From: Okamejei kenojei
Lineage: Eukaryota
Assembly (NCBI GenBank): GCA_035221665.1
Contig: CM069134.1
Span: 88,474,001 to 88,538,000, forward strand
Direction of reading: 5' to 3'
Length of the DNA stretch: 64,000 nucleotides
Part shown: in pieces, positions 1 to 64,000 of the stretch
How the letters are laid out: each line of letters begins with the position of its first letter
Numbering within the stretch: the first letter of the stretch is position 1
Notes under the pieces: generated by a model
What the model was told of the DNA's origin: nothing
The model's input: the letters and a program-made list of their open reading frames with translations, nothing else
Databases searched by the model: none
Translations under genes and position numbers: made by a program

Positions 1-160
1 GCTGAGGATGTATTCCTGATCTCCTAACCTACCTCATTGCAGCCTTTACACTTTTTTCTCTGCACTTACCATGTAGCTGCTACGCTATATTTAGCACCGT
101 GATATTTTACTCTTTGCATTACCTGTTGTACCCATGTATAGCTTTATTGTAACCATGTAG

Positions 161-325
161 ACATAGAAACATAGAAAATAGGTGCAGGAGGAGGCCATTC
201 GGCCCTTCGAGTCAGCACCGCCATTCATTGTGATCATGGCTGATCGTCCCTTTTCAATAACCCGTGCCTGCCTTCTCCCCATATTGCTGAACTCCACTAG
301 CCCCTAGAGCTCTATCTAACTATCT
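161..325 (-). mobile_element. CR1/HER1-like LINE 3' tail fragment
   Basis: (ACATAGAA)n tail followed by ggtgcaggaggaggccattcggcccttcga...; the same tail is attached to CR1 RT-coding sequence at 25955, 30290, 37755 and 52518. Confidence 0.8.
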
Positions 326-699
326 GACGTAGTATGATTTGACTGGATAGTTTTTTACTATATCATGGTACACACAACACACTGTAAATAAACTACTACC
401 AATACCAACATCATCCCATTCAGTTCAGGGACAATTACTGTTGAACAATAAAAAGGCTATAACTTTTGATCATTAAAAATATACATACAAAAATATCTGC
501 TCAATGGGATTATTGTATTCAGTTTTTCTGTAAAATATTGAAAGTTAGAGAGATTATGAACTTACTTGGTCAGATCTCAAAGAATGAGGTGGTTTAGGTA
601 CTCTGTTGACATTCTGTTCCATCATTGGAATCAAATATCAAGACAGGACCACAAATACTGCGTGATTGTAATTACTTTACAGTGGCTTATAAAATCATG

Positions 700-1050
700 A
701 CGTACATAATAAGGTGAATGGTCATAGACCTTTTCCCAAGTTAAAAAAAGTCTAAAGCTAAAACAAATATATTTAAGGTGTTAGAGGAAAAAAATAATAG
801 GGGACCAAGGGGTAATGTTTTTACAGAGGAGTTGGTAGGTAAGTAGAACAAGCTGCCAGAGAAGATGGGAGAGGTGGGTACAAATACACCATTTAAATGA
901 CATTTGGACATGGATAGGAAAGGTTCATTAGGATCTGGGACAAACTCAGACAAATAACACAATGTCAGTTAGGCAACTTGGTCGTCATGGATGAATTGTG
1001 CTGAATGGCCTGTTTTATGCTGCATGATCCTATGACTCTGACTCCAACTT
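700..1050 (+). mobile_element. Old degenerate CR1 LINE 3' fragment
   Basis: Decayed similarity to the CR1 ORF2 C-terminus and 3'UTR (ttttacagaggagttggtagg..., ggcctgttttatgctgcatgatcctatgactct tail). Confidence 0.55.
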
Positions 1051-1879
1051 AACATTTTGAATTTCAGTGATAACAAAGAGTAGACTCTGCTTGCAGCATG
1101 ATTGACATAAAGACATTTAAAGTTACCCAGGGCAGGAGTGGGTGATATCGATATATAGTCATACCATATGAATCTTAAGGGATTGTGCTTTTCAATAAAA
1201 AAAATAATGGTCCTAAACTGTTCAGTTTCAAAGAAATAACTCCAGCTTGGGGACATTATTATCACTTAAGACACCGATGATTTAAAACAGAGTATGTAGA
1301 CTTTTTTTCACACAAAGGGTGTTGAATCACTGAAATGCTCGAGCCCAGCGATTGAAATGACCAGTATTGATCAGCCATGATCACGATGAGCGATTACTTG
1401 AAGAAGCCGCCAGCCCGCATGCGCGTCAATCTTCAAAGCAGCGGTGTAAAATCACAGATAACAGTTCTTGACCTGAATATAGTAAGATTGGAGAGAACTT
1501 GAGAACTACCAGATGACCTTTATGATATGAGGGTTGGGAGCAGTGGGCACGTAGTCGCTCATCGTAACTCCTCATAAAATAAAGATCAAACTTCAAACTG
1601 GTAGGTTCTCGTTTAATCTTACTATTTCATTTCAGAGTCACGTGAGTGAAGACTTCAAAGCTCTGATTGAAGTGATTCCGTGAAGACTTCAAAGCTCTGT
1701 GATTTCATTCCGGGTATGAGTCCAGGCATCACACACTGCATCAATTGACCATGGATGAGTGAAAAAGATTAATGCATTCAGCCATGACATAGTTTGTTAA
1801 AAATGCTGATGCTTTAATCATCAAAGGAGAATAATAGTGACCGCTTCCATCCTGGGGGAAACTATGAAACAAATCATAA

Positions 1880-2790
1880 ATGGAATTTGGCAAATACCCC
1901 CAGTCTGGCAATGGGTTATTATAAAACGTTGGAAATTTCATTTGCTTGACCATCCTGCAGCCGCTAGGGTGTGGTCCAGTGGAACGTACATGACCCTTGC
2001 TGCTAATGTAGTAGCAGCCCTAGTGGAGTGAGACAGAAGATATAGTATCTACTCCAGCATAAGCCTAAACCCTGTTTGACCACCTAGAGATGGTCTGGAT
2101 AGATACCTTTTATGAGGTTTTTAGTAACTAACAACCATTGCTAGTACAGATCCTCCAAGGCTCTTGGAGACCTTGACGTATTGTTGTAAATGAGTGACTA
2201 CAGACAGCCAAAGGTCCATGGGGTATGCCATGAGAAATAGTTTGGGACCTGACACCCCTGGTCTGCTCTGCTGAACTACATCAGAAACATAAAATATTAT
2301 ATTATTAGCAGATGTAACCATCCTGTCCAGTCACAATATAAGTAGTGGCTGGACCAGTTGCGCTGAGACTAGCACCATGAGCATAAACACTTTGTAAGTG
2401 AGTTTGACCAGGGATAGAGATGTAGCTGGGCCCTACTGGCGAAGCAGTTTAAGAACAATGCTAACATCCCATATCTCCGAGTACCTGGGCCTGGGAGAAT
2501 TATGTTAAAGATATCCTTATAAATCTGGATATCAGAGAGTGAGACCCGACAGAGTGGGTCCTGATCGCTGCAGCAACTATGATGAGAAAGCACGTTGGCA
2601 CAGTTAATGGTACTATATCTTAATTGATTGTCAAAGACCCATCTGAAATGAACTCCGAGACGTTAGTTGTCCGTGCCGTATTATATGGAACATTGGCATT
2701 AAAACACTTCCCATTTCCTGATGAGGAAAAATGTGCTGCTTTCTCGGTGCTATCCCTGCATTCTACAGTGAGCACGTACATGGATCGGTC
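1880..2790 (-). pseudogene. DIRS tyrosine recombinase, frameshifted
   Basis: Manual translation of the reverse complement gives LSHSTRAATTLAA (~2000-2040) and VPLDHTLAAAGW (~1950-1990), the catalytic H-x-x-R and W motifs of DIRS recombinases. Confidence 0.8.
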
Positions 2791-2792
2791 TG

Positions 2793-3170
2793 TCAACCCG
2801 TGCCGCCGAATGGTCTTCTCAGAGAATCCAAGTCTATAATTGATTTTATTATGCAGAGGATGGTTTCCTCAGTCACGGGGTGAACCACCAAATTTTTGTG
2901 TTTAGGACAACCATATAAAGTCCTATAATCATCCCCAACATTTAGCAGGAACAATGCCTGCATAGGCCAGTCAGGCAGTACGATATGCCTGAGGTCGAGA
3001 TCTTGCTGGTTTTTGTGCAAGACACGACTGATGAGGCAAACTGGAGGAAAGACGCTACATTCCTCCTCGGTGTAGCGAGAATACATCTATTGCCACTGTG
3101 TCACATATTTTTGCAATGGTAATAGAGCCTGGATGCAAACATATTGATATTCGGTGTTCCATCGAACCAC
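2793..3170 (-). pseudogene. DIRS N6-adenine methyltransferase (Dam-like) domain, degenerate
   Basis: ORF 2793..3086 has VFPPVCLISRVLHK...IVLPDWPMQ; upstream PNINMFASRL resembles the DLFAS motif of DIRS MT domains. Confidence 0.75.
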
Positions 3171-4077
3171 AATGTCCTTAAATATGTTGTGATACAACAT
3201 CTATACTGTGTTGTCATAGATTTTTACGTGATGATACACCAGCGTCAAATGCCCCAACGATGGTGTATCAACTTGGAGTTGAGCATGCAAAGCCCATCCG
3301 CCTCCGTTACTAGAGATGGTATTCGTAATTTTTCATCTTTGAGTACTAGTATCAGTTTGTAATATAACTGAAGAGTTACTGAGCAAAAGTACAGGAGCAA
3401 TGTAGAATACATCATTGTGACTTTGATAGCTTCCGCTGGTAATAGGAATATAACGACCTACATGGCACTGAAAATGCAAAAGTCCAAATGCACAGCTGAA
3501 ACCTCAGCCACTATATTGCCAATACTCTTGATGAATAGAGGCTGCTTCATAACAACAAGGTTGTTTAGAGGTTTTTACAAGTGTTTCCAACTTGTAAATG
3601 GTCCACATACCCTATGCTTCGGAAAGAACCAGACCAACCTACCTTCATGGTTACTGGTCGTCTTATGGTAAGCCCAAAGGCCCCTCATGCGGGTTCTATT
3701 TTCGTCCTTGATTGGAGCGGACTGGTAGGGTACGTGGATTCCATATTCTTCCTGAGACCGGCTTGGGCCTTGGCCTAAAGCCCTCTGCCCAGCTTGCTGG
3801 CTGCCACCAGCTTCAGTGATCCGCTTGCTGCCGATGGAGGTGTGGGGTGTATTGTCTCCGAAACGATGAAGCTGTACTTGTAGTTCAACAGCTTTAGCTC
3901 CCTCATGCAGGTCTCACCTGTTGAATAGGTTTTACCTGAATAGCAGATTCGGCGGCCGGTTTACTGGGGTACCATGCCCCTCCAACGTCACCCCTGATAG
4001 CGCTGTGCACTGCCGGCACTTTCAGGAACTCCAGTATGTGCCACGGACATACTTCCGAGTTTGGAGTCAGTTACTCA

Positions 4078-4337
4078 CTGACCCTGACTGCTCCCCTGCT
4101 CAGAGAGGAAGACAGTGTGCAGCTCTGTACACAGGTGCTGTTGCCGCAGGCCCCGAGGAGACCTGCACTGATGTGGCCCCTCCATGGATCATATCCTTCG
4201 TGCCTCGTGGTATGCTCCCGGCAATACCTCCGAACTCCGAGTCAGATAGAACTGACCCCGACTGCTCCCATCCTCAGAGAGGGAGACAGTGTGCAGCCCT
4301 GTACACAGGTGCTGTTGCCTCGGGCCCCGCAGAGACA
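4078..4337. repeat. ~85-bp direct repeat (2 copies, ~174 bp apart) in the DIRS gag region
   Basis: ctgaccctgactgctcccct...ggccccgaggagac and ctgaccccgactgctcccat...ggccccgcagagac. Confidence 0.85.
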
Positions 4338-5149
4338 CGCGGTGATATAACTCCCTCCTTGGAGCATACCATTGTGGAGCACCTCTCCATTAGGTGCTCC
4401 ATGTGGGTTTGACGTCCGAAGAACGTTACCCATTGAAGGAGGGGATCCTCTCCATCAGGAATCCTCCGGGCCCGACTCGTTTGAGTCAATGGGCCTTACG
4501 GACTTTCTCCGTGGCTGACCTCCAAGTGGGTTTGCCAAGGTGCTGCTGGCACCAGTCTGAAGCCACTGGTTCCACCTCCAGGAACTCTAAAGGCGAATTT
4601 GATGGCCGCCACTACCCGCACTTCCGTGGTCTCCGTTTAAGGGTCCCCTGCGGTCCGTGGCCGGGATTCCCCGAGGTCGTGACCGGGATTCCCCACGGTC
4701 CGTGACTGGGACGCAGTCCATAAAGGCTTCCCCGCGGCCCGTCCCGACTTTGCACCAAAAATCCAGCAGGAAATTCTGTAAGAAGAGATTCCTGCAATGG
4801 AAGCCTAACCTGAAAAGTTTAAAAACTTACCTTCAGGTTTAAACTTACCGCTGGCAGGAGCAGCACGCCTGCCAGTCAGCGTTGCGCCATGCGTCGACGC
4901 ATGCGGGCTGGCGGCTTCTTCACGGAATCACTTACGTGACTCCGAAATGAGAAAACAGGGCTTAAGTTGTCAAATGGTCTACTGCTACTTTCTTATGTTG
5001 ATGACACAATTAAGAAAATGCAGGGAGAAGTTCCAAAGTCTTTAGAATAATGAGTTTGAATAACAGAAACTGAGATAAAAAACAAATATCCCATCTCCCT
5101 CCCACAGATACATTCCCCAGCAAACATAGGAGGTAAAACATCTGTCCCT

Positions 5150-5955
5150 ATACCTCCATTCTCACCATCATCTAGGGACTTAAACAGGCAGAAATTAATT
5201 TGTACCTCCTCTGACCTCATCTATATCATCAGATGCACTTGACGTCGCCTCCTCTAGTTCAGTGGGATCCAACATAGACTCGACCACTGCTTTACCAAGC
5301 ACCTGTACTTTGACCACCATGGCCACGTGTAGATCCCATTTCAACTACCCATTCCACTCCCACACTGACCTGTCTACATCTGGCATCTTCCATTGCCCGG
5401 GTAAGGCCAAAGGAATAGCACTTCATATTCTGCCTCAGTAGACTACAACCCAATGGCATGAACATTGTATTCTCTCATTTCAGGCAATTTCCTTCCTTGC
5501 AGTCTCTCTATCCATGTAGATCCTTCCACCCGTACACCTCTCATGCACCTTTTCTTCAGCCAATTCATCTACCATCACCCACACCCTCATCCCATTGGGC
5601 TCCTTTGCTCCATTGTTCCATTTCCTAACCCAACTCCTTAATTTGGTCATATGCTTCATATTCCCATAAGATTCCATCATGTGCATCCCCTATTTACCTC
5701 CACAAATCTCATCTCAGGCTCTGTCATCTCCATTACTCTTTCCCCCCACCTGACTCTATCCACCTATTCGCCCTTTCTCACCTAGATCTACCTATTGGCT
5801 CTTGTTTCACCTTCTTACTTCTTTATACTGCCTATCTCCCCTTCATTCTTTCAGTCTGAAGTAGTCTCAACCCAAAACATGGACTGCCCATTTCCCTCCA
5901 CGGATGCTGTTTAACCCACTGAAGATCAAGCGACCAGTCTCTGCTGTCTTTTGTG
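5150..5955 (+). mobile_element. Old Penelope-like element 3' fragment (GIY-YIG remnant and tail)
   Basis: Decayed homology to 44950-45630 (tgtacctcctctgacctcatctat..., catttcaact...cattccactcccacactgacctgtct) and a ctgaa...cccaaaacat tail. Confidence 0.7.
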
Positions 5956-8741
5956 TCATTTATCACACACTCATCATCACTGTAAGTTTATCAATGCCAT
6001 GAAACAAGCAAACTGTCTGTTGTGATCTCATCGCCAGGAGACCTTGTTCTGCCCCATAGTCTCATTTCCTGAGTCTTCAACAGATATTGAGCTTTCTTCT
6101 TCTTATGTGGTTGCGTGCTTGCATAAATTGATGTTCGTTTATTTCACAAGAGCACCTCTCCCTCAAAAAGTACTGCACTCGCTGTTAAATGCTTGGGAAC
6201 ATCCTGAAGTTGTGGCAGGTGCGACAGAAATGCCAAATATTATTGCTTTCACTTTCTCGCTCATTTGTAGAAACATTACTGCTCAGTGCCATGAATTATT
6301 AGGCTATTAAAAATCAGATTATCCCCTAAACTACTCCAAAGTTAGTTAAAATAAATTGAATTCAAAGAAATTGTTGCAACAAGCGATCATATAAATTTGG
6401 TCACTGTGCTTCAAGCCACGAATAACAGCCATTCACCCACCACCCATCATGTTGATGGGAAATAGAACATATCCATCTACCTGAAAAAAAAAAACATACA
6501 GGACTGAGCCAAGTCCAAGGTGATTGAATTTAGGTATTTATCATAGCTGGTCACTTTGAATTCAGCACCTGGTTTGGCATCTTGTTATCACCTAATTGCA
6601 TGTGTGACATTTGTAATGAAGATGCTTATGAAGCTTAAACCAAATATGTTAGGTGAGTATGTAGGGCCTGCATTAAACGGACCATGATTTGACAATTAAT
6701 TTTAAATTATATCTCAAACTGGAAAACCCATTCTAAACTGTTGAAGACAAGCTAAAACATAATTAATCCCAATCTCGACCAAGATCCAGCTGTGCAATTA
6801 AACAACAAAGGGATATTTCTTTTACATGTGGAATCAGAAAAGAAGCATTTACCACAGCTTTGAAGACAAAGAATTCTAATTAATCCTCCGAATTTACCGC
6901 ACAATAAGCTTTATCCCCCCCACCCCATTTTATAACAATTTAAAGGTGATAAATGTGGTAGGATGAGCCTGGTGGTAGATTTTCAAGAAGAGTACCCAAC
7001 ACTCCAGTTAATGGATTTATCAAATACCTTATTTCATGCTCACTGCATTTGATTTATGAATTTTGATCTTCAAGACAAGGGTCCCATGAGTATTGAGTGT
7101 GCGACATGTCAGAGTAACAGAAGTTAATTTCTTTGGTACATTCAGATGCCTCTGAATCACTGACAGGGCTGTCTGCAAGGAATGGGCTGTCGGGGAGTTG
7201 GAGTGGCACCAGTCACAGCAGGGAGGCCCTTCCTCTCCCTGAACTCAGCAACATGATGTTATGACATGCAAAATCTTGTCGGGAAATTGTAACACACACT
7301 TCTTTTGTGAGACTTGCATTTTTTTTAATGTATCAGAGAGGCAATTTTGCATCTGATAAGGTTTGGATACCGTTCAAAGGAGGGAGACAATGGCCCTTTG
7401 AGAGCTGGTCTTTTTGATTTCAAAGCATCTCAGAGGATAATGGCATGTCATCCAGACTTTTTTACCCATTGATTAGGGTCAGTTTGCTTCCTATTGATTG
7501 TTTTTTTTTTGCAGATGATCATTTTACGAACTAGACTAATTATAATTTTAGCTGAAATTGACTATTTTGAGGGGTTTTTTTTAATCACTTTTTTCCCCAA
7601 GAGTTAGTTACTATTATTCTGCAAAGAATAATAGTAAAATTAAATGAGAACTTACCAGTTTGAAGTTTGATCCTTATTTTATGAGGAGTTACAATGAGGG
7701 ATTACGTGAAGACCCTGTCAGCACGCATGCGCGACATTCTTCAAAGCAGCGTAACTGGTAAGTTCTAACTGGTAAGTTCTCGTTTAATCCTACTATTTTA
7801 CTTCGGAGTCACGTGAGTGACTATGGGAAGACGTCAAAGCTCTGTGATTTCATGCCCTGGAGACGAGTCCATGCTCACACACTGCCATAATAACCAATGG
7901 ACGAAGTATGTTAACGTATTTCAGACTTGAACAGTGCTGAAAGAAAAAGTATTATTTAACAATAATAATAATAACCCCTAACTTTGGGGAAAATTATAAT
8001 ACAGAACTTAAAATAGTGTCTGCAAATATCTCAGGCGTGGCCACAGGTTTGTTATAACCGCTGGAAGTTGTTTCGTTAGACCAACCCGCTGTTGCAAGGG
8101 TGTGGCCCATAGGAACTTCCATCATCCTCGCTGCACGATGTAGCTGCAGCCCTGGTAGAATGAGATTTAAAATATCAGTGTCCACCCCTGCTGCACCTAA
8201 CACCACCCTGGTGGATATGGTCTGTACGGTACTCTGTGATGAGGACATTTGAACTGATCAATAGAGCCATTTCCGTTCCCCTGAGACTTTTGGTGACATC
8301 CAGTTAATGTAGAAGGTGGGTCACTATGCATAGGCGTCTATCTACGGGATAAGCCAGGAACTCCAATTTGAGGCCAGATGACCCAGGCCTGTTTTGTTTA
8401 AGTAACTCATAAATGTGAAAGGTTACCTTATTTTGGGATGTTACCATGGCGTCTAGTCTAGTTTGTGCAGAGACTGGACCCGCTGCACCGTTACAAGTGT
8501 CATCAGCATCACTATTTTATACGTGTTAGTGAGAGGGACGTGGCTGGTGCCCAATCTCTGAATAGGGTCAGGACAATGCCAATATCCCAGGTCTGGGAAT
8601 ATTGAGGCCTGGGGGAATTTGAGTTAAAATCCCCTCATGTGTGTTTTTTTTAATTAATAGTTTTTTATTGGAGGGAAAAAAAACAAATTCACAGTACATC
8701 TGATGTATAGCATTACATTTTCCTCCATTTTGTTTTTTTAT

Positions 8742-8742
8742 A

Positions 8743-8818
<76 letters not shown>
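8742..8818. repeat. (TAA)n microsatellite in the L1 3'UTR
   Basis: About 25 perfect AAT units. Confidence 0.97.
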
Positions 8819-9065
8819 TAAACAAAATAACCCTAACCCACCCTCCCTAAACGCCCCTTGGCAGCTTATTTTTTCACAATCCAAATATATCACAAAATCA
8901 AATGCACTTTTTAACAATAATAAAGTAACAAAACAGAATAAAGGCAGATCCCCACTTAATGTCAAGTGCCCTCAGTCAACAAGTAGTTCCTTTAGACCCT
9001 CAAAGTATGATAAAAAGGGTTCCCATTTCAAATAAAACTTTTTCACAGACCCCCTCAATGTGAAT

Positions 9066-11455
9066 TTAATCTTTTCTACCTTTAAAAAAAAACATGACGT
9101 CTTCCAGCCAAGCAGCGGCAGATGGAGGAGTGTTAGATTTCCAGACCAGCAAGATTCTCCTACGGGCCAAAAGTGATGTAAATGTAATGATATCAGACTG
9201 GGTTGTATTTAAACCCAAGGTTTTATCTGCTACACCAAATACTGCTACAAGCGGGCAAGGTCTCACTGTCATCCCAAGGACTTCACTGATGGCTTTAAAA
9301 AACACTGTCCAGTAGTTAACAAGTTTGGGGCAAGACCAGAATGCATGAGCTAGATTGGCTGGAGAGAACGAGCACCTGTCACAGCCAGCATCCGTCCCTG
9401 GATATATGTTAGCAAGCCTGGCTTTGCTTAAATGAACCCTGTGTAAAACTTTAAATTGTATGAGCCCCAATCTAGCACATGATGACGAGGAGTGGACTTT
9501 TTTCAGCGCTTCTGTCCAGCATTCCTCAGACAGATCCATACCAAGGTCATCCTCCCACCTAGCTTTAACTTTTGTTCAGGTTTTTGATCTCCTAAATACA
9601 TCAATCGAGAATATACTGCAGAGATCAGTCCTTTATTTGCAAAGGTAAGAGTGAGTTTATCCAACACTGTGACAGGAGGGAGATCAGGAAAAGAAGGACA
9701 TTGTTTCATGACAAAGTGGCGAACCTGAAGATATTTAAAGAAATGATTATGTGGGAGGCCATGTTTTTTGTGCAGGTAGTCGAAACTATCAAATATGTTG
9801 TTAGTGTATAAATCCTTAATGGACATAAGACCATTCAAACCCCACTGTCGGAAGGTTGAGTCAAGTGTAGAGGGGAGGAATAAATGGTTACTGTGAATGG
9901 GACCCAGAACTGAAGCTGATGTAAGCTTATAATGGCAACAAAATTGGTTAAAAATGTTGATGGTTGATAGTACGACAGGGTTGGATGTAAATCTAGAGGG
10001 TTTCAATGGCAGGGAGGAATATACTAAAGCTGGGACAGACGAAAAGTAACAGGATTGTGATTCAAGCAGACACCAATCTGTATCTGGTCGGTGGAGCCAG
10101 AGTAATACCTTTTGGATATTGGATGCCCAGTAATAATTAATAAAGCTAGGAAGGCCCAGTCCACCTACTTCACGATCTCTTTGGAGAGTACACTTATTGA
10201 CCCTTGGAACCTTGTTACCCCATGTAAAGGAGGTTATAGATTGGTTAACTGAGTTAAAAAAATGACTTGGGTAGGAAAACCGGCAAACATTGGAACAAGT
10301 AAAGAAATCTGGGAAGTACAGTCATCTTCACTGACTGCACTCTCCCAGCCATAGTGAGTGGCAGACTACGCCATCTCTCAAAGTCAGCCTTCATTTGGCT
10401 AACTTGAGGCATGTAGTTAGCTGTAAACAGGGATGTGAAAAAGCGGGTGATGTGTATTCCTAAATATACAAACCCTTCTTGAGATATGGGAAAGGGTAGG
10501 GTTTCCTGTTGGATCTGTAGGGCTAAGTTGATGGGAAAGCATTTGCTTTTTTGGAGGTTTAGTTTATAGCCAGAAAAAGTCCCAAACTGATCCAACAAGG
10601 ACACAATTGCAGGGCTACTGGCTATAGGGTCGCTCACATAAAGAAGGAGGTCATCAGCATATAGAGACACACAATGTTCCCTGTTTCCTCTCCTAATGCC
10701 AAGCAAAAGGGGGTTGAATTTCCAAAGAGGTTGTTCTTTAATATTTGAAGGAAAGCCTAGGTCCAGTATCACAGGTGAGTGTTCTGATATTTCTATAGCA
10801 GTATATTCAATTTTCTTAACCCTAGGAATGAAGGGGCTATCCATAAAAAATAGTCTATTCTGGTAAAAGAATGGTGAACATGAGAAAAAAAAGAAAATTG
10901 TCTAGCAGTTGGATTCAGAAATCCCCAGGGGTCAACATAACCATTTTGTTGCATAAACAGTGAGAAGGTCTTTGCCATACCAGAAGGTGTCCCCTTAGAA
11001 CTAGACCTATCAAGCAGTGGATTAATAGCACAGTTCAGGTCTCCCGAAAAAATTAACTGGTGCTTGTTCAGATCGGGTATTAATGACAGAACCTTATTTG
11101 CAAAGTGAACATCATCCCAATTAGGGGCATAAACATTCACTAAAAGGACAGGTTTTTGAAAAAGACACCCGGAAACTATAATAAACCGACCATTAGGGTC
11201 ACTGACTACGTCAGACGGTGTAAACTGTATTCTTTTGTTGATTAATATTGTCACACCCTTGGACCTACTATTAAATCTGGAGTGAAAAATCTGACTAACC
11301 CACGTTTTATGCAGTCTGTTATGATCTTGCAGTCTTAAGTGAGTCTCTTGTAAAAGTAGTATATTTGTTTTTATTTGTTTTAGGTGAGAAAAAACTTTAG
11401 CTCTTTTAAACTGGACCATTAAACCCCTTTACATTCCAAGATATAAACCTCACAG
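9066..11455 (-). pseudogene. L1 ORF2 (APE endonuclease-RT) pseudogene
   Basis: Endonuclease motifs LLQETH, NVYAPN, GDLN, TRIDYF (10793..11419). RT motif SLYADDLL and YLGI (10254..10844). C-terminal CDRC...HAFWSC (9066..9539). Broken by frameshifts. Confidence 0.9.
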
Positions 11456-11752
11456 GATTGCCGCCATCAATATCACCATTAGCCATATTTCAAAATATGA
11501 TTAAAAAAAAATACATACAGCGTCTGCCATCCAAAACCATGCGAAGGCTGCATGTGAGAGCCCACAATGGGGGGAAGAGAAAAACAAAAAGAGAAGAGAA
11601 AAAAAAAGCAACAAAAAAAAGAAAATAGAGTGCATTTGTAAATCAAAGAATAAGCTGCCATTATCCCAACACCTTTTCCTCATCCCCTTATAATAACAAC
11701 AACAAAAATTAACCCCCAAAAACCTAGATCTTCTTCCCCGACTGAGGATGAT

Positions 11753-12082
11753 ATAACCATATAACCATATAACAATTACAGCACGGAAACAGGCCCTCTC
11801 GGCCCTTCCAGTCCGTGCCAACCATTTGTTTTCCCCTAGTCCCATCTACCTGCACTCAGACCATACCCTCCATTCCCTTCACGTCCATATACCTATCCAC
11901 TTTACTCTTAAATGTTAAAAATTGATCCTGCCTCCACCACTTCTGCTGGAAGCTCATTCCACACAGCCACCACCCTCTGAGTAAAGAAGTTCCCCCTCAC
12001 GTTACCCCGAAACCTCTGTCCCTTAATTCTCATGTCATGCCCTCTTGTTTGAATCTTCCCTACCCTCAATGGGAAAAACGTA
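11753..12082 (-). mobile_element. Young CR1 3' fragment inserted in the L1 inter-ORF spacer
   Basis: (ATAACCAT)n tail; ORF 11908..12108 has TRGHDMRIKG...FFTQRVVAVWNELP; nearly identical to 33766-34095. Confidence 0.9.
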
Positions 12083-12453
12083 CAATGATCGCAGGCATTA
12101 CAAAACATAAAAACTTCCCAAGTGCTCCCTAACTAAAATGTTGATCCAATTGAGGGTGGCTCCCTTCTTTAAAAGTTGTACAGTCATTTATTCTACTTTT
12201 AAGATATATAGGCTAAAGATAACCCCAGACCAGCAAAGCATTACAAGAAAGAAGGAAGTGAAAATTATATCCCTAATAGTAATCATAGACATTTACATTT
12301 TGCTGGCTAAAAGTCCTCGACTCACTACCCCAAATATGTAGCATTGTAGTTCAACTCAGTCAAATTCCACAAATTAAACTGAAGAATAAACAAATCTTCC
12401 AAAGATCCCCGCCACAGGAGGCCGTGCCAATACCGCATGGATATCCTTAAAGG

Positions 12454-13310
12454 TCATTGTTCTTCACGGCTGTCACCTCCCCAGCGCGAATAGTAAACCT
12501 TTTTGGCAGTCTCTGGTGTATTGAAATAGTACTTTTTACCTTCATGAGTGACCTGGAGCCGGGCAGGATACTGGAGACCAAACCAAACCTCTTTATTGTA
12601 AAGCAGGGATTTTATTTCCCTAAAAGTTGCACCTTTTCTCCCCAGCTCCACGCTGAAGTCCTCATAGAAAAACACCCGGTGCCCTCGGAAGAACAGCTCC
12701 TGCCTCCGTTTGGTGATGATATGATATTTATCCTGGAAGTAATGAAAGAGAACCAGGAACACTCTTGGCTTAGATGGCTTGATATTCGGGACGTCTGTTG
12801 GTGTAGGTCCAATTCAGTGGGCACGCGAAAGCATAAGAGGTCTTGGGAAGAAATCTGCCCCCAGCACTTCTTCAAAAAACTCAGTTTTCAATTTAACAGG
12901 GTCGAGCCTTCCATCTTTTCAGGAATCCCGATCTCCGTGACCAGTTCTCGAGGTCATCTAACTTCATTTTCAGGAGTGTGTTTTCACTGTAATGCAGCTA
13001 TAGCAGTTTCGGCGCTCAACAGTCTGTCACTGTGGTCATTCACACCATCTTCAACCTCGCGAATGTGTTCATCATGCAATTCATAATAGGATTTAACTTG
13101 CTCCAGACTAGTGTACACTGGCGACAAAGTTCTCTTTTTTAGGACAGAGTTAAACTCTAATTGCTTGTGTCATATCAGCAAGGAGTGCTGAACGGAGCCT
13201 CTCCAAATCCTCTGGTAGTTCAAGGCCAGCTTCCGGGAGCGGTGCCAAAGCTGCAGTACTCTTGCTTGAGATTTCACTGTCTTTTCCCCCGGTTTTAATT
13301 CAACGGCTCA
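12454..13310 (-). pseudogene. L1 ORF1 (coiled-coil/RRM/CTD) pseudogene
   Basis: ORF 12454..12762 has FRGHRVFFYEDFS...FGLQYPARLQVTHEGKKYYFNTP, typical of the vertebrate L1 ORF1p C-terminal domain. Confidence 0.85.
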
Positions 13311-15687
13311 TTTTACTTACAGTTTCAGATGCTTAATTCAACTGCTTTGAGTCCTTCATAGCGTTTAATAGCGGGTTATCTCAGAAATATAGCAAAGATA
13401 AATGAGTAAACTTGAGCAGTAATCGGGAGCCACGCTCACACACAGCTGTTCAACCCATGTTCAACCCGGAAGTCCCCCCTCATGTGTTTTGACATCAGAG
13501 GGTGAGATGCTACTCCATGGTGTTCTAACTTCTGTCGCGGGTATGAGGATAGGGCACTTCTTGCGCAGTTGATGGCACTATAACTCAAGCCTTCATCGAA
13601 GTGTAGACTTGCCAGGAACTCCAGCACATCCGTGATGGTGGCTGTGTTGTAAGTTGTGTTTGTCCTGGCACAAAATACCTCCCATTTTTTGATATAGATG
13701 AGGTACTGTTTCCTGGTGGACTCTCTGCATGATGCCGCGATGATATTCATGGTTCGGTCCGACAGCCCAAATTCCAGGAGAAGTCTTTTTCAAATCTTGC
13801 ACCCAATAGGTTCATTCGGTCAGGGCACGGATGGCTCTCCCTTGTCACAGGATGTACCAGCAAACTCGGGCGTTTGTAGATCGGAATCCATGGCTCTGAC
13901 TATGTCGAGTACCACAGGGTACCATGGCTGAGTAGGCCAATCGTGTACTCCCAAAATACCTGATGCGGAGTCTTGTTGAATTTTTCGCAAGACCCGACTG
14001 ATGAGGCAGAAGGGGGGGAAATGACTAGAAACAACCAGTGCCTGAAGTAAAAAGTGGGGTTACATTAGCTAATGTAAAAAAGTGGGGTTACATTAGCTAC
14101 CCTTAAAAGTGGGGTTACATTAGCTAACCCAGTATGAAAAGATCAGAAGTTATAGAACTCCATGTATCCCTGAACAAGTGTAACCTTCCCCCAACCTGGG
14201 AATAAGTTACACAAGCTATGTTCCGAAGGCAACCAGACCCACCTACCTCCATGGTTACCAGTGGTGCTGTGTTGGTTTTCTCCTTCCTTGGTTCCTGGGA
14301 GGTGGAGGTGTTGTGGTGTGGGGTTGGCGCATCTTCCAGGAAGGCCGTTCTGGGACATGGCCTGAAAAAGACCTTTGTGTACGTGTAACGGCCTTCGTGC
14401 TTTCACCAGCTTTTCTTTCAGTGTGATAACGCAGCCTGCTGGTGGATGCGTAGGGGTGCTGCCGCCGAATATATGAGGACCTGGTAGCGGCCGGCACCTT
14501 AACCATGCCGACGGCTTTTGCCTCTTTGTCGAGGACTTTTACCTGTTTGGGCAGGTTGTCCCTGAACAACAGAGTAGGCGGCTGTGCACTGCTGGTTCTA
14601 TACAACCCGCGAACTTTGGGTTTAGTGTAGGTCGGATGGCACTCTTCCTGAAACAGTTGATCTCAAATTGACCATACAGGAGAGTGCCAGAGCATCCTGT
14701 TGCTCCTCCGACATATCTTCCGTCTACTGACCTGGTAAAGCTGTAATACCCGAGGCCAGTAGTTTGAGGATTTACCGCAGGCACATTGAGGGAAATGCAG
14801 TTTTCTGGAGCTAGATGTTTGGCTGTCGTGTCGTTCATAGCTTGTTCTTGTAGCTGATGAGTTGTTAAGTAATTTATACTGACTGCTGGCTGACAACGGT
14901 AGTCCCTTCTGTGAGGGCATCGCAAACTTGGATGCCATCTCGAGTAGCTCCTCTTCTTGAACCCCAAGCATGTTGGATTCTTCTGCCAACACCTCCTCTT
15001 CAGAGTCAGCCCAGACCTGACTCCTTATGCTCCCCTGCGAAGAGGGTGAGACATTTGGCAGCCCTGTAAAGGGTACTGCCATGGGTCTGCTAGGAGACCC
15101 ATGATGACCAGACGCCTGCTAGAGTGGGTCACGTTGGAGAAGTGCTCCACCATCCGCTCCATGCGGGATTATTGACTGTCGTCGCTACCCGCGAACGGCG
15201 ATTCTCCGAGCCCAGACCCTGCCGAGTCAACGGGCTTGCCTGACTTCCGGGTGGCTTTGCCGCCAATCTGAGGTGCTCCTGCGGGCTGTTGCGGCGTTAA
15301 GTCGGGGCTGCCGCTTGTAACAAGCAGCTGTGGAGAAGCCGGCCGCTGCTGACTGGCCGCGTTCCCGCGGTCCTCCGCAGTCAGTCTCTCGAAGTGGCCA
15401 GTTCCATGGTGGGGTACACTGTACCACAGAGTCCCCGAAAATGACCTCAGGTTAGTTGATACTTACCTGTAGTACCGTTCCAGTGGAGGTGCGACCCTCG
15501 TCCCTGCCTGTCGCTTCACAATGCGTTCGACGATATGTCGCGCATGTGTGCTGGCGGGGTCTTCACGTAGACATTCACGTGATTCCAAAGTAAAATCAAG
15601 TATTGATTCCCAGAGGAAAATAAATATAGGGGGAACAGCTTCACACATCTGTTGCCCAACAGGGATGTGGACTGAGAATGACTTTGT

Positions 15688-15790
15688 GGGTGGCTCTGTA
15701 GTAGTGTTGCTGCCTCACAGTTACAGGGGCCCCAGTTCAATCCTGACCTCTGGTGCTGTCTGGTTGGAGCTTGCATGTTTTCTCTGTGGC
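15688..15790 (+). mobile_element. HE1-like V-SINE 5' fragment
   Basis: tRNA-like head (gctgcctcacag...agttcaatcctgacc) and start of the V-core (ggagcttgcatgtt). Confidence 0.65.
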
Positions 15791-17578
15791 TGTTCAATTG
15801 TTCAATAGTGCTTTATTGTCACATGTGCAAAACAGAGAAAATGTCCAAAAAGTACGTTCTTTCAATCTTAGTTTCTGTTCCCAAAATACCTTGCATGCAA
15901 CAACATTTTAATCAAACTAATTCTTAAATGGAAAGGATGTTGGGCCAACCATATGCCTGGCTCCTCTGGTCCAGTTGAAGTGTCCCAATCTGTCTCATCG
16001 ACTATCTATTCATTTCTATAGATGTTGTTTGACTCATTGAGTTTCACCTGCTACTCAAGTTTTACTCCAGTTTCCAACATCTACTGTCTTTTGTGTCTCC
16101 ACCATGGTATGTTGGAAGAACAGCCTATTACAGAGTAATTACTAAGCAAAGTTTGCAGTTCAGACTTCTGTCCAGTGGAGTCCTAGGTGTGGGAGACTTA
16201 CACTGGATCTGTGGATTAACATGAAGTCTAAAACAAACCGTGGTGATTCGATCACTTGATAGCAGATTTCATGCGTTCACCAGTTATGGGCTGAGAAATT
16301 TTGCCAAAAATCATACAATGACACAGCACAGAAAAAGGCCTTTCAGCCCACTGTGTCCATCCTAACTAACTATACTAATGCCATTTACTAGCACATGGTT
16401 TATTTCCTTTATGACATGAACTCTGAGATTTGGCCAAGTTAATCATGGGGTAAATACTGTCAGTCCATTGAAATAAACAGAGACATCAGTTACTGGGAGA
16501 AATATAAGTGAGTACTTTTATTTGATTTAAACCTGTTACATTAAATATCTATCATTATCCGTGTGTGTGTGGTATTTTAACTTAAAAAATGGCATCATTT
16601 TTAATTTGATGACAGATCGAAGGCGATTTTGAATGCTTGTCAACGTCAAAAATGTTTGCCGATTTAAAGGACAGATTTGAAGGAAGATACGACAGGCCAA
16701 TAGCACTAACAGTGACTGTATGCTGCCTTGTATCACAAATGGATCCCAGCCTCCTAGTGAAAGGTTACAGTAGGAGGCCACACAGACAGTAACAAGAGGC
16801 ACATGGCAAACCTGGAGCAGTGGATGTCTTGGTCCATTGATCTCAATGGTGTGCTGAATACTGCTTTACTTTAATAAAACCCAAAACCTTTTGATTTACA
16901 GAAATGTCCCGTATTTTCCTCAAATTACACACCATCCTGACTTTGAAATGTATCATTTTGCTTCATGACCAGCGAGTGTAAATTCTGTACCTCCCTACCC
17001 AATAACACATGAACTACAATGGGTTCAAGAAAGCCTCGGGCATGAAGGGATGGACAAGAGATGTCCAGATTCAAAAGAGAAAGTTAAAAAGCAGTAGTTA
17101 TCACTCCTCCCTATCCCAACCCCCATTGTATAGTGTTAATGAGAAGTGTGGTAACCTTTTGAGAAATTACATAGTTCCAGATGTAAGAATTAAGTTACTC
17201 CCTCTGGGGTAGAATCCAAAATGATCAGGCTAACTCACAATCTTCCAAAATAAAAAATGCTGGTAGATGATACAGAAGTAAACAGCATTGAACAGTTCAC
17301 ACATGTGCATTAACATTTTTCCTTCCTTTCCCATAAATTATCAATTATCAATGATGAAAGTCTTGCTTCTGGCCATACAAGAAATGTAGAAAATTTCAGT
17401 TACTCATACACTGTCTGCTACTTGTTCTTGGAAGTTATTACCTCAATATAAACGGTGAACCTACTGAAAATAACAAGACCGGTCTCATTTTGTTAACTGG
17501 ATTATACATTTTTTTTGTTTGTAAGAGAAAATTAATGAATTTGACATCCATTTTTCCATTTTCAAGATCTGAAGAAAT

Positions 17579-17609
<31 letters not shown>
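17579..17609. repeat. Poly-G run (31 nt)
   Basis: Uninterrupted G homopolymer. Confidence 0.9.
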
Positions 17610-17610
<1 letters not shown>

Positions 17611-18534
17611 TCCATTTGTTATCTGATGCTTATCACAATGTATTGATCTGAAGAGCACAAGAAGCTGGAGCAGGATTTTTCTTGATCCCTATAAATAACA
17701 ATTGTTACTTGCTGGTTATCATCCACTTTACCCAATCTTGTTATTTTTGCACCCAATAAATGAAGGATGCTGAGGGATGATTTGAAGTGAGGATTTCTTG
17801 ATATTAAGAGGAACTGACAGTGATTCTGGAAAGATGCTATTTCTAAATGTTGACGATGAGGGTGCAGTGGATCACCTGTCATAGAATCTTTGAAACAGGT
17901 CCTTCAGTCCATTATGTCCATGCCGACCTCTTTGTCCATCTGCACGTCATCTGAGCCCCCATTAGGATTATATACTTCTATGTCTTTAAATGTCTCTTAA
18001 AAGTAGTTAGAGTATCTAATTTCATCACTTTCTCTAACAATGGGTTCCAGATATTAAGCACTCTCTGTATGAAACATTTAGATTCCCTTTAAAACTCCTT
18101 CCTCTCGACTTAAATCTGTGCCTGCTTGTTTGTGAAACTCTGACCAGGGGAATTAGATTTTGAATAACTTCTCTCTGCCTGCATCTAGAGAGAAAGAACA
18201 GCTTCTTTCCCACTATTAGCAGACTCTTGAACAGACTTCTCCCACAGATGATGCCACAGATGATCTCTCAGTCTTCCAATCTACCGCACGGTGGACTTGC
18301 ACTTTTTAAAAATCTGAACTTTATGTATCGTTGTATCCCGGTACACATGACAATAATAAACCAAACTAACATCAAAAATTTCTCTATAGACTGCTCAGTA
18401 TTCTTTATTCCAGGAGAAACAAGATTTAACAAGCTCCAGTTTACCAGTTATTAATGATCCAGACACACGAGTATGTCCCACCAAGATATCTGGGAATTAG
18501 GAACCTGGAATAAAAAAGCTAAGGTCAGTACACC

Positions 18535-18625
18535 GTTGGGGGTGCAGTGGGTGGTACTACTGCTACACAGCCCCAGCCAACTGCATTTGATCCTGACTTC
18601 CAGGGTTGTCCGTGTAGATTGACCA
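18535..18625 (+). mobile_element. Degenerate HE1-like V-SINE head
   Basis: tgcagtgggtggtactactgctacacagc...tttgatcctgacttccagggttgtccgtgtaga resembles the other SINE heads. Confidence 0.5.
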
Positions 18626-20573
18626 CATCATCCACAAATGGGTCATATTCATGCTTAGTCTAGTTGCAACATGTTATTTTTTTTACATGAGAATAGATTC
18701 TAATGTTTTCATTAGTGTGTTCATAATAAAGCATAGATTCTCTGTATGAGTGGAGATTGATTGATTTGGTATGACACAGTTGATATTGGGAGTAGCTGCT
18801 CTGTCTCCAGAGTTGACGAACAGTAAGGTCTTGTGCTTTGGGGAAACTCCAATCCAAGCTGTCCTATTCTGCCTTTTCTGCCCAGAGCTTGATGCCACCA
18901 ATTGACCTTGTGTAGTACGAGTTTTAAGTCCATAATGAGCTTCAATGCACAAAATGTCACAGAAAACATGATTTGCATCGCTCCAGGAATTTCCATGATG
19001 TCAGAAAGCATTTTACAACTGATGATGTATGTTTGAAATGTGATTTAGTATTGTAAATTGTGAAAAGTAGCCACCAATTGCTTTAAATAACAAAGTGATC
19101 ATGATCATTCTTGGTTAGTAAGGTTGAGTGAGGGATAAATATTGGGCTGGACACATGGGATAATCCACTTCCTCGTCTTCTTTATTTATTTCCTTTTTAA
19201 AGCATAAGCCAATGGTCAACTGAACCTCACCTCTAAATGATGACACCCTCAAGGTAAAGCATTCTCTGAAATGTCAACGCTGACTTTTGTCCTCAAGTCT
19301 CTAAAATAGGATTTGAAACATAAGGCATCAACAAGGGTGTTACCAACTGAGTCAAAATAGCTGAGTTTAGTTTTGTAGAATTGAGTCTATAAAAGCATGA
19401 CTGGTTATATTGTACTATGTCACGTATAAAAAAAGTATTTTTGGTGCTTCATCAGAATTGTATCTCTTCAGAAAATGTTAGCAATAATTCACATCGACTT
19501 AAGTGGTGGAAGGCATTAGGGTTATCTTAATCCAGCGATCTGGAACAACCTTACATTCCCACGGTTGCTGCATCTAATTGCTTGTTAAGTGATTCCAGAA
19601 ATGTTTTCCTCAGATTTCCAAAATTGTACTGATAAATTTTCACATGAAAGGTTATGAATTAAGCTCAAAGGTTTTGGAAACCAGAAGAAAAGCCAGAGCT
19701 GGATAAGAACTTGGCCAAAGGGGACAAAAAAAGTATTGGTTACCGGTTAAAGGAACAATGTTAAGATAGGAACATTTCTCAATGGGTGTCTTGAGGCTTA
19801 GTCGGAACATTTTGTTTTTGATATGCACCAGTGAGTTAGATTCAGCAGGTCAACCTAAACCAATCAAACCTATAGGGAAGTCGATCTTGGAGAGCACATG
19901 GAATTAAGAAATGGTTCCTAAAATCATAAGGACAAATGAAAAATTGGTAAAACAATAGCAAAGGAAATGTAATACAGGTAATTGCATAGAAAAATATTGG
20001 AGAATGGAGAGACATACAGATAACATAAACTCTACCAATGGCATTGATTTAGCTAAAAAGGGGAATGAAAGAGAACGAGGAACATAATAAACATAGCAGT
20101 GCATTTCTCTAATGTGATTCATAATCTTATGATAAAATGAGATACTTTACAACCGGTGAACTAATTTTTAAAACATATTGACTGTTAAAAAAGATTGGAA
20201 ATGAAGCAGTCAAATGATATATAGCCAGCTCCCACATGCAGCTTCCATGTGCATAATTCTATCTTAAATGATATCCAAATATTAATATATAACTGTCATT
20301 ACAAATTAATGCTAGATTTCCTATAATTAATGTCGTAATATTTTGGAATCATTGTCATTATTTGTGACTTTATATAAGATTGTAACATACAATAAAATTG
20401 CTAAATTGCTAAACCGCCTTTGCTCCAACTAAAATCTCTTGGCTACGCATCTAGTATTTGGGTGAACAGATTACATACCCATTCATTGTTTTTACTTGAG
20501 GAACACACATAATGGTAAACTGCTGGCAATATTGACATAATTTAATGGTCTGGAAAGGTATTGAACAGCCTAA

Positions 20574-21230
20574 TGGGCCTGTCCCACTTAGGCGATTTTT
20601 TTTCGGTGACTGCCAGCGACTGTCACAGTCATAACAGGTCGCCGAAAAAGCGGCGACTGGACCCCGCCCCCACGGCAATGTCTATGACAAGCTACGACAG
20701 CCTACCACCTAGTCGACGTCAAGCTACCGAAAATCGGCCGCCCATTAGGTTGTCACACCTACGACAACCTACGACCACAAAGGCGACCACCTACGACAAC
20801 CAAAGTCAACCTACGTTCACCGCGACAAGTTACAACAAGCAAAGACCTTGTCGGTGACAACTGAAGACAACTGAAGACAATTCAGTTGACAGTACCTGTC
20901 GCTGTTTGACACAGGTTGACGTAGGTAGTCACCAATGGAATTCACCGGTCAGCACCTGGCGACAACCAACATCACCTGGCGACAACCTGCGACATCCTGG
21001 CGACACACTACAACAACACCTACGATAGGAGAAGACAAGCTATGTCAAGCCCACAGTCGCAAAAAGTTTTGAACATTTCAAAATCCAGCAGCGACCAGAA
21101 AAACATTACGACTCTTTAGGCGACTTGAGGAGACTACTCATGACCGTACAGGCGTCACCCCACGACCATGTGGCGACAGCCTAGTCACCTTTGGTCGCCG
21201 AAAAAAATCGCCTAAGTGGGACACGGGCTT
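20574..21230. mobile_element. Non-autonomous PIF/Harbinger-type DNA transposon (MITE)
   Basis: TIRs of ~35 bp (gggcctgtcccacttaggcgattttttttcggtgac / gtcgccgaaaaaaatcgcctaagtgggaca..). Flanked by TAA at 20571-20573 and 21231-21233. CpG-rich interior with many cgacaac motifs. Confidence 0.85.
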
Positions 21231-21822
21231 TAAGTTGATTGCTGTGATGTGGTTAACATGTAGTTGTGATATACAATTTTCAGGATGTTATTAATAATCA
21301 AGGAAACACGGCCTAGGGCCAACCTAAAAAGTAATTTTTAAATTATATTTACACAGATAAAACTGCCTTGACAATATAATTAATTTTACTTTAAACATGT
21401 GGTTTTATAGTACTGGGAACAGGCAACTGATCAATCTATTCGGCATGTTTGCTCCATATTCCAGCATCTGCAGTCGTGTGTGTCTCCCGACTGACAATCG
21501 TATTGTTTGCAGACCCAGAATGGATTTTGCTAGTCAATGACATGACTTGATGAATTAGGGCAAAATCACAGAAGACAACGGACAGCATTGAATTTGAAGG
21601 TGTTATTTATTGTCATTGCCAATTTAAATGTAGTTTATTATCGTAATCATAAGTTGTTGTATTTTGTTTTGTTTTTTTTAATGTCAGGAATTTCAGTAGT
21701 AATTATTTTACTCAGGCAGTGGGAAGCATGTGGAACTCATTACTATGGGGAATGGTTGAGATGAATACTGTCGGTGTGATTAAGAAGAGGCTGGACAACC
21801 ACATGTGGGAGAAGGCAATAGA

Positions 21823-22160
21823 CGGGTGGTACAATGGTGCTGTAGTTAGTGGCTCACATCTCCAGCAGGTTTGGTTCGATCCTGACCTCTGGTACTGCCT
21901 GTGAGGAGTTTGTACATTCCCCTGTGATCATGTGACTTTCCTCCAAACGTTTCCTTCCACATCCCAAAGACATGCTGGTTTTCAGATTAATAGACTGCTG
22001 TAGATTTCCCCGAATGCTGGTGCCATTTGGGAATAGCAAAGGGTGTTAATGGGCATGTTTGAGAGAATATGTTACGGGCAAACAAGTATAGAAATTGAAT
22101 TATTCTGAGAGTTGGCATTGACTTAATGGGTCAAATGGCCTGCCTTTATGTTGTAAGGAA
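21823..22160 (+). mobile_element. HE1-like V-SINE
   Basis: B-box ggttcgatcc, V-core gagtttgtacattcccctgtga...cacatcccaaagacatgc, CR1-like tail aatggcctg. Confidence 0.75.
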
Positions 22161-23740
22161 ATATGGGAGCAATATTGATCCAATTAATAGGAGAAAGCTC
22201 CAGTGAACCATAAACGCCAGTATAGACAGGCTGGGCCAAATTACCAGTTTTGGCGCTGTTTATCCTATGAAAACCAATGGTAAGAAGTAAAGAGACCCCT
22301 GAAATGATCTAAAAAAACAAAATACTAAAGTACAATCCTCATCAAACAATCTGCATCTCTCCTTTTCCTAATTACTAACCTTTGAATAACTTATTGGTCA
22401 CTTACGTCCCATCAGTATATTCTACTGTTTCTAACACTCTTGTACTTAAGTTTGGTTGCGCCTGTAATTAGCAAGATTTTTACTGAACTGTATGCCAAAA
22501 CGGGAAATTTACTGCCCCTAGGTACATGTGACAATAAACTACCATTGAACCATTGAACGTCACCTTGAGAACCTCAGTGTCAAATGTTTGATAATTTCTG
22601 CTGCAAAGTGGCTTGGCTTGTCCAAGATGAGTCTGTGCAGGCCAATGTTAATCTTCATTTTACTTAGATGCAGAGCTTGCTAGACTAAATGTGGTTACTT
22701 GAAACTTAACACAAGAACCACAAACTCTTTGTGTGATTTTGAATTTTGTGACAATTACATAAATTTAAAAGAGTATCTATAGTAAACAGATAAACAATTA
22801 AACCACAGTAAAAAGAGCCACCATGTTAATGGAGCACCTTTGTTACTGAAGGAATCGGTTGGTTTACAACAAAACAAGGGTTTGGTTTTAATTTATATTG
22901 AATGGCTAGAAGGTGTACAATGAAGCTATCAATTCAGTAAATCAGTTTGCTGCTGCAAATATTCTTCTGCCCTTCTCTCTGTCCACATCTCCCATTCCGG
23001 CAGCAGGCTGATGTTGATGCTTTTTGTTATGTCTCCTTCGAATGCATGGAGGTGAACTAACTCGTCATCCCCAATATAATAGGTGGCCGAGGCTATTCAG
23101 ATCCCTCCCTTTGCAGCTGTCAATGTCGCATTGACTTTCTGTCAGGGTTGCTCGCTTATTGTTTGTGAGTTTGATTAAAAAAAACAAAAAAAAAACAAAA
23201 TGCAATTACCCGGGTTGAAGGACCAGACTCTATCACTCATACAGATAATCTCAGGGTAATGTGACAAGCATTCCCATGGCAACTGCAGGAAGAACTTAAG
23301 TCCAAGAGTTTGTCTTCTCATCTTTCTGCTTATTGTTTAATGGATTAAAACTTCCTTCTCAAAATGCTACGGAACTGCAGTGAGGAAGCCACCATTTCAA
23401 AGTGTTCACAGTGATGCATCCGCTTTGCTTGGCAGACCAAAGGGAACTTAAAAGCATTTTTTTGTGTTTTCTACAAATTCACAGCCATGTGTAACTTTAG
23501 TTTTAAGTTAAATTGCTATGCTTTTGGCTGGATATAATAAGCAATATCCTTGCTCACAGCATGATTTTCAAGCTCTATCCTTGCATGTGTGACTAAACAT
23601 CACAGTGGGATAAAATATTTAATGAACCAGGTCTTGGTTAAGTGTTATTTGAGGTTTATTTCTTTTTTCTTAAAGGGAAATGCAAATGAGCTCCCGTTTT
23701 CCTCACAAACATAACCGCACGTTTTATGCCTCTACGCTAG

Positions 23741-24085
23741 AGCAGCGCAGTGGCACAGCTAGTAGAGCTGCTGCCTCACAGCTCCAGCTACCTAGGTTCA
23801 ATGCTGATCTCCAGTGCAGGCTGCATGGAGTTTTCATGTTCTCTCTGTGACCACATAAGTTCACAGACAGGGTGCTCTGGTTTCCTCCCACATGCCAAAG
23901 ACGTGGGGGTCGGGAGGTTAATTGTTCCTACTGTATAGATGTGTGGTAGGATCGAAAAATGAAATGATGTGAATATGGAGAAATGAATTGAATTAGTGCA
24001 GATTTAATGAAAAAATTAATGGTTATGGTCAGTGTGGACTTTGTGGACTGCATGTCCTGTTTCCGTCTTGTATCTCGCTACACAC
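23741..24085 (+). mobile_element. HE1-like V-SINE
   Basis: A-box-like tggcacagctagtagagc, B-box ggttcaatgc, V-core, tail cctgtttccgtcttgtatctc. Confidence 0.8.
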
Positions 24086-24704
24086 TAAGCTTTTCATCTT
24101 TGCTGCGCTGTTGTAGTGAATAATACTTTGTAATTTGCTGCTTGAAGATCTTCATTCCATTGAATATCTATTGTTCGTTTTCACAGAAGAATGATTATTT
24201 GTTGACCAGTGCAATTGCAAACATTTCTATAAAATGTTTATCTTTGTAATTATGATATTATAAATGCTTAAATTTATGCTTAAATAAATGCTTAAATGCT
24301 TATATTAAATAAGTATTTATCTAACTAAAAAATCTGATAGATGTTTAATTTGATAAATAAGTATTTAATTTCATTCAAAGTCAAGATGCTGACTGAATTT
24401 TCGTATGGCCATCATTTGAAACTCTGCAAAGGTTTATGTTTATGCTTGTCATATGTACGGGTGCAGAATATAAGCACTCAAAGTTCAACTGGAAGTCGTC
24501 AGCATTGCAGTGCCTTCCATTGACAAAGTCCAATGCCCACAGGTGAATCAGGATCAAACATCAACCCAATGAGACTGCAAATATTTAAAAAATTGCAGAT
24601 GCTGGAAATTTGGAATAAATAAAGAAAATGCTGGAAAAACTCTGGGGGCAGCAGACAGCATCTGTGGAAAGAAAGAAGTTAACGCTTATGTTCTAAGCTT
24701 CGCA

Positions 24705-24915
24705 TTGCTATTGCTAATAGAGCCACTCTTTTCCAATGTCAAAAACCCAGATTCAATCCTGACCTCCACTGCACTCAGTGTGGTTTTGCACATTCGCTCT
24801 ATAACTGCGTGGGTTTACTCCAGGAGCTCTGGTTTCCTTCCACATCCCAATATGCAGGATGGTAGGTTAATTAGCTACAAAAAGTGCCGCATGTGTGTAG
24901 CTGAGTGATAGAATG
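24705..24915 (+). mobile_element. HE1-like V-SINE fragment
   Basis: gattcaatcctgacctc...gcgtgggtttactccaggagctctggtttccttccacatccc V-core. Confidence 0.7.
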
Positions 24916-25194
24916 GAGGCGGAAAATTATGCTCATCATGCTGTAGGAGAAAAGAAATGGAATTAACAGTCTGACGATCCTTCATCATAGAAACATGTGA
25001 ACCTATAAATTAGCAGCATAAATAGACTTCTTAGCCTCTTTGAGCTGGCTTTGCTATTCAAAGAAGATAAATCCAATTTCATTACAATTTCCACTTTGCA
25101 TTGCTGTCGATAGTTGGGAACCATACACACCTTTATGGATTTATACACTGTAAATGGATATCTGATGGTTGGTGTGGACCTGGGTGGGCTGCAG

Positions 25195-27571
25195 CATGTG
25201 CGGACATGGCCTCGACGGACGAGAAACTGAAGCAAAGAAGTGGAAGCCAAATAACCGAACGGAAACTAAGCCGAAACGCCAAATAATCGAAAGCGTACAA
25301 AGTCGAAATGCCAACGAACCGAAAGGCTGGGATGCCTAAAAGCAAACTAACTGAAAGGGCGGGATGCCTAAAAACCAACTAATCGAAATGGTGGGATGCC
25401 TGAAAGCAAACTCACCGAAAGGCCGCTCTGCCAAAACTCACCGAAACGCTGCGTCACCTACAAGCCAACTAACTGAATGGCGACTCTGCTGAAAAATCAA
25501 ATAACGGACAGGAGGTCGCCGGGGGGCGGGACTTGTCAGCAATTGGTCCAGACCCCAACGTCCATCACTGGCCGATGGAGATGGGAGGGTGGGGGTCATT
25601 TTCCCACACAAGCCATAGGTGACTGGGCACTCTGAACCCAAGCACCAAGTTGTAAGTGGCCAAAGGAGCGCATCCCTCGGGACAGCCCCCACTCTCCCAC
25701 GGCCGCCCTCCGCCTCGTCTCCCCCGTGCGGCCGCACTGTGATGGGCTGTGTGTCGGTCGGATGATGGCGACGGTCGACTGATAACTGCCAGTAGTCTGA
25801 CGTCCAGATTAATCCAGCGGTCTGGATTAATGTGCCAGATCGGCTGCTGAACCTGGGTCGCCCCCGAAACACCTCGAAAAAAGTGGTGGCAGCGGCGGTG
25901 GTCACCTGCCACCTCTGACCAACTTGCAGCAGCAACACCAGTGGCAGATCAAGTCATAGACATAGACATAGACATAGAAAACAGGTGCAGGAGGAGGCCA
26001 TTCGGCCCTTCGAGCCAGCACCGCCATTCATTGTGATCATGGCTGATCGTTCACAATCAATAACCCGTGCCTGCCTTCTCCCCATATCTATGCCTCAATC
26101 ACAAGGATGTCCTTCCTCAAATTAGGAGACCAAAACTGTACACAATACTCCAGATGTGGTCTTACCAGAGCCTATACAACTGCAGAAGAACCTCTTTACT
26201 CCTGTACTGAAATCCTCTTGTTATGAAGGCCAATATTCCATGAGCTTTCTTCACTGCCTGCTGTACCTGCACGCCAACTTTCAGTGACTGGTGTACAAGG
26301 ACGCCCACGTCTCGCTGCGCCTCCCCTTACCTAACCTAACCCCATTGATATAATAATCTGCCCCCTTGTTTTTGCCGCCAAAGTGGAGAACTTCACATTT
26401 ATCTATATTATACTGCATCTGCCATGCATTTGCCCATTCACTCAACCTGTCCAGGTCACCTGCAACCTCCTAACATCCTCTTCACAGTTCACACTGCCAC
26501 CCAGCTTTGTGTCATCCGCAAACTTGCTAGTGTTGCTCCTAATTCCCTCTTCCAAATCATTATTGTATATATATGGTAAACAGTTGCGGCCCCAACACCG
26601 AGCCTTGCGGCACTCCACTCGCCACTGCCTGCCATTCTGAAAAGGACCCGTTCACTCCAACTCTTTGCTTCTTGTCTGCCAACCAATTTTTTATCCATGT
26701 CAACACCCTACCCCCAATACCATGTGCTCTAATTTTAGTCACCAGTCTCCCGTGCGGGACCTTATCAAAGGCTTTCTGAAAGTCGGGGAAGAGGTTGCAC
26801 AGTGGGTGAGTGCAGCGCTCTGCTGCGGCACAGCATCGCCCCCGCTATTCTCCCCTTCCCCAGGCAGCATCTCCACCACCACCCCCGCTATTCCCCCCCC
26901 CTCCCCCGGTGGCATCGGCCCCACTATCCCCCGCTCCACCCCTAGGCAGCATCGCCATCGCCGCCCACGCTATCGATCCACCACTTAATTAACCAGGTTC
27001 CTGAATGTAAGAACTATTTATACATATAAAATTTTTGTTTTTAAATCAATAACTCTTTTTTGAGTTTTAATACCGACCCCGTCCTGTGGGAAGGGCTTGC
27101 AGCAGCTGGTTTCATAGTGCCTTCATTGTTCGTAGGTGCTGAACTCTCACCTCTGCTCCGCCCGGAGCTGCCGACACACACTCGTCACAGTGCGGCCGCA
27201 CGGGGGAGACGAGGCTGAGGGTGGCCGTGGCCGTGTGAGAGTGGGGGCTGTCCCGAGGGATGCGCCCCTTCGGTCGCTTACAACTTATGCTTGGGTTCAG
27301 AGTGCCCAATCACCTATGGCTTGTGTGGGAAAATGACCCCCACCCTCTAGTCTCCATCGGCCAGTGATGTGATGGACGTAGGGGTCTGGACCAATGTGTG
27401 ACAAGTCCCGCCTTCCCCCTCCCGGCAAAGTCATGTCCGTTATTTGACTTTTCGGCAGAGCCACTATTCGGTGAGTTGGTTATTTGGCGTTTCGGCTTAG
27501 TTTCTGGTCGGTTATTTGGCTTCCACTTCTTTGCTGCGGCTTCTCGTCCTTCAACGCCATGTCCGGGTACC
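25195..27571. mobile_element. Non-autonomous Mutator/MULE-like DNA transposon with long TIRs
   Basis: Inverted arms ~25195-25760 and ~27170-27571. 9-bp direct repeat gggctgcag at 25186-25194 and 27572-27580. Removing the element restores a SINE/CR1-type tail. Subterminal aaccgaa repeats. Confidence 0.8.
25955..26783 (-). mobile_element. CR1/HER1-like LINE fragment nested in the MULE-like element
   Basis: (CATAGA)n tail; ORF 26560..26742 has [18 protein letters not shown]; internal deletion near 26090. Confidence 0.9.
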
Positions 27572-28013
27572 GGGCTGCAGGACCTGTAAATGTGCTGCAT
27601 GACTCTATGACCAAGTTGACACTATGGATGCCACACAGCAGAATTATCCAACTCCTTAAAAGCATTTACCCACCACCTGTAAAGTGAACTATTAATAACG
27701 TTCATATTAGTCACTGAATTGTTGATCAAATTGTACAGAGGTTTGATGCTCTCTTGATTACCTTGAAGCTGATTAAGTTTGCAGTGATTGCTATGATGTG
27801 ACACCGAATTCAGTCCTGACTATTCCACAGAAGTTTCTACAGAAGCCAGGAATGGGTGAAATGGTAGGCACTACCCCAGAAATACATCCCAATCAGGCAA
27901 TGAACAGCGGACATAGCAAAGCCAGCTGCTAGAGCAAGGAGGAGAAAGATGCTTAGTAGATTTTCAGAATGAAGTTCCCCGACATAAATCCCAATGCTGA
28001 TCAAGATGTCTGC

Positions 28014-29594
28014 ATATTGGGCTACGAATATTAAAAACGTAATCTATGGGACGGACAACACATGTCAACAGGTAAAATGGTTAATAATGGAGAGAGAGGA
28101 TTGCTCGCCTTTGTAGGCGCGATTCTTCTCTCTCCAATAAATTTGAAGAAAACACTATATGAGAAAAATCCGATTATCCACAGTGCCCTACGAATCTGGA
28201 AACAAGTGAAGTAAACCCTTGAACTGAGAGATGTATCTCTTCTCTGACCAATTGCCAACAACCCTTCGTTCAAGCCGTCTATTTTAGACAAAACGTTCAC
28301 ACATTGGGAAAGATTAGGAAATAAAAAACTCGGAGAACTTTATGAGATGGGAACTCTTCTTTCATTTCAAGAATGACAGTCAAAATATCATCTGAAAGGT
28401 AGTCAATATTTTAGATACCTTCAAATACGAGACTATCTGAAATCATATATCCAAGACTATCAATCTATTTTACCAGACACACTAGACGGATGCATGAATA
28501 GAAACTCGGATCCAAACAAGTTAATATAATGTCTGTATAACACCCTTTTAAATATAGAAACCACATCATCAGAAGTAATTAGAAGTGCTTGGGAAGATGA
28601 GATTGGCCTAAAAATTAAAAAAGACAGATGGGAGGAAAACTTTCTATATAGACACAGCTGTTCGCTTAACGTTATGCATTCGTTAATTCAATTTAAAATA
28701 CTACACTGACTCTATTATTCAAAGTCTAAACTGAATAAGATCTTTCCAAATGTATCTCCTATTTGCAATAAATGTCTTCTTCAGGAAGCAACTATAACCC
28801 ATTCCTTTGCCTCTTGTATAAAGTTACATAATTTCTGGAGAGGAATTTTTGAAATTTTTTCAAAAACACTAAAAATAAAATGGGATCCCGACGCGGAATT
28901 GATCATTCTAGGGACTTCAGAAGCCTGTTCTGAGCTATCACTATTTCAAAGACGTTTCCTTAATTATGGCTTGATAACGGCGAAAAAACTAATACTTACA
29001 TTTTGGAAACATACATCAGTCCCTGCTCTTAAGATGTGGATTATAAACATGTCCAAGACACTACATCTTGAAAATATTAGACTTGTCTTGGCAGAAAAAC
29101 CAGATCATTTTTCCAAAACATGGACACCATTCATTGATTTACTACAAGGATAGTATGGCGCAACAGAATTGTGGATCCCAATGCTGATCAAGATGTCTGC
29201 ATATTGGGCTACGAATATTAAAAACGTAATCTATGGGATCTAATTACGTAACCTAATTACGGGCTGGGTGAGGTGGGTGGAGAAGGGTTAGAGGCAGGTA
29301 TATCACCACTTTTTTCTCTTTTTTTCGTTTTGTCCTTTTATTTTTTTCTATTCCTCTCTTCTTTCTTTCTTTTATTTACTCTTTGGCTACACTACTTTGG
29401 TAGTCTAGGGGCTCTATCTTTGCACATCTCACTTTTTCTCTTTCTTGCTTTATCTCCTTTCTTTTCATAGCTAAAAAGTTAAAAATTGAAGCTGTAAAAT
29501 ACTATCATTTTATATGCCATTGGTTCTATTTTTGTACATTTGCTTCTAATAAATAAAAAAATAATAAATAAATAAATAAAAATAAATTGTAAAA
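28014..29594 (+). mobile_element. 5'-truncated L1/Tx1-clade LINE
   Basis: TSD aagatgtctgc at 28003-28013 and 29595-29605. A-rich tail at 29548-29594. ORF 28899..29153 (AKKLILTFWK...FSKTWTPFID) matches the L1 ORF2 C-terminus. Confidence 0.9.
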
Positions 29595-30111
29595 AAGATG
29601 TCTGCTAAAAATCTGAAATAAAATGGCTTATTTCATATGCTGGAACCGAGTGCTGGAAATACTCTGCACCTATAGAGGGAAACAGTTTGCATTTCAGGTC
29701 AGAGGCCATTCACTAAACACTGATTTCAGTGACTCACTAGGCTACCTTAATAAAACCAACCAGTGACTGGGAACAAGGCATAGTCTGCTCTCAGGGTGCA
29801 TCTGGCTTTATGTACAACACACTGGCTCCAAGTGCTTCCAACTTTTCACAGCATTGAGCAACCTGCTGACACAAGCAGCCACTTTCCAGCCCTGTTAGTG
29901 GCCAGCTACATTAATTTGCAGCATCATAACATTGGCAATATGCCTGGATTGTAAGCAGCAGACACTGGTTAATAGCACATCGCAAACCTCCCTCAGTCCC
30001 ACCCTTTGCTTATGGGCTATTACATTATCAATCAATGGTTTCAGTGATAACATGACTGTGGCAATTTGCCCCTTCAGTGAAAATCAAATACTTCCACCTT
30101 TATAGAAGGAG

Positions 30112-31445
30112 TCATGAGTCAAGAGAGTTTAATTGTCATATGTACTGACAACAGAACAATGACATTTTTACTTGCAGCTGCTTAACAAGACCATAAACAC
30201 AATTACGCACAGATAAATACATAATGATCAATAATACTACACATTTATAACAGTAATATTATGTGACCATATAGTAAACCCAAAATCAAGAGACAATAGG
30301 GGCAGGAGTAGGCCATACAGTTCTTCAAGCCAGCACCGCCATTCAATGTGATCGTGGCTGATCATCCATAATCAGTACCCTGTTCCTGTCTTCTCCCCAT
30401 ATACCCTTACTCCGCTATCTTCTAGAGCCCTATCTAGCTCTCTCTTGAAAGTTTCCAGAGAAACGGCCTCCACAGCCCTCTGAGGCAGATCATTCCACAG
30501 ACTCACAAAACTCTGTGTGAAAAAATGTCTCCTCATCTCCATTCTAATGGCTTACCCTTTATTCTTAAACTTTCTTAAGTTTCTTAAGTTCTGGACTCCC
30601 CTAACATCGGGAACATGTTTCCTGCCTCTAGCGGGTCCAAACCCGTAATAATCGTATATGTTTCAATAAGATCCCTTCTCATCCTTCTCAATTCAAGAGT
30701 ATACAAGCCCAGCCACTCCATTCTCTGAGCATATGACAGTCCTGCCATCCCGGGAATTAACCTCGTGAACCTACGCTGCAGTCCCTGAATAGCAAGAATG
30801 TCCTTCCTCAAATCTGGAGACCAAAACTGCACACAATACTCCAGGTGCGGTCTCACTAGGGCTTTGTACAACTGCAAAAGGACCTCTTTACTCCTATACT
30901 CAACTCTTCTTATAAAGGCCAACATGCCATTCGCTTTCTTCACTGCCTGCTGTACCTGCATGCTTACTTTCATTCACTGATGAACAAGGACCCCCCAGAT
31001 CCCATTGTACTTCACCTTTTCCCAACTTGACACCATTTAGATATTAATCTACCTTTCTGTTTTTGCTCCCAAAGTGGATAACCTCACAATTATCCACATT
31101 AAAATGCATCTGCCATGCATCTGCCCACTCACCCAATCTGTCCAAGTCACCCTGCATTATCATAGCATCCTCCTCACAGTTGACACAGCTACCCAGCTTT
31201 ATGTCATATGAAAATTTGCTAATGTTACTTGTTTCCTTAAAGTAACCTAAGGCACAATCCACAGAAGATCATAGTTGCTGAGGTTAGTGTTGTGCAGTGT
31301 TTAAGAGACTGATGGTTGCTGGTAAGAAGCTGTCCTTGAACCCAATGGTCATAGTTTTCAGCTCTAGTACCTTCTTCCTGATGGTGGTAGCGAAATGAGA
31401 GCGTGGCCAGGATGGTGTGGGTATTTGATTATATTAGCTGCCTTC
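30112..31445 (-). mobile_element. Rex1/Babar-like LINE 3' fragment interrupted by CR1
   Basis: Tail gagtcaagagagttttaattgtcatatgtac (~30117) and ctgatggttgctggtaagaagctgtccttgaacc...cttcttcctgatgg (~31310-31400) flank the CR1. Family assignment is from memory of similar tails. Confidence 0.5.
30290..31235 (-). mobile_element. CR1/HER1-like LINE 3' portion
   Basis: ORFs 31044..31262 and 30584..30973 ([29 protein letters not shown]) plus the CR1 tail. Confidence 0.93.
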
Positions 31446-32214
31446 AAGAATTGCTTCCTTCAAATTTACCTTTCCACTGAAGAGAGGAGAGAACTGCAAG
31501 CCAGAATTTCCTGTTCTTAAACCGAATATTTGATGTTTACGTTCTGACTTCTGCTTCAATGCAAATAAATTATGCATTAGCCTGAGCATGTCCATTGAAA
31601 TGATCATCTCAGTGGATGGATGGTTTAATAATATTTTGGTAAATAAACAATGAATTCATTGTTTTGTCCACAAACTCTGAATGTTGGGAACTTTTTAAAT
31701 CTCAGTGAGGGGTAATCACATGTAGAAATTGAAGGAGGCACATTGGCATAGCAATTTCTCATAAACACCAATGAGGGGGTTATGAGGTAAAGTTTCATTC
31801 TTGGCCAACAGTGCTCAGTGCACATTGAATCTGCTTCTGAAACCTGACTCGGTGGAAGCAGTGGATGGAAATTACGGTAGCTAAGTATAGTGTGAAACTA
31901 CATTCAAAACTGAGGAAGAGTTTTCAGACACTGATTCAGAATAAGCATTACCAGGACAATGAGGATAAAGCCCCAGCTCATGATCAGGATTAAAGGAGTT
32001 GAAAGGGAGAAACAAAAAACATAGCCCTTTACAATCCTCTATCCATTTCCTATTTGTCCTGTCTTTTTTTAATTATAGTTTTCTATTTCATTTTTAAACT
32101 TAAAATTTTCATTTCTATAGTAATTTTTGAATCTAATTTAGAACTCTGGTAATTAATTTCCTGTTCTTACAATTGAGTGTGTGTGTGTGTGTCACTGACG
32201 ATAACGGCTCATCT

Positions 32215-32315
32215 GGGATCTGAAGAGGGTATCGACCTAAAACGTTACTCATTCCTTCTCTCCAGAGATGTTGCCTGCCCCACTGAGTTACTCCAGCATT
32301 TTGTGGCTATCTTTA
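32215..32315 (+). mobile_element. Penelope-derived short tail element with a degenerate hammerhead-like core
   Basis: ctgaagagggtatcgacctaaaacgtt...cactgagttactccagcattttg, homologous to 45540-45625. Confidence 0.7.
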
Positions 32316-32459
32316 GGATATTAGATCACCTGGAACCCCAGGATACTAGATCAGAAGAGATATAATCCACTCAGATGATGGAGCAGTTGTGATGTTGAAT
32401 AAGATGGGGAATGAATCCTTCAGGACATTTTATATCAAGAGAGATGCTGAAATAGCTAT

Positions 32460-32665
32460 GAAGATGGATCACCTGGGACATTAAGTTATCCATGACATTG
32501 GACCACATGAGATATTGGATCACATCAGTACATTGGATTATTTGGCATATTCGATCACCCAGGAGATGAATCACATCGGACATTGAATCACCCAGGACAT
32601 TGCTCACCCCAGGCCATTGATCACCTGCAATATGGATCACCTGGATGTTGGAGCATCCGGAGATG
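32460..32665. repeat. Degenerate 17-18-bp minisatellite (tggatcacc.ggacat)
   Basis: About 10 imperfect units, e.g. ttggatcacatcagtaca, ttgaatcacccaggaca, tggatcacctggatg. Confidence 0.75.
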
Positions 32666-33222
32666 GAAGAAAAGTGATGTTGAATCACCTGGCACCTTGA
32701 GGAGAGATAGGACAAGATGGGGGGAACATCATGAGGTGTAAATATGGCCAATTGATTTCCCTTGGTAATTTTTCTACCTGAAAAAAAACCTTACAATACT
32801 CAGTTTCAACACTACCAGCTATGATCTGAAAGTATGAAAAGTCAATTTCAAAAAGTAGAGAAGTGGATATGTAGATGAATATGTAGGTAAATTTTTTGGT
32901 CCAGGTGGAAGAAATTAACGTGGATATGGCAACAGGGTTCTTGATCAATTGATGAAAATAAAGAGTTGAGGGTAAGAGGGCCAGCAGAGTACTTCATTAC
33001 TCAACTACAGAGGCAATAAAGGCATGGAGCACGTTTTTGCATGAAACAGACCCTTCAGCCCATCTTGTCCATGGCGAAATCAATGGGGTATTTAATTAAG
33101 ATTTTTAAAAGACCAGAGAATTGAAGAAGGAATTGACATGGACAAGAAGAAAAGGCTCTGAATAGTTCAGTCATAATATATTGAATTGTGGCAAAGGCTT
33201 GAGGAACTTTGAGACCTACCAC

Positions 33223-33458
33223 GACATGGAAGATCAGGATGGACACACATGAGAGTGGGTGGTGGCTGGGGACTAGTACAGACCCGAAGGGCCATCCAAA
33301 AAAGTATTTTGGGGCAAAAATCGGTGAAAAATGACATGGAAGATTAGGATGGACACACATGGGATTGGGTGGTGGCTGGGGGCTAGTACAGACTTGTATG
33401 GCCAAAGGGACATCCAAAAAGTCATTTGGGGCAAAAATCGGTTAGAAATGATATGGAA
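33223..33458. repeat. ~110-bp tandem duplication
   Basis: catggaagatcaggatggacacacatg...ggggcaaaaatcggt occurs twice, head to tail. Confidence 0.85.
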
Positions 33459-33765
33459 TTGATCACCTGTTATCTCTAGGTATGGTAGACCACTTGTTAT
33501 GTAACAGGCCCAGTCACCGGAGTACTATAGGCCAGATTGTATCTCACTATGACAATTAAGGACTTTAATGACAGTTACTGTTAAGTGAAATCTAGTAACA
33601 ATAACTAAGAAACTGTTAGATTACTGTGAAAAAATCCACTTGGCCCATAGGTGCTAAACAGATAAACAACAATCCAGATTTAATTCTGACTCTAAGTATG
33701 ATACGTGTACTGGATTTCTTCACGTGGTCAACTTCTAACTGTTTCTTCAGTCCAGAGATAATTAA

Positions 33766-34197
33766 CCATATAACAACCATATAACAATTACAGCACGGAA
33801 ACAGGCCCTCTCAGCCCTTCCAGTCCGTGCCGACCATTTGTTTTCCCCTAGTCCCATCTACCTGCACTCAGACCATACCCCTCCATTCCCTTCACGTCCA
33901 TATACCTATCCACTTTACTCTTAAATGTTAAAATCGATCCAGTCGTCACCACTTCTGCTGGAAGCTCATTCCACACAGCCACCACCCTCTGAGTAAAGAG
34001 GTTCCCCCTCACGTTACCCCGAAACCTCTGTCCCTTAATTCTCATGTCATGCCCTCTTGTTTGAATTTTCCCTACCCTCAATGGGAAAAACGTATCCACG
34101 TCAACTCTGTCTATCCCTTTCATCATTTTAAAGACCTCAATCAAGTCCCCCCTTAACCTTCTGCGCTCCAAAGAATAAAGACCTAACTTGTTCAACA
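33766..34197 (-). mobile_element. Young CR1 3' fragment
   Basis: ORF 33848..34198 (LGLYSLERRRLRGDLIEVFKMMKG...WNELP) is uninterrupted, with an (ATAACCAT) tail. Confidence 0.93.
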
Positions 34198-34289
34198 ATT
34201 AGGATGGGAATAAATGCTAGCATGCCAGCACTGCCCATAACCTGTAAAACTATTTTTTTAAAGATATGCAATGTCTCAGAGCAACAGAA

Positions 34290-34500
34290 AAACTGCTGGA
34301 GGAACTCCTATGAAGGGTCTGAAATCTGAAGAAAGGTCGTGACCTGAAACATCACTTTCTATTTTTTCCAAAGACGCTGCCTGATCCACTGAGTTACTGC
34401 AGCATCTTTGGTATAAACCAGCAACTGTCATCCCTTCTTATTACATGCTGGAGGAACTCAAGCGGGTCATGTACAATCTGTGGAGGAAAACAGACAGTCA
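34290..34500 (+). mobile_element. Penelope-derived tail element(s) with a hammerhead-like core
   Basis: ctgaaga-a-aggtc-gt-gacct-gaaa-c-a-tc at 34326-34353, followed by the conserved ...cactgagttactgcagc tail. Confidence 0.7.
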
Positions 34501-35049
34501 TCTGCACTAGTCCCAACTCAAAATGTCAAATGTTGCTCCATATTCCAGTGTCTGTAATCTCTTATGTTTACATTTAATAGATACATTGAAGTTAATGGAA
34601 CTTAATTTCAGAGGCTATGATAGTTACTTGGGATGCATTTCTAGGCAAAAACTCCTTAACTTTGAATTCAAGCTAGTGATAGAGGGAAGTGTAGGGGTGG
34701 TGTAAAGTGAACAATATTACTTGCTTCACGTCAGTTAGTATTCATTCCCATTTCCACGGTGATTTATCATTACCTGCAAGTGATCCACTCTAGCTAGATC
34801 AGCAGTGATAATATTTTAAGATATAAACCCCATATGGTCTCACTCCCTCTCGTAAATCAGAAAAAAAAACAAGATACCCCTCAACGTTTCATCTCTTGTC
34901 TATCCTTCATTTTCCTTGACCACTCCAGAGACAGCCAAACCTTCAGCTGTCCAGGTTTGAGTGAAAAGTTATCTCCGAAAACCTTTGCACCTCTCTTCTC
35001 TCTTTTAAAACTCTTCTAAAATATCCCTCCTGCACATATTTTTGTCATA

Positions 35050-35365
35050 ATGTCACACAACATGGAAATGGGCCCTTTGGTCCAAAAAACGTCCACAGAG
35101 ACCAGCAAGGATCTGTTTACACTTATCTTCACACTCAATCCCATTTTTATTCTCGCCACATTCCCTTCAACTACCACCAGATTGTACATAACAAGTGCAA
35201 TTTGCAGTGGTCAATTAATGTCCTTGGGATGTTTGAGAAAACTGGAGCATCGGGAGGAACCCCATGCAATCACAGGGATAACATGCAAACTCCACATAAG
35301 TAACATCAAAGGCTAAAATTGTACCTGGGTTGTTGGAGCAATGAAGCTCAACCAGTTGCACCACC
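35050..35365 (-). mobile_element. HE1-like V-SINE
   Basis: Reverse complement of the V-core (ttgggatgtttgagaaaactggagca...acatgcaaactccaca). Confidence 0.75.
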
Positions 35366-36929
35366 GTAACAGAATTTTGGTTCACCTATTCTGATATGCG
35401 CTGAAACGGGATTAGTGTCAAGTGTTGTCTGACACTGAGGACTTGCGAAATGATTTGGGAGATCTTACTACATTATAGGCTCCAATACTGCAGTTCGCTT
35501 TTGTTGTAACACTCCTTATTTTGTTGTTCACTTGAGCAGATATTTCCTTCACATGGGTTGACAGGCCAGGCTAAAAGGATCTTGGAATGCCATCATAAAT
35601 TATTAGCCTGAGATTACCATGATAACATTGGCCTCTTCCTCCCTCCAGCTCGGTTGATGTGCTGGTGGCATGCTTTCCTGCTGCTTTCATCCAGTAACAA
35701 TTAACAATGCAGTTTAGGGCATAATTTCTCTGCACGATATATCAAAATATATTTTCCCACACAGTCCTTTCTTTTCCTGCTTCTGGCTCCACATACCATA
35801 GTGGTGGTGGCTACAGTAATAGTCCCACATGAATGGGTTAAAGGGGAAAAAAAAAATCACCCAGATAGTGATTAATGACTAGGAGGAAGCAATAATGTAA
35901 GCAAGCAACATTTCTTCTTGCCTCACCAGAGTGAGCACTTTGTGGCCAGAAGCGGTCTCAGTGTACACCGCAACTCTTAATCCCCGTCGCAAATAACTTC
36001 CAGATGCAACCATTCAACACTGTCAGTTTGCAGGTCTTGGCTTTCACAGATGGCACTCTATGAGGGGGGTCCACGGGCAACATCGCAAGTACTTTGCTAA
36101 TCATTCAATTCCAATCTTCCTGAAGGGAATTTTATTCATAAAATCTTTTTCATCTTTGTGCCTTTGATTAAGAGAGGAGATAATCACTAAGTCATGGGCT
36201 CTGATGGGAAGGGGGAAAAGACAAGGGTCTTGTTAGATTGAGGTGAGGGGAGGGAGGAGGGGTTGGTTGTACTCTTTTTAACATGTGCTTGACTGGAAGA
36301 AAACAAATCAAAGGTAGTGAAGCATGAGAGCCTTGACTGGTTCCAATTGAGCATCCGTGGCAGAGGTGGGTATGAATAGAAAATCATGGATGCAGTGATT
36401 GGTTTGGGTACGCACTGTGGGTCGAACTAATTCTCTTCTCTCACGGAGGCGGTGACATTGTGAGCTCACCAGTGGACAAGTTATGTTCAGCTGACTGAAG
36501 CAAGAAAGATGAAATGATGAATGTGCCTTAACATCATCAAAGGGAAAATGCTTCTTTTATTGTGAGAATCAATACAATAAAACATCCTGGCTTCACTCAA
36601 TGTCTCCAGGTGCAAAGTTCCATGAAATATACATGATTTCCTTTGGCTTTATCAGTACAAAAAGAACAGGGGAGATCTCCCCAGTATTACAACCAATATT
36701 TATACATCCACCAACCTTCCTGAATGAATGGTGATTAGTCATTGTTACACTGTTATTGGGGGAAAGCATGCTGTGTGCAATTTTAGTGGTCACAGTTCCC
36801 TAGTTTGCAACAGGATTTTTACTTCAGTATTATCTCACTGGTTGTAAACAGAATTGTATTAATATAAAATCATAGGACAGCTATAGCACTAAATAATGCC
36901 ATTCAGTCCATCCAATCCATGCAGACTTA

Positions 36930-37350
36930 ATCATAGTCATAGAGACATAAAGCACGGAAACAGCCCCTTCAGCCCAACTTGCTCACGCCGACCAACATGT
37001 CCCATCTACACCAGTCCCACTTGCCTGCCCGTGCAAGGCCCATATCTCTACAAACCTATCCCATCCATGCACCTGTCCAAATGCTTGTCAAATGCTGCGA
37101 TAGTCCCTACCTCAACCACCTCCTCGGGCAGCTCGCTCCAGACCACCCAGACTCTCACTGCATCGTTTCCCCCTCACCCCAAACCCATGTCCTCTGGTTC
37201 TCGACTCCCCCACTCTGGGCAAAGGACTCCATGCGTTTACCTGCTCCATTCCTCTCATGATCCTGTAGACCTCCACAAGATCACCCCTCATTCTCCTGCG
37301 CTCCAAGGAACAGAGTTCTAGCCTGCCCAATCCCTCCCCACAGCTCAGAC
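36930..37350 (-). mobile_element. CR1 3' fragment (distinct subfamily)
   Basis: ORF 37112..37330 (LERRRMRGDLVEVYRIMRG...SRTRGH) with a catagtcatag tail. Confidence 0.88.
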
Positions 37351-37754
37351 TTCTGTGAGAACAGTCCTGTCAGTACATTTTACCACAAGATGTTCCATCT
37401 CAAATGTCTTTTCAGCTCTCTTCCAAAGGTTTTGTTTCCAGGCAGTCAATGCTAGGCAGGAATGAAAGTAGCTTAAGTAGTATTGTTGTATCACAAACAT
37501 ACCATTGACCATTTTCCTTTGATTATGGACCTTTACCAGCTTACCCTTACCGGTTATGGTTGCAGATCATGACTCCTGATGAAAGACAACACATTCACAT
37601 TTTGATGATGCTAAGCATCATGCTTCCCTTCCTTCTTGCTGTAATGTAGTGCCACTGGGTTGTTACATCACTGAAGGAGATAAATGAGTCATCCTGTAAT
37701 GGAATAACTTCCCTTTATTTATCTTTTTAAATCAGCCTGGACCTATGTCATAGA

Positions 37755-40053
37755 CAATATACAATAGACAATAGGTGCAGGAGTAGGCTATTCGGCCCTT
37801 CGAGCCAGCGCCACCATTCACTGTGATCTTAGCTGATCATCCACGATCAGTATCCTGTTCCTGCCTTCACCCCATATCCTGTGATTCCGCTATCTTCAAG
37901 AGCTCTATCTCACTCTCTCTTGAAAGCATTCAGAGAATTGGCCTCCACTGCCTTCTGAGGCAGAGAATTGCACAGATTCACAACTCTCTTGGTGAAAAGG
38001 TTTTTCCTCTTCTCCATTCTAAATGGCCTACTCCTTATTCTTAAACTGTGACCCCTGGTTCTGCACTCCCCCAACATCGAGAACATGTTTCCTGCCTCTA
38101 ACATGTCAAATCCCTTAATAATCTTATATGTTTCAATAAGATCCCCTCTCATCATGGGAATTAACCGAATTAGCACTCCCTGAATAGCAAGAATGTCCTT
38201 CCTCAAATTTGGAGGCCAAAACTGCACACAATACTCCAAGTTTGGTCTCACCAGGGCCTTGTACAATTGCAGAAGGACCTCTTTGCTCCTATACTCAACT
38301 CCTCTTGTTATAAAGGCCAACATGCCATTAGCTTTCTTCACTGCCGGCTGTACCTACATGCTTACTTTCAGTGACACCCAGATCTCGTTGTACTTCCCCT
38401 TTTCCTAACTTGACACAATTCAGATAATAATCTGCCTTCCTGTTTTTCCCACCATAGTGGATAACCTCACATTTATCGACATTGAACTGCGTCTTCCATG
38501 CATCTGCCCACTCACCCAACCTGTCCAAGTCACCCAGCATCCTTATAGCATCCTCCTCACAGTTCATGCTGCCACCCAGCTTTGTGTCATCTGCAAATTT
38601 GCTAATGTTACTATTAATCCCTTCATCTAAATCATTAATGTATATTGTAAATAGCTGCAGTCCCAGCACCGAGCCTTGCGGTACCCCACTAGTCACTGCC
38701 TGCCATTGTGAAAGGGACCCGTTAATCCCTACTCTTAGTTTCCTGTCTGCCAACCAATTTTCTATCCATGTCAGTACCCTACCCCCTATACCATGTATTC
38801 TAATTTTGCCCACTAATCTCTTATGTGGGACCTTATCAATGGCTTTCTGAAAGTCCACGTACACATCATCCACTGGCTCTCCCTTGTCCATTTTCCTAGT
38901 TACAATCTCAGAAAATTCCAGAAGATTAGTCAAGCATGATTTCCCCTTCATAAATCCATGCGGACTTGGACCGATCCTGTTACTGCTATCCAAATGTATT
39001 GCTATTTCATCTTTTATAATTGACTCCAGTANNNNNNNNNNNNNNNNNNNNNNNNNNNNNNNNNNNNNNNNNNNNNNNNNNNNNNNNNNNNNNNNNNNNN
39101 NNNNNNNNNNNNNNNNNNNNNNNNNNNNNNNNNNNNNNNNNNNNNNNNNNNNNNNNNNNNNNNNNNNNNNNNNNNNNNNNNNNNNNNNNNNNNNNNNNNN
39201 NNNNNNNNNNNNNNNNNNNNNNNNNNNNNNNNNNNNNNNNNNNNNNNNNNNNNNNNNNNNNNNNNNNNNNNNNNNNNNNNNNNNNNNNNNNNNNNNNNNN
39301 NNNNNNNNNNNNNNNNNNNNNNNNNNNNNNNNNNNNNNNNNNNNNNNNNNNNNNNNNNNNNNNNNNNNNNNNNNNNNNNNNNNNNNNNNNNNNNNNNNNN
39401 NNNNNNNNNNNNNNNNNNNNNNNNNNNNNNNNNNNNNNNNNNNNNNNNNNNNNNNNNNNNNNNNNNNNNNNNNNNNNNNNNNNNNNNNNNNNNNNNNNNN
39501 NNNACCTAAAGTTGTAGCACAACTTGTTCTATTTGATCTTGTTTGATTGTGCACACCAGGTTCATTGCATTCGTCGAAACAGGGTGGACCACGTGAAGGT
39601 TGCAATCTCCTACCCCACTCCCCACCACCAATGTCAGGCTAACGTCTATAATATCCTGTTTTCTCTCTCCCTCCTTTCTTAAAAAGTGGGATAACATTAG
39701 CTACCCTCCAATCCACAGGAACTGATCCTGAATCTATAGAACATTGGAAAATGATCACTAATGCATTCACAATTTCTAGAGCCACTTCCTTATGTACCCT
39801 GGGATGCAGACCATCGGGCCCTGGGGATTTATCAGCCTTCAGTTCCATCAGTCTACCCAACACCATTTCCTGCCTAATCTGAATTTCCTTCTGTTCCTAG
39901 GTCCTCTGGCCATTAGTGCATCTGGGAGATTGTTTGTGTCTTCCTCAGTTAAGACAGATCCAAAGTACCTGTTCAACTTGTCTGCCATTTCCTCGTTCCT
40001 CATAACAAATTCACCTGGTTCTGTCCTCAAGGGACTCACATTTGTCTTAACTA
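37755..40053 (-). mobile_element. CR1/HER1-like LINE, RT-containing, spans the assembly gap
   Basis: TSD atgtcataga at 37745-37754 and 40054-40063. Motifs [55 protein letters not shown]. Confidence 0.93.
39032..39503. other. Assembly gap (472 N)
   Basis: Run of N. Confidence 1.
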
Positions 40054-40609
40054 ATGTCATAGAGTTGTACAGCACAGAAAGGAGCCCAATGGCCTACTGT
40101 GTCCATGCCAATGTTTTATTTTGCCTATATTGTACATCACTATCATATCTCCTCTCCCGGAGAACAAGCTCATATACTTCAGTCTGGACTTAGCAAATTT
40201 AGAATGTATAACATAGCACAGGAACTGGCCACTCAGCCTTATATTCCCTACATAATCCCATCTATATACATGTGCCCATCTATAACCATCTGAAATGCCA
40301 CAACTGAATCTGCTTTCACTGCCACCTATGGCAGCATATTCCAGACAACCATCATTCTATGTATAAAAATATTGCTTCACGATCACCTTTAACCTTACCA
40401 CCTCTGATTGTAAAGCTATACCCACTAGTCTTTAACATTTCCACCCCTTAAGTAAATAAGCAGACTGTTTACCCTATCCAGGCCTGTTATAATTTAATTA
40501 ACTACAGTCCATCAACACCATCATCCCCTCCAAACTCCTTAATGGGGTTGGCTTGAATAGGTCACTCATCAGCCTTTGAAACCTCTACTGCACTTTCCAA
40601 AACCTCCAC

Positions 40610-40865
40610 ATCAGTGGTGTCCTCAACAAATTTGTCGATGGCATTGGAGCTGTTTCTAGTAACACAGACTTGGATGTAAAGAGAATAGAGTAGACGGCTA
40701 AGCACACGACCTAAGGTGCACCTGCGTTGATAGTCAACGAGGAGGAGACGTTGTTACCAATCCGCACAGACATTGAGGAAGTCAAGGATTGTTGTAAAGT
40801 GAGGTACAAAGGCCCAGGTCTTGGAGCTTGTTAATGAGTTTGGAGGGGATGATAGTGTTGTTGAA
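40610..40865 (-). mobile_element. Rex1/Babar-like RT fragment
   Basis: Reverse complement translates as VRIGNNVSSSLTINAGAP*GRVLSRLLYSLY...NAIDKFVEDTT, a decayed GAPQG..LSPLLY and KFADDTT. Confidence 0.75.
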
Positions 40866-41173
40866 CTGTTGTTGATGAACAGTTTGACATATGCAGTTCT
40901 GTTATCTATTTGGTCCAGAGAAGAGAGGAGAGTTTGTCAAATTGCATCTGTTGTTAACCTGAAATGTGAACTCATTGTACATCACTATCATATCTCCTCT
41001 CCCGGTTAGGCTTTCAGTAAATACAGCCTAACCTGTTTCCAGTATTTTTAAATGTTATTACTCCCTCTCAAGGTGCCTTGCATCTGGGTATATTGTCCCT
41101 GTTGTTCTCCACACCTGCTTGACATTGTTGTGAAGTTATTCAACATAGAAACCTCTGACTGTCCCTCTGAGTG

Positions 41174-41935
41174 TGTAAACTGCTCGTTTCTAAGCTTCCC
41201 CCCAGTCTAGTTTCAGTAAAAACACTGAATCAACACTTGGAACAACTAAATTTTATTTTAACAAAAGTGCGTTACAGTTCAACTACTGTACCTATCCCAA
41301 CGCGGGTTCGATCCTCGTATCTGCCTGTTCAAGCCCTCTAGGCCTCGCTCAGACAGGGACATTCCAGAAGTTAACGCAGTCCCAAGCTCTCTCCCAGAAG
41401 ATCAACTCCGTACCTCGTGGTAGCGGACTTTTATGTGTCCCGGGACCTCAAGGGGCCGAACCACATGGGTGTGGTCTCTTAATAATCCAGATATCGATTA
41501 ACCCCATACATAACAGACATATCTCTAACCCAATAATACAGCAGCTTATACATTGTATTCAAACACGACTTTGTAAGGAAGCCAACTAAGAAACGTTTAC
41601 CCTGATCTGCCAGAAACCCAGACAAGGCTCAATACCTCAACCAATCAACACTCGGCAAAATCAAACTCTGCAACATTATGTACAATTATTTACAAGGTGT
41701 ATATCTGGTTTGCAGCCATTCAATCCATTCTATGCATTTTGCACCTAATTGACAGGGTTTGAAAATGTTATTCTTTGCTTGCAAATTGTATCTAAGCTCT
41801 AGACACACTGGCGCCTCTTAGCAGCTTGCCCCAGCTCTGGAGAGAGCAATTCCAAATTGACCATATCTCCCAGCAGCCCTGAAGCTTTTAACCCATTTTG
41901 AAGTTCTAGCCTCTCCAATTTAGCCAGGATTAACA
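41174..41935 (-). repeat. 3' LTR of the ERV (762 bp)
   Basis: tgtaaactgctcgtttctaag...tagccaggattaaca aligns along its length with 52093-52517 plus 53925-54244. Minus-strand AATAAA at ~41252. Confidence 0.92.
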
Positions 41936-41950
41936 TTCATTCCTTTTTAT
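41936..41950 (-). promoter_or_regulatory. Polypurine tract (PPT) candidate
   Basis: Minus strand reads ATAAAAAGGAATGAA immediately before the TG of the 3' LTR. Confidence 0.6.
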
Positions 41951-43857
41951 CAAATATGATAACACATCATTTATGATAACCAAAATGGCTCAATAATCAG
42001 CTAACCAGATTTAGATAAGTGTGCTGTACATTTCCCATCTATCAGCAACACAAGATGATGATGTCTCTTCCCAGAATCTTGTCAAGCGTCCCGAGTTTTC
42101 ATGGGCATAACTTCACAAGTTCCGTCTGAGGAGTCTTAACCTCCCTAGTTTTCGTGGGCGCGAATTCCCTCCATCCGTGTTGCTGCCCATTCTTCCATCA
42201 CCTTCCACAGTCGAACCTAAAACCTAGAAATTAAACTTGGGACAAGGCAAGTTACCATCATGCACCCATGCTTTCCCACACATTCACAATACTATTCCTA
42301 TTTGAACCTATTATATTACTAGATCCCTATTCCTATTCTGTTCCCTAATATTCTCTTTATTGTTCTAGGATCGACACTAATTAGCCTTCTTCATACTCAC
42401 ACAATGTTATAATATGTATATCTGATGACGAGTAATCAAATACATTTCAGCAGGGTTCAGTCCAGATTTTCCTACAGGCGTGACTCTAATTTAAATCAAA
42501 CCATGATAAATGTTCCAATTTAACTAAATTCCCTCAGCCTTCAATTTACTATTTCAAACTTCGATGCCCATCTCATCCTTCTCATTCCACAGCGTTTTAG
42601 CCTATAATACAACTCCATTACAATTCCTGTGGAATTCCCAGCTGTTCAAATTTAAACAATCAATTTCCTTTGCTATCAATTTTATTCCAAATCCAATCAG
42701 GAATGCCAAATCCAGGGACAATTTCTTTCCACCTTGATAATAGAAACTGCTTTACCATCAAGGGTTAAACAATTCAAATCCATTGGGCAAATATGCATCA
42801 GCTCTGCTATTCTTAATACCTATTCAATTTTCTCCCTACAGTTAACCAAATCTTTCCACCAGTACCTCTTCTTATTTATGCATGCACTCCTCACTATGGT
42901 AATTTGTTACTATGTTGATTCTCTACTATGTTGGTTCTTTACTCTATTAGCTCCTTACTATGTTAGCTCTTTACTATGTTGGCTTTGTTCTCTGTCTAGT
43001 GGTTCTCGCTTTTATTCTATTGGCTTTGTTCTTTGTCAAGGGGTTCTCGCTGGTACTAGTTCTTCTTATCTCTATGTAACTCTTCCAATTGGTTAGTATT
43101 GATCTTCCGAGGGAACTTATACATTTTCAGTCTACCTCATAATTTTATACTACCACCTTACATTTCCAGGGTGTGTCTTAATTCCTGATATCCGCTTGGG
43201 TGTGTCCCTTCCTTGATAGTAACCAAATAGTCCAGTCATATCTTCGACAATCCTCCTATGGGTGAGAAGAAAGAAGAATGCCAAATTAACAGTCATTTCT
43301 CTAACAATTATAAAACTGTATCCCTTAAACCCTTTTTTAAATTAATATACATAACTAAATTTGGCACAAAGTGAGTATTTTGCTTGTTATTCAGATCCAA
43401 TTCTAAAGAGGAGCTATCCCAATAGTCGTTACAAGTTGTCAGTGTTATTTATTTTGAAGATGATTAAAGTGTCCTTTATTCTCCTTCCTTTTCTTTCTCC
43501 AATAGCCAGGTGATATTAAAGTTGGGCACTAGGGTAGGTCCTCTTCTTCTTCCTTTCTGATGGTGGTTTCAGTTACTAGGGAGTGGGGATACTGAGGAGG
43601 ATATTTCTCTGCCTGCTGGCATCCCAAAAGGGGCAGGAAAGTAGCAGTTCCTCCCACTGGTCACCTGTTTCTGGGGAGCTACATTACCTTTTTCTGTCTT
43701 GTTACCGTTCATAAGGGGTCTGTGCATTATTTTACCTCACTCCCCAGATAGTCTCTCGTTGATATACTGTCCTGCAGGCACATACTCAGTAACATATTAA
43801 TTTAATATCCTCTTTCCCCACTCCTATTCCTCCTATACAGTAAGTTTGTTTCTTCTC

Positions 43858-44041
43858 TCCTCTGCCTCAGAGGGTGGTGGAGGCAGATTCTCTGGATGCT
43901 TTCAAGAGAGAGGTAGATAGGGCTCTTAAAAATAGCAGTCAGGGGATATGGGGAGAAGGCAGGAATAGGGTACCGATTGGGAATGATCAGCCATGATCAC
44001 ATTGAATGGCTGTGCTGGCTCGAAGGGTTGAATGGCCTACT
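43858..44041 (+). mobile_element. CR1/HER1 3' fragment inside the ERV
   Basis: tctgcctcagagggtggtggaggcagattctctgg...gatcagccatgatcacattgaatggc...aatggcctact. Confidence 0.85.
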
Positions 44042-44045
44042 ACCA

Positions 44046-45629
44046 GGGTATGGGTTGCTCCTCGACCAGAGGAGCAACCCATACCCGTCCACTGACACCC
44101 TCCTCCGCCCAGCGGAGTTGGTCCTTACCCTCAATAACTTCTCTTTTGACTCCTCCCATTTCCTCCAAACACAAGGCGTAGCTATGGGCACACGCATGGG
44201 CCCCAGCTACACTTGCCCCTTTGTCGGGTATGTCGAACAATCCTTGTTCTCGGCGTACCAGGGCCCCATCCCCGACCTCTACCTCCGTTACATCGACGAC
44301 TGCTTTGGTGTCACCTCCTGCACCCACACACAACTGACTGACTTCATCCATTTCACCTCCATCCGGCACTCAAATACACTTGGACCATTTCCGACATTTC
44401 CCTACCATTCCTTGACCTCACCATCTCTATTGCAGTTGATACACTCCTGACCGACATCCACTACAAACCAACTGACTCCCACAGCTACCTGGACTGCTCT
44501 TCCTCCCACCCTGCTTCCTGTAAGGACTCCATCCCCTATTCCCAATTCCTCCGTCTACGCCGCATCTGCTCCCAGGATGAGGTGTTCCACACCAGGTCAT
44601 CACAAATGTCCTCATTCTTCAGAGAACGGGGATTCCCCTGCCCCACTATAGATGAGGCTCACACCAGGGCCTCCTCCATGCCCCACAACACTGCCCTCTC
44701 TCCCCATTCCCCACTCGCAACAGAGGGTCTCACCTTTCACCCCACCAGGGTTTCACCACCTCCAACGTGACCCCTCCACTCGCCACATCTTCCCATCTCC
44801 CTCCCATCTGCCCTCCACAAAGATCGCTCCCTCCGCAACTCCCTTGTCAATTCTTCCCTTCCCTCCCGCTCTACCCCTTCCCCGGGCACTTTCCCTTGCA
44901 ACCGCAAGAAATGCTAAACTTGTCCCTTCACCTCCCCCCTCCATTCCTTTCAGGGACCCAAGCAGTCCTTCCAGGTCTGACAGAGGTTCACCTGCACCTC
45001 CTGCAACCTCATCTACTGCATCCGCTGCTCCAGATGCCAGATGATCTATATTGGTGAGACCAAGCGGAGGCTTGGCGATCGTTTCGCCGAACACCTCCGC
45101 TCGGTCCGCATTAACCAACCCGACCATCCCGGTGGCTCAGCACTTCAACTCCCCCTCCCATTCCGTATCCAACCTCTCGGTCCTGGGCCTCCTCCACGCC
45201 CAGAGTGAGCAACACCGCAAGTTGAAGGAACAGTACCTCATATTCCGCTTGGGGAGTCTGCATCCTCTGGGCTTGAACATTGAATTTTCTCAATTCTGTT
45301 AACCCTTGCTGTCTCCTTCCCTTCCCACATCTCCCTCAGCCCTCAGGCCCTGGCATTCCTTCTCTCTCTATCTCTCTCCCCCACTCTAGTCGCATTAGCT
45401 TCTCATTTTCACAATACAAACTAGCTTACAATGGCTTGTTCCCTTGATCATCAATACTTTTTTGCATATCTTTCATTCATTGTTCTTTATCTCTCCACAT
45501 CACCATCTATATCTCTCGTTTCCCTGATCCCTGACCAGTCTGAAGAAGGGTCTCGACCGGAACGTCGCCTATCTCTTCGCTCCTTAGATGCTGCTGCACC
45601 CGCTGAGTTCCTCCAGTCTTTTGTGTACC
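44046..45629 (+). mobile_element. Penelope-like element (Neptune-type), 5'-truncated, frameshifted
   Basis: RT motifs NFSF..HFLQTQGVAMGTRMGPSY and LRYIDDCF; KPTDSHSYLD; Cys linker PCNRKKC*TC; GIY-YIG domain NLIYCIRCSRCQMIYIGETKRRLGDRFAEH; tail with ctgaaga...gaacgtc. Confidence 0.92.
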
Positions 45630-46145
45630 CTCACCAGACTGATTCCTAGGATGTCAGGACTTTCATATGAGAAAAGACTGGATAGACTCGGCTTGTACTC
45701 ACTAGAATTTAGAAGATTGAGGGGGGATGTTATAGAAACTTACAAAATTCTTAAGCGGTTGGACAGGCTAGATGCAGGAAGATTGTTCCCGATGTTGGGG
45801 AGGTCCAAAACAAGGGGTCACAGTTTAAGGATAAGGGGGAATTCCTTTAGGACCGAGATGAGGAAAACATTTTTCACAGAGAGTGGTGAGTCTCTGGAAT
45901 TCTCTGCCACAGAAAGTAGTTGAGGCCAGTTCATTGGCTATATTTAAGAGGGAGTTAGATGTGGCCTTTGTGTCTAAAGGAATCAGGGGGTATGGAGAGA
46001 AGGCAGGTACAGGATACTGAGTTGAATGATCAGCCATGATCATATTGAATGGCGGTGCAGGTTCGAAGGTCCGAATGGCCTACTCCTGCACATATTTTCT
46101 ATGTTTCCATGTTTCTATTGTCTATTGTCTATTGCCTATTGTCTA
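45630..46145 (+). mobile_element. CR1/HER1 3' fragment inside the ERV
   Basis: ORF 45588..45923 (RLGLYSLEFRRLRGDVIETYK...TRGHSL) with a (tttctatg)/(ctattgt)n tail. Confidence 0.92.
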
Positions 46146-47817
46146 TAGTGCCATTTGCAATCCGTAGTTGCCATCCCTTCTCATGCTAGCTACTATGTTC
46201 CAGTTTTTATTCTTTATTGCCCCTTGGTTTTTCTTCAATCCTGCTATGTTCTGCCTTCTCGCTGGACACTCCTTGCTCCAGTGACCTGATTGGGTGCAGT
46301 TGAAACATGTTCCTTGATTTACAATCTTCTTTGCTCCAAGGGGTTTTCTGGGGTAGTCGTAAGATAGTTTATAATTTTCTTCCATACGATTTTCAGTTTT
46401 TACTACAATAATACATCCAATTCGTTCATTCTGGTAAATTACTTGAGGGGGTTCTAGAGTATGGGTCATGTCTCCACGCCCACAATTCCAGGGCGGGTTG
46501 GTGAGTCAGGACTGAGAAAATGGGTTAGCTTGAGTAAACGGTGTGTGACTTGTCAGTTCCTGACATTCGGGTCATCTCTCTCTCTGGTTTCTTGGGTCCC
46601 AGTAGTCTCAAGAATTAAAAGACCTCCCATAATTCCTTGGATTTCGGATGTGTCTATATTCTCTAGGATTTCTAAATTCTTCATAATCCTGGAAATCCCT
46701 TCTTTGACCCCTCTCTTTCATTCTTTCCTTTGTTGGACAGGCCCAACTCCAATGTCCCATTGATTATGTAACATTGCTGGTCTTATGTAGAATACCCTGG
46801 GTTCCAGTGGAATGGGCTTGAAATTGGGAGTGTAGTGGTGATAGCAATCAGAATAATCTGGGACCCTAATTTCTCCCAATCCATAATTTCCTGGTACTCT
46901 GAGAATCCATGGTTTAGAGTTAGATTTTGGTCAATCTTCCTTCTCTGTGCATTCACTTTCTCTCCTAGTTACAGAATCATTTTCCTGGTTCCTATTTTCC
47001 TTCCAATAATATCTCACAGCTCTGGCTATCTGACTGGCTCGGTTTTCAGACCAGTCACTATTATCATTTTTAATTAACTCCATTACTTTAGTGGGGAGAC
47101 AATTCAATAGGATGGCACAATATTGACAGGAACTTGCTCCATTCTGATAATCTAAATCACCTGATTGGTCCATATATAATTTTGAAAAACTGTCTAGAAA
47201 TTTGTCTTCTCCTTCACCCTTCTCTGGTTTTATTTACAGAACTCGAGTGAAATCGCCTGGTTTCTGAAATGTTTTTGCAAGGGCCGGTAAAACAGCCTCT
47301 TCTCTTGCACTGTCATAAATTACTGCGTTTGCCAATATTTCATAAGTCGGGTGTCCTAGGGCTACTAGAAATTTGGTATTCTTAGCTGAAGTAATTACTT
47401 GTTGTATGGTCTCCAACAAATCCCGGGAATCTGCATGATATACACACATTGTGATTTGCAAATCTATATTACTAAAAGTCTGTACTTGACCACTTCCTGT
47501 TGTTCTGTATATTGATTTTAGAAAAAACGCTGCCACTTATGGTTGTGATTTATGGCCATCTTACTAAGGACAAGAGGATTTTTCCCATCGATGAAAAATA
47601 AAAGAGTTATCAGTGTTTAGAAAATGTTGAGATTCTCTCTCCTGAAGGCCACAAACCTTCCGGAGGGACTATAAAACCTGGAAGTGTTGAGTGCCTCCGT
47701 CAGTCAAGATGGGGGAGTGAGAGTGTCACGTCTCTCAGACTGAGCTGTGAACAACACTGCACACATGTCTACTAAACTGTGAGTGTGGTTTTACTGATCT
47801 TGAGTGCCCTTAATGTG

Positions 47818-48125
47818 GTTTGAAAATGAAAATGTGGTTGGTTTGAAATAAAGCACTGCAAATGGTGGTTGGTTTGAAATAAAGCACAGAAAATGATTGT
47901 TGGGGTGGTTGGTTTAAAACAAAGCACTACAAATGGTTGTTGGTGGTGGTTGGTTTGAAATCACAAAACTGAAAATGGTTGTTGGTTTGAAATAAAGCAC
48001 TGCAAATGGGTGGTGGTTGGTTTGATATAAAGCACTGCAAATGGGTGGTGGTTGGTTTGAAATAAAGCACTGGAAATGGGTGGTGGTTGGTTTGATATAA
48101 GGCACTGCAAATGGGTGGTGGTGGT
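47818..48125. repeat. ~30-35-bp minisatellite inside the Helitron
   Basis: Repeats of aaatgggtggtggttggtttgaaataaagcactgc. Confidence 0.9.
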
Positions 48126-48352
48126 GCAATGAAAAATTAAGATGTTGAGAATCTCTCTCCTGTCAATCATGCCATGAAGGCCACTTCTGGTGGGATGTGG
48201 AGGGATTATAAAACCTGGAAGTGTAGGTGTGGCTGAGTCTCTACAAGATGGGGGAGGGAGGGGTCACGACTGTCTGAGCTGTGAATGAACTGAACTGTGA
48301 GTGTGGTGTTTATGTGGTGTTTTGTGTGGTTTTTTGGTGGTTCTATGGTGAT

Positions 48353-48612
48353 TTCACCCTGCTTGAAATGGTATGAAACTGCATTTGAATGTGGTGGCCT
48401 TGCACCCTGCATGAAATGGTATGAAACTGCATTTGAATTTGGTGGTCTTACACCATGCTTGCAATGGTATGAAACTGCACTTGAATTTGGTGGCCTTGCA
48501 CCCTGCTTGAAGTAGAACGAAACTGCACTGGAATTTGGTGGCCTTGTACCCTGCTTGAGTTAGTACGAAACTGCACTTGAATTCGGTAGCCTTGCACCCT
48601 GCTTGAAATGGA
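48353..48612. repeat. ~48-bp minisatellite inside the Helitron
   Basis: About 5 copies of tggtatgaaactgcatttgaatttggtggccttgcaccctgcttgaaa. Confidence 0.9.
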
Positions 48613-51600
48613 ATTTCAAGGAATAGCCATGAGTCAACTGCCAGCCCACCAGCCGTGAGTGAGCTGCCAGCACATCAGGCTTGAGTGACTGAGCTACCAC
48701 CTCAAGAATCCATTTGGCCCATAATGTCCATACTAGCCCTCTGGAAACCAGTCCCTTCAGCCCACAACACCCATACTAGTGCTCCAGAAAGCCCCCCCCC
48801 CCCCCTCCCACTGGCCACCAATATTGGAATTGGTGGAGAGGTGGAATATTATGTTGGTGGACCAGCCCTCCCGTGTGAACATGGGGCCCAACGGGTCCAA
48901 CTTAGTCTAGTACTCTATAAAGGCAGCAGGTGACTTCTTCCTATCAGGGATTCTGATTAGTACTGCATTATTTCATGGGGCTTTCACGGCATATGGGCGT
49001 CAGTGGCACGGGGATTATTCATACTCACTGTGCTGGTCGAATCTGCTGTACCTATTTCTTCCCTTACTGGTAATTGCCTATGGGATACCTGTTCAATTTG
49101 TAAGCTTTCGGTTACGTTAAAGTCTATTTCGGTATCTAAAATCGGTGTTTCATCCTCAGATAAATCTTTCGGTTCGCTAGGGGTTTCCCGATACTGCCCA
49201 AATAAATCATTCCTTTCTACTCGAGTGATCTGTCTAGGTTGTGGCTCACAGAAATACCATGGTGGTTGCACTATATCTAACATACCTTTATTTTCTTTAA
49301 ACATGGAGCTAACCTTTTCGTTCTACTCCGGGTGCCATAAGCCACTGGACGATCTATTAATGATGGCGTAGATAGGATTGAAGGATCTCGTACTTCAGTA
49401 TCTGCTGTTGGTAGAACCTGTTCAGATGTAGAATCTGCAGGAGTTGTTATAGATTCTGCAGACCTAAAATATTTATTACGGACACAAGTCATCCACAGCA
49501 CTATGAAGCCTGGGAAACGCAAGAGAAACAAACATGGTGGGAGCTGCGAACTTCCACTGGCGTTAACATTTGTCCACTCTTCTAAATACTCATCTTCTTC
49601 CCCCTCGAAGTCAGCACTAACCATCGGACTCCTAATCTTTAATTTTACAGGGACTACTTTTCTTGCAGGAGATCCACCTTGCTCTGAGTGTTTCCCTTCA
49701 TCTCCACTCCTGTCCTTACCACTACCTGGAGGTCGATCTACTTTACCTTCTTTTAGTTCAAACCAAGTTTAGCGATCACTTTTTCCCAACTGGCCATTCT
49801 CTTAACCTCCTAATTCGCCTTCCGTTCCTCGAAATATTTTCTCCATAACCCTATTAATTCTTTTGCACCCTCATTATTACTATGCTGCCAAATGATCCGT
49901 TCTATGTATTGTATCCCTCTTACTGTTCTAATTCCCCCCAGCGGACATAACTTATTTCCTAATTTCTTATTTAATGCTCCTGATAAAGTTCTTAATTCCT
50001 CTGCCTTGTGAGGAAACTCATTACACATTAGTTGCAATGGGCTATTTTCCTCTTCTGTTACATCTCTATCTACATTATTCCCCATGCTTCCAAACACCTG
50101 AAACATAATTTTTAAATCCTTCCTTTTTATCCCTAAATTTACCAAGTTCGCTCCTCGACAATGGTTAATGGTTCAAAGCGATCGCAGCCTTGCTCCTCGT
50201 TACTCTTTCGTTCCATCAATCCTATTCTCTTATTCAAATTCTTCTTTTATCTCCCACAATTCCACAGCCTTTCAACTTTATAACTTTCTCAATCCACAGT
50301 CACTCAAGAATCATACTCCAGGGAACAATCAAGCACATCCAAACATAATCAAACACGCTCCCACACTCATTTAATCCTCAATCAAAACATCCAAAAGTGA
50401 TCTTCAGACATGGAAGTATCACCGTCCACAAGCAGGATAACACACTACCTATCACTATCAGGCACAGCCACACTCCTAAATAAACCACAAACATTTGTTT
50501 ATTATAAATCATGCACTAAGAAATCTTCATCGTGGCACAATCAATCAGCGGGATGACTCCTCCCCCGATGCAGCCATCGAAGGAGTACAACCCCTGATCG
50601 AACCACCCCGATTCTTACAAAATGCTCTTACAAAACAATTTTAAACAAATACGAATATCTAACTTAAACACACTCTTACTTTGTTTCTAATCCGTAAACC
50701 ATCACACAAGCAACAACAGAAATGACGGTCCGCATACTTAACACGATCTAAATCTTAACTTAATTCCCAATAAACTAATAAGTTTATTTACATACATAGA
50801 ATATTTACAAAAACCGGATCTGATGACAATACGAAAAGCTGGATTTTTACAATTTACAAAATGATTTAAAGCACTAGCGCACAATTCACGAACACTCTAA
50901 CTCGACGCCGGGACACGCTGTAATCACGCAGTGAACCTCTCACTCTGATACCGAAGATTTTCCCCTTCGTAGTTCACTCTTTGCTGAGAGGTACTACTCC
51001 TTAAATGACTACTTTTCATCCCAAATGTTACTATCCCTCTGCTAAGCCTGGACTTCTATAGGAGGACCTCTATCCTTTCTCTCTAAGTTCGACTGAATTA
51101 GGGGTACCCTTCGCTATTTGGAGTGCTTTTCATCAAGTAAACAAGTTCCCATCTCTCAGGCACTCTTCGCTATCAGGTATTAATCACCAATCGACCAGAG
51201 GGTTACTATTCAGTGTTGATCAACCGCTATTCGGAATCGATCACGGACATGCACCAACTCTAAGGTTCTATATAGAGGAATTCGAATTCCACCTTACTGG
51301 CAGAACTTCAATATGAAATTCAGTGTTTCAAAATTTGGCTTTGCAAATATAGACTCGAACTCGAACTCCTAATTTTAATGAGTATCTCTTCTACTACACG
51401 GGCTCTCGAATCGGCTAAAATTGCCCAGTTGAATTCTTGGACGGACTGGAGTATTCTGGCCAATCTATACTCTGTCCATCCAAACCCAGTACCTTCTCGA
51501 GGCTCTTCGTCCATTACTTCAGGGAGAGTCTCGGGTACCTACACACAGGCACTCCTCGAGGATCCAGCACCTAGCCGCTTCGCGCTGTGAGTTATCAATG

Positions 51601-52073
51601 CCGATTTTCAGAGCGCACCTTTTCAATTCGCACTCCCGGCAAAGATCCGATGGAAGGCGAGACCTGTATTTTAATACCCCACCAATTTGGGTACCAAGTC
51701 TAACCCTGGGCCACGCCTCGCCCGATGAAGTGTGTTTGGCTCTCGTTAAAGCAGCTGCAGTCTGCCAACTACGACCAATGTTTTGGGCCTCTAACCCAGG
51801 AAAGGGACTCTAACCCAACCCCACTAGGGCCTCTAACCCCACCCTGGTATTATGGGCCCCTAACCCAAAGGCTAATCATTCCCCCGTGCTTGCTAGACTC
51901 TGTTCTAAAGATCTCGATTAGACCCTTTCCCAAGCCCGCGAATGATCGATCCGCTCCAATTGACGAAGTGATGAAAATCAATGCGAAAACTGCACCATGG
52001 GCCCGATTTCTGCACTCGAGATCGAAACAGGTCAACACCCTTGATCGTAAACTTGTGTTTGGGGGTCATTTGA

Positions 52074-52091
52074 GATCCCGGATGACCCCTA
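52074..52091 (-). promoter_or_regulatory. Primer binding site, tRNA-Pro-like
   Basis: Minus strand just inside the 5' LTR reads TAGGGGTCATCCGGGAT, compared with the canonical tRNA-Pro PBS TGGGGGCTCGTCCGGGAT. Confidence 0.75.
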
Positions 52092-52092
52092 A

Positions 52093-54244
52093 TGTAAATT
52101 GCTTGTTTCTAAGCTTTCCCCCAGTCTAGTTTCAGTAAAAACATTAAATCAAGCACTTGAAACAACTAAATTTTATTTTAACAAAAGCGCATTACAGTTC
52201 AACTCCTGTACCTATCCCACCGCGGGTTCGATCCTCGTATCTGCCTGTTCAAGCCCTCGAGGCCTCGCTCAGACAGACACTCCAGAAGTCCACGCAGTCC
52301 CAAGCACTCTCCCAGAAGATCGACTATATGTCCCGGGACCTCGAGGGGCCGAACCACATGGGGGTGGAAACTTAATAACCCAATTACAGGTATTGATTAA
52401 CCCCATACATAACAGGCATTTCCCTAACCCAATAATACAACAGCTCAATACATTGTATTCAAACTGGACTTCGTAAGGAATCCAACTTAGAAACATTTAC
52501 CCTGATCTGCCAGAAACATAGAAACATAGAAACATAGAAACATAGAAAATTAGGTGCAGGAGTAGGCAGGCCATTCAGCCCTGCACCGCCATTCAATATG
52601 ATCATGGCTGATCATCCAACTCAGTATCCCGTACCTGCCTTCTCTCCATACCCTCTGATCCCCTTAGCCACAAGGGCCACATCCAACTCACTCTTAAATA
52701 TAGCCAATGAACTGGCCTCAACTAACCTCTGTGGCAGAGAGTTCCAGAGACTCACCACTCTCTGTGTGAAAAAAGTCTTTCTCATCTCGGTCTTAAAGGA
52801 TTTCCCCCTTATCCTTAAGCTGTGACCCCTTGTCCTGGACTTCCCCAACATCGGGAACAATCTTCCTGCATCTAGCCTGTCCAACCCCTTATGAATTTTG
52901 TAAGTTTCTATAAGATCCCCTCTCAATCTCCTAAATTCCAGAGAGTATAAACCGAGTCTATCCAGTCTTTTTCATAAGACAGTCCTGACATCCCAGAATC
53001 AGTCTGGTGAACCTTCTCTGCACTCCCTCTATGGCAATAATGTCCTTCCTCAGATTTGGTGACCAAAACTGTACGCAATACTCCAGGTGTGGTCTCACCA
53101 AGACCCTGTACAACTGAAGTAGAACCTCCCTGCTCCTGTACTCAAATCCTTTTGCTATGAAAGCTAACATACCATTCGCTTTTTTCACTGCCTGCTGCAC
53201 CTGCATGCCTACTTTCAATGACTGGTGTACCATGACACCCAGGTCTCGCTGCATCTCCCCTTTTCCTAATCGGCCACCATTTAAAATAATAGTCTGCTTT
53301 CCTGTTTTTGCCACCTGGTGCCCACTGCCCACCCAGCCTATCCAAGTCACCTTGCAGTCTCCTAGCATCCTCCTCACAGCGAACACTGCCCCCCAGCTTA
53401 GTGTCATCCGCAAACTTGGAGATATTGCCTTCAATTCCCTCATCCAGATCATTAATATATATTGTAAATAGCTGGGGTCCCAGCACTGAGCCCTGCGGTA
53501 CCCCACTAGTTACTGCCTGCCATTGTGAAAATACCCGCTACTCTTTGCCAGCCAGTTCTCTATCCACATCAATACTGAACCCCTAATACCGTATGCTTTA
53601 AGTTTGTATACTAATCTCTTATGTGGGACCTTGTCGAAAGCCTTCTGGAAGTCCAGATATACCACATCCACTGGTTCTCCCTTATCCACGCTACTAGTTA
53701 CATCCTCGAAAAATTCCACAAGATTCGTCAGACATGATTTACCTTTTGTAAATCCATGCTGACTTTGTCCAATGATTTCACCACTTTCCAAATGTGCTGC
53801 TATCCCATCCTTAATAACTGACTCTAGCAGTTTCCCCACTACCGATGTTAGACTAACTGGTCTGTAATTCCCCGTTTTCTCTCTCCTTCCCTTCTTAAAA
53901 AGAGGGGTTACATTTGCCAGAAACCCAGACAAGGCTCAATACCTCATCCAATCAACACTCGGCAAAGTCAAATTCTGCAACATTATTTATAATTATTTAC
54001 AAGGTCTAGGTCTGGTTTGCAGCCATCCAATCCATTCTATGCATTTTGCATCTAATTTACAGGGTTTGCAGATGTTCTTATTCTTTGCTTGCAAATTGTA
54101 TCTAAGCTATCGATGCATTGGCAACTATTCGCAGCTTGTCCCAGCTCTGCAGAGAGCAATTCCAAATTGACCAAATCTCCCAGCAGCCCTGAAGCTTTTA
54201 CCCCATTTTGAAGTCCTAGCCTCTCCAATTTAGCCAGGATTACA
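52093..54244 (-). repeat. 5' LTR of the ERV, interrupted by a CR1 insertion
   Basis: tgtaaattgcttgtttctaag...tagccaggattaca, homologous to 41174-41935 on both sides of the CR1. Confidence 0.92.
52518..53914 (-). mobile_element. CR1/HER1-like LINE inserted in the 5' LTR
   Basis: TSD tgccagaaac at 52508-52517 and 53915-53924. (ATAGAAAC)n tail. RT motifs [28 protein letters not shown]. Confidence 0.95.
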
Positions 54245-54279
54245 AGTGTACATGATCATTAATGACCCATAATTCTACA

Positions 54280-54542
54280 CAAACCCATTTTACTTTCCCC
54301 ACGTTCCCATTGACTCCCCCTAGATTTCATCACGCACCCACATATTGGGGGGCAACGTACACCAGCCATTTAACCTAACCACACATCATAAGATGTGGGA
54401 GGAAACCAAAGGACCCAGAGAAAATCCATTTGGTCACAGGGAGAATGTACAAACTCCACACAGCTAAATCTAGAAATCAGTATTGAACTTGAGCCCCTGG
54501 AACTATGAGGCAGCAGCTCTAGTAGCTTTGTCTGTGTTCACC
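54280..54542 (-). mobile_element. HE1-like V-SINE
   Basis: gatgtgggaggaaacc...ggtcacagggagaatgtacaaactccacaca...tgaggcagcagctcta. Confidence 0.75.
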
Positions 54543-55098
54543 AAAATATATTCATTACAAAGCAAAGAGTGGAAATTAGTTACTTTTTAATTTTGAAACA
54601 ATGATAGTTTCATTTACACAACTTTCCTGACATTTACCGTTCGGCCTCTCAAGACTATCTCGGCTATCCAGTTGCTGGGTGATTTTGAAGAACATCCAGT
54701 GTGGATTATGTGAGATGATTCATTGACAATAATGTTGTCTTCTTTGGTTCCTTTATCTTTCTCAATCAAATACCTGACAAGCATTTTCAATTGAAGGAAA
54801 AAAACACAAAACCATCGCTATAGATCCATAAACATTTAAACACTAAATTAAATTAAAGTGAAAAACGAGAAATGAAAATGACTCTTATAACGACGACTAT
54901 CAACATAACAATACTCAATTCAGCCCACCGCCCTTTCTCACCTCCCACCCACCCACCCATACCCCCTCTGCTCTGTGGCCACACTTACTTTTCTACAGCC
55001 CTGGTGGACAAATCTACCTTGAGGCCTGGCTTGTTAATCCTTGACGTTGAGCAGGCCGTAAGCTACGAATGGACCTCAGGTGCAAGTCCTTAGGCCTT

Positions 55099-55127
55099 GT
55101 CTCCATGGCAACCCAATGGCCTATTGG
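55099..55127. promoter_or_regulatory. RFX X-box plus two CCAAT boxes (candidate promoter)
   Basis: GTCTCCATGGCAAC at 55099-55112, CCAAT at 55113-55117 and ATTGG at 55123-55127, in non-repetitive DNA downstream of C-rich GC/GT-box-like tracts. Confidence 0.45.
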
Positions 55128-55669
55128 CTCTTTCTGGTGTCAATGATATTTTTTAACTGTTTTGAATCACAGATTATCACAGCTGTTTAAAGATGGTTCA
55201 GGTAGATTCAAATCATTCTTTAAAAAATATTTAACTTTGTTAAAAAAAGGAAAAATGCATATGCTTAAAAATAAATCAACTTACTTGAAATTAAACATTA
55301 AATTAAAATTCAGGTAAATAAATAAATCACATATCTATTTTAATGATGTTTGGAGGAAACCTGAGGTGTAGATGTCACAATCCTCCAGTCTTAGAGTCCA
55401 GTGTATGAATGTTCTTCTGCTGAGCTCACCGGTTCAATGGTGAAGTGAAGGGTTTAAGTAGTGCCTCCAGGTAGTCTTTGTGTTGTAGCTCACAAAGGTG
55501 GAATCTGAGACAAACTGAACAGCACTGGAGTCTTCTTCAGGATTGTCAGGTAAGAGTAATCTGGCCTATCATTTATTCTTTGAAATTGAGCTTATCATCT
55601 TCAAATTAAGGCAGGTATGCGGTGGCCCAAAATAATTGCACTCTGCTACAGTGCATAACTGACATTACA

Positions 55670-56230
55670 TTAGTGCAGCAGCTAGTGCTGCTGTCTCAGA
55701 GCCCGAGTGAGCCGAGTTTGATCCAAACTTCCAGTGCTGTCTGTGTGGTTTGTATTTTCTCCTTTGATCATTTGGGTTAATTGGCCATTGTAAATTACAC
55801 CTTCCCCTCCCTCTGTGTGATTGGGTGAGTGGAGTTGATAAACATATGAGAGAGTATAGGTACAGGGAGGTGAGGAGATAGGAATTAACAATAGAATTAA
55901 TCAGAACACTAGCATATTTTTGTTGGGCCCGGGTTCGATCCTAACTACGGATACAGTCTGTACGGAGTTTGTATATTCTTCCTGTGACCTTGTGGGTTTT
56001 CTTTAGGTGCTCTGATTTCATCCCACACTCCAAAGACATACAATCTTGTACGTCTGTATAGGTATCGGTTTGTAGGTTGGTATAGGTTAATTGCCTTCAG
56101 TAAAAATTGTAAATTGCCCTTAGTGTGCAGGATAGTGCTAGTGTACGGGTGATTGCTGACAGTGTGGACTTGGTGGACCGAATGGCCTGTTTCCATGCTG
56201 TATCTCCAAAACCTATAAAGCCTAAAGTCT
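55670..56230 (+). mobile_element. Two adjacent HE1-like V-SINEs
   Basis: Heads at ~55672 and ~55926 (gggttcgatcc), V-cores, tail aatggcctgtttccatgctgtatctc. Confidence 0.8.
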
Positions 56231-57199
56231 CAAGCCACATCCATAAAGATTCACTTCATCCAATACAGAACTGTACGTTGGTAGTTACAAAGGGAATAAT
56301 TTTTGGATGGTGCTGTAAGAAATAAAAAATAAATAAAGCTCACAAAGCTAGAATTCATAGAATATATGCTAGGACATGAAACCTTGTATCAGTGTAATCT
56401 TACTGTGGATATCCAAATTTTGACATCCTTCTTATTCTATTTGTCCATAATGTTTATGGACACTATGATAAAACTACCAGCATGGTTCAAGCACTAGCTT
56501 ATACCAGTGAATATGCTAATCATATCATTAACACATCTGCTTAAACTGTTGAAACTTTTCTGAATGGGTGAAACAGGTCTGAGTGACAGTCTGCCCTTAG
56601 ATTGAGATTTGTGACCTTCTGGTTAGATGTCAAACCACTCAGTTGCTTGTCTCACCTGCCTACTCGTGGAAACATGTTTCCTTGTGGTTTTAATTGAAGC
56701 ATTCATGTGACAAGCATGTTGGTTATTTACAGGCCTAATGATTTTGGAAACTAATGATGATCAAACTAATGCTAGTTCGAATCTCACCATCTAGGCTGAA
56801 AATCTTGTGGCATTAACGGTGATCGTGAAATTATTGGGGTGTGATTTCAAAACATAATGTCTAATAAGAAGAAGAATATGCCTTCTATCCCTACTCAGGT
56901 TCACATTCCCCAAAGCTTTGAAAACCCCATTGAACTCAGGCAATTAGAGATGGGCAATAAATGCTGGTGGGAGAGTGATGCCCAAATTCCTATAAAAGAG
57001 TAGAGTTTCATTTCAATGTAAGTTATCACAACATTTAAAACTTGTAACACCATGACAATAATAATATTCAATCAATCATTTCTCATTATTGAAAACTATC
57101 TCTGGAAATGACCAAGCCTTATCCCGATTCAAAACTATCTTAAATCTTATGGATAAACGCTGAATAAATTCTGTCCCGTGAATATATTCTGATGGATAG

Positions 57200-57330
57200 A
57201 ATCTGAAGAAGGGTTCTGACCCGAAACATCACCTAACTATTTTCTCCAAAAATACTGCCTGATCCATTGAGTTGCTCCAGCATTTTGTTTCTATCTTTGG
57301 TGTAAACCTGCAGTTCCTTTTTATTACATT
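57200..57330 (+). mobile_element. Penelope-derived tail element with a hammerhead-like core
   Basis: ctgaaga-a-gggtt-ct-gaccc-gaaa-c-a-tc at 57203-57230, followed by the ...cattgagttgctccagcattttg tail. Confidence 0.72.
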
Positions 57331-58574
57331 AAAACTTAAGGAGTTGTGGTCACAATCCCCAAAATGCTCTTGCATTGAGACACCAGTCACTTCGCAGGCT
57401 CATTTCACAACCAAGGTCCAGTAGGTTATCTTCTCAGGTTTTAATACATATAATTATAAACAATACTAAGCACAGCTGACACTGCACTTCAATGCCATTT
57501 TACTTTAGCTCATCGATGACTGTCAAGACTTTGTACGTTAATGCATCACCCCAGTGATTTGGCCCTCAATAGTGGTATTTTCAGCAAATTCATAAATGGC
57601 ATAGGAACTATGCTTACCCACAGAGTCATGGGAGTAAAGAGAGTGGAATGCAGACTTAAGGAAAACCTGTGTCGATGGTCAATGCGGAGGAGATGTTGTT
57701 ACTAATCTGCACTGATTGAAATTTGACAATGAAAAAAACAAGGATCCAGTTGCGAGGGAAGGTGTGGAGGTCCAGGTCTTGGACCTTATTGATGAGTTTG
57801 GAAGGGGATGATAATGCACTCATACTCATCAGATCATGGCTGAAGCACCTTTGCTAAAGAAAGAGCTTGATATGGTAAACATGCATGTGATTTTTCCTGG
57901 GTGTGAATTATATGGACGCAGTTACATGAAAGGCTTGCATTTAAGTAATACCTTACAAACCACAGGATCTCCAAAACAGTTTACAGTGTTCTTGATGTAA
58001 AGTCAGTATTCAGATGCAGGATGATAGTTAATGGTGGATACAGCTTGTTTATGCTTACAACATGAATATAACCAGAAAATCTAATGACATTTTAAATCTA
58101 AATTGAACCAATGATTTAATCTATTCTCAGAGGTAATTGCTTATTTTAATCACCATGTTAATAGCTCCCAGTTATGTGATTATTTGATTAAATATTTAAT
58201 CTGATTATGAAGGCCATGGTATATCCAGGACCACCCCAGTTTACATTCAGTCAGTCTGTTTAAAATTGTAAACACCAGAGAAAGAGTAGATTACATCACA
58301 TCAGTATATTGGAAGAATCAGGGATGTTGAAGACAGTAAATGTTCCAATATCATGCAGGATGTAAAATGTAAACAGTCCTTGGGAAACCTCAGGGATCTT
58401 TTTTTGATCATAAAAGGGTGAATTCAAAATCTAGTAATGTTTTCTACTTTTGGAGCTATGTGCATGCTATTCAAATTATGAACATGTGCAACATTTTATA
58501 TTTGTTCTTGTCATGTTTTTAACATACATTTCCAGTAAGATAATTTTCCATTTAAAAAATGTAACATCTTGTTG

Positions 58575-58978
58575 GTAGACAAAAATGCTGGAGAACCTCA
58601 GCGCATGAGGCAGCATCTATGGAGTGAAGAAATAGGTGATCTTTTGGGTCGAGACTTCTTCACACTGATGTGGGGGGGGGGGGGGCAGGAAAAGGAAAGG
58701 AAGAAGCAGAGACAGTGGGCTGTGGGAGAGCTGGGAAGGGGAGGGGGATGGAGGGAGAAAGCAAGGTCTACCTGAAATTGGAGAAGTCAATGTTCATACC
58801 GCTGGGGTGTAAACAACCCAAGCGAAATATGAGGTGCTGCTCCTCCAATTTGCGGTGGGACTCACTCTGGCCATGGAGGAGGCCCAGGACAGAAAGTTCG
58901 GATTTGGAATGGGAGGGGGAGTTGAAGTGCTGAGCCACCGGGAGATCAGGTTAATTATTGTGAACTGAGCGGAGGTAT
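58575..58978 (-). mobile_element. Penelope-like element 3' fragment
   Basis: Reverse complement matches the end of the GIY-YIG domain and the tail of the 44046-45629 element. Confidence 0.88.
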
Positions 58979-59211
58979 CTAACATCTTGTTGGAGTCACA
59001 ATATCCATCCAGATCTCAGTTCAGTTTTTGCCAATCTCCCATTATCCTAGGTTCCCTGAACCTTTAACAATTTACCTAGCTCCTCCTTCAATAGCTCCAG
59101 TGATCCGAAATTCCAGAATTTTACCATCCTCTGCAAATGGAAGTTCTTAGTACCTCAGTTTTAAACGATGGGCCCCTTATTTGTACCTTGCTGTTTGTCA
59201 CGTTCCTGAGT

Positions 59212-59430
59212 AAGATCATAAGATCATAAGTTATTGGAGCAGAATTAGACCATTCAGCCCATCAAGTCTATTCCGCCATTCAATCATGTCTGATCTATCT
59301 CTCCCTCCTAACCCCATTCTCCTGCCTTCTCCCAAAATCTCTGACACCCGTACTAATCAAGAATCTATCACTGACTTAAATATATCCGCTGACTTGGCTT
59401 CCACTGCCTTCTGCGGCAAAGAATTCCACA
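59212..59430 (-). mobile_element. CR1 3' tail fragment
   Basis: (taagatca)n tail, ccattcagcccatcaagtcta...ccactgccttctgcggcaaagaattcca. Confidence 0.8.
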
Positions 59431-60259
59431 TGAACATGACATTTGTTTTTCTTTTTGCAAAGGCTGATTAGACAAATCTGGACTCAAAAGCTCATTTCAA
59501 ACAAGTGATAGAGTAGGCATGCTGTAATATCAGTGGTTTTTGATTTTCGTCTTAACTTCCTGCATTCTGGCTTCCACTTATGAGTGAGCATCTCTTTTTA
59601 TGCAGGTGCTACAACAGGATGATCCAATGCTCGATGCTCACAGTGATGTGTGTCCAGGTTGGAACCCTTCAGACATGTTGTAAGTGAGTATTTGGATCTC
59701 GTTTTTGGTTCACCTCATCACTATTTGCCCTCAATCAGTTCTCTGTAAAATAGCTGCTATAGTATTCTGTCATCAGACAAATACAAATCGGGTAACTATG
59801 TCGGCTCACTTATCAATGATGTTCTCCAGAAACTGGGACAGGCTTCAAAAGTGGGGAGGGTCATTAGCATAAATGATGTTGGTGATTCGCTAGAGATCTG
59901 CAAATGAGGCTCAGCACGTCACATATGCCCCGTATTAAGGGGCGAGTCTGCAACAAACTATATTATAGGTCATTGCACATGTCTGCCTGCTCAACTGATT
60001 GACTCTCCTGTACACTCAGCAATGGAGCAGTGATTCGCTGAATACAGCATTCAGAGGCATTTCATATCTGGCCATTGGGCTTATGCCAAAGACAACCATT
60101 GACCCCCGACAGCCAAATGAAGGTAGTGAAAATAAAAAACCTGCAGATTATAAAAATCTGAAATAAAACAGAAAAACTCAGTAGATGGACAGTATCTGTG
60201 AAAGGTGAAATAATGAAGGTAAATGTTTACAAATATTGTATTTTAATGCTTAAGGATAT

Positions 60260-60585
60260 TTAGTTTAGAGTTTAGAGATACAGCAAGGAAATAGGCCCTT
60301 CGGTCCACTGAGTCCACGCCAGAAATCGATCAACCATTCACACTAGTTCCATGTTATCCCACTTTCTCATCCATCTCTAACGCTAGGGGCAATTTACTGA
60401 GACAAATTAACGTACAAGTACATGTCTTTGAGATGTGAGAGGAAACCAGAGCACCCAGACGAAACTTGTTAATTCACAGGGAGAACGTACAAACTCCACA
60501 CTGACAGAGCCCGAAGTCAGGATCGAACCCAGGTCTCTGGCGCAGTGACATAACAGCTCTACCAGCTGTGCCAGCATGCCGCCTA
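60260..60585 (-). mobile_element. HE1-like V-SINE, near full length
   Basis: (tttag) tail, V-core, B-box reverse complement ggatcgaaccc, head ending ...gcatgccgcc. Confidence 0.85.
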
Positions 60586-62049
60586 ATTAAAATTAAAATA
60601 TCAATGTACTTTTGATTAAATTTATAATTTAAGACATTTTTAGTTTTTAAAGGATTTAAATTTACTTGAATAGTGTTTAATCGTCGCTGACCAGGTCAGA
60701 GAGCAATAGCATTGAAAGACCTGCATTAGAGCAAAAGAAATGGAAGGAAGAGTAAGTCATTCAGCCCTTCATGCCTGCTGTGCTCTATATCGCTTGATTC
60801 ATTTTTTTATTTTTTTTTTTTTATGGACGAGTCAGGGTCTTCCAAATACTGCCTTGCTGGAACAAGGTGCAGAGGGACCAGAATAATAGGAGCAGGAGGA
60901 GGCAACTCAGGCCATCAAGCCTGTCCCACCATTATACAATCCTGGCTAATCTATCTCTGGCCGCATCTCCTCTTCTGTACCAGTTCTGTACCAGTTCCAA
61001 TCATTTCTCAATTTACTGAACTTTCAAAAATGTTGCTACTTCTTCTTTCAATGACCTTTAGAATCTAGTCTCTACAGTCTTCCAAGGTATAGGATTTATC
61101 AACATTTGAAAGAGATCAGCCCTCTACCATCAGATAAAGAGTGGGTGGCTAGATGTAGCAGGCAGTGAGTCTGGCAAACTATCAGGTCCAGGACTGTTTG
61201 GCCTTGCATGTGTCTCTCATTCAATGAGATCAAGGACTGAAAGAAACTAAAGAAATCCCTCAGAACTCAGTCGTCCAAACATACCAGTAGCCACAGTAAC
61301 ATTGAATTATCAAGATTATATGGACTGAGCCCCCATCTTTTATTAAATATATCTCTAGTGGAGTCATAACCCAAGGGTTAAATCCTTCAAATCATAAAGT
61401 ACATTTCATTAACTATACACTTTTACGAAACATAAATTATGATTAACATTGATTAAGATGTGCTTTGTGGATTATTGCATATTATCCAGTGATTAAGCTA
61501 TAAAGAATTAAGTCAATAATTTTCTAATCTGAAATCCCAGATAATTTGGTTTTGTTTACTAAGGTATGTTTTATAGACAAAGCGGACAAATGATTAGTTT
61601 TCAAAAGAGTCTGGGGATTAAATGTATGAAATGGGTTTAGCAATTTAAGATTACTGCAAAGAAAAAGATATGAGTTCAGACACTATCTTCCAAAGAGGTA
61701 TAAGGAATGCTTGCAGATTGCAATTTTTATAAGCAATTTTTAACTCTTTACATGAAAGCAGATGCACATGTTTTAGATTTGCTTTCATAATAGTTTTCTT
61801 AAGGACAAGCAAAATAAAGCATGCATTTTGGAGAAAATCCACTGATTTTATCCTTTGAGGTTTGGTGGCTTTTTTTTCCTTTTAGATCTTGGAAGTTCAG
61901 ATGCTGATGCACGTAATTGAAAGCATCAATTGAAAGCAAAATGGACGCCAACTCCTAAGGTCAGTGGAAAATAAGTAAAATAGCAAAGAACCAAGTGCAT
62001 TTAAGTGGTGCCTCTTATAAATGAGGCAAGTCCTAAACAACACTATGTC

Positions 62050-62840
62050 CCTGGGGTAACTTCCACACGTAGCCCCTGTTGCGGTGCAGCAACCAGTGCA
62101 CACCCAGCATGCTACCATGAACAGGATTAAGACGATAAATTTATAAAGTTGGAGGCATGGTCCTCCAACTCAAGCCGTTCCCGAACGTAAGATTCCAGCA
62201 CTCCCATTGCCACCCTCAGCAGTTCTCTCAAAAAAAATTCCAATTGCACTTGCCCTTTGGTTGCAATAGCAATTCGCCCTACCCCTGCTAGTCTATCCAT
62301 TGGGACGTCATTAGTTGACGCTGGTAGGTTTGATATTGAAAGTATTTTGATTTTTTTAAACTTTAATCAGTAATAAGTCGAGAAATAAAGCATAAAATAA
62401 AGCATAAAATTCAGTGACAGTGATCTCTGCCTCGAGGTGAAAAATATGAATCAGAATATGTAAAAATCTTGTGAAAGGTGGCATTTTTAAAGCTTTAATC
62501 GTGAATAACATGTCAAATGTTGGATGAAATCTTCATTGAGGCTGGTCTCTGCTCGCAAAAACATTGTGACATCATCATTTGAAGCTGGTGGTTTGAATTT
62601 CAAAGTCTTTTAACGTTTTAAGACTTTTAATCAGTAATGAGTCGAGAATATGTCGAGAAATAAAGCATGAAATGTTCAGATTAGGAGATCCCAGCATCGA
62701 TGGGAAAAATGTCAACCGGAATATGTAAAAAAGTAATCATTGCCGCGTAGTGTTTTTCCAAAGATGTAAAGACAACCACATATGCACACACATATACACA
62801 TATACACACTAACAAGATCAGACTTTTAATCAGTATATGA
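62050..62840 (-). mobile_element. Probable second non-autonomous Helitron
   Basis: Reverse complement of the right end reads TCATATACTGATTAAAAGTCTGATCTTG, similar to the 5' end of the 47463 Helitron. The 3' CTAG end was not found, so the left boundary is uncertain. Confidence 0.5.
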
Positions 62841-62861
62841 TGATTATAATTTATTTTATAC

Positions 62862-63525
62862 TTCAGACTTTAGAGATACAGGGATAAAACAAGCCCGTTG
62901 AACCATCAACTCCACTCCGGTCGACCAGCAGTCGATGAGCGTGAGGGGAGGGAGGGGAAGACCCGGCGTGGCGGGACCACCGAGAAGAACAATGGAGGAC
63001 CCGGCCTGTGGGGACAGGTGTGAGGGACGGTGGGAGAACAAAGGGGACCCGGTGTAGGGGAGCGGGAGGGGCACTAGTTTAGAATCCTCTGCCCAGGGTA
63101 TAAGTCTGTGTTCGTTTGTTTGTTTGTTCATTTGTTCCGATGAAGGTGCTGTGCACACGGCTGCCAGCCAACAGTCACTTGTCTTTTTCTTTTTGTTTTC
63201 ACTTTTAATTTCAAGTTTTCGTGTATCTTGTGTGTTGTGACTGTCGGCAGACCAATTTCCCTCTGGGGATGAATAAAATTTAATCGTATCGTATCACCCC
63301 ATACACGAGCACTATCCTGCACACTAGGGACAATTTACAATTTTACCCAAGCCAATTAACCTACAAACCTGTAAATCTTTGGAATGTGGGAAGAAACCGG
63401 AGCACCAGGAGAAAACCCGTGTAGTCTCAGGGAGAACGTACAAACCTCGTACACATAGCACCTGTGGTCAGGATTGAACCCGGGTCTCTGGCGTTGTAAA
63501 GCAGAAACTCTACATCTGTGCCAGC
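62862..63525 (-). mobile_element. HE1-like V-SINE interrupted by a ~360-bp LINE-tail-like insertion (~62930-63292, plus strand)
   Basis: SINE tail at 62862-62928 and body at 63293-63525. The insert ends aatttccctctggggatgaataaa...(atcgt)n. Confidence 0.7.
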
Positions 63526-64000
63526 CCAGGATTAGCATTGGCCAGGACACTAAATATTTTCCTCTGTTCTTTTGCAGGATACTACCATCTGAAACAACAA
63601 GCTGATCTTCATGCAGAGAGCAACACTTCTGACAGCACAGCACTTTGTTGCAATTGGAATAATTGTAGAGGCTTTTGACTCCAACCTTCTGCTGGGAGTT
63701 CTACCAACTGAACAACCGATGACGTTTGAGTTTAGATAAATGGTACACATTTTATGTGAAATATTTTTAATATGTCCGAAAATTTCCACACACTTTTGGA
63801 ATATTAGCGGTTCACAGAAACATGTACAACTTACTAAGGATTTGGAAAATAGTTTTGAATTGAAATCCTTTGGTCATCCATTGGTGAGTATTAGTACTTG
63901 GTGAGTATTAGTCGGCTCACCGTTTGGAAATCCGTAAATGAGGAACCTTTTTTCCTTAAAAGAATCATGATTCTTTGAGGTTCTCTATCCCAGGGGAGTT

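Follow-up and report, generated by a model that had tools for sequence, protein, structure and literature searches.

An old gag-retaining endogenous retrovirus family of Okamejei kenojei that lacks reverse transcriptase and shares a terminal block, probably exchanged repeatedly, with its likely helper

The window analysed here, 64,000 nucleotides of Okamejei kenojei DNA (assembly GCA_035221665.1, contig CM069134.1, positions 88,474,001 to 88,538,000), contains an endogenous retrovirus with two LTRs and a large gag in which neither an RT core nor an env was found. Is this a one-off deletion, or does it represent a family that multiplied with borrowed enzymes? A first-pass annotation raised the possibility of a non-autonomous gag-only family mobilised in trans by an undescribed retrovirus. 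The reading that I consider quite probable makes the element an old, broken member of an abundant class I family in which gag was retained and RT and env were lost; the family was likely copied by a helper, with which it repeatedly exchanged a 2-kb block.

The termini are as first described: both LTRs, with TG...CA ends, the 4-bp duplication at both flanks, the polypurine tract and a leader of the predicted size were recovered (Table 1). The proposed tRNA-Pro primer site is borne out by sister loci L005, L012 and L014, in which it is the exact complement of the tRNA-Pro 3' end, and tRNA-Pro genes with a matching 3' end are present in the same genome. A 4-bp duplication is typical of class I (gamma/epsilon-like) retroviruses; around solo LTRs of the family, 4-bp repeats are exact at 8 of 20, with mostly one mismatch in the remainder. 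Dating by LTR divergence, as had been suggested, gave a K2P distance of 0.092 over 731 sites, indicative of an old copy, and LTR pairs from 12 copies of the family span 0.067–0.116. The window copy is old and broken, and nothing suggests a host function.

Table 1. Features of the window copy (positions in the window)
Feature	Position	Strand	Remarks
Target-site duplication CACT, 5' copy	54245..54248	-	
5' LTR	52093..54244	-	~750 nt of LTR sequence plus nested LINE fragment
Nested LINE 3' fragment with RT	52518..53919	-	RVT_1 E 2e-16; presumably CR1-type
tRNA-Pro primer-binding site	52075..52091	-	decayed
Block shared with helper-type elements	50468..52480	-	proximal U3, R, U5, PBS, leader to ~nt 1626
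Leader	50086..52074	-	2.0 kb; predicted packaging signal
gag (ATG to TGA)	46506..50085	-	ATG at 50085, TGA at 46508; disrupted by stops, frameshifts, Helitron
Helitron-type insertion, non-coding	47463..48910	+	ends A/TC...CTAG/T, no duplication
NC zinc knuckle 1	46737..46780	-	frameshifted
Post-stop cassette	46193..46505	-	~104 codons; protease C-half relic and second CCHC knuckle
Second CCHC knuckle	46307-46266	-	intact; inside post-stop cassette
Nested inserts	43861..46145		LINE 3' ends and Penelope-type piece with GIY-YIG
RNase H C-terminal relic	43117..43170	-	
16-bp tandem repeat	42907..42982		within eroded pol
Integrase core relics	42438..42793	-	two blocks, neutral evolution
3'UTR	41949..42196	-	homologous to that of env-less relatives
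Polypurine tract	41936..41948	-	
3' LTR	41174..41935	-	762 nt
TATA-like motif	near 41435		in 3' LTR; putative, function inferred
AATAAA	near 41256		in 3' LTR; function inferred
Target-site duplication CACT, 3' copy	41170..41173	-	organism B contig spans junction

The loss of RT is a property of the family, which is multi-copy and non-autonomous, and not a one-off deletion. The layout LTR, leader, gag, short slot, LTR is common to at least 38 other copies, and a class I RT was detected in none of the 28 other copies that cover the pol slot among the matches listed, contrary to the possibility that other copies all carry pol; copy and locus samples are throughout the best-scoring matches and not genome totals. 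In 19 of 28 copies CA and the 3'UTR lie no more than 2.8 kb apart, compared with 4.4–4.7 kb in four of seven helper-type loci. In an LTR-centred sample, 20 of 29 hits were solo LTRs and none of the nine with internal sequence contained a class I RT. "Non-autonomous" and "gag-retaining" are thus apt descriptions; "gag-only" is not, since pol is eroded rather than absent and a zinc knuckle follows the gag stop codon.

The erosion is visible in the 1.9 kb after gag: its successive parts match, in the same order, the end of RNase H, the core of integrase and the 3'UTR in relatives that carry pol. Comparison with these relatives gave 449 matches against none for reversed controls, and a second map gave two control matches; Pfam search alone found no match in this region. 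The first-pass statement that it shows no recognisable RT, integrase or env motif is therefore correct as regards the RT core and env, but RNase H and integrase relics are present. An RT-start motif near 43750 was noticed by eye only, and a protease-flap motif picked out in the same way at ~43840 had no homology support and was dropped. The GIY-YIG match in the nested Penelope-type piece (E 0.002) is under the Pfam cut-off.

Assignment of the family, itself devoid of RT, to class I (gamma/epsilon-like) is by proxy of the RT of its relatives and is supported by these sequence comparisons: the RT of relative L038 scores 129 bits against MMLV, 92 against foamy virus and 65 against Ty3, and both the integrase relic and the CA of the window family align to relatives with MLV-like RT. 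In relatives L034 and L031 an in-frame stop precedes the protease, and the TGA of the window family is homologous to it. The GPY motif (MLVIN_C) of the integrase C-terminus is found in the relatives only, having been lost in the window family. Two HxT motifs in relatives share homology with the L031 spacer (E 7e-16), a candidate for the 2H phosphoesterase domain between protease and RT, for which the PF08302 score was 0.96, with recognition below threshold, and the fold model had a pLDDT of 31. Next to no weight can be given to the view that the window copy is a one-off deletion or a Ty3/Gypsy element. Weak Arc_C matches (best E 0.006, in 7 of 20 CA rows) and a score of 0.90 for the Retrotrans_gag feature point that way, but the layout is identical across all copies, and the CA shows homology with Gags that are linked to an MLV-like RT (129 bits versus 65 for Ty3), MLVIN_C and TLV_coat. 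The grouping with Gypsy/Ty3, which the first-pass annotation had named as a refutation, was not seen, and a Gypsy origin is very unlikely; the family-wide layout, the absent RT and the RT scores of the relatives already refute this view.

The gag and its Helitron-type insert were both confirmed, and the MHR-like motif reported earlier corresponds to conserved columns in a 20-row CA alignment. The CA of the window family shares 32–53% identity with the Gags of class I elements that carry pol and 41–51% with the CA of the helper-type elements described below, a distance that makes mixed capsids doubtful. The Gag_p30 profile did not match the capsid, Gag queries found nothing in the protein database, and a CA structure model (pLDDT 56) had no Foldseek match. 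The distance from gag ATG to TGA differs among copies, and the TGA is present in 33 of 36. Eleven of 22 copies, dispersed across the tree, have a premature stop near codon 76; that it marks one subfamily was rejected (p-AU 2.6e-4). The single CCHC knuckle recognised at first pass is indeed intact, but it is a second, post-stop knuckle, ~200 nt past the gag TGA in the protease slot, and the NC knuckle (~46780-46740), frameshifted in the window copy, is intact in many sister copies. Helpers and window family have one knuckle before the stop; the second is found past it. Between lineages, 10–11 of the 14 residues of knuckle 2 are identical, as against 18–31% in its surroundings. Its origin by internal duplication of knuckle 1 was discarded, DNA similarity being absent in six of six copies.

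Selection was assessed from the ratio of fixed differences at 0-fold and 4-fold sites. This ratio was 0.32 for the CA stem (p 2e-8), 0.92 and 1.38 for the integrase relic (not significant) and 0.10 for the control, integrase among the relatives, which shows that the capsid was under purifying selection and that the integrase relic decayed neutrally. Within the family the selection on gag is weak: the value varies with the threshold between 0.72 (p 0.07) and 0.51 (p 0.01), the latter for variants common to at least five copies, individual regions all being non-significant. For the post-stop cassette overall, the values of 0.67 and 0.78 show no significant selection. A sister lineage with this cassette has kept RT-RH-IN with a purifying signal (0.16, 0.33, 0.06); the idea that it is a protease-free autonomous retrovirus was rejected, because recombination with a second line of helpers accounts for this signal. 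Against the idea, among 20 loci of the same RT subtype, four have the protease N-half, two more the protease C-half, and five the cassette.

Which element supplied the missing enzymes? The same genome harbours a gag-pro-pol lineage that lacks env and has an MLV-like RT; it is likely the helper. Mobilisation in trans, as first proposed, is likely, but the lender need not have been an undescribed infectious retrovirus, since these env-less relatives are of the same age and have the 5' cis block in common with the family. The proteins nearest to the helper integrase, among the matches listed, are from shark and skate (53–77% identity), an indirect test of the elasmobranch host named at first pass. 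Helper LTR pairs have K2P values of 0.079, 0.094 and 0.143 (partial), which shows that the two lineages are of equal age; the L129 pair, computed from overlapping sequence, was left out. In 7 of 20 helper-type loci among the matches listed, the proximal U3-R-U5 and/or the leader is 79–88% identical to the window family, while gag is 65–74% identical and the distal U3 does not align: among these loci, the pol-containing elements with the same LTR sought at first pass were found for its proximal part and not for the distal U3. Trees of the block, built from rows projected onto the window copy (one row may combine both LTRs of a locus), reject monophyly of the window family (dlnL 416, p-AU 5.7e-5), the lineages being interleaved, while its CA forms one clade (SH-aLRT 100). 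The helper RT ladder matches the helper block ladder, and at least three exchanges are required. These interleaved sequence trees point to repeated swaps. The start of the block lies ~130 nt upstream of the putative TATA-like motif, so that the two RNA ends, 3' and 5', are united in it, which is also what happens in reverse transcription.

It is likely that the swaps took place in co-packaged RNA. Copying would have occurred in germ cells with the enzymes of the related env-less gag-pro-pol helper; template switches of RT between co-packaged family and helper RNAs would have carried the block across, and the exchange would keep the family compatible with the helper in the tRNA used for priming, in its integrase ends and in the signal for packaging. 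The family would have produced its own Gag, stop read-through is predicted to have yielded a minor Gag–knuckle fusion instead of Gag-Pol, and both proteins likely co-assembled with helper Gag-Pol. A doubtful variant keeps the same partnership but has the Gag of the family simply carried along while most copies were made; its RNA would have travelled in wholly helper-built particles, which is why the helper leader would have been taken. The weak selection within the family, the codon-76 stop shared by 11 of 22 copies and the distance between the two CAs agree with it; the purifying selection that is plain in the CA stem during pol decay (0.32), the value of 0.51 for variants common to at least five copies and the retention of gag length and TGA do not.

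Exchange at the DNA level, with chromosomal proviruses undergoing gene conversion or recombining ectopically, for which thousands of related LTRs offer substrates and in which a converted master would hand fixed breakpoints to its progeny, would deprive block sharing of its value as proof of co-packaging or of a helper role. It is nonetheless improbable. The 3' LTR is the source of U3 in retroviral progeny, and the 5' end that of the leader, so that DNA conversion must strike both ends every time; at least three exchanges are required, and at L118, L119 and L129 the two LTRs alike carry a distal U3 of helper type. Smaller still is the chance that the role of helper really belonged to an infectious retrovirus with env, the env-less relatives being mere fellow travellers. 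Env-bearing class I families do occur in the genome, but without DNA similarity to the LTR or leader of the window family; in the block-sharing loci L115 and L116 the 3'UTR lies ~220 nt from the LTR, so env would not fit, and env probes matched nothing in the IN-to-LTR interval of the 20 helper-type loci.

In mouse ETn/MusD, VL30/MLV and MaLR/ERV-L, a related element with the same terminal cis signals mobilises a defective ERV, as is proposed here; ETn and VL30 are non-coding, unlike the window family, which retains gag, and these pairs are not known to have been re-synchronised repeatedly along a long ladder of subfamilies. Du et al. (2010) reportedly described LTR swapping between an autonomous and a non-autonomous element of soybean, a partnership likewise kept by exchange of terminal regulatory sequence; those are plant retrotransposons, whereas here it is a vertebrate retrovirus whose shared block comprises half an LTR plus 1.6 kb of leader, the distal U3 remaining lineage-specific. 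Non-autonomous grass pararetroviruses also underwent region-specific recombination with partner lineages and concerted evolution of non-coding regulatory sequence (PMC5491270); pararetroviruses lack LTRs and integrase, unlike the window family. Epsilon-like fish retroviruses have a stop between NC and protease, UGA in SSSV and ZFERV (PMC9503650, PMC13517186, PMC1224870), and two NC zinc fingers (PMC1224870), compared with one before the stop in the window family and helpers. Likeness to WDSV, SSSV and ZFERV is one of features, namely this stop and, in the relatives, GPY in integrase; these viruses have a 2H domain in Pol, for which the relatives' spacer is a candidate only, and, unlike them, the window family has no env or accessory ORFs.

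Closest in layout are zebrafish BHIKHARI Bik-1 and Bik-2, LTR families of gag-only type related to lokiretroviruses, with LTR-gag-LTR structure, numerous solo LTRs and enzymes from a partner; they are described as young, with intact Gag, without pol, env or CCHC knuckle and with no identified partner (PMC12067270). By comparison, the window family is class I and old, retains relics of pol, carries a knuckle past the stop, and has a likely helper that has been found; with its CCHC knuckles and relatives of MLV-like RT, it does not match a BHIKHARI-type Gag. Gag-only ERVs and end-swapping with helpers in plants are therefore already known. A limited literature search that included few subscription papers turned up neither a repeated block swap in a vertebrate ERV nor a description of this family or of a post-stop knuckle. 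Tentatively, the family may exemplify a class of satellite retrovirus in which Pol was replaced by a post-stop knuckle, giving a specialised RNA-capturing Gag, and which tracked its helper by serial block swaps; if so, two satellite and two helper lineages would form a fossil record of helper–satellite co-evolution of a vertebrate retrovirus over millions of years. Screens based on Pol, such as the pol-plus-env rule (PMC4422223), overlook abundant cartilaginous-fish ERV families of this kind. Most gag-only ERVs, zebrafish Bik-1 included, have no known partner, and here a likely one can be read from the genome. The block maps the cis sequences that govern helper compatibility, from the proximal U3 to ~nt 1626 of the leader, and places the distal U3 and the 3'UTR outside them.

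The lack of RT is a trait of the family, not an accident of one copy. At first look the LTR gave 4304 candidates, its family-specific half 2663, the post-gag region 1466 and 3' gag 683; none of these is a copy number, and the loci sampled are the best matches among the matches listed. Among 29 loci picked by LTR, 20 were solo LTRs and class I RT was found in none of the other nine. In the internal sample (38 other copies), apart from a single integrase relic, class I pol probes gave no more than weak RT matches (22-35%) in four inserts, which from their motifs I take to be of DIRS/LINE type. The span from CA, the capsid part of gag, to the 3'UTR was visible in 28 copies; it is 2.8 kb or less in 19 and longer in the remainder, mostly through inserts.

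A Pfam search of the 1.9 kb between gag and the 3' LTR gave no match, and the first-pass annotation had recognised no pol there. DNA comparison of 17 family copies with 14 other ERV loci bears that claim out only in part: it shows, in order, the end of RNase H, integrase in two blocks, and the 3'UTR (449 matches, 0 in the reversed control). The non-autonomous, gag-only family suggested initially stands as regards RT but not as regards pol relics. The integrase relic has diverged neutrally (0-fold/4-fold ratios 0.92 and 1.38), unlike the intact integrases of relatives (0.10) and the family CA (0.32). In L004 (G000:C22 about 22276100-22278200), a 16-bp repeat of eroded pol has grown to about 2 kb.

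The window copy has complete ends, as first annotated; its LTRs align at 84-91% identity (K2P 0.092, the LTR-LTR divergence sought for dating). Compared with a 7.9-kb sister copy that has no interruptions, it holds three nested inserts. The tRNA-Pro-like PBS has decayed here, but in L005, L012 and L014 it is fully complementary to tRNA-Pro. The tRNA 3'-end pattern occurs at 24 genomic sites, and of four inspected three were called tRNA-Pro and one tRNA-Cys; at L113:1501-1573, ARAGORN reports tRNA-Cys (anticodon aca) for a tRNA gene whose 3' end is of the Pro type.

Features of the window
Feature	Position	Description
ERV copy	54244-41174	minus strand; both LTRs, CACT at both flanks
Insert 1		LINE RT fragment, within 5' LTR
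Insert 2	47463-48910	Helitron-type, within gag
Insert 3	46145-43861	LINE/Penelope-type stack
gag end	46508	TGA
N run	39032-39503	472 N, outside the element
Inverted-arm element	25201-27565	inverted arms, long and 80-95% complementary; subrepeats of 32 bp; a probable DNA transposon

The Helitron site in gag is uninterrupted in 31/39 loci. In L017 the identical gag nucleotide is occupied by another, longer Helitron (75-79% alike), and a Helitron in L063 sits no more than a few bases away. L017 also holds a further Helitron with a similar 3' flank, which hints at a target preference.

LTR pairs in 12 family copies gave K2P 0.067-0.116. A contig of a second organism spans the window copy's 3' junction (13 differences in about 480 letters), and the insertion is therefore older than the split from that organism; at the uncalibrated rates quoted in the accessible text of PMC4422223, its age would be ~20 to 200 My.

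A protease probe gave 370 candidates in the genome, of which 20 were fetched; RT was present in 18 and integrase in 16 of these helper-type loci, and env between integrase and LTR in none. Seven of the 20 have in common with the family the 3' half of its LTR (83-88%) and/or the leader (79-88%), about the level seen among family copies themselves, while identity to the family in MA and CA is 65-74% and distal U3 does not align. The breakpoints of this shared block recur near LTR 345-380 and leader 1626, and a TATA-like motif follows the left one after about 130 nt. Helper and family LTR pairs are similar in age.

The block tree (21 rows, aligned by projection on one copy) places helper loci among family copies at no fewer than three depths: L119 groups with L064, and L126 and L129 with L016 and L018 (100/99 each). 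Family monophyly on the block is rejected (p-AU 5.7e-5). By contrast with the block, the family CA forms one clade, and the helper RT ladder follows its block ladder. Since the family nests among helper LTRs in the midpoint-rooted R-U5 tree, the helper is suggested as first donor.

With the loss of RT and env, the selection patterns, the shared block and the similar ages established here, a mechanism can be proposed. Family RNA would be transcribed from the shared promoter, co-packaged with helper RNA and primed with tRNA-Pro by helper RT; template switches would carry the block between lineages, and helper integrase would act at the near-identical LTR ends. Retroviral recombination requires co-packaging, according to the accessible part of PMC5086612. 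The family would work like Bik-1/Bik-2, as far as the available text of PMC12067270 describes them, yet is not a member of that family; plant cases parallel the swap with the helper. Two results bear on a possible role of the family Gag late in the spread. The family-internal gag ratio (0-fold/4-fold) is 0.72-0.51. In 11/22 copies, spread over the tree without forming a clade, gag has a premature stop near codon 76 (at about 49858 of the window), which may reflect either a hotspot or a recombination mosaic.

The gag TGA is kept in 33/36 family copies and is followed by a cassette of modally 315 nt to its own stop (10/31 copies). At its start the cassette resembles the C-terminal half of the helper protease; it lacks the catalytic half and holds a CCHC knuckle. 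The single knuckle first ascribed to gag exists but sits behind the gag stop. A sister lineage (18 loci) has the same cassette, yet still carries RT-RH-IN; the protease N-half was seen in none of its loci, and the TGA is kept in 17/20 loci read. This second knuckle is identical at 10-11/14 residues between the two lineages, against 18-31% in the flanks, a pattern suggesting translation by read-through and selection, while the cassette taken whole shows no significant selection. A reading of the sister lineage as a protease-free autonomous virus was rejected, since the same RT subtype is also found together with protease. L036, L037 and L041, one clade, represent a further defective lineage: CA and RNase H are 330-350 nt apart, integrase and env remain, and protease and RT gave no match.

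Linkage places the family in class I; leads only point to an epsilon-like position. RT of the pol-bearing relatives is MLV-like, the proteins nearest to their integrase come from sharks and skates, and their protease-RT spacer resembles a 2H domain, a feature of WDSV and a fish retrovirus in the accessible text of PMC9503650; UGA junctions are described for the epsilon-related SSSV and ZFERV in that of PMC13517186. In a separate class I family, seen in the three near-identical loci L031 (6660-8273), L032 and L033, pol and a TLV_coat env flank an ORF with an immunoglobulin V-set domain (E 1e-8).
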